A DNA stretch of 61,412 nucleotides, from NCBI GenBank assembly GCA_964405895.1, contig CAYOPQ010000001.1, positions 1-61,412 of the forward strand. The letters are read 5' to 3'. The translations under genes and the position numbers were made by a program. Positions within the stretch are counted from its first letter, which is position 1; every line of letters begins with the position of its first letter. Origin of the DNA: an uncultured Bacteroides sp. GTDB lineage: Bacteria > Bacillota > Clostridia > Oscillospirales > Acutalibacteraceae. Below the pieces are notes generated by a model. That model searched no databases. It was given only the letters and a program-made list of their open reading frames with translations, and was not told where the DNA came from. Positions 1 to 61,412 of this stretch are shown in pieces.

Positions 1-114
1 AAGAACACAAATAGCCGGCATGCGTTTACGGTATGGCGCAAGCTTCACAAAGCCTCGCACCCGATTCCTGCTGCTTTCAGTATGCGGTAGTATCTTTAAT
101 TGAAAGAGATCATA

Positions 115-158
115 TAAAAAACACCCTAAACGGGAAATTAAAATCTTCCGTTTAGGGT
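115..158 (-). terminator. Rho-independent terminator downstream of ppa
   Basis: Stem accctaaacggga / ttccgtttagggt with an A-run at about 115-121 (U-tract on the minus strand), just past the ppa stop. Confidence 0.7.
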
Positions 159-185
159 ATAACTATATATTTTGTTCTTACACGC

Positions 186-719
186 CTACATCTGAAATCT
201 TTTTACATATTCCTCAATACAGCTCTGTATGATTTCTTCTGCGGCTTCGTGGTTTTGGTATTCGGTTACATTTGTGCTTTTGTCGCCCTCAAGTATTTTA
301 TAGACCTCAAAAAAGTGCCTGATTTCGTCAAATCTGTGCTTGGGCAGTTCACTGATGTCCGTATAGCAGTTATAGTTGGGGTCGTTGACGGGAACGGCTA
401 TGATTTTTTCATCCTTACTGCCGCTGTCCTCCATAATAAGAACGCCGATAGGGGAACATTCCACGATTGTCATCGGCTGTATTTTTTCGCTGCACAGCAC
501 AAGAACATCCAGCGGGTCCTTGTCGCTGGCGTAGGTGCGCGGAATAAAGCCGTAGTTCGCGGGGTAATGCGTGGAGGTAAAAAGAACCCTGTCCAGCTTC
601 AGCAGCCCTGTTTCCTTGTCAAGCTCATATTTGTTTTTGCCGCCCTTTGATATTTCAATAACAGCGTAAAACCTGTTTTTCTTGATTCTTTTCGGGCTTA
701 TGTTGTGCCAAATATTCAT
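186..719 (-). CDS. ppa: Inorganic pyrophosphatase, family I
   Basis: KYELDKE, YPANYGFIPRT, DKDPLDVLV and DEKIIAV motifs; GAGGAGGA RBS upstream. Confidence 0.95.
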   Translation of the reverse strand: MNIWHNISPKRIKKNRFYAVIEISKGGKNKYELDKETGLLKLDRVLFTSTHYPANYGFIPRTYASDKDPLDVLVLCSEKIQPMTIVECSPIGVLIMEDSGSKDEKIIAVPVNDPNYNCYTDISELPKHRFDEIRHFFEVYKILEGDKSTNVTEYQNHEAAEEIIQSCIEEYVKRFQM

Positions 720-861
720 AATCAGTCCTCCTCAAAGAATTTAGGATTAACTTTCTGAATGTAAATCGTTTCTTCTATGTTTAATATTATACACAAAATT
801 GTTAATAATTTATGTCAAGCAGGTCTATTTCAGTATAAATATATTTTTTGCGCCTCATTTC

Positions 862-890
862 TTGACCGCGCTGTATATTTATTATAAAAT
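862..890 (+). promoter_or_regulatory. Sigma70-type promoter for the MIF-sirtuin-lipoprotein operon
   Basis: TTGACC-17 bp-TAAAAT. Confidence 0.5.
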
Positions 891-932
891 AAAGTATGCC
901 GTTTGGCAAATCTTTTTTTAAGGAGCAGCATT

Positions 933-1271
933 ATGCCTTATATTGATGTGAACACAAATAAAAAGATTTCTAAAGAAAATGAGCTCGCAATCAAAACACA
1001 GCTCGGCGCTGCGATTGAAAATCTCGGCAAATCGGAAGCTTGGCTTATGATCGGCTTCAATTCCGATAAGCCGATGTATTTTAAGGGCGAGGACGCGCCC
1101 TGCGCTTTTGTGGATATTTCCGTTTTCGGCGCGTCTACCGACGCGCAGTGCGAAAAAATGACGGCTGCCGTTTGCGGGATTATAGAAAAAGAGCTTAAAA
1201 TACCGCCTTCAAGAATCTATGTAAAATATTCCGGAACCGCACAGTGGGGCTGGAATAATATGAACTTTTAG
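933..1271 (+). CDS. MIF / phenylpyruvate tautomerase family protein
   Basis: AAGGAG RBS before ATG 933; starts M-P (N-terminal Pro), LGKSEAWLM, IPPSRIYVKY, WGWNNMNF end typical of MIF-like proteins. Confidence 0.85.
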   Translation: MPYIDVNTNKKISKENELAIKTQLGAAIENLGKSEAWLMIGFNSDKPMYFKGEDAPCAFVDISVFGASTDAQCEKMTAAVCGIIEKELKIPPSRIYVKYSGTAQWGWNNMNF

Positions 1272-1279
1272 GAGCGGAT

Positions 1280-1996
1280 ATGAATCTTCAGCAAATCATT
1301 GACGAAAGCAGTAATATCGTGTTTTTCGGCGGAGCGGGTGTGTCCACAGAAAGCGGAATCCCCGATTTTCGCTCTGTTGACGGTCTTTATAATCAAAAAT
1401 ACAAATACCCGCCCGAGGAAATACTTTCGGATTCTTTCTTTAATTCCCGCACAGAAGATTTTTATGATTTTTACCGTGATAAAATGCTGTGCACAAGCGC
1501 CGAGCCGAACGCCGCTCATTATAAGCTTGCGGAATTGGAAAGAGCAGGCAAGCTCAGCGCCGTCGTCACGCAAAACATTGACGGTCTGCATCAAAAAGCG
1601 GGCAGCAAGAAGGTTTATGAGCTGCACGGCACGATTTGGAAAAACCGCTGTAAAAATTGCGGAAAATCCTTTTCTGCCGAATATATAGGCGACTGCGGCG
1701 GCGTGCCGCTGTGCGATTCCTGCGGCGGTGTGATTGCGCCGGATGTAGTGCTCTATGGTCAAAGTCTTGATTTTCAGACCGTAAACGGCGCGGTTGCCGC
1801 AATTTCAAACGCGGATTGCCTGATTGTTGCGGGCACAAGCCTTGCCGTTTATCCTGCCGCGGGCTTTATAGACTATTTTAAGGGCAGGCATTTTGTGCTC
1901 ATTAATAAAACGCCCACGCCGGCGGATACAAAGGCGGAGCTTGTGATTCACGGCAGCGTCGGCAAGGTGCTGTCTGAAATAATTGTAAACGGGTGA
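1280..1996 (+). CDS. cobB: NAD-dependent protein deacylase (Sir2 family)
   Basis: GGAGVSTESGIPDFRS, TQNIDGLHQKAG, ELHG, two CxxC zinc pairs, GTSLAVYPAA. Confidence 0.95.
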   Translation: MNLQQIIDESSNIVFFGGAGVSTESGIPDFRSVDGLYNQKYKYPPEEILSDSFFNSRTEDFYDFYRDKMLCTSAEPNAAHYKLAELERAGKLSAVVTQNIDGLHQKAGSKKVYELHGTIWKNRCKNCGKSFSAEYIGDCGGVPLCDSCGGVIAPDVVLYGQSLDFQTVNGAVAAISNADCLIVAGTSLAVYPAAGFIDYFKGRHFVLINKTPTPADTKAELVIHGSVGKVLSEIIVNG

Positions 1997-2904
1997 TGGT
2001 GATGAAAAGATTTATTTCGGTGATCTGTGTTTTTTTGCTTACGGCTTGTCTGCTTAGCGGCTGCAGCGGAGATTCCGCCGCAAGCGCCGGATTTTCGCTC
2101 AGCTTTACATATGATTACCATTATGAAGACGCGCAGGAAGCTGTTTTGGAGGTTTACGAACAGCTTTGTCAGGCTGTAACGGACGGCGAAACGAGCGTTA
2201 CCGTGGATACGGATTATTATGATGATGCAAGCCGTATTTTTTATGTAAGCTTCCCGCTTTCACAGCTTGTCAGCAGTATAAGCCTGAATTCGGACGGCAG
2301 TCTGAAGATCTCATATACGCAAGCGACTTCTCAGCATCTTGCGCTTGTAGAGGAATTTACGGATGAAGTCTATTCCGTGCTTAAACAATGCGGCTATCCC
2401 GATGTAACGGGAAATGCGCTTTTGCTCAATATTTATACCTATGTTGCAAGCAATATCACGCTTGACCTGAATTATTCAACCGCGTATGATGCTTTTGTTC
2501 AGAACGCCGGCGCATCGTCCGCATTTGAAGCCATGTTCAGGTACCTCGTTCAGCAAGCCGGCTTTTCTGCCTCAAGAGTATACGGCGTTGCGTCTGACGG
2601 CACGCATTTTATGACCGAGGTTTTGGTTGACGGCGAATTGTATTATTTTGACCCGTGCGCGGAGAACTCATATTCGGACGGAGAAGGGCTTTCATATTTC
2701 GGGCTCGGAATAATCGGGCTTCAGAAAATGGGGCTCGGCTCGGATGTGTCCTATTCCGATGCTTCCTACATATCGTTTACCGAGGATTCGGGCAGATTCG
2801 ATTCGCTGTACAGAACGGTTTCCTACACCTATGATGACGGTGTTATTACAGCGGAAAAATCCGATGGTGAAATTGTAGAAATTGCACTAAGCAGTGCCGA
2901 ATAA
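1993..2904 (+). CDS. Lipoprotein with a transglutaminase-like domain (catalytic Cys apparently absent)
   Basis: Lipobox LLSGC; IYTYVASNI...STAYDAF...THFMTEV...YYFDP pattern; start codon may be 1993-2002. Confidence 0.7.
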   Translation: MMVMKRFISVICVFLLTACLLSGCSGDSAASAGFSLSFTYDYHYEDAQEAVLEVYEQLCQAVTDGETSVTVDTDYYDDASRIFYVSFPLSQLVSSISLNSDGSLKISYTQATSQHLALVEEFTDEVYSVLKQCGYPDVTGNALLLNIYTYVASNITLDLNYSTAYDAFVQNAGASSAFEAMFRYLVQQAGFSASRVYGVASDGTHFMTEVLVDGELYYFDPCAENSYSDGEGLSYFGLGIIGLQKMGLGSDVSYSDASYISFTEDSGRFDSLYRTVSYTYDDGVITAEKSDGEIVEIALSSAE

Positions 2905-2977
2905 CTACCCAGTGAGCGAAAATTCACTGTTAATATTGCACAAATATAAACGATTTATAAACTTGTAATAATTATTG

Positions 2978-3005
2978 TTGACTTTTCTGCCTTTGCGAAT
3001 ATAAT
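2978..3005 (+). promoter_or_regulatory. Sigma70-type promoter for the small ORF
   Basis: TTGACT-16 bp-TATAAT. Confidence 0.6.
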
Positions 3006-3055
3006 TTACTTGCAATGCAAAAGGCATTGTAATCTATATTTCGGAGGCTATGGAT

Positions 3056-3124
3056 ATGTTTAAACTTCTTATGAAATGTGCTAAAATTCTTGCAGCCGGT
3101 GAAATTGCATATTTTGAGAAATAA
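3056..3124 (+). CDS. Putative 22-aa small protein MFKLLMKCAKILAAGEIAYFEK
   Basis: GGAGG at 3043-3047, 8 nt before ATG 3056 (alternative in-frame ATG 3050); own promoter and terminator. Confidence 0.55.
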   Translation: MFKLLMKCAKILAAGEIAYFEK

Positions 3125-3147
3125 TTTACCGGCGCGGTTTTAAGCGC

Positions 3148-3175
3148 AAACCGGAGCGTTCTGCTCCGGTTTTTT
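3148..3175 (+). terminator. Rho-independent terminator after the sORF
   Basis: aaaccggagc-gttct-gctccggttt followed by a T-run. Confidence 0.8.
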
Positions 3176-3209
3176 ATATTTTAACGGTTCTTATTTCATA
3201 TTTTTATTA

Positions 3210-3238
3210 TTGCTTATTGCCGCCGAGTGTGTTAGAAT
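3210..3238 (+). promoter_or_regulatory. Probable promoter of the MFS transporter
   Basis: TTGCTT-17 bp-TAGAAT with extended -10 TG. Confidence 0.45.
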
Positions 3239-3286
3239 GCAATTAGTGCATATTCATTCGGCACAATCTGTTTGAGGGGTGATTAA

Positions 3287-5914
3287 ATGGCTGATTCTAA
3301 TGCCGGAATCAAGGAAAAAATCGGCGGCCTTGTTAATAATGTCCGTTATTATTGGAACGAGCCGCCCAAAGGCAGGTATATGAATTTCAAGGAAATCGTT
3401 TCATATGCCGGCGGCGGTATCGGTGCATATTTCATTATCATGTTCGGTACGCAGCTTTCTGTTTCTACTACGAACATGATTGTCGGCGGCGCTATCGGAA
3501 TAGGGCCCACGGATATGTATGTGCTTTACATCATTTCCACCTTGGCGGGAATACCGATGACCGGAATACGCGCCAATATGATTGACAATACACGCGGGCG
3601 CGGCGGTAAATACAGGCCTTATCTGATTTCCATCGGTATCCCTACCATCATATGCGCGCTTGCGTATGTCTATTTCCCGTATGACAGTCTTGAATCCGTC
3701 TTTTCGGGCAATCTTTTCGGCAGGGAATCATCCTATGTTGCCAAATGCGCAGTCGTTCTTGTCATGAACCTGCTGCTCAATTTTTTCTATAGCTTTTTCA
3801 ACGATGCTTATACAAATCTTATCCATGTTCTTTCTCCCAATACGCAGGAAAGATCGGATGTTTTATCCATAAAGGCCATCGTGTACTCGCTTGCGCCTTC
3901 CATTTCCAATATCGTTCTGCCGTTGGTTGCCCAGTATTTTGCTGATGATAATCTTTATGATATAAAGGTTTACCGCATTGCGTATCCGCTCTATGCGCTG
4001 GTTGGCATAATCGGCACCGTTATTGTTTACGCAAATACCCAGGAAAAGATCGTTCAGGCAAAAACGCACACGATCCAAATAGGCTTTTGGGACGCGCTGA
4101 AAGAGGTAGCAAAGAATAAATATTTCTGGATCATCTCTCTTGCCGGCTGGATCGGCTTCCTTGAGGGCGCTTACGGCAATATCCTTTCCTGGTCATATAC
4201 TTACGGGCATACCGCAACCGGTACGCAATATGCGCTGATTTCTACGATTACGGGCAATGCGTCACTATGGGGAATGCTGCTTGCGCCGTTTTGCATCAGA
4301 AAATGGGGCAAAAAGCGCGTGCTCATCGGCGTAAATACGGCTAATGTTATATGTATTTTAGCCATGGGGCTCAATGTGGACAGCATTTGGTGGATTGCCG
4401 TTTGCGTGTATTTCAACTGGCTTGTCGGCGCTTTCGAGCAGATTACCTCGCCGGCTATTCAGGCGGATATAAGGGACTATCAGCAGTATAAAACCGGAGA
4501 GCGTATAGACGGTATGTTCGCTGCGGTTACGACTATAGGCAATATTGTAACGCTCGTCACATCGCTTGTGCTTCCGGCTGTTCAGGAAATGTACGGCATA
4601 AAGGACGGCAACGGCTATGACAGCCCTTACGATATCCTGGATGTCAATACCGGTGAGCCCGGCTTGCTGCATAAAATGCTGATTGTTCTTGTTTTGATGT
4701 CAGCCGCCGGCGCGTTTCTTAATGTGGTGCCGTACCTCTTCTATGATTTTACAGAGAAAAAGCAGAAATCGGTTGTTCGCGTGCTTCAGGTTCGCTCGCT
4801 GTTTGAAGATTACGGCAATGACGCGCTTGATAACCGCCAAATCGTGGAAGCCATAGATATGGTTGAAAAGGCAAGAGATATGTCTGAGGCTTCGCCGAAA
4901 GAAGTAAGCAAAAGCGTATATCTTGATGTTAAAAGCACCTATAAGCAAAAGCTGAAAAGCGCCGAATATGTGGGCGCGCTGAACGAAATCAATGCTGAGT
5001 TTAAGGCAGCGCTGAGCCGTGCGGAAACAGCGGAGCAGCGTAAGGCGGTTAAAGAAAATTACCAGGCTAAAATCAAGGCTTATAAAGCCGAGGCTAAGTC
5101 TGAATACAAGACGCAGTACAAAGCGGCAAAAAAGGAATACAAGGACGCTGTTGCTTTCAATGAGGAAATTGATATATCCAAGTTTGTGTGCGATGAGCTG
5201 GATAAGTTTGATTCAGAGCTTTATAAGTATCAGGCAGATGTTTACACCGATATATTTGAAAACGGCATTGAAGCAATCGTTGATTATTCGTTTGAAGCAC
5301 TGAAAGCAGAGCTTGCGGCGGCTAAAGCTATGCCGAAGAATACTGCCGAGGAAAAGGAAATACGCAAATTCGCCGTTCAGCTTGCAAGAACAAAAATCTC
5401 TGCAAAGAAAGCCTTTGATAAGAATTACGGCTCGGTTAAGGAATTTATAGAGCCGGATATGGCTGCGCTTACCTCCGTATTCGATAAGGAAGACGAAACA
5501 GAGCAAAAAATATTTGAACTTGTTAAGCAAAGAACAGCCGCTAATAAGGCGGATGACAAGGAAGAGTTCACCAGGCTCAAAGCGGAAATCAAGGAGCTTA
5601 ATATTCAGCTTAAGCAGATCCGCGCAGAGGAAAAGAGGCTTATGGATGAATTTGCTAAATTTAACCGTGCCGCAAAGCCTTACATAGCTGCAAGGAAGCT
5701 TTTACAGCAAAAAGAAAATTACAGCCATTTTGAAGAGATCGCGGCGCTTTATGACGAGGCCAAGATAAACGCGGACGCCAAGGACCGCGAGGATGAAATG
5801 GTAGCGGCGCTCAAGCGTAAAGAGCATGCGGAGGAGCTTGCCGCAAGAAAAGCCGCCAAGGCGCAGAAAAAAGCCCAAAAGGCTGAAAAGAAAAAGCATA
5901 AAGACGATAATTAA
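3287..5914 (+). CDS. MFS transporter (GPH/MelB-like glycoside symporter) with a long C-terminal coiled-coil extension
   Basis: IDNTRGRGGKYRPYL, LSPNTQERS, ADIRDYQQYKTGERIDG motifs; many TM segments in the first ~490 aa; K/E/A-rich helical tail. Confidence 0.85.
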   Translation: MADSNAGIKEKIGGLVNNVRYYWNEPPKGRYMNFKEIVSYAGGGIGAYFIIMFGTQLSVSTTNMIVGGAIGIGPTDMYVLYIISTLAGIPMTGIRANMIDNTRGRGGKYRPYLISIGIPTIICALAYVYFPYDSLESVFSGNLFGRESSYVAKCAVVLVMNLLLNFFYSFFNDAYTNLIHVLSPNTQERSDVLSIKAIVYSLAPSISNIVLPLVAQYFADDNLYDIKVYRIAYPLYALVGIIGTVIVYANTQEKIVQAKTHTIQIGFWDALKEVAKNKYFWIISLAGWIGFLEGAYGNILSWSYTYGHTATGTQYALISTITGNASLWGMLLAPFCIRKWGKKRVLIGVNTANVICILAMGLNVDSIWWIAVCVYFNWLVGAFEQITSPAIQADIRDYQQYKTGERIDGMFAAVTTIGNIVTLVTSLVLPAVQEMYGIKDGNGYDSPYDILDVNTGEPGLLHKMLIVLVLMSAAGAFLNVVPYLFYDFTEKKQKSVVRVLQVRSLFEDYGNDALDNRQIVEAIDMVEKARDMSEASPKEVSKSVYLDVKSTYKQKLKSAEYVGALNEINAEFKAALSRAETAEQRKAVKENYQAKIKAYKAEAKSEYKTQYKAAKKEYKDAVAFNEEIDISKFVCDELDKFDSELYKYQADVYTDIFENGIEAIVDYSFEALKAELAAAKAMPKNTAEEKEIRKFAVQLARTKISAKKAFDKNYGSVKEFIEPDMAALTSVFDKEDETEQKIFELVKQRTAANKADDKEEFTRLKAEIKELNIQLKQIRAEEKRLMDEFAKFNRAAKPYIAARKLLQQKENYSHFEEIAALYDEAKINADAKDREDEMVAALKRKEHAEELAARKAAKAQKKAQKAEKKKHKDDN

Positions 5915-5924
5915 TTGATTGATG

Positions 5925-5950
5925 TCCGGCTTGCCCCGCAAGCCGGATTT
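5925..5950 (+). terminator. Probable terminator after the MFS gene
   Basis: tccggcttgc-ccc-gcaagccgga followed by a short T-run. Confidence 0.6.
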
Positions 5951-6018
5951 CCTATTTAATTAAACCATTCCCCATTTTGAGCATATGATGTAGTATGACT
6001 TGAAATGGGGTTTTATCT

Positions 6019-6231
6019 ATGGTTTATTATATAAAAATAGGCAGTATAACAAATGCGCAGCGCGCCAGAAGCGCGCTTCACGCAAGGTCTGTAAGAGGGC
6101 AGATAAAGCGGCTTGAAAATCCCGGCCCGGGAGACGGCTGCGGTTATGTTATTGAGGTTGATGACCCTGACGAGGCTGTTCGGATACTGAACAATACCGG
6201 GCTGCGTGTTTTGGGGGTAACAGAGATATGA
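6019..6231 (+). CDS. Small DUF3343-like protein (putative S/Se carrier-like)
   Basis: SITNAQRARSAL...GCGYVI pattern; ATGA overlap with the downstream desulfurase. Confidence 0.7.
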   Translation: MVYYIKIGSITNAQRARSALHARSVRGQIKRLENPGPGDGCGYVIEVDDPDEAVRILNNTGLRVLGVTEI

Positions 6232-7358
6232 TTTATTTGGATAACGGAGCAACCTCTTACCCAAAGCCCAGAGCGGTGCACCAAAGCGCTTTAAATGCTA
6301 TCTATAATTTGAGCTTTAATTCCGGCAGGGGAGGCTACGCGCAGTCCGTGAAAGCTGCGGAAAAAATTTATTCGGTGCGTGAAAAGGTTGCGCATATGTT
6401 CGGCTTTGAGCCGCAGAATATTGTTTTTACCAAAAACTGCACGGAGGCGCTGAACGCGGCAATCAAGGGTTCTGTGCCAAAAGGCGGTCATATCATCATC
6501 TCATCGCTTGAGCATAATGCGGTTTGGCGGGTCGTCAATAAACTGAAAAAAGACGGTATAGCGGATTTTGATATTGCCGATTATGATTATGACGACGATA
6601 CCTGCGTTTCAAATTTCGTTCGGCTTATCAGAAGCAATACGAGCCTTATTGTATGTATGTCCGCCTCCAATGTTTTCGGCGTTGCGTTTCCCATTGCAAA
6701 GCTCGGCGCTACCGCTAAAGAACACAATATACGGTTTATTGTGGACGGTGCGCAAACAGCCGGTCTTATGAAGCTTGATGCGCAAAAGGATCATTTTGAT
6801 ATTTTGTGCGCTCCGGGTCATAAAAGCCTTTATGCCCAGATGGGTACAGGATTTATGGCTGTAAAAGAGGGCGTCAGGCTTTCTACCTTTGAAGAGGGCG
6901 GAACGGGAAGCGAGTCTAAAAATCCCATGCAGCCTGAGTTTTTGCCGGACCGCTTTGAGGCGGGCACGCTTAACAACAGCGGCATAATCTCTTTGGGAGC
7001 GGGCATAGATTTTATCAACAGAAGGGGAATGGGCAATATTTATTCTCACGAGATGCGCTTGGCAAGGTTTTTGTATGACGGGCTTGACGGGAACAGCAAC
7101 GCGCGCCTTTATACGCCCAGACCGGAAAACGGCAGAGCCGCGCCGATAATCTCTTTTAACTATAAAGATTATTCAAGCGAAAAGGTTGCGGCTTATCTTG
7201 CTGAAAACAATATTGCCGTTCGGGCGGGGTACCACTGTTCACCGCTTGCCCATGATTTTTTCGGCACATCGGATACCGGCACGGTCAGATTGTGCCCGTC
7301 GTATTTTACAACGCAAAAGGATTGTGAAGTTTTTTTTAATTCTCTCAAAAAACTTTGA
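6228..7358 (+). CDS. Cysteine desulfurase (class V aminotransferase, SufS/CsdA-like)
   Basis: IYLDNGATSYPKP, EHNAV, DGAQTAG, PGHKSL (PLP Lys), RAGYHCSP (catalytic Cys). Confidence 0.92.
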   Translation: MIYLDNGATSYPKPRAVHQSALNAIYNLSFNSGRGGYAQSVKAAEKIYSVREKVAHMFGFEPQNIVFTKNCTEALNAAIKGSVPKGGHIIISSLEHNAVWRVVNKLKKDGIADFDIADYDYDDDTCVSNFVRLIRSNTSLIVCMSASNVFGVAFPIAKLGATAKEHNIRFIVDGAQTAGLMKLDAQKDHFDILCAPGHKSLYAQMGTGFMAVKEGVRLSTFEEGGTGSESKNPMQPEFLPDRFEAGTLNNSGIISLGAGIDFINRRGMGNIYSHEMRLARFLYDGLDGNSNARLYTPRPENGRAAPIISFNYKDYSSEKVAAYLAENNIAVRAGYHCSPLAHDFFGTSDTGTVRLCPSYFTTQKDCEVFFNSLKKL

Positions 7359-7430
7359 TTTGACCTTTATTATTATGAAAAAATATGATAAAATTATAAT
7401 GTAATTATTTGAGGAAACGGATGAATTCAA

Positions 7431-8300
7431 ATGCAGGAAAGTATTTCTGAGTTTTTCAACAGAATAATCAGCGTTTTTTCCACATTCAGCATTGCGGATT
7501 TTCTGGATATTGTTCTTGTTGCGCTAATGATTTATTTGTGTGTGCGTATCATCAGGGAAACAAGGGCAATGCAGCTTGTTAAGGGCATCGTTTTTGTTGC
7601 CGTGGTTTACCTTATTGTGAACCTTTTGGATATGGAAGCGTCTACCTATATTTTCGGCTTGATTTTCAATAATATCATTCTTATTATTTTTGTTTTGTTC
7701 TCTCCGGAAATCAGAAAAATTCTTGAGCAGGTCGGCAAGGGTACCGCAAGAAAGAATTTTAAAACGATCATCCACCCCGGTGTGGCTGTTGAGCTTGATG
7801 AGATACAAAACGCTATTGAAAGCACCATTAAGGCCTGCTCCAATATGAGCGACAGTAAAACGGGCGCCCTTATCGTTTTTGAAAACAATACGCTGCTGGG
7901 AAATGTTATTGACAGCGGCACAAAAATCAACGCCAAGGCTTCCCGTGAGCTTATAGAAAACATTTTTTATCCGAAAACGCCGCTCCATGACGGCGCAATG
8001 GTAATCAGAAACGGAAAAATAATCGCGGCAGGCTGTATTTTGCCGCTCACAAAGAAATCCCTTAAATCCAAATTCGGAACAAGGCACAGAGCCGCCGTCG
8101 GGCTTTCTGAAGAGAGCGACGCAATTGTTGTGGTTGTTTCAGAGGAAACGGGCGCCATTTCGGTTGCCCGCGGCGGGGTGCTTTCAAGCGATATTTCAGA
8201 CGGCGAGCTCAGAGATATACTTATGAGCACCTTTATCCCAAGCGGCTCTTCATCTGATGATAAAATTATTACTAAACTTGTAAGGAGGGTGAAAAAATAA
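7431..8300 (+). CDS. cdaA: Diadenylate cyclase CdaA (DacA)
   Basis: Three N-terminal TM helices; PLHDGA and GTRHRAA catalytic motifs; VVSEETG. Confidence 0.95.
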   Translation: MQESISEFFNRIISVFSTFSIADFLDIVLVALMIYLCVRIIRETRAMQLVKGIVFVAVVYLIVNLLDMEASTYIFGLIFNNIILIIFVLFSPEIRKILEQVGKGTARKNFKTIIHPGVAVELDEIQNAIESTIKACSNMSDSKTGALIVFENNTLLGNVIDSGTKINAKASRELIENIFYPKTPLHDGAMVIRNGKIIAAGCILPLTKKSLKSKFGTRHRAAVGLSEESDAIVVVVSEETGAISVARGGVLSSDISDGELRDILMSTFIPSGSSSDDKIITKLVRRVKK

Positions 8301-9568
8301 TGCCTTCCGGTAATAAAAAAAGAAAGTTTTCAATAAAAAAGCTTATATATAACGATAAATATCTGATAATACTTTCAATCGTTGCCGCGCTCATTATCTG
8401 GATTGCAACATCTATCAGCCTGAGCCCGGAGACAACTAAGACAATTACAGTGCCGATTACGATTGATTTTACGGGTACGGTCGCCGAACAGCTCGGCATA
8501 GAGTATTTTGATTCAACGGATATTACGGTTGATGTCACTGTTTCGTGCAAAAGGTATCTTGCAAAGGATATCAGTTCGGATGATATTTCCGCCTCGCTCA
8601 GGACGGATACGATAACATCAACCGGCTACCAGTCCGTCCAGATACTTGTTTCGTCAGACAGTGATACGGATTTTACAATAGAAAGCTATTATCCCACTTC
8701 CGTAGCGGGGCTTTACGATGTATATCAGGAGCAGAGCTTCCCGATAGAACTCAATTACACAAATACCGATTTTTGCGCGGACGGCTATGTTGTCGGTACT
8801 ACAACCCTGAGCTCCGATGAGATAATTGTGAGCGGTCCCCGCACATATATTTCTCAGATAGACAGGGTGGAGGCTTCCATCACGCTTGAATCCGATCTTT
8901 CGGAATCCCAAACCGTAGATCTTTCTCCCGTTGCGCTGGACGCGGACGGCAATCAGCTTGATTATATAACCTTTGAAAACACAGTCACCGCCAATATCCC
9001 GATTTTATATGTAAGTACGCTCACGCCGCAGGTAGACCTGTTAAACGCGCCTTCAAATGTGGCTTCGATTGCTGAAATCACATATTCGGCAGACAGTGTA
9101 GTGGCGGGCGTGGTAGACAGCAGTACAACCGTGCTTGATATCGGTGATATTGATTTTTGCACCGTGAGCCCGGGGGAAAATGTGTTTGAATTTGATTTGA
9201 CCACCCTGAGCGGCGTTGTTGTGCAGGACGGTACGGAAAGCATTACGGTAACCGTTACCGTTTCGGAGGATTATGAAACTACGGATATAACGGTATCCGC
9301 GTCAGATATCATACTGACCGTTCCGGACGGTTATACGGCGCGGGCAGTCAGCCTGCCGGATTCAACAATCACCATAGTCGGCAGCGCGGACGAGCTGGAA
9401 AACATTACCTCGTCAAATTTAGTTTTGACCTGCGATGTGCGGCAGTCGGACGACTCCGTACAGACAGGAACATATGAATACACGCTTTCTGTATCCTTGG
9501 CGGATACAACTGATTCATGGGTCTACGGAACTTATACCGTAAGGGTCAGGGTCAGCGCGGATGAGTAA
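8300..9568 (+). CDS. cdaR: CdaR / YbbR-like regulator
   Basis: Coupled to cdaA; single N-terminal TM followed by repeated beta-rich YbbR-like domains (IIVSGPRT, ITIVGS). Confidence 0.8.
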   Translation: MPSGNKKRKFSIKKLIYNDKYLIILSIVAALIIWIATSISLSPETTKTITVPITIDFTGTVAEQLGIEYFDSTDITVDVTVSCKRYLAKDISSDDISASLRTDTITSTGYQSVQILVSSDSDTDFTIESYYPTSVAGLYDVYQEQSFPIELNYTNTDFCADGYVVGTTTLSSDEIIVSGPRTYISQIDRVEASITLESDLSESQTVDLSPVALDADGNQLDYITFENTVTANIPILYVSTLTPQVDLLNAPSNVASIAEITYSADSVVAGVVDSSTTVLDIGDIDFCTVSPGENVFEFDLTTLSGVVVQDGTESITVTVTVSEDYETTDITVSASDIILTVPDGYTARAVSLPDSTITIVGSADELENITSSNLVLTCDVRQSDDSVQTGTYEYTLSVSLADTTDSWVYGTYTVRVRVSADE

Positions 9569-9571
9569 AAG

Positions 9572-9613
9572 AAAAAACCTTTTGCGTTTCAGCCGATTCG
9601 CAAAAGGTTTTTT
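9572..9613. terminator. Bidirectional terminator between cdaR and the SEDS gene
   Basis: aaaaaaccttttgcg ... cgcaaaaggtttttt between convergent genes. Confidence 0.85.
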
Positions 9614-10772
9614 AGTTTGCATAAAACAATGTTTTCGTTTGATTTTTACTGTATCTGTAAACAGAAAGCACAACGCCGAGCGCAAGGTATATGCTTAAGC
9701 TTGACGATCCTCCGGAGGAGAACAGCGGCAGTGTGATACCGATACACGGCAAAAGGGAAAGCTCCATTCCGACATTGACGAATGTTTGGGCAAACAGCAT
9801 AATTCCGACGCCCATACACATCAAATAGCCAACATTATCCCTTGCCTTAAGACCTGCCGAAAAGACTCTGAATATAAGCAAGGCAAGAAGCAATATTACC
9901 GCCATAGCGCCTACAAAGCCTAATTCCTCGCCTGCCACCGAAAGCACAAAATCGTTCTGATTTTCGGGCACAAGATGGGATTGCGTCATCGTGCCCTGCA
10001 AAAATCCCTGGCCAAACCAGCCGCCGCTGCCTATGGCTATCTTGGCGTTTGTTTGCTGGTACATAACATCCTCATAGTATTCCGGGTAGAACAGACCCAC
10101 GATTCTCTGCCTTTGTATTCCGGAAATAAGATTCGTGCGCCACGCGACCATAAAGCCTACGATCAAAACACAAAATCCCGCTATGAAATAACCTATGTTT
10201 ATCTTTGCCATAAACAGCATGCCGATGAACATGATAAGGAATATAAGCGCGGAACCCGCGTCGCCCGTGAGCATAACGAGCCCAATGGGAATCAGCCCGT
10301 GAATCACTAAAGGCACAATAGTTTTAATTTTATTGATGTGCTCCTTCACCATATCCAGATGATAAGAAAAGGAGATTATAAAACCGACCTTCATGATTTC
10401 CGAGGATTGCAGGGTAAAAGACCCAATCTGAAGCCAGCTCCTTGCGGAGGTTCGGCTGGACGGCGCAACACCGAAGAAATAGGTTACGACCATCAGAATG
10501 ATACATCCCACGGCTATAAACGGCCACATCTTGCTTATGAACTCATAATTGATTACGGAAAGTATAAGCGCTATAACAACACCGCCCGCTACGGTAATCA
10601 GCATCGCGAGCATCTGCCTGGATATGGTTTCGCCCTCGCCGAGCGAATAATAAGTTGCGCTGTATACGAGAGACAGACCGTAAGCGGAAGCCGTAAGCGC
10701 CGTAATAACCGTAAATATGTCAAGACCTGAGAAAAAATCAAACGCGTTTGTTTTTTTCTGCAGAGGGCTCAA
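9612..10772 (-). CDS. SEDS family peptidoglycan glycosyltransferase (RodA/FtsW/SpoVE)
   Basis: ARSWLQIGSFTLQSSEIMK, AIGSGGWFGQG, PENQNDF, GEELGF, GITLPLFSSGGSS; TTG start with GGAGG RBS. Confidence 0.92.
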   Translation of the reverse strand: MSPLQKKTNAFDFFSGLDIFTVITALTASAYGLSLVYSATYYSLGEGETISRQMLAMLITVAGGVVIALILSVINYEFISKMWPFIAVGCIILMVVTYFFGVAPSSRTSARSWLQIGSFTLQSSEIMKVGFIISFSYHLDMVKEHINKIKTIVPLVIHGLIPIGLVMLTGDAGSALIFLIMFIGMLFMAKINIGYFIAGFCVLIVGFMVAWRTNLISGIQRQRIVGLFYPEYYEDVMYQQTNAKIAIGSGGWFGQGFLQGTMTQSHLVPENQNDFVLSVAGEELGFVGAMAVILLLALLIFRVFSAGLKARDNVGYLMCMGVGIMLFAQTFVNVGMELSLLPCIGITLPLFSSGGSSSLSIYLALGVVLSVYRYSKNQTKTLFYAN

Positions 10773-10923
10773 TGCATCACCTCCGTCTTTGTAACTGTAG
10801 TAATATAACTATTATATTATTATTGAATATTAAATGCAAGCGAATTTAATGTAGTTGAAATAATTTATTTTTATGATATAATAGATTAACAATCAATCTT
10901 AATACTGTTTCGGGAGATTTTTT

Positions 10924-12591
10924 ATGTTATCAGATATCGAAATCGCGCGCGGCGCTTCCATGCAGAAAATATCGGCTGTTGCCTCAAAAATAGGCGTTGA
11001 TGCGGACGAACTGGAGCTTTACGGCAGCTATAAGGCAAAGCTTTCGGAAAGTCTTTTAAAACGCCTGGAAAGCAGGCAAAACGGCAAGCTTGTTTTGGTT
11101 ACTGCGGTCAATCCCACGCCGGCGGGGGAAGGGAAAACCACCGTTACAATAGGTCTTGGGGACGGTATGCGCAGGCTCGGCAAAAACGCAGTAATTGCGC
11201 TCAGGGAGCCTTCGCTCGGCCCCGTATTCGGCATCAAAGGCGGCGCCGCCGGCGGCGGGTACAGCCAGGTTGTTCCCATGGAGGATATCAATCTTCACTT
11301 TACAGGCGATATGCACGCCATAACAAGCGCCAACAACCTTATGTGCGCTGTTTTGGATAACCATATCCAGCAGGGTAACGCGCTTGGGATCGACCCCAGA
11401 AAAATCCTTGTAAAGCGCTGTCTTGATATGAATGACCGCGCTTTAAGAAATATCGTCTGCGGTCTCGGCGGTGCGGTAAACGGCGTCCCGCGCGAGGATC
11501 ATTTCATTATTACCGTTGCGTCTGAGGTCATGGCGATTCTTTGCCTTGCTTCGGATCTGTTTGATTTAAAAAATCGGCTCGGCAATATTCTTGTGGCTTA
11601 TACTTATGACGGAAATCCGGTGTTTTGCCGCGATATAAAGGCGAACGGCGCCATGACGGTTTTGCTCAAGGATGCCTTAAAGCCGAATCTTGTTCAAACT
11701 CTTGAAAACAATCCCGCTGTTATGCATGGCGGCCCGTTTGCCAATATAGCGCATGGCTGCAACAGTGTCCGCGCTACAAAAGCGGCGTTAAAGCTCGGCG
11801 ATTATTGTATTACCGAAGCCGGCTTCGGCTCCGATCTCGGCGCGGAGAAATTTCTTGATATTAAATGCCGCCTTGCCGGCTTGAAGCCGAATTGTATTGT
11901 TCTTGTTTCAACCGTCCGCTCTATGAAATATAACGGCGGCGTGGATAAGGCGGATTTAACAAAGGAAAATCTTGACGCGCTTAAAAAAGGCTCCGTCAAT
12001 CTCGGCGCGCATATTGATAACCTAAAAAAATTCGGTGTAAATGTTGTTGTTGCAATCAATCATTTTTATGCGGATACCGATGCGGAAATCCAGTTCGTTT
12101 TGGATTACTGCAAAGAGCACGGCGCCCAAGCCGCCGTTACCAAATGCTTTGCGGACGGCTCAAGCGGCTCTGTTGAGCTTGCAGAAAAGGTTGTTGCAGC
12201 CTGCGAGGGCGAAAGCGGTTATCAGCCGCTGTACAGCCTTGATTTAACCATAAAAGAAAAAATAGAAACCATTGCGCGTGAAATTTACGGAGCGGACGGC
12301 GTTGAATATACGCCTGCTGCGGAAAAGAGCATTGCCCAGTTTGAGCAATTAGGCGCGGATAAAATGCCGGTTTGCATTGCGAAAACGCAGTACAGTCTTT
12401 CGGATAACGCCAAGCTGCTGGGCAGGCCCAAGGGCTTTAAGCTGCATATTGATACGGTAGAGCTTTCAAACGGCGCGGGGTTTGTTGTATGCAGAACGGG
12501 TTCCGTAATGACCATGCCGGGGCTTTCAAAAGCGCCCGCCGCTTATAATATAGATATTGATGAAAACGGAAATACCGTGGGGCTGTTCTGA
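10924..12591 (+). CDS. fhs: Formate--tetrahydrofolate ligase
   Basis: [50 protein letters not shown]. Confidence 0.98.
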
Positions 12592-12594
12592 TTT

Positions 12595-13038
12595 ATGTTT
12601 ACCTATGTATCTGAAAGCAGGGCGGATACCGTGCGGTTTGCGGAGAAATTTGCCAAAGAGCTTTCCAAAACCCGCGTTATCGCGTTTTTGGGCGATATGG
12701 GCGCGGGTAAAACCGCCTTTGTCAGCGGCTTTGTAAAAGGGCTCGGCATAGACTGCGATGTATCTTCCCCGACCTTTGCGATCTGCAATCACTATGAAGG
12801 CTCGGAAAATTCGCTTTATCACTTTGATATGTACCGTATTGACGGCTGGGACGATTTGTATTCAACCGGCTTTTTCGACTGCCTTGATTCCGGCGCTTAT
12901 GTAGCCGTTGAATGGGCGGAAAATATTTTTGCCGCCCTGCCGGAGGACTGCGTTATTGTTGATATTGCAAAAATTTCGGAAAATGAAAGAGAAATCAAAA
13001 TCTGCGGAAAAGGTGAGGTTGAAGAATGCTGCTCTTGA
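12595..13038 (+). CDS. tsaE: tRNA t6A biosynthesis ATPase TsaE
   Basis: GDMGAGKT, SSPTF, HFDMYR, VEWAE. Confidence 0.95.
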   Translation: MFTYVSESRADTVRFAEKFAKELSKTRVIAFLGDMGAGKTAFVSGFVKGLGIDCDVSSPTFAICNHYEGSENSLYHFDMYRIDGWDDLYSTGFFDCLDSGAYVAVEWAENIFAALPEDCVIVDIAKISENEREIKICGKGEVEECCS

Positions 13039-13706
13039 GTGTGGAATCCTCCGCCGTAACAGCCTCCGCGGCGCTTACAGACGGCGGCAGGGTCATAAAA
13101 AGCGAATTTATCAACAACGGCTTAACGCACAGCGAAACGCTTTTGCCGCTTATAGAAAGCGTGATGCGCGGCTGTGATTATTCGGCGCTTGACGCTGTTG
13201 CGGTGACTGCCGGTCCCGGTTCGTTTACCGGCGTGCGCATAGGCGTGGCAACCGTCAAGGGCATTGCATTCTCTTATACGCTTCCCTGTATCGGCGTTTC
13301 CACACTTGAGGCGATCGCGTATAATTTTGTTGATGAAAATGCGGTTGTATGCGCCGTTATGGACGCGCGGCGGATGCAGTTTTATAACGCGCTTTTCAAA
13401 TGCGAAAACGGCTGTATTACCCGCCTTTGCGCGGACAGGGCTGTTTCCGCGGCAGAGCTTCAAAAAGAGCTTTTGCCCTTTGAAAGGGTTATCATAGCCG
13501 GAGACGGGGCAAAGCTTTTTTACTCGTCCTTATCCTCGGATAATTGTGCGCTTGCCGCCGAAAACAGAATTTATCAAAATGCCGTGGGCGTTTCAGCCGC
13601 GGCGCAGAATAAGAAAATGCTTCCCGCCGCCGAGCTTGCTCCCGTATATTTAAGGCCAAGCCAGGCGGAGAGGGAACTTAAATTGAAAAGGAAACAGAAA
13701 GGATAG
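13026..13706 (+). CDS. tsaB: tRNA t6A biosynthesis protein TsaB
   Basis: HSETLLP, GPGSFTGVRIG, DARR, PVYLRPSQAE. Confidence 0.95.
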   Translation: MLLLSVESSAVTASAALTDGGRVIKSEFINNGLTHSETLLPLIESVMRGCDYSALDAVAVTAGPGSFTGVRIGVATVKGIAFSYTLPCIGVSTLEAIAYNFVDENAVVCAVMDARRMQFYNALFKCENGCITRLCADRAVSAAELQKELLPFERVIIAGDGAKLFYSSLSSDNCALAAENRIYQNAVGVSAAAQNKKMLPAAELAPVYLRPSQAERELKLKRKQKG

Positions 13707-13710
13707 GCTT

Positions 13711-14160
13711 ATGCTTGCTTTAGGTTCGGATCATGCGGGGTACCCGCTCAAAGAGGAAATAAAAAAATATCTTGATAAAAAAGGCGTTGCATATAAGGAT
13801 TTCGGCTGCTGCGCGCCGGAAAGGTGCGATTATGCCGTGTTCGCGCAAAAGGCGTGTGATTCCGTTGTGCGCGGTGAAAGCGAAAAGGCGCTTTTGTTCT
13901 GCGGCACGGGTATCGGCATTTCCATGGCGGCAAACAAGGTCAAGGGTATCCGCGCCGCCGCGTGCTCCGATTATTTCAGCGCGCTGTATACACGCGCGCA
14001 TAATGACGCGAATTGCCTCTGCCTCGGCGCAAGGGTAATAGGTCCGGGGCTTGCGGAGATACTTGTGGATGTATTTCTGAATACGGAATTTGAAGGCGGA
14101 AGGCATCAGGACAGAATTGACCAGATTGCGGCTATAGAAAACGGTGAAAAATTATACTGA
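13711..14160 (+). CDS. rpiB: Ribose-5-phosphate isomerase B
   Basis: GSDHAG, CGTGIGISMAANKVKGIRA, HNDAN, FEGGRH. Confidence 0.96.
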   Translation: MLALGSDHAGYPLKEEIKKYLDKKGVAYKDFGCCAPERCDYAVFAQKACDSVVRGESEKALLFCGTGIGISMAANKVKGIRAAACSDYFSALYTRAHNDANCLCLGARVIGPGLAEILVDVFLNTEFEGGRHQDRIDQIAAIENGEKLY

Positions 14161-14209
14161 ACCCGTTGTGGAATCTGAATGGTTATAGCGCTTTTTAATA
14201 TTTCCAAAA

Positions 14210-14252
14210 TAAAACGCCGCCCGAGCCAAACGCCCGGGCGGCATAAATTTTT
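14210..14252. terminator. Terminator between rpiB and the convergent lipoprotein gene
   Basis: gccgcccg ... cgggcggc stem flanked by A- and T-rich runs. Confidence 0.6.
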
Positions 14253-14259
14253 TATTGAA

Positions 14260-15216
14260 TTAACTCCACTTTAACGCCTTTACGGAAAATCCGAGCGATG
14301 TGTCAAGCTTGTTCTTCTGGATAACAGCCACAACCTTTGTTTTGGTGCAGCCGGAATCGTTGATTTCCTCAACCTCGCCGATAACCTTATAGTAGTTATT
14401 GCTGCCGAGATCCTGGATTTCGGTTATGGTAACCGTGTGCGTTCTTGTTTCATATGAGCTGCTTGTAATGGTAAATGTATCGGAAGAGCTGTTATATTGA
14501 ATCGGTGCGGCGTATTCAATGCCGTCAGCCGTGTATTGATTGCATTTTGATTTGAAGCCTACAACGGTTCTTGCAAAATAATTGAACAAATCTATAACAA
14601 CCGTGCCGCTTGCAAAGCTGTATGTATCCGTATTTTCTCTTTGCATCATCCAGCACGCGACATGGGTGGCGATTTCAATCGGAACACTGTCTGTATTTTC
14701 ATAGCTTGCCAAATATAAATACGGAACCTCAAGCATATTCGTAATGGTTGTAACATCAGCGTCGCTGAATGAAACGCTGGTTCCGGATTCGGAGGTGGAG
14801 GGAACCGAATCGTCGTCGGCAGGCAGCGTGGTAAGCTCCGATTCCGTTGTTTCGTCCGCGTCATCCGTATTGTTGGCTATATTCGTGCGGTCCGGCACTC
14901 TGGAGGGGGCGTCCCCTGAGCTGCTGCTACTGCTTGTGGTTTCGGAGTCCGTGCTTGATGTATCAGTCGGCATATTCTGCGGGTTTTCTATGATTTCGCC
15001 CGTTTTGTTGCCCTCGGAATCAAGCACATACGCTACGCCGTCCTCATAAACTACGGCAACGGTATTGCCGTCTTCATCAACCTCAAAGCCGTATTCCACA
15101 ACGCTGTCCTCAAGGCTTCCGGCTGTATCGGCAGTTTCGGAATCGGTGCTGCAAGCCGCGAAAACGCTTGCAATAAGGCAAATACATAAAAGTATGGCGC
15201 TTAACTTTTTAACCAT
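14260..15216 (-). CDS. Uncharacterised acidic lipoprotein
   Basis: Signal peptide with lipobox FAAC; D/E/S/T-rich linker then a globular domain; GAGGTG RBS. Confidence 0.8.
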   Translation of the reverse strand: MVKKLSAILLCICLIASVFAACSTDSETADTAGSLEDSVVEYGFEVDEDGNTVAVVYEDGVAYVLDSEGNKTGEIIENPQNMPTDTSSTDSETTSSSSSSGDAPSRVPDRTNIANNTDDADETTESELTTLPADDDSVPSTSESGTSVSFSDADVTTITNMLEVPYLYLASYENTDSVPIEIATHVACWMMQRENTDTYSFASGTVVIDLFNYFARTVVGFKSKCNQYTADGIEYAAPIQYNSSSDTFTITSSSYETRTHTVTITEIQDLGSNNYYKVIGEVEEINDSGCTKTKVVAVIQKNKLDTSLGFSVKALKWS

Positions 15217-15373
15217 TCAAAGACACCTCTGATGTTGGAATTTGTTAATATATTTTTAATTATATACCTTTTTTGAAAAATGTAAATATATTTTTTACGG
15301 CGGTTCTAACTTTTTACGAATATTTTACAATAAATACATATTTTATTGTATAATAAAGAAGAAAGCAGGTGGT

Positions 15374-15916
15374 GTGTCCATGAAAAATTCGGAAAAAGCG
15401 GCGGTCGGCGGCTTGTGTACGGCTTTATCCGTGGTTTTATTGTTTTTTACAAGCGTGCTGTATATTTTTACCTATGTAGTCCCCATGGTGCTCGGCGTTC
15501 TCATGAGCACTGTTAAAAAAACCTTTTCCTCAGCCTGCGCATGGAGCGTTTATATTGCCGTCAGCGTGCTTTCGCTGTTTTTGGTGCCTGAAAAAGAATC
15601 CGTGCTTATGTATGTGCTGTTTTTCGGCTATTATCCTATTATAAAAAGCGGTATAGAAAAAATAAGACCCGCCGCCTTTGCGTTTATCGTTAAGCTTATT
15701 TTATTCAATATAACCGTAGCCGCTGCAGAGCTCGCGGCGTATTTCATTTTCGGAATACCGTTTTTTGAGGACGGCTCTTTTTCCTATGTAATGCTCGTAT
15801 TGTTTGCGGTTTTAATGAATGTTGTTTTTGTTATGTATGAATTTCTATTAAGGAATTTTATGGTGCTTTACGAAAAAAAGCTTGAAAAGCGTATCAAAAA
15901 GATTTTCAGATTTTAA
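15374..15916 (+). CDS. Uncharacterised membrane protein
   Basis: About five hydrophobic helices; YVLFFGYYPIIK motif; start GTG 15374 or ATG 15380. Confidence 0.8.
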   Translation: MSMKNSEKAAVGGLCTALSVVLLFFTSVLYIFTYVVPMVLGVLMSTVKKTFSSACAWSVYIAVSVLSLFLVPEKESVLMYVLFFGYYPIIKSGIEKIRPAAFAFIVKLILFNITVAAAELAAYFIFGIPFFEDGSFSYVMLVLFAVLMNVVFVMYEFLLRNFMVLYEKKLEKRIKKIFRF

Positions 15917-16105
15917 CCCCTGCGTATTTTTGCCGAAAATATTTAAAAAAAGTCATATAATATTATATTACAAGGGAACATACAATTATATTTCATTGCA
16001 AAAAGCGGAAATAAGGTTTATAATATATACAACCGGCAGGTAGAAAGACATTAAAAACGGCTTTTCTGTGAAAAAGCCTTTTGTTATATTAAAGGGGGCA
16101 ATGAA

Positions 16106-17605
16106 ATGTCTGAAAAAGATTTATTGAATGAGAAAACAAACGCCGAAAACGGTCAAACCGAGGGTCTTAACGAGCAGGATATGCAGGAGGCTTACGATTA
16201 CTCTGTAAACCCCGCTTCCGACGAGTACGAGGACATCGAACCGTCCGTTGAAAGCACAGACGAAAACTTTTTCAAGAAACATAAATTGCTCTGCGCTGTT
16301 ATAGCTGTTGTGCTTGTTATCGCCCTTATAACAGGCGGCTGGCTTATCTTCGGAAATTCAAAAACAATCAGCCTGATTACCGACACATTAAATGTAGAAT
16401 ACGGTGAAAGCTATACGCCTGCTGTTACTGATTTCGTTGAGGAAAGTAAAATCGACGATAGTTATACAATTACAGGTGAAATTCCCAACGAGGACGAAAA
16501 AGAATATCCTGCAATCGGTGAATATTCTCTTATAATCTCCGCTGACGGTAAAGATGACGCGGAAGTAACTGTTATTGTAGCAGATACCACGGCACCTGAG
16601 TTTGCGGAAGATTCGCTCACAGAAATTACCGTCTACCTTGACACTGAGCTTACAGAAGAAACGCTGGGCAGTCTGTTCACGGTAACGGACCTTGAAGATG
16701 TAACGCTCTCTGTAGACGACAGTGAAGTAGATTACACAACCGCAGGCACATACACTGCAACGGTTTACGCTGTTGACGCGGCCGGTAACACAAGCGAGCT
16801 GGAAATCACGCTTGTTGTAACGGAAGACGAAGAGGAAGTGACAGACACAGAAGAAAGCACAGATGACAGTTCAACCGAGGACAACTCAAGTTCTTCAGGC
16901 AGTTCTTCAAGTTCCTCAAGCTCATCGAGCGGCTCAAGCAGTTCAAGTAAATCCGGCTCATCGAGTAGTTCAAGTAAGTCCGGCAGCTCGAGCAGCAGCT
17001 CCAACAAATCGAGCAGTTCGAGCAGTTCAAACAAATCAAGTTCGTCAAGCAGCTCAAGTTCTTCAAGTTCATCGAGCTCTTCGAGTAGTAGTTCGAGTTC
17101 TTCGACTGTAAGCGCTTCAGAGGTTGCTGAAAGAATTGTTTATTACATAAATCAATATAGAAAAAAAGACGGTACGTCGTCGTGTACGATGTTGTCAGGT
17201 CTCTCCGAATATTCACAATATAGGGCAAAGCAGCTTATTACAAACTTTGCGCATGATGAAGATGATATGACAGCAGCTGCAAATGCGCTCAAGTATGGGT
17301 ATTATATGGATCCTGATGTTTATGGGTTCGACGGCGAAGGATACTACAATGTAAATGCAAGGGAAGCGATTACCAAATTCGCTCCATCTGGAATTATCGG
17401 AATTTCAAATTTTACCACATCAAATATTGACACAATTGCAGAACAAGCTGCAAAAAATTTTTATAACAGTTCCGATCACTGGGCATATGTGGGCTCAAGC
17501 ACATATTCCTATATAGGCGTTGGGGTGACATATTCTGGTGCTTATGTTTATGTTTGTGTCAATATGGCACGAATCAATATTGACGAAAACCCGTTAGGGT
17601 ACTAA
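16106..17605 (+). CDS. Membrane-anchored protein: Ig-like domains, poly-Ser linker and C-terminal CAP (SCP) domain
   Basis: TM near aa 61-82; DTTAPEF and VDAAGNTS Ig-like signatures; INQYRK...NFAH...SSDHWAY...IGVGV CAP motifs. Confidence 0.85.
   Translation: MSEKDLLNEKTNAENGQTEGLNEQDMQEAYDYSVNPASDEYEDIEPSVESTDENFFKKHKLLCAVIAVVLVIALITGGWLIFGNSKTISLITDTLNVEYGESYTPAVTDFVEESKIDDSYTITGEIPNEDEKEYPAIGEYSLIISADGKDDAEVTVIVADTTAPEFAEDSLTEITVYLDTELTEETLGSLFTVTDLEDVTLSVDDSEVDYTTAGTYTATVYAVDAAGNTSELEITLVVTEDEEEVTDTEESTDDSSTEDNSSSSGSSSSSSSSSSGSSSSSKSGSSSSSSKSGSSSSSSNKSSSSSSSNKSSSSSSSSSSSSSSSSSSSSSSSTVSASEVAERIVYYINQYRKKDGTSSCTMLSGLSEYSQYRAKQLITNFAHDEDDMTAAANALKYGYYMDPDVYGFDGEGYYNVNAREAITKFAPSGIIGISNFTTSNIDTIAEQAAKNFYNSSDHWAYVGSSTYSYIGVGVTYSGAYVYVCVNMARINIDENPLGY
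16886..17104 (+). repeat. Serine-rich low-complexity linker with ~27-bp quasi-tandem units
   Basis: Encodes repeated KSGSSSSSS / NKSSSSSSS units using mixed AGY and TCN codons. Confidence 0.85.
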
Positions 17606-17651
17606 TTTTATCATAAAAATGAAAAATTATATACATTTGTAAAAAAAACAC

Positions 17652-17680
17652 TTGACAAATGCTTTTTTTACCATTATAAT
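17652..17680 (+). promoter_or_regulatory. Perfect consensus sigma70 promoter
   Basis: TTGACA (17652-17657), 17 bp, TATAAT (17675-17680), with an upstream A-tract. Confidence 0.85.
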
Positions 17681-17686
17681 AATAAT

Positions 17687-17755
17687 CAATGATCGTGTTG
17701 CAGATACTCGCGAGGACTGCGACCGGGGAGGGTTCTGCGGAACCCTCTTTTTTTT
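17687..17755 (+). ncRNA. Putative ~70-nt structured small RNA
   Basis: Lies between the consensus promoter and a terminator; stem GTTGCAG/CTGCGAC enclosing ctcgcgag; GC-rich in an AT-rich context; no ORF. Confidence 0.55.
17728..17755 (+). terminator. Rho-independent terminator
   Basis: gagggttc-tgcg-gaaccctc followed by T8. Confidence 0.85.
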
Positions 17756-17893
17756 GAACTGAGGAGAATATTATGATGTGAAAATGTTTGTGCTTACAAT
17801 TGTATATTGAAAAAAACGATATAGAGTATCAAGTAAACTTCCGACATTGCGATTTTACAGTTTCGGATTAAGAAAAGAGGGATAAGTCAGAAC

Positions 17894-18052
17894 ATGAAAA
17901 ACTTGAAAATAGATGCTAATGGAACAGAGATAAGAGTGATAGGCGATGTTGCAAATGAAAAAGCCTACATATCATTAACAGATATTGCCAAATATAAAAA
18001 TCCAGATAATGCTTTTTAACCTATCGAATTCGATAGGTTTAAAGCGGAGTCG
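17894..18052 (+). pseudogene. KilA-N domain protein remnant (internal deletion and in-frame stop)
   Basis: MKNLKIDANGTEIRVIGDVANEKAYISLTDIAKYKNPDNAF* then in-frame PIEFDRFKAES; YISLTDIA and FxPIEFD are motifs of KilA-N proteins that normally lie further apart. Confidence 0.7.
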
Positions 18053-18111
18053 ATTAAAACCAGTTCAATTCTGTCATAATTTGCAATAAAAAAACACTTG
18101 ACTTTAGTTAT

Positions 18112-18159
18112 GCCACACACAAAGCACTCGCCCTTATAGGCGGGTGCTTTGTGTGTGGC
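18112..18159. repeat. 21-bp inverted repeat (hairpin)
   Basis: gccacacacaaagcactcgcc-cttata-ggcgggtgctttgtgtgtggc, one G:T mismatch. Confidence 0.9.
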
Positions 18160-18290
18160 TTTGTGTTATAATTAAAGTGTGGGTATTAAAATAAGATAAA
18201 ACAGTTTGTCAGTTAAAAAACAACCGTTTAGTTAAAGGCTAAATTATTGCCGCAAAAATATATTAAATGAAGGATCACACCTTTGATAAT

Positions 18291-18341
18291 AAAAAACGAC
18301 TGCAAGGCATATCCGTTTCGGATTCCCCGCAGTCGTTTTTT
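18291..18341. terminator. Terminator downstream of the fem/alr-like operon
   Basis: aaaaaacgactgc ... gcagtcgtttttt, 13-bp arms. Confidence 0.8.
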
Positions 18342-18349
18342 GATTTTAA

Positions 18350-19435
18350 TCAGTCCGCCTGTTTATATACTCTTTCAATTCTCGGGTTTACCAAAAGCGG
18401 CGAAATATCAACGCTTGCGGTATCACCGGCTTTAACATCCGAATCGGTAACATCAACAGCCGTGTGGGAAAGGCCGATTTCACCGATAACATGAAACATT
18501 CTTCCGTTTATTCGCATGTACATTTGCTTGTTTTTGGCAAATTGCTTGGCGGCGGAAAGCACATATCTTAGATCCGCGGTTTCGCGCTCCTTTTGCAGTC
18601 CGAAGCCGTCGTAATGCCCTATGGGAACAACGGCGATTTTTGTTTCCCGCTTTGTTTTATAAAGTCCGTTATACCCAACGGCATATCCGGCGGGAACGGT
18701 TTTGACCTCAACCACCTCCGCTTCAAGAACGCCGAGTCTGTGAAGCGGTGTTTTTTTGTCTGTAATCACCCGTCCCGTAAAGGCGGAGCCGATTCTGACC
18801 GCGTCCATTGACACGCCGTCAACATTGAGAAGCGCGGGCGAATTTGCGCAGTGCGCAAGCCCTGTTTCGTGACCGGATTTTTTAATCTGTTCAATACAGT
18901 CCTTAAAAACGGTAAGCTGTGCTTTTGTAAGCTGCTTATTCCTGAACGCGCTTGAAAAATGCGTGTAAATTCCCGAAAATTTAAGCCGGCTCATATCATA
19001 GCATTCCAATGCCTTTGAAATTTCACTCGGCATAAAGCCGTATCTGCCCATTCCCGTGTCAATCTTCAGATGACATTCTGCGGTAATATCCGCCTTTTCA
19101 CAAGCGCTCTGCATTGCTTTCGCCGCCTCAAGGGAGCCGATTGTTGCAATACAGCCGTTTTTCGCAATTGCAAGCGCTTCGCTTTCTATGCAGGTTGAAC
19201 GCATCACAAGGATTTTATCGTCTTTTTCCGCAATATTTTTTATATACGGTATATCCGTAACCTCGGTAACCGCAAAAAAATGAATCCCGCATTCTTTAAT
19301 GGTCAGCGCCATTTCTTCTATGCCGAAGCCGTATCCGTTGCCCTTTACAACGCCTATGACCGGCACGCCGGCAATGTTTTTTATATATTCAATATTTTCT
19401 TTAAGCTTGTCCTTATCAATAACATATCTGCTCAT
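18350..19435 (-). CDS. alr: Alanine racemase family PLP enzyme (divergent substrate pocket)
   Basis: VVKGNGYGFG (PLP Lys), HLKIDTGMGRYG, YTHF, HCANS, VRIG, VGYNG (catalytic Tyr); family is clear, substrate uncertain. Confidence 0.85.
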   Translation of the reverse strand: MSRYVIDKDKLKENIEYIKNIAGVPVIGVVKGNGYGFGIEEMALTIKECGIHFFAVTEVTDIPYIKNIAEKDDKILVMRSTCIESEALAIAKNGCIATIGSLEAAKAMQSACEKADITAECHLKIDTGMGRYGFMPSEISKALECYDMSRLKFSGIYTHFSSAFRNKQLTKAQLTVFKDCIEQIKKSGHETGLAHCANSPALLNVDGVSMDAVRIGSAFTGRVITDKKTPLHRLGVLEAEVVEVKTVPAGYAVGYNGLYKTKRETKIAVVPIGHYDGFGLQKERETADLRYVLSAAKQFAKNKQMYMRINGRMFHVIGEIGLSHTAVDVTDSDVKAGDTASVDISPLLVNPRIERVYKQAD

Positions 19436-20469
19436 TATAATTTCTTCTTTAACTCCATTGCGAAATTGTATAGCTTATAAATCGGCTTGTTGATCACATA
19501 GTCAAATTCGCCTATAAATTCTTTCATATATCCGCCGAAGCCGTGCTTGAAGCGCCACAGCCCGTAATGCGGATTTTCGGGGTTTTGGCAGTCGCCGCTT
19601 ATCCCTCCGAAATCATAAACGGCGCAGCCGCATTCCAGACCCCATTTCATCATTTCCCACTGCAAAGCGTAATTCGGGTAAACATTCCTGTGGGCGTTAG
19701 AGGACGCGCCGTACTGGTATTTCATAACATTGCGCCCCCATTTTATGGCTATGGTTCCCGCAATCGGCTTGCCCTCGTAATAAGCCATATAAAGCCTTGC
19801 GTCCTCGCCCATGCAGTTCAGTATCTTTTCAAAATACCACTTCGGCCTTGTGGAAAAGCCGTCTCTTTCTCCGGTCTCCTGCATGATCTTTACGAAATCA
19901 TCCAGCGCCTCGGCGCCTTCAATTCTGACCTCAACGCCTTTTTTAGGCGCTTTTCTGATCCTGTTCCTGTAATCGGGTTTGAAGGTCAGCATAAGCTCCT
20001 CCTCGCTCATTCCGTTATAGTCAAAGCAATATACAAAGCGTGGCTGCACATTTTCAAAATCAAGGCAGCCGGGGTTGAGCTCAAGAAAGCCTTTTGCCAG
20101 CAGATGCTTTTTATATTCCGTATTTTCAACCGTGATTTCCGGGTCGATCTTTATGCAGTAAGCCTTGTATTCCTTGGCAAGCTTCAGCAGTCCGTCAAAA
20201 AGCGCGTCAAAGGTTTCAAAATCATCCTCATCGGCAACGAAGCCCCTGCAAATGTAAAACAGGGAATACCGTATCAGCGGCACAAATCGGATCAAAGCGG
20301 CGGCAGAACCCTTTATAGCACCGTTTTCATCCTTCAGCATGATTGCCTCCCATTTCCATGAGGACTTGACTTTCGCCCATTTTGAGGAATGCTGGAACAA
20401 TCCCTTGGGGTGCGATTTAATGAAACCCTCGTATTCCGCCAAATTGTCCTGAGTAACGCGTTCTATCAT
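19435..20469 (-). CDS. FemABX/MurM family aminoacyl-tRNA-dependent peptidoglycan branch ligase
   Basis: FQHSSKWAKVK, IKIDP, RNRIRKAPKKGV, YQYGASS, PNYALQW, YDFGG, GLWRFKHGF, IGEFD; 344 aa, no coiled-coil insert (FemX-like). Confidence 0.92.
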   Translation of the reverse strand: MIERVTQDNLAEYEGFIKSHPKGLFQHSSKWAKVKSSWKWEAIMLKDENGAIKGSAAALIRFVPLIRYSLFYICRGFVADEDDFETFDALFDGLLKLAKEYKAYCIKIDPEITVENTEYKKHLLAKGFLELNPGCLDFENVQPRFVYCFDYNGMSEEELMLTFKPDYRNRIRKAPKKGVEVRIEGAEALDDFVKIMQETGERDGFSTRPKWYFEKILNCMGEDARLYMAYYEGKPIAGTIAIKWGRNVMKYQYGASSNAHRNVYPNYALQWEMMKWGLECGCAVYDFGGISGDCQNPENPHYGLWRFKHGFGGYMKEFIGEFDYVINKPIYKLYNFAMELKKKL

Positions 20470-20650
20470 ATTTTACCTCCGCAATAACACGGTGCGTGTT
20501 AAATTTTGCTATTATTGTACCACAAATTATAGCATAAATGTAATAATCTTGTCTATATATATTGCGCTGTTTGTTGACTTTTATTATAAAATCAGTTACT
20601 ATAAAAATAAATAATTATTAGCAATATTCAGATATTTACGGGTGGAATTT

Positions 20651-23600
20651 ATGAAAAAAGCAGTTTGGGAAGATCCTAAAATCATTAAAATCAATAAAGA
20701 GGACGGCCATGTTATCGCCATGCCGTATGACGATGTGCAATCGGCTGTTTCCGGCAGGGAGAGCAAATACAAGCTTTCCTTAAACGGGCAATGGAAATTT
20801 TATTGGCAAAGGGGCTTGCGTAATCAGCCGCAGGGCTTTGAAAAAACGGATTTTGACGATTCCGAATGGGGAGAAATCAAGGTGCCCTCCGTTTGGCAGA
20901 CGCAGGGCTATTCCGTGCCGTATTATTATGCCAGCACATTTCCCAAAGCCATCAGCCGCAGCAAGCGCAAAATTCCTAAAATCAATCATAAAATGCAGGA
21001 AATCGGCTTTTACAGAAAAAGCTTTACGCTTGATCCGGCGTGGCAGGGCAGGGAAATATTTATTCATTTCGGTGCATGTAAAGCCGGTCTTGAGGTTTAT
21101 GTGAACGGCGAATTTGTGGGCTATTCCCAGGGCTCCATGACCCCGCATGAATTTGATATAACGAAATTTGTAAATATCGGCGCGGAAAATACGGTCTGCG
21201 CCAAGGTCTACAGATATACGGACGGTACTTATCTTGAGGATCAGGATATGTGGTGGCTTTGCGGCATTTACAGGGAGGTCTATGTGTTTGCCGAAAGCGC
21301 CGCCTGCGTGCGTGATTTCTTTTTCAGAACAAAGTTTGATACTTTTTATAAGAATGCCGACGCGCTGCTCAATGTTTATGTCGAAAATTACGGCGCTGTA
21401 CAGGGCAACGCCGTCTGCAAGGCGTATCTGATTTCCGATACGGGCAGTGAAATCAGCTTGGGTGAAAAGGTGTTAAAGCTTGAAACGGGCAGAACAGAAT
21501 TTGCGTTTAAAGCAGAGGTTGCGAATCCCAAAAAATGGTCTGCCGAAGCGCCCAATCTCTATACGCTTGTGATTATTCTCTTTACCGGCGCAGCGATTCA
21601 GGCGGTCAAAACCTATAAGGTGGGATTCAAGCAGGTTGAGATCAAGGGCGAAAAAATCTATTTTAACGGTATGCCGCTGATGATAAGAGGCGTTAACCGC
21701 CATGATTTTGACCCGGATAACGGCTGGGCTGTTCCGAGGGAAAGATATACGCAGGATCTTGATATTATGAAACAGAATAATATCAATTCCATTCGCACCT
21801 CGCATTATCCGGACGACCCTTATTTTTATAAAATGTGCAATGAATACGGCTTTTATGTTATGGACGAATGCGAAGTCGAATCGCACGGCGTAAGGCGCAA
21901 GGGCGTGCCGGGCAGCAATCCCGTCTGGACGCAGGCTGTTGTGGACAGAATGCAGCGCATGGTGCTCAGGGACAGGAACAATCCCTGCATATTTATGTGG
22001 AGCCTCGGCAACGAAGCGGGGGACGGCGATAATTTTGCCAAGATGAAAAAGGCGGCGCTTGAGCTTGACGATACAAGGCAGATCCATTATGAGGGGGATT
22101 TTGATTTAACCAAGAGCGATGTTATTTCCAGAATGTACCCCACTGCTGATATTATGGAAAAGCTCGGAAACAAGCAGGAAATCAAGATAACGCTTTACGA
22201 TAATATCGCAAATCAGCTTGCGGCGGACAGTAAGCCGATAAAGCCCGAAATGTATGAGGGCAAGCCGGTTATCCTTTGTGAATACGCCCATTCCATGGAA
22301 AATTCGCTGGGCAATTTCCAGGAATATATGGACGATTTTGAAAAGTACGAAAATATGTGCGGCGGCTTTATATGGGATTTTGTAGACCAAACGATACACC
22401 GCGTCAGCGAGGACGGCAAGGATATGTGGCTTTACGGCGATGATTTTGCCAAACAGGAGCCGCGCAGTGCTATTGATATTCCGAACACAACGGCGCTTGC
22501 CGGTTCAAATACCTATTTTTGCGCAAACGGCATAATCGCGGCGGACAGAACCGTACACCCGCAGATACACGAAGTGAAAAAGGTCTATGCGGAGATCAAA
22601 ACTGAGGAGTTTGATTTAAACAAGGGTACTTTTAAGGTGAAAAACAAACACCTGTTTACCAATCTTTCTGCGTTTGCCTGCCGCTGGGTCATCGAGGCGC
22701 AGGGCGAGAGGCTTGCAAGCGGCGAGCTTGACGATGTGGAATGCGAGCCGCTTTCGGAAACCTTTATAACGATTCCTTATGATATTACCGCGTTTCTGAG
22801 TGATAAAGAGGTGGTTTTGACCGTATCCTTCTACAATAAGCGCTATATGCCGGGTATAAAATCCGACTTTGAGGTGGCGTGGGATCAGTTTATTCTGAAT
22901 CCGATGCCGCAGCCGAGCGCTCCGAAATCAAAAGGCAAGCTTTCTTATGATAGCAAGGGCAATACGGTCAAGGTTTGGGGAGATAATTATAAAGTAAAAG
23001 TCAAAAACGGCAGAATCGTCAGCATATTTATTGGAGATGAACAGGTGCTGAAAGCCCCTATGGAGCCTTATTACTTCAGGGCGCTTACCGATAACGATAT
23101 TGATTCGCTGAATTTTGTGCCGGCGCTCATTCCGCTGCACCCCTATTACAAGTGGCGCAGGGCGAGCAAATCGGCTGTGGCGGTAAGAACCGTTGCAGGC
23201 GTCGGCGAGGACAACAGTGTTGAAATACATATTGCTTGGCGCACGCCGTTGCTTAAAGACGCTGTGTCAACCTACAGAATCTATCCGGACAGAAGAATTT
23301 ATGTATTTCACAGTGCAACGCCTAAAGCGGATATGGTCAGGTTCGGCATGCGCGTGACCCTTGACGGGAAGATGGAATATGTAGACTGGTACGGCAGAGG
23401 ACCGCATGCAACCTATTGCGACAGAAAAACGGGCGCGAAAATCGGCGCCTACAAGTCAACCGTAACGGAGCTTGAGCACAGATATATGCGTCCGCAGGAA
23501 AACGCGAACAGAACCGATGTTCGCTATGTTACATTTACCGACGAAAACGGAAGAGGTTTCAGGTTCACCTCCTATTTTGATGATTTCATAAACTTCAGTG

Positions 23601-23824
23601 CGCAGCACTACACGGTGGAACAGCTTGAGGCGGCAACGCATGTGCATACTATACCGTATAACAACAGTATTACTGCCGTAAATATTGACCATATGCAGCT
23701 CGGTGTCGGCGGCGATCTGCCCGGTCAGGCGTTTGTAAGGGAGCCTTATAAAATGAAAAAGGGCGTAAAGCAAAGCTACAGCTTTGTAATGGAGCCCGTT
23801 GATCTAAGGGAGAGCCATTCTTGA
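20651..23824 (+). CDS. lacZ: Beta-galactosidase, GH2 (LacZ-type)
   Basis: YLEDQDMW, GVNRHD, RTSHYP, WSLGNE, LCEYAHSM, GGFIWDFVDQ and the small-chain domain; promoter TTGACT-17-TACTAT at 20574-20602. Confidence 0.92.
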   Translation: MKKAVWEDPKIIKINKEDGHVIAMPYDDVQSAVSGRESKYKLSLNGQWKFYWQRGLRNQPQGFEKTDFDDSEWGEIKVPSVWQTQGYSVPYYYASTFPKAISRSKRKIPKINHKMQEIGFYRKSFTLDPAWQGREIFIHFGACKAGLEVYVNGEFVGYSQGSMTPHEFDITKFVNIGAENTVCAKVYRYTDGTYLEDQDMWWLCGIYREVYVFAESAACVRDFFFRTKFDTFYKNADALLNVYVENYGAVQGNAVCKAYLISDTGSEISLGEKVLKLETGRTEFAFKAEVANPKKWSAEAPNLYTLVIILFTGAAIQAVKTYKVGFKQVEIKGEKIYFNGMPLMIRGVNRHDFDPDNGWAVPRERYTQDLDIMKQNNINSIRTSHYPDDPYFYKMCNEYGFYVMDECEVESHGVRRKGVPGSNPVWTQAVVDRMQRMVLRDRNNPCIFMWSLGNEAGDGDNFAKMKKAALELDDTRQIHYEGDFDLTKSDVISRMYPTADIMEKLGNKQEIKITLYDNIANQLAADSKPIKPEMYEGKPVILCEYAHSMENSLGNFQEYMDDFEKYENMCGGFIWDFVDQTIHRVSEDGKDMWLYGDDFAKQEPRSAIDIPNTTALAGSNTYFCANGIIAADRTVHPQIHEVKKVYAEIKTEEFDLNKGTFKVKNKHLFTNLSAFACRWVIEAQGERLASGELDDVECEPLSETFITIPYDITAFLSDKEVVLTVSFYNKRYMPGIKSDFEVAWDQFILNPMPQPSAPKSKGKLSYDSKGNTVKVWGDNYKVKVKNGRIVSIFIGDEQVLKAPMEPYYFRALTDNDIDSLNFVPALIPLHPYYKWRRASKSAVAVRTVAGVGEDNSVEIHIAWRTPLLKDAVSTYRIYPDRRIYVFHSATPKADMVRFGMRVTLDGKMEYVDWYGRGPHATYCDRKTGAKIGAYKSTVTELEHRYMRPQENANRTDVRYVTFTDENGRGFRFTSYFDDFINFSAQHYTVEQLEAATHVHTIPYNNSITAVNIDHMQLGVGGDLPGQAFVREPYKMKKGVKQSYSFVMEPVDLRESHS

Positions 23825-25812
23825 AAAGGCCCTTTGCGAATATAGGGTTTACCTTTGCCGTTACCCTTATAATCCTCAATTTTCTGAATGTGAAATGGGC
23901 GCTTGCGGTATTTGCTGTCGTAAGCGTTCTTTTCGTCATTTTCATTGCCGCGGAAAAAACAAGAAAAGCGGCGGCGCTCCCGCTTTCCATGCTGAGCGCG
24001 GCGCTTGCCTGCATTGTGTTCGTAACTGTCTGGAATAATATCTTTTTGCCGCAGACAGTGCTGTACGACCAATCCGTAAGCGCGCAGATTTATATTGTTG
24101 ATGTTGAGGATACAACAACCAACGGCTATGCCTACACAGTGAAAACAGAAAGCATTGATATGCAAAACGCGCCTCAGAATATAAAATTGACGCTTTATTC
24201 AAGCGAGCGCGTTATTGCCGACAGCTACGAGCTTTTAAATGCGGAGATAAGTCTTTTTTCCGCCGGCGAAAACGCCTTTGATTCCCACGGCTCGTTTGAC
24301 GATAATATTTTTCTGAAGGGTTATATCCGTTCATACAGCAGAACCTATGAATCGGTCGGCGGCATAGAATCTGTCAACAGATATTTTATTGAACTCAGGG
24401 AAGAGCTGAGAGATCGGTTTTCGCAGGTCATAACCGGCGATGAGGCCGCGCTCTCGCTTGCGGTTTTAACGGGCGATACCTCAACCTTGAGCGACGATGC
24501 CTATAATGATTTCAAAGCGTGCGGCGCTACGCATCTTATGGCGGTTTCCGGATTCAATCTTGCTGTTTTTACCGGCGTGCTGTATAAATTGCTGCGCAGA
24601 ATGCTTTGCCCGAAACTGATTTTGACGGGGATTTGTGCGGCAAGCGTTGTTTTCTATGTTTTGCTTGCGGGCTTTTCCGCTTCCATGATAAGAGCCGCCA
24701 TTATGATGATGGTGTTCCTTTTATCAAAGCAGTTTTCGGAAAGAGCGGACAGCCTGAATTCCTTGGGCTTTTCGGCGTTTTTGGTGTGCCTGAACCCTTT
24801 TGCGGTAACAGATGCCGGCGCGCTGCTGACCTTTGCGGCGGTTCTCGGACTCGTTGTATTGAACCCTTACCTCAGTATCAGGCTGAAAACAAAATTTAAG
24901 CCTCTTAAAAGCGGTCTGGATACCGTAACGGCGTCCGTGAGTGTATTTATCACAACATTTCCGATTATGTATTTCATGTTTGGGGAAGTCAGTATAATAG
25001 GCTTGCTGTTAAATGTCTTGCTTATACCTCTTTCCGAAATACTCATGATGAACTCCATCGTTTTCTTTGCGCTGTCGTCCGTACCGTTTATCAGTACGAT
25101 CAATGTTTTTGTTGCTAAGCTTTTCGGCGGGGCTATGCTGAAGATAACGGATATCTGTTCCGGCTTTACTTTCAGTACAGTCAATATCGGCTCCGAGCTT
25201 TTCGCTGTTCTGATATTCTGTGTTTTTGTCATATTCGCCGCAGGGTTCTTTATTAAAGCCGTCAGCGGAAAGCGCCTTTTTAAACAATGCGCGGCAATAT
25301 CCTGTGCTTTTACGGTGCTGATCAGTATTTTTTCCGTTATCGCTTCGGAAAATTATGTCTATCTCAGAATTCTGCACGGCGAATACTCAAATGCCGTTAT
25401 TGTCTATGATGATGAGAACGCCGCCGTGTTCGGCGTAACGGAATATGAACAATATTATACAGCCAAAAAGATTATCGAGGCAAACGATCTTACGTTGGCA
25501 ATAGTTATTGATTATGACGGCGAGTATTCGGCTTCGCTTGCCGAGGAATGCGGCTGTGTCAATTATGTTTCCGATTTTGATGTTTCGGATTATACGCTTG
25601 AAAACCCGAAAATTGAGGATGCCGATTTCAGCGCGGAAATTTGGAGCGGCTTAGAGGTGAGCTATTCCGACGGCAATGTTTTTCTCAGAGTGGAAAACAC
25701 ATATTTTGATTTCAGTACCGATATGCTTGCCAATACTGAAAATTATGATATAATTTATACAATAAATAATGACGGATACTCTGTAAGAGGGGTGAACAAG
25801 TGGGCAGGATAG
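23821..25812 (+). CDS. comEC: ComEC/Rec2 family competence protein
   Basis: GATHLMAVSGFN, SASMIRAAIM, NPFAVTDAG...LTF; directly upstream of holA. Confidence 0.88.
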   Translation: MKRPFANIGFTFAVTLIILNFLNVKWALAVFAVVSVLFVIFIAAEKTRKAAALPLSMLSAALACIVFVTVWNNIFLPQTVLYDQSVSAQIYIVDVEDTTTNGYAYTVKTESIDMQNAPQNIKLTLYSSERVIADSYELLNAEISLFSAGENAFDSHGSFDDNIFLKGYIRSYSRTYESVGGIESVNRYFIELREELRDRFSQVITGDEAALSLAVLTGDTSTLSDDAYNDFKACGATHLMAVSGFNLAVFTGVLYKLLRRMLCPKLILTGICAASVVFYVLLAGFSASMIRAAIMMMVFLLSKQFSERADSLNSLGFSAFLVCLNPFAVTDAGALLTFAAVLGLVVLNPYLSIRLKTKFKPLKSGLDTVTASVSVFITTFPIMYFMFGEVSIIGLLLNVLLIPLSEILMMNSIVFFALSSVPFISTINVFVAKLFGGAMLKITDICSGFTFSTVNIGSELFAVLIFCVFVIFAAGFFIKAVSGKRLFKQCAAISCAFTVLISIFSVIASENYVYLRILHGEYSNAVIVYDDENAAVFGVTEYEQYYTAKKIIEANDLTLAIVIDYDGEYSASLAEECGCVNYVSDFDVSDYTLENPKIEDADFSAEIWSGLEVSYSDGNVFLRVENTYFDFSTDMLANTENYDIIYTINNDGYSVRGVNKWAG

Positions 25813-26858
25813 ATGAAAAAGAGCTTAAAACGCATATAAAGAATCATGATTTTTCAAAAGCTTATTTCATATACGGCGACGAGAAATATTTAAAAGAGTT
25901 TTATGTGGGTAGGCTTGTCAAAAAGCTTGTTCCCGAAACCTTTGAGGATTTTAATCTGCACAGATTTTACGGGAACGATACTTCGATAGACGATATTTTA
26001 AAGGACGCGGATCTCCTGCCGATGATGAGCGAGTGCAACCTGATACTTTCCTGCGATTATCCGTTTGACAAAAGCGAAAAGGATTGCAAGCTGATCAAAG
26101 AATATCTTAAGGATATTCCCGATACAACCGTTTTGGTGTTTTGGTTCAATAATGTTAAGCCGGATATAAGAAAAAGCGCCCGCTGGAAGGGCGTTGAAGC
26201 GGCGTTTTCCAAATACGGTTCCAGCCTGGAATTGAAGCTCAAATCAGAATCGGAACTGGTTAAGCTGCTGATGTCCGCCTGCAAAAAGCGCTCGGCTGAG
26301 CTTTCGGCAGAAAACGCGCGCTATCTCATATCCGTTTCCGGCAATGAAATCGGCACGCTTTTAAATGAGATCGAAAAATTATCCGCCTTTGCCAGCGGCG
26401 GTGAAGTCACAAGGGAGAATATTGACAGACTGGCAGTCAAAAGCCTCCAGGCAAGGATATATGACCTTTCAAATGCGGTTGTGCGCGGTAATTATGAAAA
26501 GGCTTATTCCGTGCTAGACTCCCTTTTTGCCGCTAAGGAGGAGCCGATAAAGGTGCTTTCCGCTGTATCGGGCTGCTTTGTGGATATGTATAGGGTAAAA
26601 TGCGCTAAAATCAGCGGTGAGCCGTTTGATGATGTTGCGCGGTACTATAACTATTCCGGCAGGGAATTTGCGCTTAGAAACGCTTCAAGGGACTGTGCGG
26701 CGCTTTCTGTGGAACAGCTGAGGGATTCCATTGATGTGATTATGGCGGCGGATAACGCCGTTAAAAGCACTGCTGCCGATTCCAGGCTGATTCTTGAGGA
26801 AATGCTTGTCAAGCTGCTTCTTATTTCCAAAGAGGTTCATTATGATCAAAATCCATGA
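25800..26858 (+). CDS. holA: DNA polymerase III delta subunit
   Basis: YFIYGDEKYL, LPMMSE, LLNEIEKL, IYDLSNAV; comEC-holA synteny. Confidence 0.93.
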   Translation: MGRIDEKELKTHIKNHDFSKAYFIYGDEKYLKEFYVGRLVKKLVPETFEDFNLHRFYGNDTSIDDILKDADLLPMMSECNLILSCDYPFDKSEKDCKLIKEYLKDIPDTTVLVFWFNNVKPDIRKSARWKGVEAAFSKYGSSLELKLKSESELVKLLMSACKKRSAELSAENARYLISVSGNEIGTLLNEIEKLSAFASGGEVTRENIDRLAVKSLQARIYDLSNAVVRGNYEKAYSVLDSLFAAKEEPIKVLSAVSGCFVDMYRVKCAKISGEPFDDVARYYNYSGREFALRNASRDCAALSVEQLRDSIDVIMAADNAVKSTAADSRLILEEMLVKLLLISKEVHYDQNP

Positions 26859-27420
26859 GGCCGTCATTGTAGAGGGCAAATATGATAAAATCAAGCTTTC
26901 AAATATTTTAGACGCCTTTATCATTGAAACGGATGGCTTTGGCATATTTAAAAATAGGGAAAAGCTTGCTTTTATACGCCGCTTGGCTGCCGAACGCGGG
27001 ATCATACTGCTTACGGATTCGGACCATTCCGGCTTTCAGATCAGGAATTTCATATCCGGCGCCGTTCCGAAGGACTGTGTAAAGCATTTATATATTCCGG
27101 ATATTTACGGAAAAGAAAAGCGCAAGAAAACGCCGTCAAAAGAGGGAAAATTGGGCGTTGAGGGTATTTCCGACTCTGTTTTGGAAAAGCTGTTTCATAC
27201 TCTCGGCGTCGAATGTAAAAGGGTCAATGAAGAGAACCGTATCAGTAATTATGATTTATATTGCGCCGGTGTATCCGGCGTGCCGAACGCATCGGAAAAA
27301 AGAAAAAAACTCCTAAAGTCGCTCGATCTCCCGGAGTTTCTTTCAACCAATTCTCTTTTGAGTTACTTAAATACTGTTATGGATAAAACGGAATTTCAAA
27401 ATTATATGATCACAATCTGA
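26842..27420 (+). CDS. rnmV: Ribonuclease M5-like TOPRIM protein (DUF4093 C-terminus)
   Basis: AVIVEGKYD, LTDSDHSGFQIR, GKLGVEG; GAGG RBS before ATG 26842. Confidence 0.8.
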   Translation: MIKIHEAVIVEGKYDKIKLSNILDAFIIETDGFGIFKNREKLAFIRRLAAERGIILLTDSDHSGFQIRNFISGAVPKDCVKHLYIPDIYGKEKRKKTPSKEGKLGVEGISDSVLEKLFHTLGVECKRVNEENRISNYDLYCAGVSGVPNASEKRKKLLKSLDLPEFLSTNSLLSYLNTVMDKTEFQNYMITI

Positions 27421-28463
27421 CTCCTCTGTTCCGCTCCGCGGGGCAGGGGAGTTTTAAACGCAAGGTTGTACATATCCGTATATTTGCACTGCCTGATAAA
27501 ATATTCAAGATTTTCTTCATCACAGTCGGAAAGCTTTGTTATTATTTTTTTGCCCGAATATTTTTTTATCCGGCTCAGGATTTCTCTGCCGCCGGCGCTG
27601 AAGCCCAGCACCCGGATTACCGGCACATCGTAGGATTTCCCTTCAATTCCCAAAAAAGCCCGCATAGCGATTCTGCGTATGCGTGAAAGCGTGTATCGCT
27701 TGGATTTCACGGAAAAAATAAAATCCTCATAGCTCTCGGCGCTCCCTGCCGCCTCATATAATTTATTTTCAAGCCCCTCGGTCACATCGGCTATCTTAAG
27801 AAAATCCGCCTGCGTCATGTTCCTGAGCCTGTACAGGAAAGCAGATTCGCAGTTTTTTACGCTTGCTGTGCTGTCTGCGGGAAGCCCTTTTCTTATTTCA
27901 GAGGCGCTGTACAGCTTATCGTCGCTGTCATGCCCCTTTCCGATTCTTTTTACCGCAAAGCAGTCAAGCGCCGTTTCCTTGATGTACTCGCAGGCAAGGA
28001 TATTGTTCGGCGTCTGTAATATATCACTGTCCATAACGCTGCTCCTCGCGGCGGGATAGGACATGCCGCTTTTCATCTTCATTTTGATTTCTTGCTGAAG
28101 TTCGGCACTTTTCAATTTATCCGCCGCTTTCCGCAGCTCGTCAATATGATCGTTTTCCGCTCCGAACGCGAGCATGTCAACAACGCCCAGACTCTCCGCA
28201 AGTCTGACGGCGCTCCTTGCAAACCCCTCGGCGGAGAGCAGCGCCTGCTCCGGCGGCAGCTCAATGATCAGATCCGCCCCGCCGCGCAACGCAGCGCCGG
28301 CTCTCGTAAATTTATCATATACTGCAAAATCGCCGCGCTGCACAAAATTGCCGCTCATTATGCATATTATTTTACTGTCCGGGTATTTCTCCCTGATTCG
28401 GCTAAACAGATATTCGTGCCCGCTGTGAAACGGATTGAATTCACTGATTACAGCTATGTTCAT
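27402..28463 (-). CDS. tmcAL: tRNA(Met) cytidine acetate ligase (HIGH nucleotidyltransferase)
   Basis: SEFNPFHSGH, MSGNFVQRG, PNNILACEY, SASEIR, KSKRYTLSRIRR. Confidence 0.9.
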   Translation of the reverse strand: MNIAVISEFNPFHSGHEYLFSRIREKYPDSKIICIMSGNFVQRGDFAVYDKFTRAGAALRGGADLIIELPPEQALLSAEGFARSAVRLAESLGVVDMLAFGAENDHIDELRKAADKLKSAELQQEIKMKMKSGMSYPAARSSVMDSDILQTPNNILACEYIKETALDCFAVKRIGKGHDSDDKLYSASEIRKGLPADSTASVKNCESAFLYRLRNMTQADFLKIADVTEGLENKLYEAAGSAESYEDFIFSVKSKRYTLSRIRRIAMRAFLGIEGKSYDVPVIRVLGFSAGGREILSRIKKYSGKKIITKLSDCDEENLEYFIRQCKYTDMYNLAFKTPLPRGAEQRSQIVII

Positions 28464-28500
28464 AAAAACCTCTTAAATAACAAAAAAATATATAATATAC

Positions 28501-28529
28501 TTGACATTTTTTATTTTAGTATATATTAT
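28501..28529 (+). promoter_or_regulatory. Sigma70 promoter of ackA
   Basis: TTGACA-17 bp-TATTAT. Confidence 0.65.
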
Positions 28530-28573
28530 TATATTAATAATTAATTTATTTTTCAATAGCGAGGGATATAATT

Positions 28574-29794
28574 GTGAAAATTCTTGTAATCAACTGCGGC
28601 AGCTCGTCCCTTAAATTCCAACTGATCAATATGGACGATGAATCGGTAATCTGCAAGGGAACTATTGAAAGAATCGGCCTTCCGATTCAGGGCGGCGAAA
28701 GCAATGTCGGTTATCACGCCGGCGGAAAAGAGCTTGTTTTTGACCGTGAAGTCCCGTCGCATGTTGATGCTTTCAACACTGTTATGGAGCTTATGACGCA
28801 AAGCGAATTAAAAGTGCTTGATTCGCTTGATGAGATTGACGCTGTCGGCCACCGCGTAGTTCAGGGCGGTGAAAAATATAATAAGAGCGTTTTAATAGAT
28901 GAAACTGTTGTGCAGGATATAGAAAATATGATCCCGCTTGCGCCTCTGCATAATCCCGCCAATCTTCAGGGGTATGAGGCTTGCCTGTCCCTGTTGGGTC
29001 CCAAAGTCCCTCAAATCGCGGTATTCGATACTGCGTTTCACAGCACGATGCCGCCTATGGCGTATATGTATGCTCTTCCTTATGAGTATTTTGAAAAATA
29101 CGGTGTCCGCCGTTACGGCTTCCACGGCACTTCCCATAAATATATAAGCGCGCGCTGCGCGGAAAAAATGGATGTAAATATTGAAAAAATCAAGATGATC
29201 ACCTGCCATCTCGGCAACGGCTCATCTATCGCCGCAATAAAATTCGGCAAGGTGTTTGATACATCTATGGGCTTTACCCCGCTTGACGGCTTTATGATGG
29301 GCACCCGCTCCGGCGGCATTGACCCCTCTGTTGTCACATTCCTTCAGCAAAAGCTCAGCCTTACGCCTAAGCAGGTAGAGGAAATTCTGAATAAGCAATC
29401 CGGTGTAAGCGCCATTTCCGGCGGCTATTCCGATGACCGTGATATTGTTGCAAAGCAAAATGAGGGCGATGAACGAGCAATACTTGCGCATGAGATGCAG
29501 GCGTATCAGATTGCTAAATACATAGGCTCTTATGTTGCGGCAATGAACGGTGTAGACGCTATTGTTTTTACGGGCGGCATCGGTGAAAACGGATTCTGGC
29601 TCAGGGCGAAGGTATGCTCTTATCTCGGTTACCTCGGCGTAAATATCAATCAGTCGATAAACCAAAAGGCTGTAAAGGGCGCGGAGGCTGAATTGACGCT
29701 TCCGAGCGACAAGGTAAGAGTTTTTGTGCTTGCAACGAATGAGGAACTGATGATTGCAAGAGATACTAAAGAAATTGTTGAAAATTTAAAATAA
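28574..29794 (+). CDS. ackA: Acetate kinase
   Basis: ILVINCGSSSLK, GHRVVQGG, APLHNP, FDTAFH, YGFHGTSH, FTGGIGEN, TNEELMIA. Confidence 0.98.
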   Translation: MKILVINCGSSSLKFQLINMDDESVICKGTIERIGLPIQGGESNVGYHAGGKELVFDREVPSHVDAFNTVMELMTQSELKVLDSLDEIDAVGHRVVQGGEKYNKSVLIDETVVQDIENMIPLAPLHNPANLQGYEACLSLLGPKVPQIAVFDTAFHSTMPPMAYMYALPYEYFEKYGVRRYGFHGTSHKYISARCAEKMDVNIEKIKMITCHLGNGSSIAAIKFGKVFDTSMGFTPLDGFMMGTRSGGIDPSVVTFLQQKLSLTPKQVEEILNKQSGVSAISGGYSDDRDIVAKQNEGDERAILAHEMQAYQIAKYIGSYVAAMNGVDAIVFTGGIGENGFWLRAKVCSYLGYLGVNINQSINQKAVKGAEAELTLPSDKVRVFVLATNEELMIARDTKEIVENLK

Positions 29795-29814
29795 ATTGAA
29801 AAGGAGGAGTATGG

Positions 29815-30033
29815 ATGCCTGAAATCAAATATGAGATCACTAAGCATATCGGTGTTATTTCCGAAACCGCCAGGGGTTGGACGCGCGAAGTGAATATGAT
29901 TTCTTGGAACGGCCGCGATCCGAAGATTGATGTTAGGGATTGGTCGCCGGATCACTCAAAAATGAGCAAAGGCCTTACCTTTACCAAAGAAGAAATCGTT
30001 GAACTCAAAAAGCTTGTTGACGAGCTTGATTAA
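29815..30033 (+). CDS. YdbC / PC4-like ssDNA-binding protein
   Basis: GWTREVNMISWNGRDPKIDVRDWSPDHSKMSKGLT; AGGAGG RBS. Confidence 0.9.
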   Translation: MPEIKYEITKHIGVISETARGWTREVNMISWNGRDPKIDVRDWSPDHSKMSKGLTFTKEEIVELKKLVDELD

Positions 30034-30036
30034 AAT

Positions 30037-30074
30037 TTTAGGGGCAGCTTAAATAGATTAGGTTGCCCTTGAAA
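30037..30074 (+). terminator. Terminator after ackA-ydbC
   Basis: aggggcagctt ... aggttgccctt stem followed by T-rich sequence. Confidence 0.55.
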
Positions 30075-30131
30075 TTTTGTTTAAGAAGTTTATAATATCA
30101 TTGTGATATTGAATCAGAGGAAGTATATAAA

Positions 30132-32759
30132 ATGAAATGGACATCTTTAAACGATCTTAGAGAAAAGTATCTTTCTTTTTTTGAAAGCAAGGGGCATTTA
30201 AGGCTTCCGAGTTTTTCGCTTGTACCGGAAAATGATAAAAGCCTGCTCCTCATAAATTCCGGCATGGCGCCGATGAAAAAGTATTTTACGGGCGAGGTTA
30301 CGCCTCCGTCTAAAAGAGTTACCACCTGCCAGAAATGTATCAGGACTCCGGATATTGAAAGAGTCGGCAAAACCGCGCGCCACGGCACTTATTTTGAAAT
30401 GCTCGGCAATTTCAGCTTCGGTGATTATTTCAAGCACGAGGCGGTTGCCTGGGCTTGGGAATTTTGCACGGAAGTTCTTGAAATGCCGGTTGATAAGCTT
30501 TGGGTCACAATCTATGAGAACGACGATGAAGCTTATGATATTTGGGTTAATGAAATCGGCGTAGACCCCTCGCACATTGTAAGGCTCGGCAAGGAAGACA
30601 ATTTCTGGGAGCACGGTCAGGGACCGTGCGGGCCGTGCAGTGAGATATATTTTGACCGCGGTGAAAAATACGGCTGCGGAAAGCCGGACTGCGCGCCCGG
30701 CTGTGATTGTGACAGATATACGGAATTTTGGAATAATGTATTCAGCCAGTTTAATAATGACGGCAACGGCAATTATACGGAGCTTGCCCAAAAGAATATA
30801 GATACCGGTATGGGCCTTGAAAGACTCGCCTGTATACTTCAGGGTGTGGATAATCTGTTTGAGGTTGATACCGTACAGAATATAATGAAGAAAATTTCCG
30901 ATATTGCCGGCGTAAAATATCATGAAAACGAAAAAACGGATGTTTCTTTGCGCGTTATAACCGACCATATCCGTTCGTCGGTGTTTATGGTTGGCGACGG
31001 CGTTATCCCGTCAAACTCAGGCAGGGGATATGTGCTCAGAAGGCTCATCAGAAGAGCGTGCCGCCACGGCAGGCTCCTCGGCGTAACGGAGCCGTTCCTT
31101 TATAAGGTTGCCGATACGGTTATTGATGAAAATGTATGCGCATATGACTACCTTGAAGGCAAAAGAGAAATCATCAGAAAAGTAATTGAGGCGGAGGAAA
31201 AGTCCTTCGGCAAAACGATTGACGCGGGTCTTTCACTGCTTCAGGAATATATTGACCGTACGGAGGGTACTGTTTTCTCCGGGGAAGATGCATTTAAGCT
31301 GAACGATACTTTCGGCTTCCCGCTCGATCTCACCAAGGATATTCTTGAAGAGATGGGCTTGACCGTTGACGAGGATAAGTTCAACGCGCTTCTTTCCAAT
31401 CAGAAAGCAACCGCCCGCGCCGCAAGAAAGGATGCGGGTGCTGATGCGTGGAAGAACGAATCCGTCAGATTTGACTGTGACGCAACCGTTTTCACCGGAT
31501 ATTCGGAATTTGATACGGACGCGACCGTTCTTGCTCTCGTCAATTCCGCCGGAGAGCTTTGCGATATGCTCGGCTCCGGCGAGGACGGCACGGTAGTACT
31601 TGATAAAACGCCGTTTTACGCGCTTTCGGGCGGTCAGGTCGGCGACAGCGGCGTTCTCAAAGCGGATGATAATGTATTTATCGTAGCCGATACCACTAAA
31701 AATGACGACGGCGTTTACCTCCATAAGGGAAGCGTTTCGCGCGGCATAATCAGTGTGGGCGATGTTGTTTCTGCGTCGCTGAACAAAAGCAGAAGAGAAT
31801 CCATTATGCGCAACCATACCGCGGCGCACCTGCTTCAGGCGGCTCTGAGAGAAATCCTCGGTTCCCATGTTGAACAGGCCGGTCAGCTTGTAAACGAGCA
31901 CGAGGTCAGGTTCGATTTCACACATTTCAACCCTATGACACCTGCTGAAATCGGTAAGGTCGAATATTTGGTAAATGATTTCATTATGAAATCCATACCT
32001 GTTGAGATGAAAGAAATGCCCATTGAAGAGGCGAAGAAGCTCGGAGCCATGATGCTTTTCGGTGAAAAATACGGCGATATTGTACGCGTTGTCAAGGCGG
32101 GCGATTTTTCACTTGAATTCTGCGGGGGCACACATGTTTCCAACAGCGGTCAAATCGGTCTTTTCAAAATCGTATCCGAATCCTCGGTTGCCGCAGGCGT
32201 AAGAAGGATCCAGGCTGTTACCGGTTTCGGGCTGCTGGGCTACCTGAATACAGGGGAAACGATTTTGAAAACGGTGTCCTCATTACTCAAGACAGGTGAA
32301 AATGAACTGGAAAAACGCGTTTCATCCGTTATGAGCGAATTGCATGAAAAAGATAAAACGATTCAGAGCCTGAATGTGGAAATATCAAAGCTGAAGAGCG
32401 CCGAGGCGTTCTCAAAGCCCGTTGATATAGACGGCCTTGAGCTTTATGTAGGCCGTGTTGACGGCTCTACTCCCGATGCACTTCGCAAAATGGGCGATGA
32501 GCTCAAGGCGAAGGGCGAAAACACGATAGGCGTTGTTGCCGGCGCAACAGGGGACAAGGCTTCAATCGTTGCCGTATGCGCGCCGGGCGCTGTTGCAAAA
32601 GGCGTTAAAGCAGGTGATCTCGTTCGTGAAATCGCCAAGCTTGCGGGCGGAAGCGGCGGCGGTCGTCCCGATTCGGCTATGGCAGGCGCTAAGGATGTTT
32701 CCAGGCTCGGCGACGCGCTTGATAAAGTAAGCGATATAGTATCTTCCATGTTGAAATAA
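30132..32759 (+). CDS. alaS: Alanine--tRNA ligase
   Basis: RHGTYFEMLGNFSFGDYFK, GPCGPCSEI, IDTGMGLER, NHTAAHLL, EFCGGTHV, GGGRPDSAMAG. Confidence 0.99.
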   Translation: MKWTSLNDLREKYLSFFESKGHLRLPSFSLVPENDKSLLLINSGMAPMKKYFTGEVTPPSKRVTTCQKCIRTPDIERVGKTARHGTYFEMLGNFSFGDYFKHEAVAWAWEFCTEVLEMPVDKLWVTIYENDDEAYDIWVNEIGVDPSHIVRLGKEDNFWEHGQGPCGPCSEIYFDRGEKYGCGKPDCAPGCDCDRYTEFWNNVFSQFNNDGNGNYTELAQKNIDTGMGLERLACILQGVDNLFEVDTVQNIMKKISDIAGVKYHENEKTDVSLRVITDHIRSSVFMVGDGVIPSNSGRGYVLRRLIRRACRHGRLLGVTEPFLYKVADTVIDENVCAYDYLEGKREIIRKVIEAEEKSFGKTIDAGLSLLQEYIDRTEGTVFSGEDAFKLNDTFGFPLDLTKDILEEMGLTVDEDKFNALLSNQKATARAARKDAGADAWKNESVRFDCDATVFTGYSEFDTDATVLALVNSAGELCDMLGSGEDGTVVLDKTPFYALSGGQVGDSGVLKADDNVFIVADTTKNDDGVYLHKGSVSRGIISVGDVVSASLNKSRRESIMRNHTAAHLLQAALREILGSHVEQAGQLVNEHEVRFDFTHFNPMTPAEIGKVEYLVNDFIMKSIPVEMKEMPIEEAKKLGAMMLFGEKYGDIVRVVKAGDFSLEFCGGTHVSNSGQIGLFKIVSESSVAAGVRRIQAVTGFGLLGYLNTGETILKTVSSLLKTGENELEKRVSSVMSELHEKDKTIQSLNVEISKLKSAEAFSKPVDIDGLELYVGRVDGSTPDALRKMGDELKAKGENTIGVVAGATGDKASIVAVCAPGAVAKGVKAGDLVREIAKLAGGSGGGRPDSAMAGAKDVSRLGDALDKVSDIVSSMLK

Positions 32760-32770
32760 GAGGTGTTTAT

Positions 32771-33103
32771 ATGTGTTTGTTCTGTGAGATCATCAACGGA
32801 AATATTCCCGGCGATAAGGTTTATGAGGACGATATGATTTGCGCGTTTAAAGATGTTAATCCCGTCGCGCCCGTGCATATTCTGGTTGTTCCTAAGCTGC
32901 ATATAGCCTGCGTCAATGAGATTTCCGAGGAAAATTCAAAGTATGTTGCGCATATTTTTGAAAAAATACCTGAGATTGCGAAATCCCAGGGCATTGAGAG
33001 CTATAGAATCATCAACAACTGCGGAAAGGACGCGGGGCAGTCTGTTATGCACCTTCATTTCCACCTTATCGGCGGCACGGAATTGGGAGAGAAAATATTA
33101 TGA
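32771..33103 (+). CDS. Histidine triad (HIT/Hint) protein
   Basis: CLFCEI, GQSVMHLHFHLIGG. Confidence 0.95.
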   Translation: MCLFCEIINGNIPGDKVYEDDMICAFKDVNPVAPVHILVVPKLHIACVNEISEENSKYVAHIFEKIPEIAKSQGIESYRIINNCGKDAGQSVMHLHFHLIGGTELGEKIL

Positions 33104-33642
33104 GCAGTGAATATTATACCTTGAATATCGCGGGGCTCAAAAGAAATTTAAAAAAATTCCCCGTAAACGATAAGCTCGATATTGCCGCGTTCATTCTTTT
33201 CGGCGATGTTGAATTAACGGAGCACTGCGCGAAAGAGCTTTTGAAATTAACACCCGATTTTGACTATATATTAACGCCGGAGGCGAAAAGTATTCCTCTT
33301 GCTTATGAAATGAGCCGCCTCAGCGGTAAAAAATATATTGTTATCAGAAAAAGCGTTAAGGTTTATATGGACGATCCTGTTGAAATCAGTGAAACCTCCA
33401 TTACAACAAAGGGTACGCAAAGCCTTTATCTCGGTCATGAGGACGGGGACCTGTTGAAGGATAAAAAGGTTATCATCGTTGATGATGTGATCTCCACCGG
33501 TGAATCTCTGGCGGCGTGCCAAAAGGTTGCGGACGCTTTTGGCGCAAAAACAGTCGCCTGCTGCGCGCCTCTGGCTGAGGGTGATGCGGCGGAAAGAAAA
33601 GATATCATTTTTCTTGAAAAACTGCCGTTGTTCTTTAAATAA
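33100..33642 (+). CDS. Type I phosphoribosyltransferase (adenine PRT-like)
   Basis: PEAKSIPLA and PRPP-binding loop VIIVDDVISTGES. Confidence 0.9.
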   Translation: MSSEYYTLNIAGLKRNLKKFPVNDKLDIAAFILFGDVELTEHCAKELLKLTPDFDYILTPEAKSIPLAYEMSRLSGKKYIVIRKSVKVYMDDPVEISETSITTKGTQSLYLGHEDGDLLKDKKVIIVDDVISTGESLAACQKVADAFGAKTVACCAPLAEGDAAERKDIIFLEKLPLFFK

Positions 33643-33738
33643 CGCGCTTCGTTCTTACAGGTATGCCTGTTTATAAACGAATATGTATTTTTTATCCCTT
33701 AACGGTCATAATACCGTTAGGGGATTTTATATTTTGAG

Positions 33739-34704
33739 GTGCTTGATATGCTTGGCAGTGATTTTAAAGACAGCAAAAAGGTTGCCGTTGTCGGCGTGGG
33801 CATGGTGGGTATGAGCTTTGCCTATGCGCTTCTGAACCAAAATATATGCGATGAGCTCTGCCTTATAGATATTGATAAGGAACGGGCGGCAGGGGAGGCG
33901 ATGGATCTTTCTCACGGCCTGCCGTTCGCGCCGAGCAGTATGAAAATCTATTCCGGAAGCTACAAGGACTGCGCAGATATGGATTTGATCGTAATCTGCG
34001 CGGGCGCGCCGCAGCTGCCGGGTGAGTCAAGGCGCGATCTGCTGCAAAAGAACTATAAGGTTTTCAAAACGATTGTGAAGCCCATTGTGGAAATCGGCTT
34101 CAGCGGCATTTTTCTTGTTGCCAGCAACCCGGTGGATGTGATGACAAAGGTTGTTTTGGAGCTTTCCGGATTCCCGGCGGAACGGGTGATCGGTTCGGGT
34201 ACTTCGCTGGATACGGCAAGGCTTCGCTATATGATTGGCGAATATTTTAAGGTGAATCCGCGCAATGTTCACGCCTATGTCATGGGCGAACACGGGGATT
34301 CGGAATTCGTAGCCTGGAGCAGCTCCATGATCTCGGTTTTGCCGATCAGAGAGCTTGAAACGCACAGCGAGCAGAGGATGGCGGATCTTGATAAAATCGC
34401 CGTCAATGTGCGTGATTCCGCATATAAAATCATCAAGGCAAAAAAGGCGACTTACTACGGCATCGGAATGGTGCTTGCCAGATTATCAAGGGCTGTCCTC
34501 AACGATGAGAATTCTATTTTTACCGTATCGGCGCATCTGAACGGCGAATACGCGCACAAGGGCCTTTATATAGGCGTTCCGGCGCTTATCAACAGAGCAG
34601 GCGTCAGAAAAATCCTTGAGGTCCCGCTCGATGACGAGGAACAAAATAATTTTTCCGCCTCCGTAAAGGTTATAGAGGAAATGCTTGAGGAAATCGGATT
34701 CTGA
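33739..34704 (+). CDS. ldh: L-lactate dehydrogenase
   Basis: GVGMVG, AGAPQLPGESRRDL (Gln specificity residue), SNPVD, LDTARLR, GEHGD; start may be ATG 33748. Confidence 0.93.
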   Translation: MLDMLGSDFKDSKKVAVVGVGMVGMSFAYALLNQNICDELCLIDIDKERAAGEAMDLSHGLPFAPSSMKIYSGSYKDCADMDLIVICAGAPQLPGESRRDLLQKNYKVFKTIVKPIVEIGFSGIFLVASNPVDVMTKVVLELSGFPAERVIGSGTSLDTARLRYMIGEYFKVNPRNVHAYVMGEHGDSEFVAWSSSMISVLPIRELETHSEQRMADLDKIAVNVRDSAYKIIKAKKATYYGIGMVLARLSRAVLNDENSIFTVSAHLNGEYAHKGLYIGVPALINRAGVRKILEVPLDDEEQNNFSASVKVIEEMLEEIGF

Positions 34705-34710
34705 AAATTG

Positions 34711-34752
34711 AAAAGCCTCCCGACTTTAAATTGATGTCGGAAGGCTTTTTTT
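34711..34752. terminator. Bidirectional terminator
   Basis: aaaagcctcccgac ... gtcggaaggcttttttt between convergent genes. Confidence 0.85.
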
Positions 34753-35443
34753 ATTTGTTGTTTTCCAGCAGATATGTGCCGCTTGACAGAATCGCAATCG
34801 CGTAGTCGCCGAATTTATAAAATTGTTTTACCCTCTCTTCAAAGGTAAGATAATCCGAAACGGTCAGATCGTTTCCGTCTATTCTTCTGACTTTATTCGT
34901 TGATGAGCACACATATATTTCGCCGTCGTCAACGGAAATGTGCGTGGGATTAACAAAGGTTGAAGTGTCCTTTCCGCCTATGCGTAAATCCACCTGCATG
35001 GTTTGGCACGAGTAGCGTATAACGCAGCTCTCGTTCGGGCAGATGCACCAAAAATACCTGCCGTCAAGCGAAAGTGAATTGACGATCTCGTCGTGATATT
35101 TGAAATATCCGCTCCAGGCGAGCTCGCCCTCTCTGTCAAATATACCGGCTTCGCCGTTCGGATAAATTACAAGCACGCGCCTGTCGTAAAGAATCGCCGC
35201 GTCACACTGCACAAAATTGGGAATGATCTCGCTGATCTTCTCAAAGGCAGAGCCGAATTTTTTGAACAGATACGCTTTCTTGGTGAGAACCTCCAGAGTT
35301 TTGTTTTCAAAGTCCACAACGCTGTATTTCGCCTTGAACTGATTGGTATTCAGTATGGGCCTTTTTTCAACGATTATCGCTTTGTTTCTGTCAAATTTTA
35401 AAACATCAACGATTTCCTTAGTGCTTATTTTTATCAAGATCAA
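34751..35443 (-). CDS. Uncharacterised protein, possible beta-propeller
   Basis: Long ORF overlapping the rex stop; repeated short beta-strand patterns (NPTHISVDDGEIYVC). Confidence 0.7.
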   Translation of the reverse strand: MILIKISTKEIVDVLKFDRNKAIIVEKRPILNTNQFKAKYSVVDFENKTLEVLTKKAYLFKKFGSAFEKISEIIPNFVQCDAAILYDRRVLVIYPNGEAGIFDREGELAWSGYFKYHDEIVNSLSLDGRYFWCICPNESCVIRYSCQTMQVDLRIGGKDTSTFVNPTHISVDDGEIYVCSSTNKVRRIDGNDLTVSDYLTFEERVKQFYKFGDYAIAILSSGTYLLENNK

Positions 35444-36075
35444 ACCTCCGATGAAGTAAGGTATCCCAAAGTCATAAGACTGTCCGTTAAATGTACATTT
35501 TCTACAAGAACCTCAGGATGAGCCATTGCAATATCATAGTTGCTGAAGTTCCAAAAGCTTTTTATCCCAAGATTTATCAACAGGTCGGTCAGCTCGCGCA
35601 TATCGTTGGACGGAATACAGATAACAGCGCATATCGGCTTGTTATCAATGCAGAAATTTTCTATATATTCAATATTTCTGACGGGTATGCCCTTTATCAT
35701 CTTGCCGCATATGGCTTCGTTTTTATCAAATATTCCGATAACATTGAAGCCGCTGTTGACGCTGAATATCTTGTTGCAGACCGCTTTGCCTAAATTTCCG
35801 GCGCCGATAAGTATGGTTTTGCGTTCTTTATCAACACCTAATATCTCGCCAATCTTATTATGCAGCTCCGGAACATTATAGCCGTAGCCCTGCTGACCGA
35901 ATCCGCCGAAGCAGTTAAAATCATGGCGTATCTGAGAAGCCGTAAGCCCCATTCGGTTTGCCAGTTCCTTTGAGCTGATTCTGACGATCCCGTTTTCCTT
36001 CAGACTCTGAAGGAATCTGTAATATCTCGGCAGCCTTTTAATAACGGAAAGTGATATTTCCTCTTTCTTTTCCAT
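35440..36075 (-). CDS. rex: Redox-sensing transcriptional repressor Rex
   Basis: KRLPRYYR, ISSKELA, QIRHDFNCFGGFGQQGYGY, GAGNLG, WNFS. Confidence 0.97.
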   Translation of the reverse strand: MEKKEEISLSVIKRLPRYYRFLQSLKENGIVRISSKELANRMGLTASQIRHDFNCFGGFGQQGYGYNVPELHNKIGEILGVDKERKTILIGAGNLGKAVCNKIFSVNSGFNVIGIFDKNEAICGKMIKGIPVRNIEYIENFCIDNKPICAVICIPSNDMRELTDLLINLGIKSFWNFSNYDIAMAHPEVLVENVHLTDSLMTLGYLTSSEV

Positions 36076-36099
36076 TGCTTTTACCTCTTTGAACAGCGG

Positions 36100-37272
36100 T
36101 TATTGGTTATTGATCGTATCCATAACGTAGTTGCCGAATTCCTCGCAGGTGCAGCCGGTGTCGCGGCCGGTAATGGTCAGCTTCTTTTCCTCAAACATAC
36201 ACTTGTCAAGCGCCTTTTCAAGCGCGTCGGCCTTATCCTGATAGCCTATGTGGGAAAGCAGCATTACGGATGCCCTGAGCATGCTGCACGGGTCGGCGTA
36301 TTTGCCCCTGCCCTCTGAAATCATTCTCGGCGCGGAGCCGTGGATAGCTTCAAACATGGCGTACTTTTTGCCGATATTGGCGGAGCCGGCAGTACCTACG
36401 CCGCCCTGAAATTCAGCCGCTTCGTCGGTAATAATGTCTCCGTACAGATTGGGAAGAACAAATACCTTAAAATCTTTTCTCCTGTTTGGATCTATAAGCT
36501 TTGCGGTTGTAATGTCAACATACCAGTCGTCCGTTACAATATCCGGGTATTCCTCGCCAATCTTCTTTGCCGTGTTGAGGAATTTCCCGTCCGTCGTCTT
36601 AATGATATTCGCCTTGGTTATGATTGATACTTTTCCCTTGTTGTTTTTTCTTGCGTATTCATATGCAAGGCGCGCGATTCTCTCGCAGCCCTCCTGCGTT
36701 GCCACTGTGAAATCAACGGCAAGGTCGTCTGTAATATTCACACCGTACGAGCCAACGGCATATCCGCCCTCAGTGTTTTCCCTGAAGAAAGTCCAGTCGA
36801 TGCCTTCCTCAGGAACGCGAACGGGTCTCATATTTGCAAAAAGGTCAAGTTCTTTTCTCATGGCTACATTCGCGGATTCCACATTCGGCCAGCCGTCTCC
36901 CTGGCGGGGTGTAGTTGTCGGGCCTTTAAGGATAACATGGCAGCTTTTCAGCTCTTCAAGCACATCGTCCGGTATGGCTTTAAGGCATTTTGCGCGGTTC
37001 TCTATTGTGAGCCCGTCAATTTCCTTAAATTCAACCTTGCCGGCGGCAACTTCGTCTTTAAGCAGAAAAGCAAGCACCCTTTCGCTTTCTTTTGTAATAA
37101 TCGGGCCTATGCCGTCTCCGCCGCATATGCCGATAATGATTTTGTCCAGCTTCTGATAATCGGTAAATTCATTATCCTCTTTGATTCTTTTTGCTCTCTC
37201 AAGCTGACCCTCCATAAGGCTTCTGAATTGCGCAACAGCGTTGTCGAGCGCAAGTTTTTCTTTATCGTCCAT
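36100..37272 (-). CDS. icd: Isocitrate dehydrogenase (isocitrate/isopropylmalate dehydrogenase family)
   Basis: GDGIGP, KGPTTTP, SANVAMRKELDLFANMRP, RENTEG, PNLYGDIITD, FEAIHGSAP; next to aconitase. Confidence 0.85.
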   Translation of the reverse strand: MDDKEKLALDNAVAQFRSLMEGQLERAKRIKEDNEFTDYQKLDKIIIGICGGDGIGPIITKESERVLAFLLKDEVAAGKVEFKEIDGLTIENRAKCLKAIPDDVLEELKSCHVILKGPTTTPRQGDGWPNVESANVAMRKELDLFANMRPVRVPEEGIDWTFFRENTEGGYAVGSYGVNITDDLAVDFTVATQEGCERIARLAYEYARKNNKGKVSIITKANIIKTTDGKFLNTAKKIGEEYPDIVTDDWYVDITTAKLIDPNRRKDFKVFVLPNLYGDIITDEAAEFQGGVGTAGSANIGKKYAMFEAIHGSAPRMISEGRGKYADPCSMLRASVMLLSHIGYQDKADALEKALDKCMFEEKKLTITGRDTGCTCEEFGNYVMDTINNQ

Positions 37273-37297
37273 TTTTATAACTCTCCTGTTCTTAATA

Positions 37298-39235
37298 TTA
37301 TTTATTTATCTCTCTTGTATAATCAAGCAGTCCGCCGCAAAGGAGCATCGCCTTTTGACGGTCTGAAAGGTGGGAGGAATCAAGCTCGTACGCTTCGTTC
37401 TTTGTTTTGTTATAAAGCGTAACGGTTTCATTCTTTTCAAGCTTTTCTCTGATGTTCGGCAAAACAAGCTCGTCAAGCTGGTCTATTCTGTCGTAGCTGT
37501 CCTCCGATTTGAAAGTAAACGGCAGTATGCCGGCGTTTACAAGATTTGCAACATGTATCCTTGCAAAGCTCTTTGTAATGACGGCTTTCACACCCAAGTA
37601 AAGCGGTACAAGAGCGGCATGCTCACGGCTTGAGCCCTGACCGTAGTTGGAACCGCCGATTATGATGCCCTTGCCTTCTTTTTTGATTCTCTCCGGGAAG
37701 GTTTCGTCGCAAACGGCAAAGCAGTATTGCGATAAATGCGGAATATTTGAGCGGTAGGGGAGTATCTTTGCTCCGGCGGGCATAATATGGTCGGTTGTAA
37801 TATTGTCCCCAACCTTTAAAATAGCTTTGGCGCTTATCTCAGTGGGAAGCGGCTCTGTTTTCGGGAACGGCTTGATGTTGGGACCGCGCAAAACCTCAAC
37901 ATTCTTTGCGTCCTCCTCGCTTGCCGGCGGCTCAATCATATTGTCATTCACAATAAATTCCGCAGGCATTTCAACTTCCGGGGCGTCTCCGAGCTCTCTG
38001 GGGTCTGTGAGATAGCCGGTAAGCGCTGACGCGGCGGCAACCTCAGGCGATACAAGATAGATGCCGGCGTCCTTTGTTCCGCTTCTTCCCTCGAAATTCC
38101 TGTTGAAGGTACGCAGTGAAATGCCGCCTGAATTCGGGCTCTGACCCATACCTATGCAGGGACCGCAGGCGGATTCCAGAATCCTCGCGCCGGCGCTGAT
38201 CATATCCGAAAGCGCGCCGTTTAATGCAAGCATGTTGAGCACCTGCTTTGAGCCGGGCGCAATGCAAAGGGAAACCGTCGGGCAAATCGTCTTGCCTTTC
38301 AGAATCGCGGCAACCTTCATCATATCCACATAAGATGAATTTGTGCAGGAGCCTATGGCAACCTGGTCCACCTTTATTTTTCCGATTTCTTCCGTTGTCT
38401 TAACATTATCGGGCATATGCGGGCATGCCGCCATCGGCTCAAGGGCGCAAAGGTCTATATCTATAACCTCGTCGTATACGGCGTCCTCATCCGGAAGAAT
38501 TTCCGTCCAGTCATTTTCTCTGCCCTGTGCCTTTAAGAAGGCGAGCGTAATCTCGTCAGACGGGAAAATGGAGGTCGTTGCGCCGAGCTCCGCACCCATA
38601 TTTGTTATTGTTGCGCGTTCCGGCACGGAAAGGGTTTTAACGCCGTCTCCGCCGTATTCGATTATTTTGCCCACGCCGCCTTTAACGCTCATGATTCTCA
38701 AAACTTCAAGTATAATGTCTTTTGCGGAAACCCAGGGTTTAAGATAGCCGTGGAGATTGATTTTTGTCATCTTCGGCATCGGGATGTAATAAGTTCCGCC
38801 GCCCATGGCTACCGCTACATCAAGTCCGCCCGCACCCATGGCAAGCATGCAGATTCCGCCGCCTGTCGGGGTATGACTGTCTGAGCCTATAAGCGTTTTT
38901 CCGGGTATGCCGAATCTTTCAAGATGCACCTGGTGGCATATGCCGTTGCCGGGGCGTGAAAAATAAATGCCGTGCTTTTTTGCAACGGTTTGTATGTAAC
39001 GGTGATCGTCAGCGTTTTCAAAGCCTGTTTGAAGCGTGTTGTGGTCTATATATGCCACGCTTTTTTCTGTTTTAACGCGCTCAATGCCCATCGCCTCAAA
39101 CTCCAGATACGCCATTGTGCCGGTGGCGTCCTGCGTAAGCGTTTGGTCTATCCTAAGACCGATTTCTTCACCGGGCTTCATTTCACCCTCAACAAGATGG
39201 GCTTTGATAAGTTTTTGTGCTAATGTAAGTCCCAT
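37298..39235 (-). CDS. Aconitate hydratase
   Basis: QDATGT, GICHQVHLERF, DSHT, GSCTN, CGPCIGMG, FNRNFEGR, TTDHI, YGQGSSREHAA; ATG 39235 with AGGAGG RBS. Confidence 0.95.
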   Translation of the reverse strand: MGLTLAQKLIKAHLVEGEMKPGEEIGLRIDQTLTQDATGTMAYLEFEAMGIERVKTEKSVAYIDHNTLQTGFENADDHRYIQTVAKKHGIYFSRPGNGICHQVHLERFGIPGKTLIGSDSHTPTGGGICMLAMGAGGLDVAVAMGGGTYYIPMPKMTKINLHGYLKPWVSAKDIILEVLRIMSVKGGVGKIIEYGGDGVKTLSVPERATITNMGAELGATTSIFPSDEITLAFLKAQGRENDWTEILPDEDAVYDEVIDIDLCALEPMAACPHMPDNVKTTEEIGKIKVDQVAIGSCTNSSYVDMMKVAAILKGKTICPTVSLCIAPGSKQVLNMLALNGALSDMISAGARILESACGPCIGMGQSPNSGGISLRTFNRNFEGRSGTKDAGIYLVSPEVAAASALTGYLTDPRELGDAPEVEMPAEFIVNDNMIEPPASEEDAKNVEVLRGPNIKPFPKTEPLPTEISAKAILKVGDNITTDHIMPAGAKILPYRSNIPHLSQYCFAVCDETFPERIKKEGKGIIIGGSNYGQGSSREHAALVPLYLGVKAVITKSFARIHVANLVNAGILPFTFKSEDSYDRIDQLDELVLPNIREKLEKNETVTLYNKTKNEAYELDSSHLSDRQKAMLLCGGLLDYTREINK

Positions 39236-39437
39236 TTTGCACCCTCCTTGAATAGTTGTTAATTTTTTTGTCAATCTATTCTATAATATTGCTCAACTTA
39301 TGTCAATCATTTTAACAGATTTTTATTATTTTATATATTAAATATATAATCTTTGTTACAATATTATTGAAATATAAACGCGTTTATGATAAAATAAATA
39401 AAAATATCAGGGCATAATAAAACAGAGGAGTGTTATT

Positions 39438-40124
39438 ATGCCTGAGGAAGATATACAAAATAACCAGAACAATTCATCACAATCTGATTTTGAAACAGGT
39501 TCGATCACGGTCAAGAAAAACGGCCATTTTATCCATTGCCTTACTGTCATAGGGCAGATAGAAGGTCATTATATATTGCCGAGCCAAAATAAAACGACAA
39601 AGTATGAGCATGTGATTCCGCAGCTGGTCGCCATTGAAGAAAGCGCGGAAATTGACGGCTTGCTGATCATTCTCAACACAGTGGGCGGCGATGTTGAGGC
39701 CGGGCTCGCCATTGCCGAACTGCTGTCAACCATGAAAACACCAACCGCGTCCCTCGTGCTTGGCGGCGGTCATTCCATCGGTGTGCCGCTTGCCGTGTCG
39801 TGCAGAAAAAGCTTTATTGTGCCGAGCGCGACTATGACGGTTCACCCCGTCAGAATGAACGGCCTTGTGCTCGGTGTGCCTCAAACCCTGTCTTACTTTG
39901 AAAAAATGCAGGATAGAATTGTCAACTTTGTAGAAAGCAACGCAAAAATCTCCGGCAGTGATTTCAGGGCTTTAATGATGAAAACAGGGGAACTTGTCAT
40001 GGATGTGGGCACCGTGCTTGACGGTGAAGGCGCGGTCAGCTGCGGCTTGGTGGACGAGCTCGGCGGCTTGTCGGACGCGCTGAGCTATCTGAACAGCGTT
40101 ATTGAATCGGAGGGTGAGCAATGA
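39438..40124 (+). CDS. tepA: ClpP-like translocation-enhancing protein TepA
   Basis: GQIEGH...[45 protein letters not shown]. Confidence 0.9.
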
Positions 40125-40342
40125 TCTGGTCTGTCATAAGCGGTAATGATATTTTTTATGATACGCGTGGCTGCACCGCAAATTCGGCAGTAAAGAGCCG
40201 TTCAAGCAATCCCTATGATTATATTAGATGCGGATACAGCCTTGATAACGCTTCGATGTTCGGAGGTAAAGATATTGTCAATTTTAACAGCGATATTTCA
40301 GGCAATAGGCCAGGTGCTGACTTATTTTTTTCCCTTATCTGA
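40121..40342 (+). CDS. ylzJ: YlzJ-like small protein
   Basis: ATGA overlap with tepA; MIWSVI...IF start and SSNPYDYI motif; usual tepA-ylzJ synteny. Confidence 0.6.
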
Positions 40343-41138
40343 AAGCGGCCATTCCGCCGTGTTCCACGATTTCGCGGGCAGGCTGACCAATTCGTGCTCT
40401 GAATTGACAGGGCTTATACATATCGGCATGGCTGTCGGCGTAATCATTGCTTTTTATAAAGTGTTTATAAAGCTGATTTTTGAATTTATTTCAACGGTTT
40501 CGGAAGTCTTTACAAAAAAATTAGATGTAAAAAAGACAAGCAATTCAAGAAAATTTATGTACTTTACATTTATTCCGTACATATTTATGCTTGTATATTT
40601 GATTCCCGTCGGCGGCGGTAAAAATATTTATGCGCTTCTTGATTCGTATTCTTATGACGGTAATTTGCTTTCAGAAGGAATCTGCTTCCTTATATCAGCC
40701 GTTTTAATTGTTCTTTCATGTCTCAAACTTTCAAAAAATGAAAAAGGGCGCCGTCTGTCCGTTCACGCCGTTCTTGTAACAGCGCTTGTTGTCTTCTTTG
40801 CAATACCTGTTTCCGGTCTGTCCGTCTGCGCGTCCATTCTTTGTGTTCTGTCGTTCTTCGGGGTCAGCAAAAAGGCCGCGTTCAGATATTTTGTAAGTCT
40901 CAGCGCTCCCATTCTTTTAGTCCGCGGAATCATAGAGATATGCGTATGCGTCACTTATGTGAATATTATTACGGGAATTGTAGGCGTTGCGGTTGCGGGC
41001 GCGCTTGCGTTTTTCATTTCCAAGCTTTCACTTTATTTATTTAAAAACAATAAATTCATGTACTTTGCGTACTATCTTTTTGCTATCGGCGGGCTCAGCA
41101 CGGTTATAGGAATCATAGAAATTGCTATTGGTAACTGA
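40275..41138 (+). CDS. uppP: Undecaprenyl-diphosphate phosphatase (UppP/BacA)-like membrane protein with degenerate active site
   Basis: GGAGG RBS, TTG 40275; [27 protein letters not shown] and FAYY align with the BacA fold. Confidence 0.75.
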   Translation: MSILTAIFQAIGQVLTYFFPLSESGHSAVFHDFAGRLTNSCSELTGLIHIGMAVGVIIAFYKVFIKLIFEFISTVSEVFTKKLDVKKTSNSRKFMYFTFIPYIFMLVYLIPVGGGKNIYALLDSYSYDGNLLSEGICFLISAVLIVLSCLKLSKNEKGRRLSVHAVLVTALVVFFAIPVSGLSVCASILCVLSFFGVSKKAAFRYFVSLSAPILLVRGIIEICVCVTYVNIITGIVGVAVAGALAFFISKLSLYLFKNNKFMYFAYYLFAIGGLSTVIGIIEIAIGN

Positions 41139-41149
41139 CAGAGGGAATT

Positions 41150-43657
41150 ATGGCAAATAAAAAAGGAAACACAAACAAAAAATCAAATAACACAAAAAAA
41201 GCCGTTGCGGAGAAACAGAAAAGCAATGCGGAGATAAACAGAGTCGCGGGTATTTTACTGTTTGCGCTGTCGCTGCTGTTTTTATTTATAGCTTTGGTAA
41301 AAGGGCAGGGCGCATGGCTTGTGCTTCATAATGTTTATGTTGGCTTATTCGGCATTTTTGCAGCCTGCGTTTTACCCGTTCTCACTATGGTGGTCACCGT
41401 GCTGTATTCCGTGAAGGAGCAAGAGCCCAAGACCCTTGCCGTTAAGGGTACAGAAGCCTTTATAATGATGCTGCTGATATCATCCTGTATACATATCGTG
41501 CGCAATCAGCCCGGCGAGGTCTTTTCACAGAGCGTTTTGGATTCGTATAGTCTTGCTACAGAAACCTTTAACGGCGGTCTGCTCGGCGCGGTCCTGGGCT
41601 GGCTTTTGCTGACCTTCGGCAAAGCTCCGGCGATTATAGTTGATGTGCTGCTGATATTTGTTGATTTTATGTTTCTCAGCGATATTACGATTATACAGTT
41701 CCTTAAAGGCGCGGCAAAGCCCGCTAAAGCCACATATGACAAGGTACAGCCCGTTATTGAGGAAAGAAGAGAGCAGAAAAAACGCTCCGCCGCAAATATT
41801 GATGTTCCGCTTGACGGCGAGGAGCGCCCAACTGATGCCAAGGAAAAGAAAAAAAGCAAGTCCGATTCTGACACTCCGCAGATGGAAGAGGTTGTTGCAA
41901 CACAAAAGATTATTGATGAGATAAATGCCGCTACAGCAAAAAACAAGGCGGAGCATGAAAAGAAAAACGCGAAATCCATAGAGGAAATCGTTGAAAACGC
42001 CTCTGCCGAAAGCAGTGCCGGCGATAAGAACGCGGATAAATTTGAAGTTACAAAGGACCAGATGAAAGCAACGGTTGAGGATTATGTTATCCCGCCTGTA
42101 TCGCTTCTTGTATACGGCGAGCATGCGTCAACAAAGGATGTGAGCGGCGAGCTCAAGGACAAGGCGCAGAAGCTGATTGAAACGCTGCGTTCGTTTAATG
42201 TTGAGGCGACTATAACGGATATCAGCCGCGGTCCTACGGTTACAAGATACGAGCTGAAACCGGCGGCGGGTATAAGAATATCTAAAATCACGAATCTTGC
42301 CGATGATATTGCGCTGAATCTTGCCGCAACGCATGTAAGAATAGAGGCGCCCATTCCGGGCAAGGCGGCTGTCGGAATAGAGATTCCCAATACGGTCATG
42401 AATAAGGTCTATATAAGAGAACTGATCGATACGCCTGAATTTTCGCGGCAGAGATCAACGCTTTCCGCCGGTCTCGGCAAGGATATTGCCGGCAAATGCG
42501 TGTATTGCGATATTGCTAAAATGCCGCATCTTCTTATTGCCGGCACAACGGGCTCCGGTAAATCGGTTTGCATGAATTCCATTATTGTTTCTATTTTGTA
42601 CAGGGCAAAGCCGGACGAAGTAAAATTCCTTATGATAGACCCTAAAATGGTTGAGTTTAAAAAATATGCCGGAATACCGCATCTTTTGGTTCCCGTTGTT
42701 ACGGACGCAAAAAAAGCCTCCGGCGCGCTCGGCTGGGCTGTTTCGGAAATGCTTCAGCGCTATAATAAGTTCTCGGAAACAGGTGTGCGCGATATAGACG
42801 GGTATAATAAATATGTTTCTAAGCATGACGATATGGAGCCTATGCCCAAAATCTGTATCTTTATTGATGAGCTTGCAGATCTGATGATGGCGGCGCCCAA
42901 AGAGGTTGAGGATTCCATATGCCGTCTTGCGCAAATGGCGCGCGCGGCAGGCATGCACCTTGTAATCGCCACACAAAGACCGTCCGTAGATGTCATCACA
43001 GGTCTTATTAAATCCAATATTTCATCCAGGATTGCCCTTACTGTTTCATCACAGGTGGATTCAAGAACAATTTTGGATTCCGGCGGCGCCGAAAAGCTGC
43101 TCGGCTACGGTGATATGCTGTACAGTCCGATCGGCGCAAGCAAGCCAACGCGCGTTCAGGGCTGCTTTATCAGCGATGAGGAAATTGAAGAGCTCTGCGA
43201 ATTTGTTAAGAAGCAGGGCGAGTCCGAGTATGATGAAGATATACAAAAGGAAATAGATGAAAAGGCAGTTAAGGATAAAAAGAGCCCGTTTGAGGGCGAG
43301 GAAGAGGATGAAAACTTTGATCCGCTGTTTGAAAAGGCTGCCGAGGTTGTCATAGAATCCGGTACGGCGTCAACCTCCTTCTTACAGCGTAAGCTTTCGG
43401 TGGGCTATGCCAGAGGCGCGAAAATTATTGATCAGCTTCAGGATTACGGCGTAATAGGTCCTCCGGAGGGCAGCAAGCCGCGCAAGGTTCTTATGAATAT
43501 GCAGATGTGGCTTGAAAAAAGAGCATACGACAGTAATGTACCTTTTACGGCTGAAAATACACAGCAGATGTCTTTTTCCGATTCAACAGATAATCAAGAT
43601 GATGATTCGGTTTCGGATTTTGGAGACGATATAATAGATAATCAGGATAATGATTGA
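41150..43657 (+). CDS. ftsK: DNA translocase FtsK/SpoIIIE
   Basis: N-terminal TMs; PHLLIAGTTGSGKS, IDELADLMM, ATQRPSVDVITG, gamma domain LQRKLSVGYARG. Confidence 0.97.
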   Translation: MANKKGNTNKKSNNTKKAVAEKQKSNAEINRVAGILLFALSLLFLFIALVKGQGAWLVLHNVYVGLFGIFAACVLPVLTMVVTVLYSVKEQEPKTLAVKGTEAFIMMLLISSCIHIVRNQPGEVFSQSVLDSYSLATETFNGGLLGAVLGWLLLTFGKAPAIIVDVLLIFVDFMFLSDITIIQFLKGAAKPAKATYDKVQPVIEERREQKKRSAANIDVPLDGEERPTDAKEKKKSKSDSDTPQMEEVVATQKIIDEINAATAKNKAEHEKKNAKSIEEIVENASAESSAGDKNADKFEVTKDQMKATVEDYVIPPVSLLVYGEHASTKDVSGELKDKAQKLIETLRSFNVEATITDISRGPTVTRYELKPAAGIRISKITNLADDIALNLAATHVRIEAPIPGKAAVGIEIPNTVMNKVYIRELIDTPEFSRQRSTLSAGLGKDIAGKCVYCDIAKMPHLLIAGTTGSGKSVCMNSIIVSILYRAKPDEVKFLMIDPKMVEFKKYAGIPHLLVPVVTDAKKASGALGWAVSEMLQRYNKFSETGVRDIDGYNKYVSKHDDMEPMPKICIFIDELADLMMAAPKEVEDSICRLAQMARAAGMHLVIATQRPSVDVITGLIKSNISSRIALTVSSQVDSRTILDSGGAEKLLGYGDMLYSPIGASKPTRVQGCFISDEEIEELCEFVKKQGESEYDEDIQKEIDEKAVKDKKSPFEGEEEDENFDPLFEKAAEVVIESGTASTSFLQRKLSVGYARGAKIIDQLQDYGVIGPPEGSKPRKVLMNMQMWLEKRAYDSNVPFTAENTQQMSFSDSTDNQDDDSVSDFGDDIIDNQDND

Positions 43658-43672
43658 TTATGGGGTATTGTT

Positions 43673-44161
43673 ATGAGCTTGGGTAAGCGTAAGAAAAGGT
43701 CAAACGGGTCAAAACACAGCGATATTCTTGTGGGAGTAGCGCTGCTGTTATTGGCTGCCGTTTTTGCTTATCTCGGCTTTTCGCAGCCTAAGATTTCTAA
43801 CGATTATACCGTAACCGAGTCTGAAACCGAAATATATGAGCCTGAATTTGATGTTACTGCGGATGCGGTTGAAGAAACCTCTGCGGCAAGCACAACCTCT
43901 TCAAGCTACAGTGCAACGCAGAGTACCGCTTCTTCTCAGAGCAGCAGTTCGGAAACATCGGAAGTCAGCTTCCCGATAAATCTTAATACCTGTACAAAGG
44001 AGGAGCTTATGGCTATAGACGGAATTGGGGACGCACGGGCAGAAGCGATTTTAGCTTATCGTGAGCATCTGGGCGGATACACAAGCACCGAGCAATTAAT
44101 GAATATAAGCGGTATCGGAGAAACCTTATATTCTAAAATTGCGCCGTATGTAACGGTATGA
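43673..44161 (+). CDS. comEA: ComEA-like helix-hairpin-helix DNA receptor
   Basis: TM anchor, S/T linker, INLNT..EELMAIDGIGDARA...LMNISGIGE. Confidence 0.9.
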   Translation: MSLGKRKKRSNGSKHSDILVGVALLLLAAVFAYLGFSQPKISNDYTVTESETEIYEPEFDVTADAVEETSAASTTSSSYSATQSTASSQSSSSETSEVSFPINLNTCTKEELMAIDGIGDARAEAILAYREHLGGYTSTEQLMNISGIGETLYSKIAPYVTV

Positions 44162-44859
44162 GTTTGCTGAAGTCCGTTTCCGCGGTTGTTAATACCGCGC
44201 TGTTTCCCAATAAATGCAGGATTTGCGGCGCTATCATAGAATATGACAGAACATTGTGCGCGGAATGTGAAAATGCCCGCCGTATAAAACCTCCGCTCTG
44301 CCTTGCGTGCGGTTGTGAAAAGGCAGACTGCATTTGTAAGAAAGACCGTCATAAGCCGGAATATAAGGCTGTTATCGCTCCGTACTATTATCAGGATTCA
44401 ATCGCAGGGGGTGTATTGAATTGCAAAATGAATGATCTTCCCTCGCTGACCGAAGCGCAGGGAGCAGAAATTGCAAAATGCGTAAAATCGTTTTATGGGC
44501 TTGTTGATTTTGACTGCGTCACTTATATTCCGATGCGCAGGTATGATGAGAAATACCGCGGTTTTAATCAATCCGCTTTGCTTGCCGAAGAGGTTGCCCG
44601 CTCCTGCGGATATGAATGCTGCGCCTTGCTCGTTAAAAAGCGCAGAACAAAAATGCAGAAAAGGCAGCGCGCCGCAAACAGGTATGTCAATATGTACAAC
44701 GCCTTTGACCTTGCCGCGAATTGCGATGTCGAGGGTAAAACCATTCTCGTTGTTGACGATGTTAAAACTACCGGCGCCACGCTTTCCTCCGCCGCGCTGA
44801 CGCTCAAGGCTTACGGCGCCGAATCGGTCTATTGCGCTGTATTTGCCGTTGTAAAATAG
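44158..44859 (+). CDS. comF: ComF family protein (zinc ribbon plus PRT domain)
   Basis: LFPNKCRIC, further CxxC pairs, RGFNQS, LVVDDVKTTGAT. Confidence 0.92.
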   Translation: MSLLKSVSAVVNTALFPNKCRICGAIIEYDRTLCAECENARRIKPPLCLACGCEKADCICKKDRHKPEYKAVIAPYYYQDSIAGGVLNCKMNDLPSLTEAQGAEIAKCVKSFYGLVDFDCVTYIPMRRYDEKYRGFNQSALLAEEVARSCGYECCALLVKKRRTKMQKRQRAANRYVNMYNAFDLAANCDVEGKTILVVDDVKTTGATLSSAALTLKAYGAESVYCAVFAVVK

Positions 44860-44938
44860 AAAAATCAATATCTGCGGCAGTTAACAATTCAGTTTCGCGG
44901 CAAAAAAATAAAAGCAGCGCTTTCGCACTGCCTCTTTA

Positions 44939-45012
44939 TGGAGCGGCTGATGGGAGTCGAACCCACCTGTCAAGCTTGGGAAGCTTGCATTCTACCGATG
45001 AACTACAGCCGC
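44939..45012 (-). tRNA. tRNA-Gly (CCC)
   Basis: Reverse complement gcggctg...caagc-tt-CCC-aa-gcttg...ggttcgactcc...cagccgc-t-cca; 74 nt cloverleaf with encoded CCA. Confidence 0.97.
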
Positions 45013-45020
45013 GTATTGCA

Positions 45021-45103
45021 TGGTGCGGGTAACAGGACTTGAACCTGCACGGTTGCCCACAAGATCCTAAATCTTGCGTGTCTGCCAATTCCACCATACC
45101 CGC
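45021..45103 (-). tRNA. tRNA-Leu (TAG)
   Basis: Reverse complement gcgggta...caaga-tt-TAG-ga-tcttg, long variable arm, ggttcaagtcc, CCA end. Confidence 0.97.
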
Positions 45104-45161
45104 ATTTGTATCCATTTTATCATTATTTTTTAATGAAATCAATATAAAAAAGGAGTATTTT

Positions 45162-46682
45162 ATGAAAAAATCGGTAAAAATCTTTTTAAGAATCCTTATT
45201 GTGCTTCTGTGTTTTGTTCTTCTGATTGCCGCAACACTCGGTATCTACTATGTTGCGTCTAAGACCTGCACGCTCACAATTAAGGTGGATGTTGACGAAC
45301 AGCTCCAGGAAATTTACGGCTGGGGCACTTCTGACTGCTGGTGGGCAGATGATATTTCGGATGAGGAAACCAGAAACGAAATTGCAGATTACCTGTTTTC
45401 GGAGGACGGCTTGAACCTGGATACATACCGTTACTGCCTGTACGGCGGCTACGACCCCGATAACAACCTTGTTACAAATGAATTCCGCCTCGGAGAAAGC
45501 TTTTTGGTATACAACGAGGAAACCGGCGAGTATGAATATGACTGGAGCCGTGACGCCGATTCTCAGGCAATGCTCCAGGCTGCGCTTGACAGAGGTGTAG
45601 AAACCGTTATTCTGTTTGCAAATTCACCGCATTATTCCATGTGCACAAACGGCCGCTCAAGCGGTTCTGACAGCGGCAGCGAAACGAATCTGGACCCAAG
45701 CCGCTATGAGGATTATGTGGATTATTTCTTAACGATTACCCAGCATTTCATTGATGAGGGCGTGCCCGTAAAATATATTTCACCAATTAATGAACCGCAG
45801 TGGGGCTGGGGCGGCGATTCTCCCTCGCAGGAGGGCTGCCATTACGAGCCTGAGGAAGTTGTAGCGCTTTTGAAGGTGTTTGCTCAGGAAATCATCGAAA
45901 GAGGTATGGATGTTGAGCTCTATGTTACTGAAAGCGGCAATTTCGGCGACACGGCTAAGAACTATTACGAGCTTATGATGGCCGATGAGGATATAAGCAG
46001 CGTTATCGGCGTTTACAGCTTCCATTCCTATTTTAACGATAATGATAAAATCAAAAAGTCTAACTTCGGCGATTGGATTACGGAAAATGTTACGGTTCGC
46101 ACGGATATGAGCGAATGGTGCGAGCTTCCTTCAGCGCATGACGCGTCAGACCCATTGACTGCCGTTATAATGGCGCGCGTAATTTCCAATGATATAGGCT
46201 GCCTGAATGTCAACAGCTGGAGCAACTGGGTCGCCGTGAATGAGATGGGCGTGAACGAAGAGGACGGAAATGATTATTCAGACGGCCTTTTAGTAGTGAA
46301 TGCAGAGGATACCACCGATTACTATGTTGCTTACCGATATTACGGGTATATGCACTACAGCCGGTTCATACCGTCCGGTTCTGTTGTGCTTGAATGCACG
46401 GACGGCGTTTTCACCGTGGCAACCTACAGTGACGACGACGGCATACATTTCAGGGAGCTGGTTAACGAAACCGCTTATCTCACTCCGGACGGTGATGTGG
46501 TTGTTGTTGTAGTCAACGAGGGTGAAACAAGGGATATTGAATTTGACCTGGACGGCTATTCCAATGTAACGATTTACACTACGGATTCTGAACGCCAGTG
46601 CGAGCAGGTTTATAGCGGTGAAATCCAGGACAGCTATGAATGCGGTGAAAACTCTGTTTCCACCTATATATTCAGCGTTTAG
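45162..46682 (+). CDS. Membrane-anchored glycoside hydrolase, GH30-like
   Basis: AAGGAG RBS; N-terminal TM; QEIYGWGTS..WWA, FANSP, SPINEP (acid/base), MSEW (nucleophile), HYSRFIPSG. Confidence 0.85.
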   Translation: MKKSVKIFLRILIVLLCFVLLIAATLGIYYVASKTCTLTIKVDVDEQLQEIYGWGTSDCWWADDISDEETRNEIADYLFSEDGLNLDTYRYCLYGGYDPDNNLVTNEFRLGESFLVYNEETGEYEYDWSRDADSQAMLQAALDRGVETVILFANSPHYSMCTNGRSSGSDSGSETNLDPSRYEDYVDYFLTITQHFIDEGVPVKYISPINEPQWGWGGDSPSQEGCHYEPEEVVALLKVFAQEIIERGMDVELYVTESGNFGDTAKNYYELMMADEDISSVIGVYSFHSYFNDNDKIKKSNFGDWITENVTVRTDMSEWCELPSAHDASDPLTAVIMARVISNDIGCLNVNSWSNWVAVNEMGVNEEDGNDYSDGLLVVNAEDTTDYYVAYRYYGYMHYSRFIPSGSVVLECTDGVFTVATYSDDDGIHFRELVNETAYLTPDGDVVVVVVNEGETRDIEFDLDGYSNVTIYTTDSERQCEQVYSGEIQDSYECGENSVSTYIFSV

Positions 46683-46693
46683 AAGGTGATTTT

Positions 46694-48946
46694 ATGAGAG
46701 TGGTAAAAGACATTGACGCGGGGTGGCTTTTTTCCAAGAAAGCCAAAGCCGCGCCCGAAACGCTTCCGTCAGACTGGGAAAAGGTTGACCTTCCGCATAC
46801 ATGGAACGGTAAGGATGGGCAGGACGGCGGAAATGACTATTACCGCGGCAAATGCTTTTATGCCAGAGAAGTATTGAAATCGGATTTTGACGGCGGAGAA
46901 GCCCATTATATCCAGTTCGACGCCGTCAATTCGAGTGCAGAGGTCTATTTCAACGGCGAAAAGCTTATCACGCACCACGGCGGTTATTCGGCGTTTCGTG
47001 TAAAAATAGAAGAAAAGAATATAAAAGAAAGCAATCTGCTTGTCGTTGCCGCGGATAACAGCCCGAACGATTTTGTCTATCCGCAAAACGCCGATTTCAC
47101 TTTCTACGGCGGCATTTATCGCGGTGTGAAAATCATCAATGCACCGAGCGTCCATTTTTCGCTTGATTACTGCGGCGCTCCCGGCATATCGGTAACGCCT
47201 AAGGTGAACGGAAACAGCGCCGATGTTACAGTAAAGGCTTATTGTGATTTTGAAGTCAATGTCAGATTTGAAATCTTAGATGCAAACAACGAGGTTGTTT
47301 GCAGCGCGACCGCTTCGGGGAAAGACCCGTCGCACACTTTTAACATCAGCCCTGTTCATCTCTGGAACGGTGTAAAAGATCCTTATTTATATACCGCAGT
47401 TGCAGAGATTTTAGACGACGGCGCGGATAAAATATCCTGCCGTTTCGGCTGCCGTTCTTTTTATATGGATCCGGATAAAGGTTTTTTCCTCAACGGCGTT
47501 TCGTATCCTCTTCGCGGTGTTTCAAGGCATCAGGACAGACCTGAAATCGGCAACGCCCTGAAGTACGAGCACCATAAAGAGGATATAGACCTTATTTGCG
47601 AGGTCGGCGCCAACACCGTTCGGCTTGCGCATTATCAGCATGCACAGGATTTTTATGATCTCTGCGACGAGCGCGGTCTTGTTGTTTGGGCGGAGATACC
47701 GTATATTTCAAATCATATGCCCGCAGGCAGAGAAAATACGGTTTCGCAGATGACAGAGCTGATTTGCCAGAATTACAATCACCCCTGCATCGTGACCTGG
47801 GGGCTTTCGAACGAAATCACAATGGGCGGCGCGGCCGATAAAGATCTTCTTGAAAATCACCGCATCCTTAATGATCTTGTTCATAAGCTTGACCCTACGC
47901 GGCCGACAACTATGGCGGTGCTTACAATGTGCGCCCCGTCCGAAGAGATTACCGGCATAACGGACATTCTTTCCTATAACCATTATTTCGGCTGGTACGG
48001 CGGAAATGTGGATATGTACGGCCCGTGGTTTGATAAGTATCATAAAAAATATCCGAACCGTGTAATCGGGTTAAGCGAATACGGCTGTGAGGCGCTTGAC
48101 TGGCATACATCTGCGCCTGAACAGGGTGATTATACGGAGGAATATCAGGCGTATTATCACGAGGCGCTTATTAAACAGATTGCGGCGCGCCCTTATCTGT
48201 GGGCTACGCATGTATGGAATATGTTTGATTTTGCCGCTGACGCCCGTGCCGAGGGCGGCGAAAACGGAATGAATCACAAAGGGCTTGTCACTTTTGACAG
48301 GAAATATAAAAAAGATTCCTTTTACGCCTATAAAGCTTGGCTTTCGGATGACCCGTTTGTTCATATTTGCTCAAAAAGATATGTTGAGAGGGCAGAGGAG
48401 GAAACGCTTGTTACCGTTTACTCCAATCTGGATTATGTTGAGCTGTACGCAAACGGCGAGCTTGTTGAAAAGCAGGCTAAGGGAGATTTCCCGTTTTTTA
48501 AGTTTACGGTTAAGAACAGCGGCGAAACCGCGCTTTTGGCAAAATCCGGCGAATATTCAGACGAAGCGCTGATAATCAAGACGGATACTTTTAATGAAAA
48601 GTACAGAATGCAAGAGGAAGGCGCGGTCATTAACTGGTTTGAAATTACAACGCCTCCGGGCAGATATTCCGTTAATGACACGATAGGGGATATATTTTCC
48701 ACATTCAAGGGCAAGATATTTGCCGTTCGTTTCCTTCTCATGCTTTTCAAAGCCTTTTCTTCGGGTTCGGGAAACAAGAAGAAAAAGGCTTCACTAAGCT
48801 TTGCCGGCTTCAAGCTGAATTCAACGATGCTTGATATGGCTAAGGCGTTTACGCTTAAAAGAGCGCTTATGATGCTGGGCGGCAAATTTTCAAAGGAAGA
48901 TATTTTAAAAATAAATTCCATGCTGAATAAAATAAAAAAGAAATAA
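46694..48946 (+). CDS. Glycoside hydrolase family 2 (beta-galactosidase-like)
   Basis: LPHTWN, ADFTFYGGIYR, GVSRHQD, RLAHYQH, WGLSNE, SEYG, WNMFDF, NHKGLVTFDR. Confidence 0.92.
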   Translation: MRVVKDIDAGWLFSKKAKAAPETLPSDWEKVDLPHTWNGKDGQDGGNDYYRGKCFYAREVLKSDFDGGEAHYIQFDAVNSSAEVYFNGEKLITHHGGYSAFRVKIEEKNIKESNLLVVAADNSPNDFVYPQNADFTFYGGIYRGVKIINAPSVHFSLDYCGAPGISVTPKVNGNSADVTVKAYCDFEVNVRFEILDANNEVVCSATASGKDPSHTFNISPVHLWNGVKDPYLYTAVAEILDDGADKISCRFGCRSFYMDPDKGFFLNGVSYPLRGVSRHQDRPEIGNALKYEHHKEDIDLICEVGANTVRLAHYQHAQDFYDLCDERGLVVWAEIPYISNHMPAGRENTVSQMTELICQNYNHPCIVTWGLSNEITMGGAADKDLLENHRILNDLVHKLDPTRPTTMAVLTMCAPSEEITGITDILSYNHYFGWYGGNVDMYGPWFDKYHKKYPNRVIGLSEYGCEALDWHTSAPEQGDYTEEYQAYYHEALIKQIAARPYLWATHVWNMFDFAADARAEGGENGMNHKGLVTFDRKYKKDSFYAYKAWLSDDPFVHICSKRYVERAEEETLVTVYSNLDYVELYANGELVEKQAKGDFPFFKFTVKNSGETALLAKSGEYSDEALIIKTDTFNEKYRMQEEGAVINWFEITTPPGRYSVNDTIGDIFSTFKGKIFAVRFLLMLFKAFSSGSGNKKKKASLSFAGFKLNSTMLDMAKAFTLKRALMMLGGKFSKEDILKINSMLNKIKKK

Positions 48947-48947
48947 C

Positions 48948-48987
48948 AAAAAAGGGCTGCCTTGCTGAAATTTAAGGCAGTCCTTTA
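48948..48987. terminator. Bidirectional terminator
   Basis: aaagggctgcctt ... aaggcagtccttt between convergent genes. Confidence 0.8.
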
Positions 48988-49005
48988 TTAATGGCTATGT
49001 ATTCT

Positions 49006-49929
49006 TTATTTCCAGCTCTGAATGATAGACGGGTTTTTGAAAATCTCATTCAGTCTTTTAAGCATAGGCACGCAGTCGCCGTAATCAAGCGCGCGGTGGT
49101 CGATCGCGCAGGTAATCGTAATGGTTGACCTTATTTCAGCTTTTTCTTTTCCGTTATCATCGGTGATAACCCACGGTTTTTTCTGAATTGCGCCTATACA
49201 AAATGCCGTTGTCTGCGGCGGTATAATATCCAAAAGATAGCAGGTGCTGTTGTACTCGCGGCCGATAGAGCCGATATTTGAAATCGTTGTGGTGCCCTGC
49301 TCAATATCGTGCTTTGAAAGCCTGTCCTTAGAAGGAATGGAATAATATTCTTTCTTGGCCCTTCCGCTGAGCACATTTACTTGATGTTTGCCGGGCATTC
49401 TTGCTCCGTATAATCTGCCTAAAGCCTGGATCAGCTTTCCGTGTTTAAGCCCTTTCAGCGTGTCGCTCATAGACACCTGATACATAACCTCTTCCATATT
49501 ACTGTTGTTGGCTCTGCGGATCGTATCGTTGATAGCCTCCGCCATTTCGGTAAGAGATTTATTGCCCATATCGTGCATATTAACCGTCATCATTTCGCCC
49601 GATTTTAAGACCATCGGCATGGAAATATCAATATTGTCATGATAGTAAAGTGTGCCGCGAACAAGGCTGCCCTTGAATTTAATCGTTGTATTCATTTTAG
49701 GCGCGGCTTTCATGCCCTCGCATAAAATCTTGAGCATAACGGTGTTTATGCTGACTTTTTTGCTTTTATCCGTTACGCCCTCGTTTATTTTCTTCAGTTC
49801 CTTGAGAAGATCGGTTACATCCGCTTCATAACCTACGGCGGCATGCGGTATTTCCTTCCAACTCATGGTAGTCATGTTCGCAATGATTTTTCTTGTGATG
49901 TTGAAATGTTCGGTTTTGTAAATTGCCAT
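49006..49929 (-). CDS. Stand-alone 2-oxoacid dehydrogenase E2-type acyltransferase catalytic domain
   Basis: RKIIA..T..SW.EIPH, ADVT, GTTTISNIGS, IIPPQ, DHRALDYG; no lipoyl or E3-binding domain. Confidence 0.85.
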   Translation of the reverse strand: MAIYKTEHFNITRKIIANMTTMSWKEIPHAAVGYEADVTDLLKELKKINEGVTDKSKKVSINTVMLKILCEGMKAAPKMNTTIKFKGSLVRGTLYYHDNIDISMPMVLKSGEMMTVNMHDMGNKSLTEMAEAINDTIRRANNSNMEEVMYQVSMSDTLKGLKHGKLIQALGRLYGARMPGKHQVNVLSGRAKKEYYSIPSKDRLSKHDIEQGTTTISNIGSIGREYNSTCYLLDIIPPQTTAFCIGAIQKKPWVITDDNGKEKAEIRSTITITCAIDHRALDYGDCVPMLKRLNEIFKNPSIIQSWK

Positions 49930-49953
49930 AATTTATTTATTGCTCCCTATTAT

Positions 49954-50021
49954 TAAAGTGTTGTTGATCTAATAAGACCAACAACACTTTACATTATATA
50001 CCGTATTTATCAAAAATGCAA
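49954..50021 (-). promoter_or_regulatory. Promoter of the E2-like gene with a 13-bp-arm inverted repeat at the start site
   Basis: Minus strand TTGCAT (50021-50016), 17 bp, TATAAT (49998-49993); IR taaagtgttgttg (49954-49966) / caacaacacttta (49979-49991). Confidence 0.65.
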
Positions 50022-50057
50022 TAGTTTTTTTATACACAATGTTAGAATTGTAAAAAT

Positions 50058-51386
50058 TTATTCATCAAATTCGCCCATATAACCGTCAAACGCTTTTTCG
50101 CCGAATCTTTTTTCAAACTCTTCGCACAGCTGACGCCTGAAATTCGGGTGCGCAATTTTAATCAGCGCGCGCGCTCTGTTTTTGAGTGTTTTTCCTTTCA
50201 AATTTGCAATTCCGTATTCTGTAACTACAAAATTCACATCATTACGAGTGGTTGTTACCGCGGAATTTTTCGTAATTGTCGGCACAATTTTTGAAATCGT
50301 GTTATTTTTTGTGGTTGAGGGCATCGCAATGATAGATTTGCCGCCCTTGCTCATGGTGGCGCCGCGCACAAAATCGACCTGACCGCCGACGCCGGAAAAT
50401 TGCGTGAGACCGATGGTATCGGAAACCACCTGACCCATTAAATCTACCTGGAGGCAGGAATTGACAGAAACCATATTATCGTTCAACGCAATGTTCGGCG
50501 GATAATTCACATAATCTATCGGGTACATTTCAACATCCGGATTATCATTTATATAATTAAACAGCTTCGTTGTTCCGAACGCGAATCCCAAAACCGTTTT
50601 ACCGGTGTGCGTTTGCTTCTTTGAATTGTTTATAACGCCGCTTTTCAGTAAATCAACGACTCCGTCGCCAACCATCTCCGAATGAAGCCCAAGGTCTTTT
50701 TTGCCTTTCAACTCCTCGCATATCGCATTCGGAATGCCGCCGATTCCAAGCTGAAGGCAATCGCCGTCGTTGATAAGCGAAGCGCAGTTTCTGCCGATTG
50801 CTTTTTCAACCTCTGTAAGCGGGGGGGAGGGAACCTCCGGCAGCGGTTCGTCTATCTCAACAAAGTAATCGAATTCACTGATATGCTTCCTTGCCTTACC
50901 GTAGGTCCTCGGAACATATTTGTTCACCTGCGCGATTTTCACCTCGCAGAACGAAAGCGTTGGCTCAATATAATCAACATTGGTTCCCAAGGAAACATAG
51001 CCGTTTTCGTCCGGCGGGCATACAGAATAGATTGCCACGCGCGGCTTAACAATTTCCTTGAGTACTTTCGGTATTTCATAAAAGAAACAGGTTGTAAAAT
51101 CCGCAATGCCGCTTGAAATGGCTTTTCTGTTGCTTGCGGACGCAAAAAAGCTGTTGTAGCTGATATGGCCCTTCATTTCCTCTCGTATCCAAGGCGTATC
51201 CACAAGAATCAGCATATTCAGGATTTGAACATCTTTATAGTTGAGATAATTTTTCTCAATAGCTCTTTCGATTCCGATAGGCTCGCAGCAGCCGAACGCG
51301 GTTACAACCCGGTCTCCGTTTTTTATTAACGCCGCCGCTTCCTGAGCCGTTATCAGCTTGCTTTTATATTCTTTTTCATACTTCAT
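50058..51386 (-). CDS. Acetyl-CoA hydrolase/transferase family (4-hydroxybutyrate or butyryl-CoA transferase-like)
   Basis: LQLGIGGIP, HSEM (catalytic Glu), SGVGGQVDFVRGA, VVTEYG, LIKIAHPNFR. Confidence 0.93.
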   Translation of the reverse strand: MKYEKEYKSKLITAQEAAALIKNGDRVVTAFGCCEPIGIERAIEKNYLNYKDVQILNMLILVDTPWIREEMKGHISYNSFFASASNRKAISSGIADFTTCFFYEIPKVLKEIVKPRVAIYSVCPPDENGYVSLGTNVDYIEPTLSFCEVKIAQVNKYVPRTYGKARKHISEFDYFVEIDEPLPEVPSPPLTEVEKAIGRNCASLINDGDCLQLGIGGIPNAICEELKGKKDLGLHSEMVGDGVVDLLKSGVINNSKKQTHTGKTVLGFAFGTTKLFNYINDNPDVEMYPIDYVNYPPNIALNDNMVSVNSCLQVDLMGQVVSDTIGLTQFSGVGGQVDFVRGATMSKGGKSIIAMPSTTKNNTISKIVPTITKNSAVTTTRNDVNFVVTEYGIANLKGKTLKNRARALIKIAHPNFRRQLCEEFEKRFGEKAFDGYMGEFDE

Positions 51387-51518
51387 GTGTTTAACCTAAG
51401 CCTTTCAATACTTAATTTTTAAGTATTTATTTAATAGAATTGCATTATCTATTATTATATATTAACTCTTGTTTTATTTCAACATTCAGGCATCTTTCTA
51501 TAGATTTAGTTTAGAAAG

Positions 51519-52910
51519 TTAATATTCATAGCTCCAATTTTCCTCTGCCTGCGCAACCTTCAGCATAATCGCGCATTCTATCCGTTTTCTGTGCAGCTCG
51601 CAGCCGAATTCATATACGCCGCTCACCGAGCCCGCTGCGTGATAAGCGTTTGCCGCGCAACCGCCTGAGCAGTACAATTTCGCAAAGCAGTTTTTACACT
51701 CCTCATGAGAATAAACATTGCAGCTTTTAAATTTCTCAAGTATCCGGGGATTGGTAACGCCTTTCCAAATATCGCCGAGCAGAAATTTCCTGTCACCGAC
51801 AAACTGATGGCACGGGTAAAGCTCGCCGTCCGGAGTAACCGCCATATATTCGGTGCCTACTCCGCAGCCTGAAATCCTTTTAACGATACAGGGGCCGGAG
51901 TCAAGATCAATCATATAGTGATAAAATGTAAACCCTTTGCCGTTTCTGTATCTTCGCAGCATCTCGTTCGCAAGGATTTCGTACTGCTGCTTCAGCTGCG
52001 GCAAATCGCTTTCCCTGAGCGCGTAATCCTCGGTTGCGGCGCAGACAACCGGCTCTATGGATAATTCTTTAAAGCCCAGATCCGCCATATGTATCACATC
52101 GCCGGCAAAGTCCGTATTGTAATGCGTGTATGTGCCGCGTATATAATAATCCTTTTGATTTCTTGCCTGCGCAAATTTCTGGAATTTGTCTATAATCAAG
52201 TCGTAAGAGCCTGTTTTGCTTCGCGTTATCCGCATTCGGTCATGCGTTTCTTTTCTGCCGTCTAAGGACAAAACAACATTACCCATCTCTCTGTTGCAGA
52301 AATCTATGATTTCATCATTGAGCAGTATGCCGTTTGTTGTTACTGTAAACCGAAAGTTTTTGTTGCATTCCTTTTCTCGGCTCCTGCCGTATTCAACAAG
52401 CTTTTTGCACACATCCCAGTTCAGCAGGGGTTCTCCGCCGAAAAAATCCACTTCCAGATTTCGCCTTGAACCGCTCTGCTCAATCAGAAAATCCAGCGCT
52501 CTTTTGCCGGTTTCATAGCTCATTATGCCCTTGGGTCCGGAATATTCGCCTTTCCCGGCAAAGCAGTATTTACAGGCAAGGTTGCAGTCATGGGCAACAT
52601 GCAGGCATATGGCTTTCAGCACGCCCTGCCTTTTTTTGAAGTCCGGCGCGGCGCTTTCAAAATTATCTTCCGAAAAAAGCCGTCCGTCTTTTTTCAGCGC
52701 CTCAATATCTTCAAAGCATAAGTCTATATCCTGCGGCGTAACATCCGCGCGATCCTTATATTTATAAAGTATACGCGCCTTAAGCGCCTTTTTATCAGCG
52801 CCTTCGTATTCGGTTATAATATCGTAGGCAACATCGTCAACAGAGTGGACGCATCCGCTGTTTTGGTCAATAATGATATTATAGCCGTTCATCTTGTATG
52901 CATGGATCAT
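51519..52910 (-). CDS. scfB: Radical SAM/SPASM SCIFF (ranthipeptide) maturase
   Basis: N-terminal RRE-like region, CNLACKYC, DFFGGEP, SPASM CGVG...CHQF...CKNCFAKLYCSGGCAANAY; follows the SCIFF precursor. Confidence 0.96.
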   Translation of the reverse strand: MIHAYKMNGYNIIIDQNSGCVHSVDDVAYDIITEYEGADKKALKARILYKYKDRADVTPQDIDLCFEDIEALKKDGRLFSEDNFESAAPDFKKRQGVLKAICLHVAHDCNLACKYCFAGKGEYSGPKGIMSYETGKRALDFLIEQSGSRRNLEVDFFGGEPLLNWDVCKKLVEYGRSREKECNKNFRFTVTTNGILLNDEIIDFCNREMGNVVLSLDGRKETHDRMRITRSKTGSYDLIIDKFQKFAQARNQKDYYIRGTYTHYNTDFAGDVIHMADLGFKELSIEPVVCAATEDYALRESDLPQLKQQYEILANEMLRRYRNGKGFTFYHYMIDLDSGPCIVKRISGCGVGTEYMAVTPDGELYPCHQFVGDRKFLLGDIWKGVTNPRILEKFKSCNVYSHEECKNCFAKLYCSGGCAANAYHAAGSVSGVYEFGCELHRKRIECAIMLKVAQAEENWSYEY

Positions 52911-52926
52911 AACTTCTCTCCCAAAG

Positions 52927-52955
52927 AAAAACGGCGGTAGGAATACCGCCATTTT
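52927..52955 (-). terminator. Hairpin between scfA and scfB (partial terminator or mRNA stabiliser)
   Basis: ggcggta-ggaa-taccgcc with an adjacent A-run (U-tract on the minus strand). Confidence 0.6.
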
Positions 52956-52967
52956 GAATTGAAATCA

Positions 52968-53114
52968 TTATTTCTTAAGCTGTTCACACTTCTGATTCGC
53001 AACGGAGCAGGAAGTTTTGCTTGCGGACTGGCAAGAGGTCTGGCACTCGCCGCAGCCGCCTTTTACGGCAGATTCGCAAAGATTGCGTGAGCTTAATGTT
53101 TTGATTCTTTTCAT
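52968..53114 (-). CDS. scfA: SCIFF ranthipeptide precursor (variant)
   Basis: Translates to MKRIKTLSSRNLCESAVKGGCGECQTSCQSASKTSCSVANQKCEQLKK; GAGG RBS; below the ORF-track size cut-off. Confidence 0.96.
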   Translation of the reverse strand: MKRIKTLSSRNLCESAVKGGCGECQTSCQSASKTSCSVANQKCEQLKK

Positions 53115-53162
53115 ATCTAAACCTCATTTCTTTTCTAATATGTTTTAATATATTTTATATTA

Positions 53163-54482
53163 TTATTCCTTTTTTGTCAATATACTGCGCGGAAGTAATT
53201 TACCCGTGCCGGTTACTTCCGCCCCCTTTGCCGTAAGGGAGGTAATGAAATGTATATGCTTTTCCGTGATAACCTCATTCGGCAGGATAACGGGTATTCC
53301 GGGCGGGTATAAATAAACAAATTCTGCGCAGACCCTGCCTTCGCTGTTTTCCAGCGCTGCATATTCCGTTTCGTTCAGGTCTGTGCTGAAGCAATATTCG
53401 CCGTCCTCATATCTGCGCTGCGGAATCACATCCTTATTGCAGTCCGTGAGTCTGCCGTCGATTTCCATAATCGCGCGGGACAGCTTTTTGTATACCGTAA
53501 AGTCATCGCACACCGTTGCCATAAGTATGACATGCCTAAGCTCTGCCGCCTCACATTCAAAGCCGTATTCCTTTCGCAAAATATCCGCAAGCTCCATTCC
53601 CGTTATGCCTGTACGGGCAGCAGAAATATTGATTTTGCTGATATCCTCCGAAACCATCAGCTGTAAATGCTTCGGCTTCGTCTGCTTGTAAAAAGATGTC
53701 AAAGCCGAATAAAACGCTTCAAAATTTTCTTTGCCGTTCTTTAAAAATTGCGCGCAGATGCTGGCGCTGTTCATCAAAACATAGCTTGGTGAGCTTGTTT
53801 CAAAAATATCAATATAATACCGAAACGGCATAATATATTTGCTGTCATAGATGTTGGCAACTGCCGTTTGCGTAAGCGCGGGCAGGGTTTTATGTATGCT
53901 TGAAATCACTATGCTTCCCTTAGGATAATTGTGCCCGCGGCCAAAAAAAGGCAGGTGCGCGCCGTGCGCCGCGTCAACGATTACGGGTATTTTTGCCTCT
54001 ATTTCGCTTATATACCCTTCATATGTAGGGCTTGTGTATATCAGAAGCTTCGCGTCCGGGTGCAGGCGCATGACCCTGTTCACTTCTTCTTCCTCAAGAT
54101 ATGTGAAAATACCGTTTTCGCTGTCATACTGCGGCTGCGCGATAACGGTTTTCAGCTTTCTCAGCGCGCAGGCGTTATAAACGCTTTTATGGCAGTTCGC
54201 GGCAATAATGACTTTATCTCCGCAGCTTGTCATTGCAAAAACAGCGGCAAGAATACCTACGGTCGAGCCGTTTACAAGCAGGAAAGCGCTTTCGCTGCCG
54301 TACAGCTTTTTATATGTGTCCTGAACTTCAGCGATTGTTCCATGTGCATTTTGAAGATTATCATAGCCTTCTATTTCCGTAATGTCAATTTCAGAGCCCG
54401 TAATACCGAAATTTTCGTTTCGCTTGTGTCCCGGCATATGGAAAGGGTATGTGTGCAGATTTTTTAATTCGTCATGCAGCAT
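53163..54482 (-). CDS. Orn/Lys/Arg decarboxylase family PLP enzyme
   Basis: PFHMPGHK, LVNGSTVG, NCHKS, TSPTYEG, VDAAHGAH, SIHKTLP, TSSPSY, YPPGIP. Confidence 0.9.
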   Translation of the reverse strand: MLHDELKNLHTYPFHMPGHKRNENFGITGSEIDITEIEGYDNLQNAHGTIAEVQDTYKKLYGSESAFLLVNGSTVGILAAVFAMTSCGDKVIIAANCHKSVYNACALRKLKTVIAQPQYDSENGIFTYLEEEEVNRVMRLHPDAKLLIYTSPTYEGYISEIEAKIPVIVDAAHGAHLPFFGRGHNYPKGSIVISSIHKTLPALTQTAVANIYDSKYIMPFRYYIDIFETSSPSYVLMNSASICAQFLKNGKENFEAFYSALTSFYKQTKPKHLQLMVSEDISKINISAARTGITGMELADILRKEYGFECEAAELRHVILMATVCDDFTVYKKLSRAIMEIDGRLTDCNKDVIPQRRYEDGEYCFSTDLNETEYAALENSEGRVCAEFVYLYPPGIPVILPNEVITEKHIHFITSLTAKGAEVTGTGKLLPRSILTKKE

Positions 54483-55047
54483 TTGTATGCACCTTTTTTC
54501 TTTGCTTTGAATCGTTTACATAAATGCTTACGGGCATAGCGGCAAGCGCAAATATAACGGGCAGACCTTCAATCAGAGCCGTTTGCTTATAAATGATAAG
54601 CAGAATCAGGTCGGCTGTTGAAATTGTGCCGACTGCTACGGTTAGCACGGCATTAAATTTACTGATTTTAAAACCGCTTAAATAGGTTATAAAAACAGCG
54701 ATTGCCGTGCATACGGAAAAGGTAAGCGAACCGGCGCAGTGCATGAAATACTGAAATTTCAAGGAATAATCAAATTTGAAAACAACGGTAAAGATTATCC
54801 CTATAAGAGCGGCAGACGCCGCAACAAAATGAAAACGCGTTACTTTTTGTAAACACCCGGCAAGCATAAATATATTCGTATACAGCGATATGTAAGCGAG
54901 CAGCCCCCAAATAAAAAACAAAAACGGCTGTTCGATGCCGGTTTTGGATAGCGCGCCTTCATTGGTTGTCAAATCATTTAGGCTCATAAAATAAACCGTA
55001 AAAATGATTGCCGAAATACTGAGCAGTGCGTTGATAATCTTTTTCAT
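54472..55047 (-). CDS. Uncharacterised membrane protein
   Basis: About six TM helices; overlaps the decarboxylase start; GAGG RBS. Confidence 0.75.
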   Translation of the reverse strand: MKKIINALLSISAIIFTVYFMSLNDLTTNEGALSKTGIEQPFLFFIWGLLAYISLYTNIFMLAGCLQKVTRFHFVAASAALIGIIFTVVFKFDYSLKFQYFMHCAGSLTFSVCTAIAVFITYLSGFKISKFNAVLTVAVGTISTADLILLIIYKQTALIEGLPVIFALAAMPVSIYVNDSKQRKKVHTNAA

Positions 55048-55094
55048 TGCCGTCCTCTATTGGAAATTATGTAAAATATTATATAATATTAAGA

Positions 55095-55123
55095 TTGACT
55101 TTTCAAGCTACTTGTGGTAATAT
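55095..55123 (+). promoter_or_regulatory. Promoter of tRNA-Leu
   Basis: TTGACT-17 bp-TAATAT with TG extension. Confidence 0.6.
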
Positions 55124-55184
55124 ACCGTTGTTGCGATTCATTTGCGGGTATATATGCCGTAATGTTTTTGTGAAAATTTGATAT

Positions 55185-55271
55185 GCGGAAGTGGCGGAAT
55201 CGGCAGACGCGCTAGATTCAGGTTCTAGTGAAAGCAATTTCATGAGGGTTCAAGTCCCTTCTTCCGCACCA
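55185..55271 (+). tRNA. tRNA-Leu (CAG)
   Basis: gcggaag...ctaga-tt-CAG-gt-tctag, long variable arm, ggttcaagtcc, cttccgc-a-cca; 87 nt. Confidence 0.97.
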
Positions 55272-55276
55272 GTGTT

Positions 55277-55316
55277 AAAAGAAGTCAATTGTTTTTGGAT
55301 GATTGGCTTCTTTTTT
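55277..55316 (+). terminator. Terminator after tRNA-Leu
   Basis: aaaagaagtcaat ... attggcttctttttt. Confidence 0.75.
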
Positions 55317-55435
55317 CAGGGAATTATTAGTTTTACCTATGATATAGTTAGAAATGACTATATTTTTAGGTATTTGTTGACAGCGGCTGTTTAATATTAT
55401 AGTATATTGAAGATTTATTTTTAAATGGTGTTTGT

Positions 55436-57160
55436 ATGAGAAGCCTTCTTGTTTATTTAAAAAATTATAAAAAAGAATCTTTTTTCGCTCCGCTGTTTAA
55501 GATGCTGGAGGCTGTTTTTGAGCTGATTGTTCCGCTTGTTGTCTCCTCGGTTATTGATAACGGAATCTTGATGAATGATTATAAAAAAATCATTTCAGAT
55601 GTGGGCATTATGGCAGCTCTTGCCGTAGTGGGAATCATCGTCTCGGTTACGGCGCAGTATTTCGCTGCAAAAGCAGCCGCGGGCTTCGGGCGCGAATTAA
55701 GATACGATTTGTTTAAAAAAATCCAGTCGCTGTCCTTTAATGAAATCGACGGCACGGGAACCTCAACGCTTATAACGATCATGACAAATGATACAGCGCA
55801 GGTTCAAAACGGCGTAAATATGGTATTGCGCCTCTTTTTGAGAAGCCCGTTTATCGTTTTCGGCGCGCTTATTATGGCGTTTACCATTGATGTGAAATGC
55901 GCGCTGATATTCCTTGTAACGATTCCCGTGCTTACTGCCGTTATTGTCTGCATTATGAAATACACAATGCCGAGGTACAAATCCATCCAGTTTAATCTTG
56001 ACAAGCTTACCCTTAAAACAAGGGAAAATCTGACCGGAGCAAGGGTAATAAGGGCGTTTACGCAGGAGGCGCAGGAAACAGAGGATTTTTATAATAAAAA
56101 CAAAGCTCTGTCCCATCTGCAAAAAGCGGTTGGCAGAATATCCGCGTTGATGAATCCGCTTACCTTTATTATCATCAATGTTGCAACCATTGTTCTTATA
56201 TACGAAGGCGCGATTCGGGTAAATGCGGGTAATCTTTCGCAGGGTCAGGTAGTGGCTCTTTACAATTATATGAGCCAGATACTTGTTGAGCTTATCAAGC
56301 TTGCAAATCTTATTGTGACTGTTACAAGAAGCTTTGCCTGCGCCTCGCGCATAGAAACAGTATTTAAGCTGGAAAATACACTGGAGCACAATGATAACGG
56401 CGCCAAGAAAAATAATCTTTCCGTATGCTTTGAAAATGTTTCGCTCAAATATAAAGGCGCGTCAGAGGAATCGCTTAAAAACATCAGCTTTTCCGCGAAA
56501 AAAGGCGATGTTATCGGTATAATCGGAGGTACGGGCAGCGGAAAAACAAGTCTTGTTTCCCTTATCCCTCATTTTTATGATTCAAGCGAGGGCACGGTTT
56601 ATGTCAACGGCGTTGATGTTAAGGCTCAAAACGATGATGAGCTGCACGCGAAAATAGGCTTTGTGCTGCAAAAAGCCGCTTTGTTCAAGGGCACGGTCCG
56701 CGATAATCTGCTTTGGGGAAATAAAAACGCCGCAGACAGTGAAATGATAGACGCGTTAAAGGCGGCGCAGGTTTATGATACCATATTAGAAAAAGGCGGG
56801 CTTGACGCCGAAATCAATCAAAACGCGGCAAATCTTTCCGGCGGGCAGAAGCAGCGCCTTACCGTTGCGCGCGCACTTGTAAGAAAACCGGAAATTCTCA
56901 TCCTTGACGACAGTGCTTCCGCTCTTGATTTTGCAACGGAGGCGGCTTTAAGAAAGGCAGTTTTGAGTCTGCCGTATAAGCCTACGGTGTTTATCGTCAG
57001 CCAAAGAGCCTCCTCGGTGATCACCGCAGATACGATTCTTGTACTTGACGACGGCGAGTGCGTCGGATTAGGCAAACACGACGAGCTTCTTGAAAGCTGT
57101 GAGGTCTACAGAGAAATCTATGAATCTCAGTTTGAAAAGGAGGCGCCTGCAAATGACTAA
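55436..57160 (+). CDS. ABC exporter, fused TMD-NBD subunit (degenerate site)
   Basis: TMD plus GGTGSGKT, LSGGQKQR, ILDDSASALD, SQR; promoter TTGACA-17-TAGTAT at 55377-55405. Confidence 0.93.
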   Translation: MRSLLVYLKNYKKESFFAPLFKMLEAVFELIVPLVVSSVIDNGILMNDYKKIISDVGIMAALAVVGIIVSVTAQYFAAKAAAGFGRELRYDLFKKIQSLSFNEIDGTGTSTLITIMTNDTAQVQNGVNMVLRLFLRSPFIVFGALIMAFTIDVKCALIFLVTIPVLTAVIVCIMKYTMPRYKSIQFNLDKLTLKTRENLTGARVIRAFTQEAQETEDFYNKNKALSHLQKAVGRISALMNPLTFIIINVATIVLIYEGAIRVNAGNLSQGQVVALYNYMSQILVELIKLANLIVTVTRSFACASRIETVFKLENTLEHNDNGAKKNNLSVCFENVSLKYKGASEESLKNISFSAKKGDVIGIIGGTGSGKTSLVSLIPHFYDSSEGTVYVNGVDVKAQNDDELHAKIGFVLQKAALFKGTVRDNLLWGNKNAADSEMIDALKAAQVYDTILEKGGLDAEINQNAANLSGGQKQRLTVARALVRKPEILILDDSASALDFATEAALRKAVLSLPYKPTVFIVSQRASSVITADTILVLDDGECVGLGKHDELLESCEVYREIYESQFEKEAPAND

Positions 57161-58904
57161 AACCATTGTTAAAAAGGTATTAAAATATATCGGCAGATAT
57201 AAAATCATGCTTTTCTTTTCCGTCATATGCGCTGCCGCGTCTTCTCTTCTTTCCCTATATATACCGATTTTGATCGGCAGAGCAATAGATTTTATCATAG
57301 GCACGGGAGATGTGGATTTCAGCAGTATTACAGCAATTTTATATAAAATTGCGGTGACTGTTGCCGTAACCGCGCTGCTTCAATGGGTAATGAATGTTCT
57401 GAATAACAGAATCACCTTCAATGTTGTGCGCGATATGCGCAACAAGGCGTTTCAAAAGCTTCAGGTGCTGCCGTTCAGCTATCTGGACAGTCATCCGAGC
57501 GGCGAGACCGTCAGCCGTGTTATTACGGACGCCGATCAGTTCGCGGACGGCTTGTTGATGGGCTTTACGCAGTTGTTTTCCGGCGTTGTTACGATAATCG
57601 GCACGCTCGGCTTTATGATTTATATAAATTTCTGGATTGCCATGCTTGTCGTCGTTTTAACGCCGCTGAGCCTGTTTTTTGCCAATTTTATTGCAAAGCG
57701 GACATATAAGATGTTCAGCAAGCAAAGCGAGGCAAGGGGAGAGCAGACGGCTTTTGTTGATGAAATCATATCCAACCAAAAAGTGACCGAGGCATACGGC
57801 CATAAAGAAGAAAATCAGCAGAAGTTTGAAAAGATAAATATAGATGTAGCTAAATATTATTTTAAAGCTACCTTTTATTCCTCATTCGCAAATCCCGGCA
57901 CAAGATTTGTAAACAATATTGTGTATGCCGCAGTAACGCTTTTCGGGGCAATTTTATCTGTAAGAGGATATATAACCGTCGGCGTGCTTTCCAGCTTCCT
58001 TGCGTACGCTACGCAGTATACAAAGCCGTTTAATGAGATCAGCGGCGTTGTGACCGAGCTTCAAAATGCGATCGCATGCGCGGGCAGACTTATAAACCTT
58101 ATTGAAGAAAAGGAAGTGCCGCGCGATACGCCGGAAAAGAAGGAGCTGCACAATGCCGCGGGTGAAGTTTGTGTTTCAAATGTTGATTTCAGCTATACGC
58201 CCGGCAAAAAGCTTATAGAAAATTTGAATATATCCGTAAAGCCGGGTATGCGCGTAGCGATCGTAGGCCCTACGGGCTGCGGCAAAACAACGATTATCAA
58301 CCTGCTGATGAAGTTTTATGATACAGACGGCGGAGAAATCTATGCGGACGGTATTGCGTATTCGGATATTCATGTAAAATCCCTGCGTTCTTCGTTCGGA
58401 ATGGTACTTCAGGATACTTGGCTGAAATCCGGGACAATATTGGAAAATATCACTATGGGAAAGCCTGAATCAACGCTTGAAGAAGCCGTTGAGGCGGCGA
58501 AAAGGTCGCATGCCCATTCCTTTATCAAGCGCCTGCCTGACGGATACAATACCTATATCGGCTCGGACGGCGGAAATCTTTCCCAGGGTCAAAAGCAGCT
58601 TTTATGTATTACAAGGCTCATGCTTGTCAATCCGCCTATGCTTATATTGGATGAGGCAACATCAAGCATTGATACGCGAACGGAAATAAAAATACAAAGT
58701 GCGTTCGACGCGCTGATGAAAGGCAAAACGACTTTTATAGTTGCGCACCGCCTTTCAACGATAAAAAATTCCGATCTCATACTTGTTATGAACAACGGTA
58801 AGGTTATAGAACAGGGAACCCACGACAAATTGCTGCTTAAGCGTGGCTTTTACTATAACTTATATAACAGTCAGTTTTCCGGTTTTGAAAACAATAGAAT
58901 GTGA
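57153..58904 (+). CDS. ABC exporter, fused TMD-NBD subunit (consensus site)
   Basis: GPTGCGKTT, LSQGQKQ, ILDEATSSID, AHRLST; AGGAGG RBS before ATG 57153; heterodimer partner of the upstream gene. Confidence 0.93.
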   Translation: MTKTIVKKVLKYIGRYKIMLFFSVICAAASSLLSLYIPILIGRAIDFIIGTGDVDFSSITAILYKIAVTVAVTALLQWVMNVLNNRITFNVVRDMRNKAFQKLQVLPFSYLDSHPSGETVSRVITDADQFADGLLMGFTQLFSGVVTIIGTLGFMIYINFWIAMLVVVLTPLSLFFANFIAKRTYKMFSKQSEARGEQTAFVDEIISNQKVTEAYGHKEENQQKFEKINIDVAKYYFKATFYSSFANPGTRFVNNIVYAAVTLFGAILSVRGYITVGVLSSFLAYATQYTKPFNEISGVVTELQNAIACAGRLINLIEEKEVPRDTPEKKELHNAAGEVCVSNVDFSYTPGKKLIENLNISVKPGMRVAIVGPTGCGKTTIINLLMKFYDTDGGEIYADGIAYSDIHVKSLRSSFGMVLQDTWLKSGTILENITMGKPESTLEEAVEAAKRSHAHSFIKRLPDGYNTYIGSDGGNLSQGQKQLLCITRLMLVNPPMLILDEATSSIDTRTEIKIQSAFDALMKGKTTFIVAHRLSTIKNSDLILVMNNGKVIEQGTHDKLLLKRGFYYNLYNSQFSGFENNRM

Positions 58905-58913
58905 GGAATGTAA

Positions 58914-60317
58914 ATGGAGACATTAGAAGCAATACTCGAAGAGATCGACGGGGTGGTTTGGGGCCCAGTAATGCTTGTATTTTTAGTCGGTACGGGTATA
59001 TTTTTAACCTTTAGGCTCAACTTTTTGCCGTGGCGGAATCTGCCTAAAGCGCTTGCTATGGTGTTCAGCCCCGAATCAAGAAAAACAGATAAAGGTAAAG
59101 GTGATATCTCTCCTTTTTCCGCACTTATGACCGCTCTTGCCGGAACGATCGGAACAGGAAATATCGTAGGCGTCGCAACCGCGATGCTTATGGGCGGCCC
59201 CGGCGCGCTTGTGTGGATGTGGATAGCCGCCGCTTTCGGAATTTCAACAAAATACGCGGAATGTGCGCTGGCGATAAAATATCGCGAAACAAACGAAAAG
59301 GGCGAAATGTGCGGCGGACCGATGTACACAATCAAAAATGCGTTTAAACACAAGAAATTGGCGCTGTTTCTTGCGGGGACATTCGCCGTGTTCACCGTTA
59401 TAGCCTCGTTCGGAATCGGCAATATGTCACAGGCAAATTCCATTTCATCGTCTCTTTACAGCACTTTCTCCGTTCCGTCTTGGGTAACGGGAATTGTATT
59501 AGCCGTTCTTACGGGTATAATCATATTCGGCGGCATAAAATCCATTTCAAAAGTTTCTTCGGTGCTGGTGCCCGTTATGGCGGTGTTCTATATCGTTTCC
59601 GGCTTGATTGTTATAGCGGCTAATTATAAAAATATCCCTGCGGGGCTGGCCACAATATGGTCAATGGCGTTCGGCGGAAAAGCCGTTGCCGGCGGCCTGG
59701 CAGGAACGCTCACGGTATCCGTTATGCAAAGCGTACGCTACGGCGTTTCAAGAGGCGTATTTTCCAACGAGGCAGGCCTCGGCTCCGCAGCAATAACTGC
59801 TTCTTCCGTAACGACCGACAACCATGTAAAACAAGGCTACATAAATATGTGCGGCACTTTTATTGACACGATCATCGTGTGCTCGATTACCGGTCTTGTT
59901 ATAGCTTCCTCCGGACTTTTGGGCACCGTTAATGCAAACGGCGAACTGCTTGAGGGCTCAGAGCTCACTATAGCAAGCTTTCAGACGGTACTCGGCAAGC
60001 CCGGCGCTATTGTTGTTTCCATAGGAATTCTTTTATTTGCGTGGTCAACCATTTTAGGCTGGGAATACCAGGGTGAAAAAGCGCTTGAATATCTTTTTAA
60101 AAACAGGACGCTCTGCTATATTTACAGAATCGTCTTTGCTGTTATCGTATATTTCGGCGCCGTGTCCGCTCTTGACCTTGCATGGTCATTCAGCGATATA
60201 GCAAACGGGCTTATGGCTATTCCTAACCTCATATCCCTTGTTGTGCTTTCCGGCTTCCTCAGAAAAGATACGATTGAGCATCACAGGCTTTCAAAAAGAA
60301 AATCAGATATTTCCTGA
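58914..60317 (+). CDS. Sodium:alanine/glycine symporter (AGCS family)
   Basis: ALAGTIGTGNIVGVA, GGPGALVWMW, GGPMY, RGVFSNEAGLGS, DTIIVC, NGLMAIPNL. Confidence 0.95.
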   Translation: METLEAILEEIDGVVWGPVMLVFLVGTGIFLTFRLNFLPWRNLPKALAMVFSPESRKTDKGKGDISPFSALMTALAGTIGTGNIVGVATAMLMGGPGALVWMWIAAAFGISTKYAECALAIKYRETNEKGEMCGGPMYTIKNAFKHKKLALFLAGTFAVFTVIASFGIGNMSQANSISSSLYSTFSVPSWVTGIVLAVLTGIIIFGGIKSISKVSSVLVPVMAVFYIVSGLIVIAANYKNIPAGLATIWSMAFGGKAVAGGLAGTLTVSVMQSVRYGVSRGVFSNEAGLGSAAITASSVTTDNHVKQGYINMCGTFIDTIIVCSITGLVIASSGLLGTVNANGELLEGSELTIASFQTVLGKPGAIVVSIGILLFAWSTILGWEYQGEKALEYLFKNRTLCYIYRIVFAVIVYFGAVSALDLAWSFSDIANGLMAIPNLISLVVLSGFLRKDTIEHHRLSKRKSDIS

Positions 60318-60399
60318 CATCGCATATATAATTTGATATTGACTTTTTTCGGCAAACAATATAAAATATAAGTTAGTATTTTAGATTTGAGGTGTGGAT

Positions 60400-61332
60400 A
60401 TGGCAACTTGCCCGAACTGCGGTAAAAAAATCCCTTGGTGGAATCTTAAAGCAGAATGTTCTAACTGCGGTGTTTCTATACCCAATTTTAATTGGGTAGA
60501 AAGGCTTGAAGAGGACAATAAAAATGCAGAGGCCGCGTTCACGGTTTTTTACAGAACCATGAACAGAGTGCGTTATTCACTTTTCGGCACAAAGCTCAGA
60601 ATCGTTAGATTTGTTTTGACCTTTTTGCCGGCTGTTGCTTTTATAATACCTTGGGCTACTGTAGAAAGTTCGGGTGACAGCTTTGAGCTGACGATGCTTT
60701 CGTTTACCGGCGCTAAATCCGCGCTGGATATCTTCCTGCAAATATTCAATAACTTCTCATTGGTTTGGACTAATCTGCAGTTTGAGGGCTTTTCCGGACC
60801 TCTGACCTACCTTGTTGTGGGAACAATATTTTATTTCCTTTCGGCATTATTCATTGTTATTGCGTTCTTTATGAATATCATAAAATGTAAAAAGCCGAAA
60901 ACAAAATCCGCAATTACATTTGATGTTATTACGATTGTATTTTCCGTTATTTCCGTTGTCATGTTTGCTTTTGCCGCCTCTGTCGGTGCAGATATTAAAG
61001 CTTTCTCAGTAGGTGAGTTTTCGGCGATTGATATCAGCGGCGGATTCTTCTGGGGATACATAATTGCTATTGTGCTGTTCCTTGTTGCTCTCGGCATCAA
61101 TGCGGCGGTCGTTATCGCGCCGGCTAAAACAGATGAAACGCTTGAGGAAGAGCGCGTTGCAAAAGCGGAAGCCAAAGCGGAAAAAGAGCGCCAGGAAGAG
61201 ATCAGAAAGGCTAAGGAGCGCGAAAAAGCTGCAAAGGCGCATGAAGAAGAGCAAAAGCGTATTATTGAGGAAGCGAAGCGTAAAGTTGCCGAAAAAAAGG
61301 CAAGGGACGAAGCCAAAAAGAAAAAGAAATAA
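60400..61332 (+). CDS. Uncharacterised membrane protein with N-terminal zinc ribbon and charged coiled-coil tail
   Basis: CPNC...CSNC, about four TMs, K/E/A-rich C-terminus; promoter TTGACT-17-TAAAAT at 60339-60367; start GTG 60394 or ATG 60400. Confidence 0.8.
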   Translation: MATCPNCGKKIPWWNLKAECSNCGVSIPNFNWVERLEEDNKNAEAAFTVFYRTMNRVRYSLFGTKLRIVRFVLTFLPAVAFIIPWATVESSGDSFELTMLSFTGAKSALDIFLQIFNNFSLVWTNLQFEGFSGPLTYLVVGTIFYFLSALFIVIAFFMNIIKCKKPKTKSAITFDVITIVFSVISVVMFAFAASVGADIKAFSVGEFSAIDISGGFFWGYIIAIVLFLVALGINAAVVIAPAKTDETLEEERVAKAEAKAEKERQEEIRKAKEREKAAKAHEEEQKRIIEEAKRKVAEKKARDEAKKKKK

Positions 61333-61347
61333 ATTGTTGCTGTATGA

Positions 61348-61375
61348 AAGCGCTGTATTTTACGGCGCTTTTTTA
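61348..61375 (+). terminator. Terminator
   Basis: aagcgctgta-ttt-tacggcgctt followed by a T-run. Confidence 0.7.
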
Positions 61376-61412
61376 TTGATTTAATTTCTCTTTAATGCTA
61401 TACTGCATTTAT

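What the first reader, a model, noticed from the sequence alone, without database searches (positions are those of the whole stretch)
18350..20469. Coupled Fem ligase and remodelled alanine racemase: candidate ligate-then-epimerise peptidoglycan branch system
Seen: a FemX-type ligase gene and an Alr-fold gene form a two-gene operon with a TAATG stop/start overlap and a terminator. The racemase keeps the catalytic set (PLP Lys in VVKGNGYG, Arg in TGMGR, THF, VRIG, Tyr in VGYNG). Motifs lining the substrate site and entryway are changed: THFAxAD becomes THFSSAF, GYADG becomes GHYDG, GRVCMD becomes GEIGLS, and the C-terminal GTIxYE segment is missing. An amphipathic-looking insertion (ADLRYVLSAAKQFAK) follows the DG motif. 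Established: Fem/MurM ligases use aminoacyl-tRNA, so they install only Gly or L-residues; D-residues in bridges are normally added by ATP-grasp ligases. Inference: the opened pocket may accept the free alpha-amine of a residue already attached to the stem peptide or lipid II and epimerise it, a route to D-residue branches that I do not know to be described.
Basis: partly seen in the sequence, partly recalled or inferred. Interest (0 to 1): 0.75.

Follow-up and report, generated by a model that had tools for sequence, protein, structure and literature searches.

The report
Likely maker of LL-DAP cell walls
A cell-wall branching enzyme (Fem) and a remodelled alanine-racemase-like protein are encoded side by side here and in many Bacillota and Actinomycetes, including Streptomyces, and the racemase-like protein likely flips meso-diaminopimelate to the LL form inside the wall precursor so that Fem can attach the cross-bridge, which would explain how LL-DAP cell walls are made.

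Summary
In detail: femX-type gene (19435-20469) and Alr-fold gene (18350-19435) overlap at TAATG and end in a strong hairpin; a separate canonical alr exists. Among 151 Actinomycetes genomes the same 75 carry both genes (73 adjacent) and 76 carry neither; among 300 Bacillota 105 carry both, 11 Fem only, 183 neither. All copies keep the Alr catalytic set but share a ~24-residue insertion and loss of the Tyr354 lid. Named carriers (Streptomyces, Nocardioides, Sporichthya) have LL-DAP walls, bridged by achiral glycine, so epimerising the Fem-added residue cannot be the general job. Carriers keep a DAP-type MurE (DNPR, 19 of 19); 9 of 11 Fem-only genomes have a second, non-DAP MurE. Best reading (inferred, no assay): epimerise-then-ligate. 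The enzyme inverts the free distal centre of meso-DAP in the stem peptide and Fem traps the LL form. The source of LL-DAP walls is stated as open in print; S. coelicolor's 343-aa unknown SCO3903, next to femX, is the likely orthologue and a direct test.

The parts
19435..20469 (-). FemX-type aminoacyl-tRNA-dependent transferase, 344 aa, no coiled-coil insert; the only Fem gene found in the genome
   Evidence: PF02388 206.7 bits; one locus genome-wide; NF047883 173.5 bits, below the 500 cut-off
18350..19435 (-). Alr-fold PLP protein, 361 aa; proposed stem-peptide meso-DAP to LL-DAP epimerase
   Evidence: AlphaFold2 pLDDT 97, Foldseek TM 0.82-0.86 to Alr/VanT; own clade
19433..19437 (-). TAATG stop/start overlap (translational coupling inferred)
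   Evidence: sequence
19343..19345 (-). Lys31 = Alr Lys39, PLP Schiff base and first catalytic base
   Evidence: Lys in 176 of 184 family copies; role from PMC8142540 passages
19043..19045 (-). Arg131 = Alr Arg136, binds the substrate carboxylate
   Evidence: Arg in 175 of 184 copies; role from PMC3146814 passages
18671..18673 (-). Tyr255 = Alr Tyr265', second catalytic base from the partner subunit
   Evidence: Tyr in 176 of 184 copies; in the predicted dimer interface
18521..18604 (-). Family-specific insertion (residues ~278-305) with a basic amphipathic helix, 289-300; replaces the Arg290 entry residue
   Evidence: G277-G318 span 46-48 aa against 23 in canonical Alr; helix in model; partly buried in the predicted dimer
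18371..18427 (-). Shortened C-terminal segment: about 22 residues with Ile352/Tyr354 deleted
   Evidence: G337-R355 span 17-19 aa against 41; xYE motif in 0 of 184 family copies, 58 of 76 canonical
18291..18341 (-). Intrinsic-terminator-like hairpin, A-run before and U-run after
   Evidence: -30.6 kcal/mol, z -7.4
20526..20555 (-). Sigma-70-like promoter match upstream of fem (11 of 12, TG before the -10 hexamer)
   Evidence: 7 sites found against 4.5 expected in the region, so weak

Best explanation
The Fem gene and the Alr-fold gene form one module found together across Bacillota, Armatimonadota and Actinomycetes, and the Alr-fold protein likely is a PLP epimerase that turns meso-DAP into LL-DAP after it is built into the peptidoglycan precursor, after which Fem likely caps the new L-amine with the bridge residue. 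Steps: (1) MurE with the DNPR motif adds DAP, most likely meso (motif shown; isomer inferred). (2) The distal carbon of that DAP still has a free amine and a free carboxylate, so it looks like an amino acid with a very long side chain; Lys31, Arg131 and Tyr255' would bind and invert it as in Alr, and the deleted Tyr354 lid would let the stem peptide in (residues shown; chemistry inferred). (3) The reaction is reversible, so net LL-DAP needs a trap: Fem acylates the amine from aminoacyl-tRNA (Gly in actinomycetes; residue unknown here), which also stops PLP from binding it again (inferred). (4) The bridge amine serves as acceptor for cross-linking, giving A3gamma-type walls. Whether the substrate is UDP-MurNAc-pentapeptide or lipid II is open; the basic amphipathic helix hints at the membrane.
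For: Separate canonical alr and separate dapL-dapF, so neither D-Ala nor free-DAP epimerisation needs this gene. Co-occurrence: Actinomycetes 75 both, 76 neither, 0 discordant of 151, 73 adjacent, the other 2 at contig breaks; Bacillota 105 both, 11 Fem only, 1 racemase only, 183 neither of 300, 89 of 97 listed copies within 1 kb of fem, the single racemase-only case being a contig break through fem; nearer relatives 44 both, 1 and 1 discordant, 14 neither of 60. One family: HHalign 99.6% over 325 columns including the insertion, same two indels, one branch against canonical Alr (SH-aLRT 99; 94 with indel columns removed). Named carriers Streptomyces, Nocardioides/Pimelobacter, Sporichthya have LL-A2pm walls per PMC6113628 passages; Motilibacter, Aestuariimicrobium, Dehalobacter restrictus, Desulfosporosinus, Moorella are LL-DAP by my recall only. 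DNPR MurE in 19 of 19 carriers; DNPR binds the D-centre carboxylate of meso-DAP (PMC3829189 passages). In 9 of 11 Fem-only Bacillota a second MurE lacks that arginine, 7 of them within about 8 kb of fem. Tyr354 forms the entry constriction (PMC3146814 passages). An Alr-fold enzyme can epimerise DAP: DapF2 (PMC13759103 passages). S. coelicolor femX SCO3904 is followed by SCO3903, 343 aa, unknown function, repressed with it by vancomycin and bacitracin (PMC3123327 supplement rows); Streptomyces family members beside fem are 343 aa. Predicted homodimer: score 0.86, best of 3 controls 0.00; mark reached by 20 of 30 solved pairs and 1 of 23 single chains; contacts agree 96%, pLDDT 91; may pass by likeness to solved Alr dimers.
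Against: No activity was measured and no substrate was docked. The wall of this organism is unknown. DNPR does not separate meso from LL, and E. coli MurE can take LL-DAP (PMC2993542 passage), so LL-DAP could enter at MurE. Syntrophomonas wolfei carries the pair but is, by my recall, described with meso-DAP; the paper was not held. LL-DAP status of the Bacillota carriers is recalled: three genome papers checked gave no wall data. The 76 negative actinomycetes were not named, apart from Cryobacterium. SCO3903 is linked by position and length, its sequence was not compared. G050 (93% complete) has a 51%-identical copy and no PF02388 hit; G097 and G115 are Fem-only without a clear non-DAP MurE. 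Kin are not independent, the tree is a quick one with a long actinobacterial branch, and weak racemase-only copies could hide among 256 unlisted matches. Part of the amphipathic helix lies in the predicted dimer interface, which weakens the membrane reading.
Confidence: 0.68

Rival explanations
1. It epimerises free DAP (DapF2-like), raising the LL pool, and a tolerant MurE then builds LL-DAP in; Fem adds the bridge.
For: DapF2 is an Alr-fold epimerase of free DAP. MurE can accept LL-DAP, and pool size was proposed to set wall isomers (PMC2993542). Fits the same phenotype and MurE pattern.
Against: The genome already has dapF beside dapL; a second reversible epimerase of the same free substrate cannot shift the equilibrium (established thermodynamics). 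The gene sits with fem, not with lysine genes as dapF2 does. A 22-residue deletion plus a new helix is more than free DAP would need (inference).
Confidence: 0.13
2. One reading: Fem adds an L-residue, and the racemase then inverts its free alpha-amine to give a D-branch.
For: Tight coupling to fem; opened entry; the residue added by the Bacillota Fems is unknown. Christensenella has LL-DAP with Ser and Ala and no Gly listed (PMC12692188 passage), so chiral bridges on LL-DAP may exist; whether it carries the pair was not tested. No match to three proteins of a D-Asp-bridge-like set in this genome.
Against: Conserved with intact catalytic residues in glycine-bridged actinomycetes. Arg136 kept. 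Absent beside Fems that go with non-DAP MurE, which this route does not predict.
Confidence: 0.07
3. It is a racemase of a free amino acid (Ser, Lys, Orn or broad), supplying D-amino acids for wall editing, and only co-regulated with fem.
For: Passes TIGR00492 (178 against 168), next best VanT; VanT and broad racemases are Alr-fold with altered entries (entry changes recalled).
Against: Below the VanT, PRK13340 and Orr cut-offs. Does not explain 75 of 75 co-occurrence or the link to MurE type. Fem uses aminoacyl-tRNA, not free D-amino acids (established).
Confidence: 0.06
4. It runs the other way or is a quality-control editor: it converts mis-incorporated LL-DAP in the precursor to meso-DAP, or removes wrong Fem additions.
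For: Epimerases are reversible; carriers with the DapL route make LL-DAP directly; would fit a meso-DAP report for S. wolfei (recalled) and the mixed walls of Kitasatospora.
Against: Named actinobacterial carriers have LL walls; a meso-restoring enzyme would have no reason to travel with fem.
Confidence: 0.06

Closest known systems
Alanine racemase Alr/DadX (EC 5.1.1.1, PLP fold type III)
   Same: Fold, predicted dimer, Lys39/Tyr265' bases, Arg136, His166, His200, Arg219.
   Different: Tyr354/Ile352 segment deleted, Arg290 replaced by a helical insertion, Asp171 and Asp313 lost; separate clade; a canonical alr coexists.
DapF2 / staphylococcal Alr2 (Alr-fold DAP epimerase; PMC13759103, PMC9026213)
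   Same: Alr homologue that inverts a DAP centre.
   Different: Acts on free DAP for lysine synthesis, sits in lys operons, replaces dapF. Here dapF is present and the partner is fem. Sequences could not be compared.
S. coelicolor FemX (SCO3904) / VanK and A3gamma LL-DAP-Gly peptidoglycan
   Same: Same Fem subfamily (29-34% to streptomycete Fems) and the same downstream gene.
   Different: FemX is described (Gly transfer recalled from Hong 2005, not read); SCO3903 is annotated unknown, and no epimerase step is described in the papers searched.
MurD2/MurL of Xanthomonas (epimerisation of a residue already in the UDP-MurNAc peptide; PMC8788868 seen as search listing, mechanism recalled)
   Same: Stereochemistry set after ligation, on the precursor.
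   Different: Acts on Glu at position 2, not a PLP Alr fold, no Fem partner.
VanT serine racemase and broad-spectrum racemases (BsrV, Lyr, Bar)
   Same: Alr fold with altered entry and new specificity.
   Different: Free amino-acid substrates; below their HMM cut-offs; no membrane domain or van cluster.

Membership tests
Alanine racemase (Alr) | Fold type III barrel plus beta domain, head-to-tail dimer | tested here: met
   Foldseek TM 0.82-0.86; dimer score 0.86 against 0.00, may be from likeness
Alanine racemase (Alr) | Catalytic Lys39 and Tyr265', Arg136, His166, Arg219 | tested here: met
Alanine racemase (Alr) | Eight conserved entryway residues (Tyr265', Tyr354, Tyr284', Ala170, Arg309', Ile352, Arg290', Asp171; PMC3146814) | tested here: not met
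   Tyr354 and Ile352 deleted, Arg290 replaced by the insertion, Asp171 is Phe, Arg309 is Glu, Tyr284 is His
Alanine racemase (Alr) | TIGR00492 cut-off; groups with canonical Alr in a tree | tested here: inconclusive
   178 bits against 168 but over 6-329 of 369 positions; tree separates it from canonical Alr; actinobacterial copies score 29 bits or less
Alanine racemase (Alr) | Racemises free alanine | not testable with these tools
   needs assay
DapF2 | Replaces dapF and lies with lysine-biosynthesis genes | tested here: not met
   dapF beside dapL on C40; neighbour is fem
DapF2 | Sequence orthology to staphylococcal Alr2 | not tested
   no DapF2 sequence could be retrieved
VanT serine racemase | NF033131/NF033132 cut-offs, membrane domain, van cluster | tested here: not met
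   164.9 against 460, 130 against 900; 361 aa, no van genes beside it
Broad-spectrum / ornithine racemases | NF009879 and NF040742 cut-offs | tested here: not met
   89 against 434, 31 against 480
Fem/MurM transferases, FemX type | PF02388 over both GNAT halves, no coiled-coil insert | tested here: met
   206.7 bits; profile 4-238 and 307-404, 344 aa
Fem/MurM transferases, FemX type | Weissella FemX equivalog (Ala onto Lys) | tested here: not met
   173.5 against 500; MurE is DAP-type
Fem/MurM transferases, FemX type | Donor aminoacyl-tRNA and acceptor | not testable with these tools
   38 tRNAs found, 4 Gly, no clue to the donor
A3gamma (LL-DAP bridged) peptidoglycan producers | LL-DAP and a bridge residue in the wall of this organism | not testable with these tools
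   gene content fits; chemistry known only for named relatives
MurL precursor epimerase | Non-PLP enzyme acting on UDP-MurNAc-L-Ala-L-Glu, paired with MurD2 (recalled) | tested here: not met
   protein is PLP Alr fold, paired with Fem

The most novel reading that the evidence does not exclude
This is the missing enzyme of LL-DAP peptidoglycan: a PLP epimerase acting on the wall precursor, which with FemX forms a portable two-gene switch from meso-DAP direct cross-links to LL-DAP bridged walls. Its presence defines wall chemotype I of Streptomyces and relatives, its regulation explains the meso/LL switch of Kitasatospora, and it predicts LL-DAP walls in a large share of uncultured gut Clostridia, which would change what host peptidoglycan sensors and lysins meet.
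Probability: 0.6. Interest if true: 0.9.

Novelty: new variant of a known kind. Interest (0 to 1): 0.82.

Why it matters
LL-DAP is a textbook marker of Streptomyces and other actinomycetes, yet how it gets into the wall is unsettled: Ichikawa 2010 (PMC2993542, passages) found MurE recognition residues the same in LL and meso organisms, fell back on DapF pool sizes, and wrote that the reasons for the abundance of LL-DAP may have been overlooked. This finding names one gene (likely SCO3903) and one assay that decide it. It would add a step to peptidoglycan synthesis, give a genomic predictor of wall type for taxa listed without data (Ruminococcus, Oscillibacter; PMC11382707 table passage), offer a candidate for the Kitasatospora isomer switch, flag a large misannotated 'alanine racemase' family, and suggest a narrow-spectrum target.

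Tried and rejected
Sole alr of the genome: rejected. Lysine-pathway gap filler: rejected, dapF present. Fem-racemase fusions suggested by 651-963 aa open frames: rejected, these are overlapping high-GC frames. Link to D-Ser bridges of Bifidobacterium bifidum or Cellulosimicrobium (recalled): no paper among the 20 listed held the term and no genome could be named to test it. Viral contigs: no relative; phages and plasmids: no actinobacterial-type copy, and only canonical-looking hits among the 25 rows shown for the window protein. Five streptomycete plasmid Fems have no racemase neighbour. The one named-genome scan mostly returned canonical Alr (5 family members of 80 loci). A homologue search for names of close relatives gave none below family level. 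ESM Atlas returned only 'alanine racemase' clusters. DapF2 sequence not obtained. No RNA holder was listed. Earlier scan notes: none. Four papers sought were not held. The careful tree did not finish; quick trees are reported. Not in print as far as searched: (open-access library only; subscription journals are mostly missing).
Full report
Observation. The window holds two minus-strand ORFs, 19435-20469 (344 aa) and 18350-19435 (361 aa), joined by TAATG and followed by a hairpin at 18291-18341 (-30.6 kcal/mol, z -7.4). The first is a FemX-type transferase (PF02388), the only one found in the genome. The second is Alr-fold: Pfam N domain complete, C domain cut short, model pLDDT 97, TM 0.82-0.86 to Alr and VanT.

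It is not the housekeeping enzyme. PF01168 finds three loci in the genome; one is a canonical 382-aa Alr with THFATAD-like, GYADG, GRVCMD and NYE motifs. dapF lies beside dapL. MurE carries DNPR, the motif that binds the D-centre carboxylate of meso-DAP (PMC3829189, passages), so the stem holds DAP.

Distribution. Of 60 relatives, 44 have both genes, 14 neither, one each only one. A search of cluster representatives gave 388 hits at E<=1e-30; the best 150 were aligned, and those shown carry the same two indels (output partly cut). In 300 Bacillota genomes: 105 both, 11 Fem only, 1 racemase only, 183 neither; 89 of 97 listed full-length copies lie within 1 kb of fem on the same strand. The racemase-only case is a contig break through fem. 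These counts cover Fems similar to the query (E<=1e-30), not distant coiled-coil FemAB types, and only the 150 listed racemase rows plus 9 copies found beside fem. Armatimonadota and Abditibacteriota copies also follow fem. In 151 Actinomycetes the same 75 genomes have both genes, 73 adjacent, and 76 have neither; 30 of 30 fetched fem loci had the Alr-fold gene next door. Related genomes are not independent, so no P value is given.

One family. Profiles of the close and the actinobacterial groups align at 99.6% over 325 columns, insertion included. Across 137 + 23 + 24 copies against 76 canonical Alr: Lys39 176 of 184, Arg136 175, His166 176, Arg219 180, Tyr265' 176; the span after GxxxG is 46-48 aa against 23; the C-terminal span is 17-19 against 41; xYE in 0 of 184 against 58 of 76; Asp313 and Asp171 are lost. 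Quick trees put the family on one side of a branch (45 against 28 rows, SH-aLRT 99; 70 against 38 rows without indel columns, 94), unrooted and with a long actinobacterial branch. Tyr354 with Tyr265' makes the 2.6 A constriction of the Alr entry and Arg136 binds the substrate carboxylate (PMC3146814, passages). So catalysis and carboxylate binding are kept and the lid is gone. The insertion is basic (median net +2 to +3) and amphipathic (93rd-99th percentile of each protein's windows). A homodimer is predicted (0.86, best control 0.00; mark reached by 20 of 30 solved pairs and 1 of 23 single chains; contacts agree 96%, pLDDT 91; possibly from likeness to solved Alr), with Lys31 and Tyr255 in the interface and part of the new helix buried, so membrane binding is not established.

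What the carriers' walls say. Named actinobacterial members: Streptomyces (clusters of 1837 and 359), Nocardioides/Pimelobacter, Sporichthya, Motilibacter, Aestuariimicrobium, Carbonactinospora, Solicola. PMC6113628 (passages) gives LL-A2pm for Sporichthya, LL-A2pm and glycine for Nocardioidaceae, and LL-A2pm for Streptomycetaceae spores and aerial hyphae. S. coelicolor femX (SCO3904, 373 aa) is followed on the same strand by SCO3903, 343 aa, unknown function, and both fall under vancomycin and bacitracin (PMC3123327, passage and supplement rows, files 13-14 not searched); the Streptomyces members are 343 aa. Named Bacillota members: Desulfosporosinus, Desulfitobacterium, Dehalobacter restrictus, Moorella thermoacetica, Syntrophomonas wolfei, Syntrophothermus, Thermacetogenium, Thermosyntropha, Zhaonella. 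LL-DAP in Desulfosporosinus, Dehalobacter and Moorella is my recall; meso-DAP in S. wolfei is also my recall and counts against. A Faecalibacterium MAG lacks both genes and the genus is listed as meso-DAP (PMC11382707, table passage).

The MurE control. All 19 carriers examined have DNPR, and 17 of the 18 searched have a single MurE. In the 11 Fem-only Bacillota no family copy was found; all 10 searched have two or more MurE-like genes, and 9 of 11 have one without the DNPR arginine (DNPK, DNPA, DNPE, EDPG, EDPQ), 7 of them near fem. Fem-only sequences fall in at least four places of the Fem tree. The Alr-fold gene is thus kept when Fem acts on DAP and mostly dropped when a Lys/Orn-type stem is likely.

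Mechanism. The distal carbon of stem DAP has a free amine and a free carboxylate and a huge side chain: the substrate that a lidless Alr with Arg136 would fit. An Alr-fold protein is already shown to replace DapF (PMC13759103, passages; PMC9026213, passages). A second enzyme for free DAP would not move an equilibrium that DapF already sets, whereas inversion on the precursor followed by tRNA-driven acylation by Fem gives a net LL product and blocks reversal.

Comparison and novelty. It works like Alr and DapF2 in chemistry and like MurL in timing, but fails the entryway test for Alr and the context test for DapF2. PMC2993542 (passages) states that MurE residues do not explain LL-DAP walls and proposes DapF pools. 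Five searches of the open library found no description of this enzyme or of the pair; subscription papers and unseen supplements could hold one. I rate it a new variant of a known kind, with high interest because it makes an old question testable with one knockout and one assay.

Noticed in passing
L191 (G000:C46), 1344-aa open frame ending at locus 1471: A complete DapF domain sits at the C-terminus of a long ORF whose upstream part reads like carbamoyl-phosphate synthase large subunit (recalled likeness, not scanned): a possible CarB-DapF fusion, besides the stand-alone dapF on C40.
   Followed up: no
L052:4988-6019 (G050): A degenerate family paralogue lacking the catalytic Lys, Arg136 and Tyr265' equivalents, in the one genome that has an intact copy but no Fem hit.
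   Followed up: partly
L089, L094, L096, L098, L099, L105, L335: Fem-only loci carry a second MurE with a non-DAP motif, some also an Asp/Glu racemase (PF01177) and an unclassified 400-aa gene: a separate cassette that may switch the stem to Lys/Orn with an acidic or mixed bridge, alongside a DNPR MurE.
   Followed up: partly
L069, L086-L088, L090: Gene order is reversed (racemase before fem) in these genomes; L088 has a further ~70-residue insertion in the barrel.
   Followed up: no
L100 (G216), L209 (G467), L218 (G404): The racemase-like gene is split in two frames next to an intact fem; real breaks or assembly errors not resolved.
   Followed up: no
L106, L107, L108, L189, L190: Streptomycete plasmid Fems stand without the racemase-like gene; L108 and L189 lie beside glycopeptide-resistance clusters and L107 beside murJ and a two-component pair (VanK-like).
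   Followed up: partly
window 17895-18020 (+): A 41-codon stub that reads like the start of a KilA-N domain (recalled likeness) and stops early, followed by inverted repeats; probably a relic of a mobile element.
   Followed up: no
window 18112-18159: A 20-pair GC-rich hairpin with a T-rich tail on the plus strand, facing the operon's terminator.
   Followed up: no
window 17640-17760 (+): Promoter-like TTGACA/TATAAT followed by about 70 GC-rich bases ending in a terminator-like hairpin and T-run: a possible small RNA; not searched against Rfam.
   Followed up: no
window 16106-17605 (+) and 20642-23824 (+): Flanking genes are a Ser-rich CAP-domain protein and a GH2 beta-galactosidase, unrelated to the operon.
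   Followed up: yes
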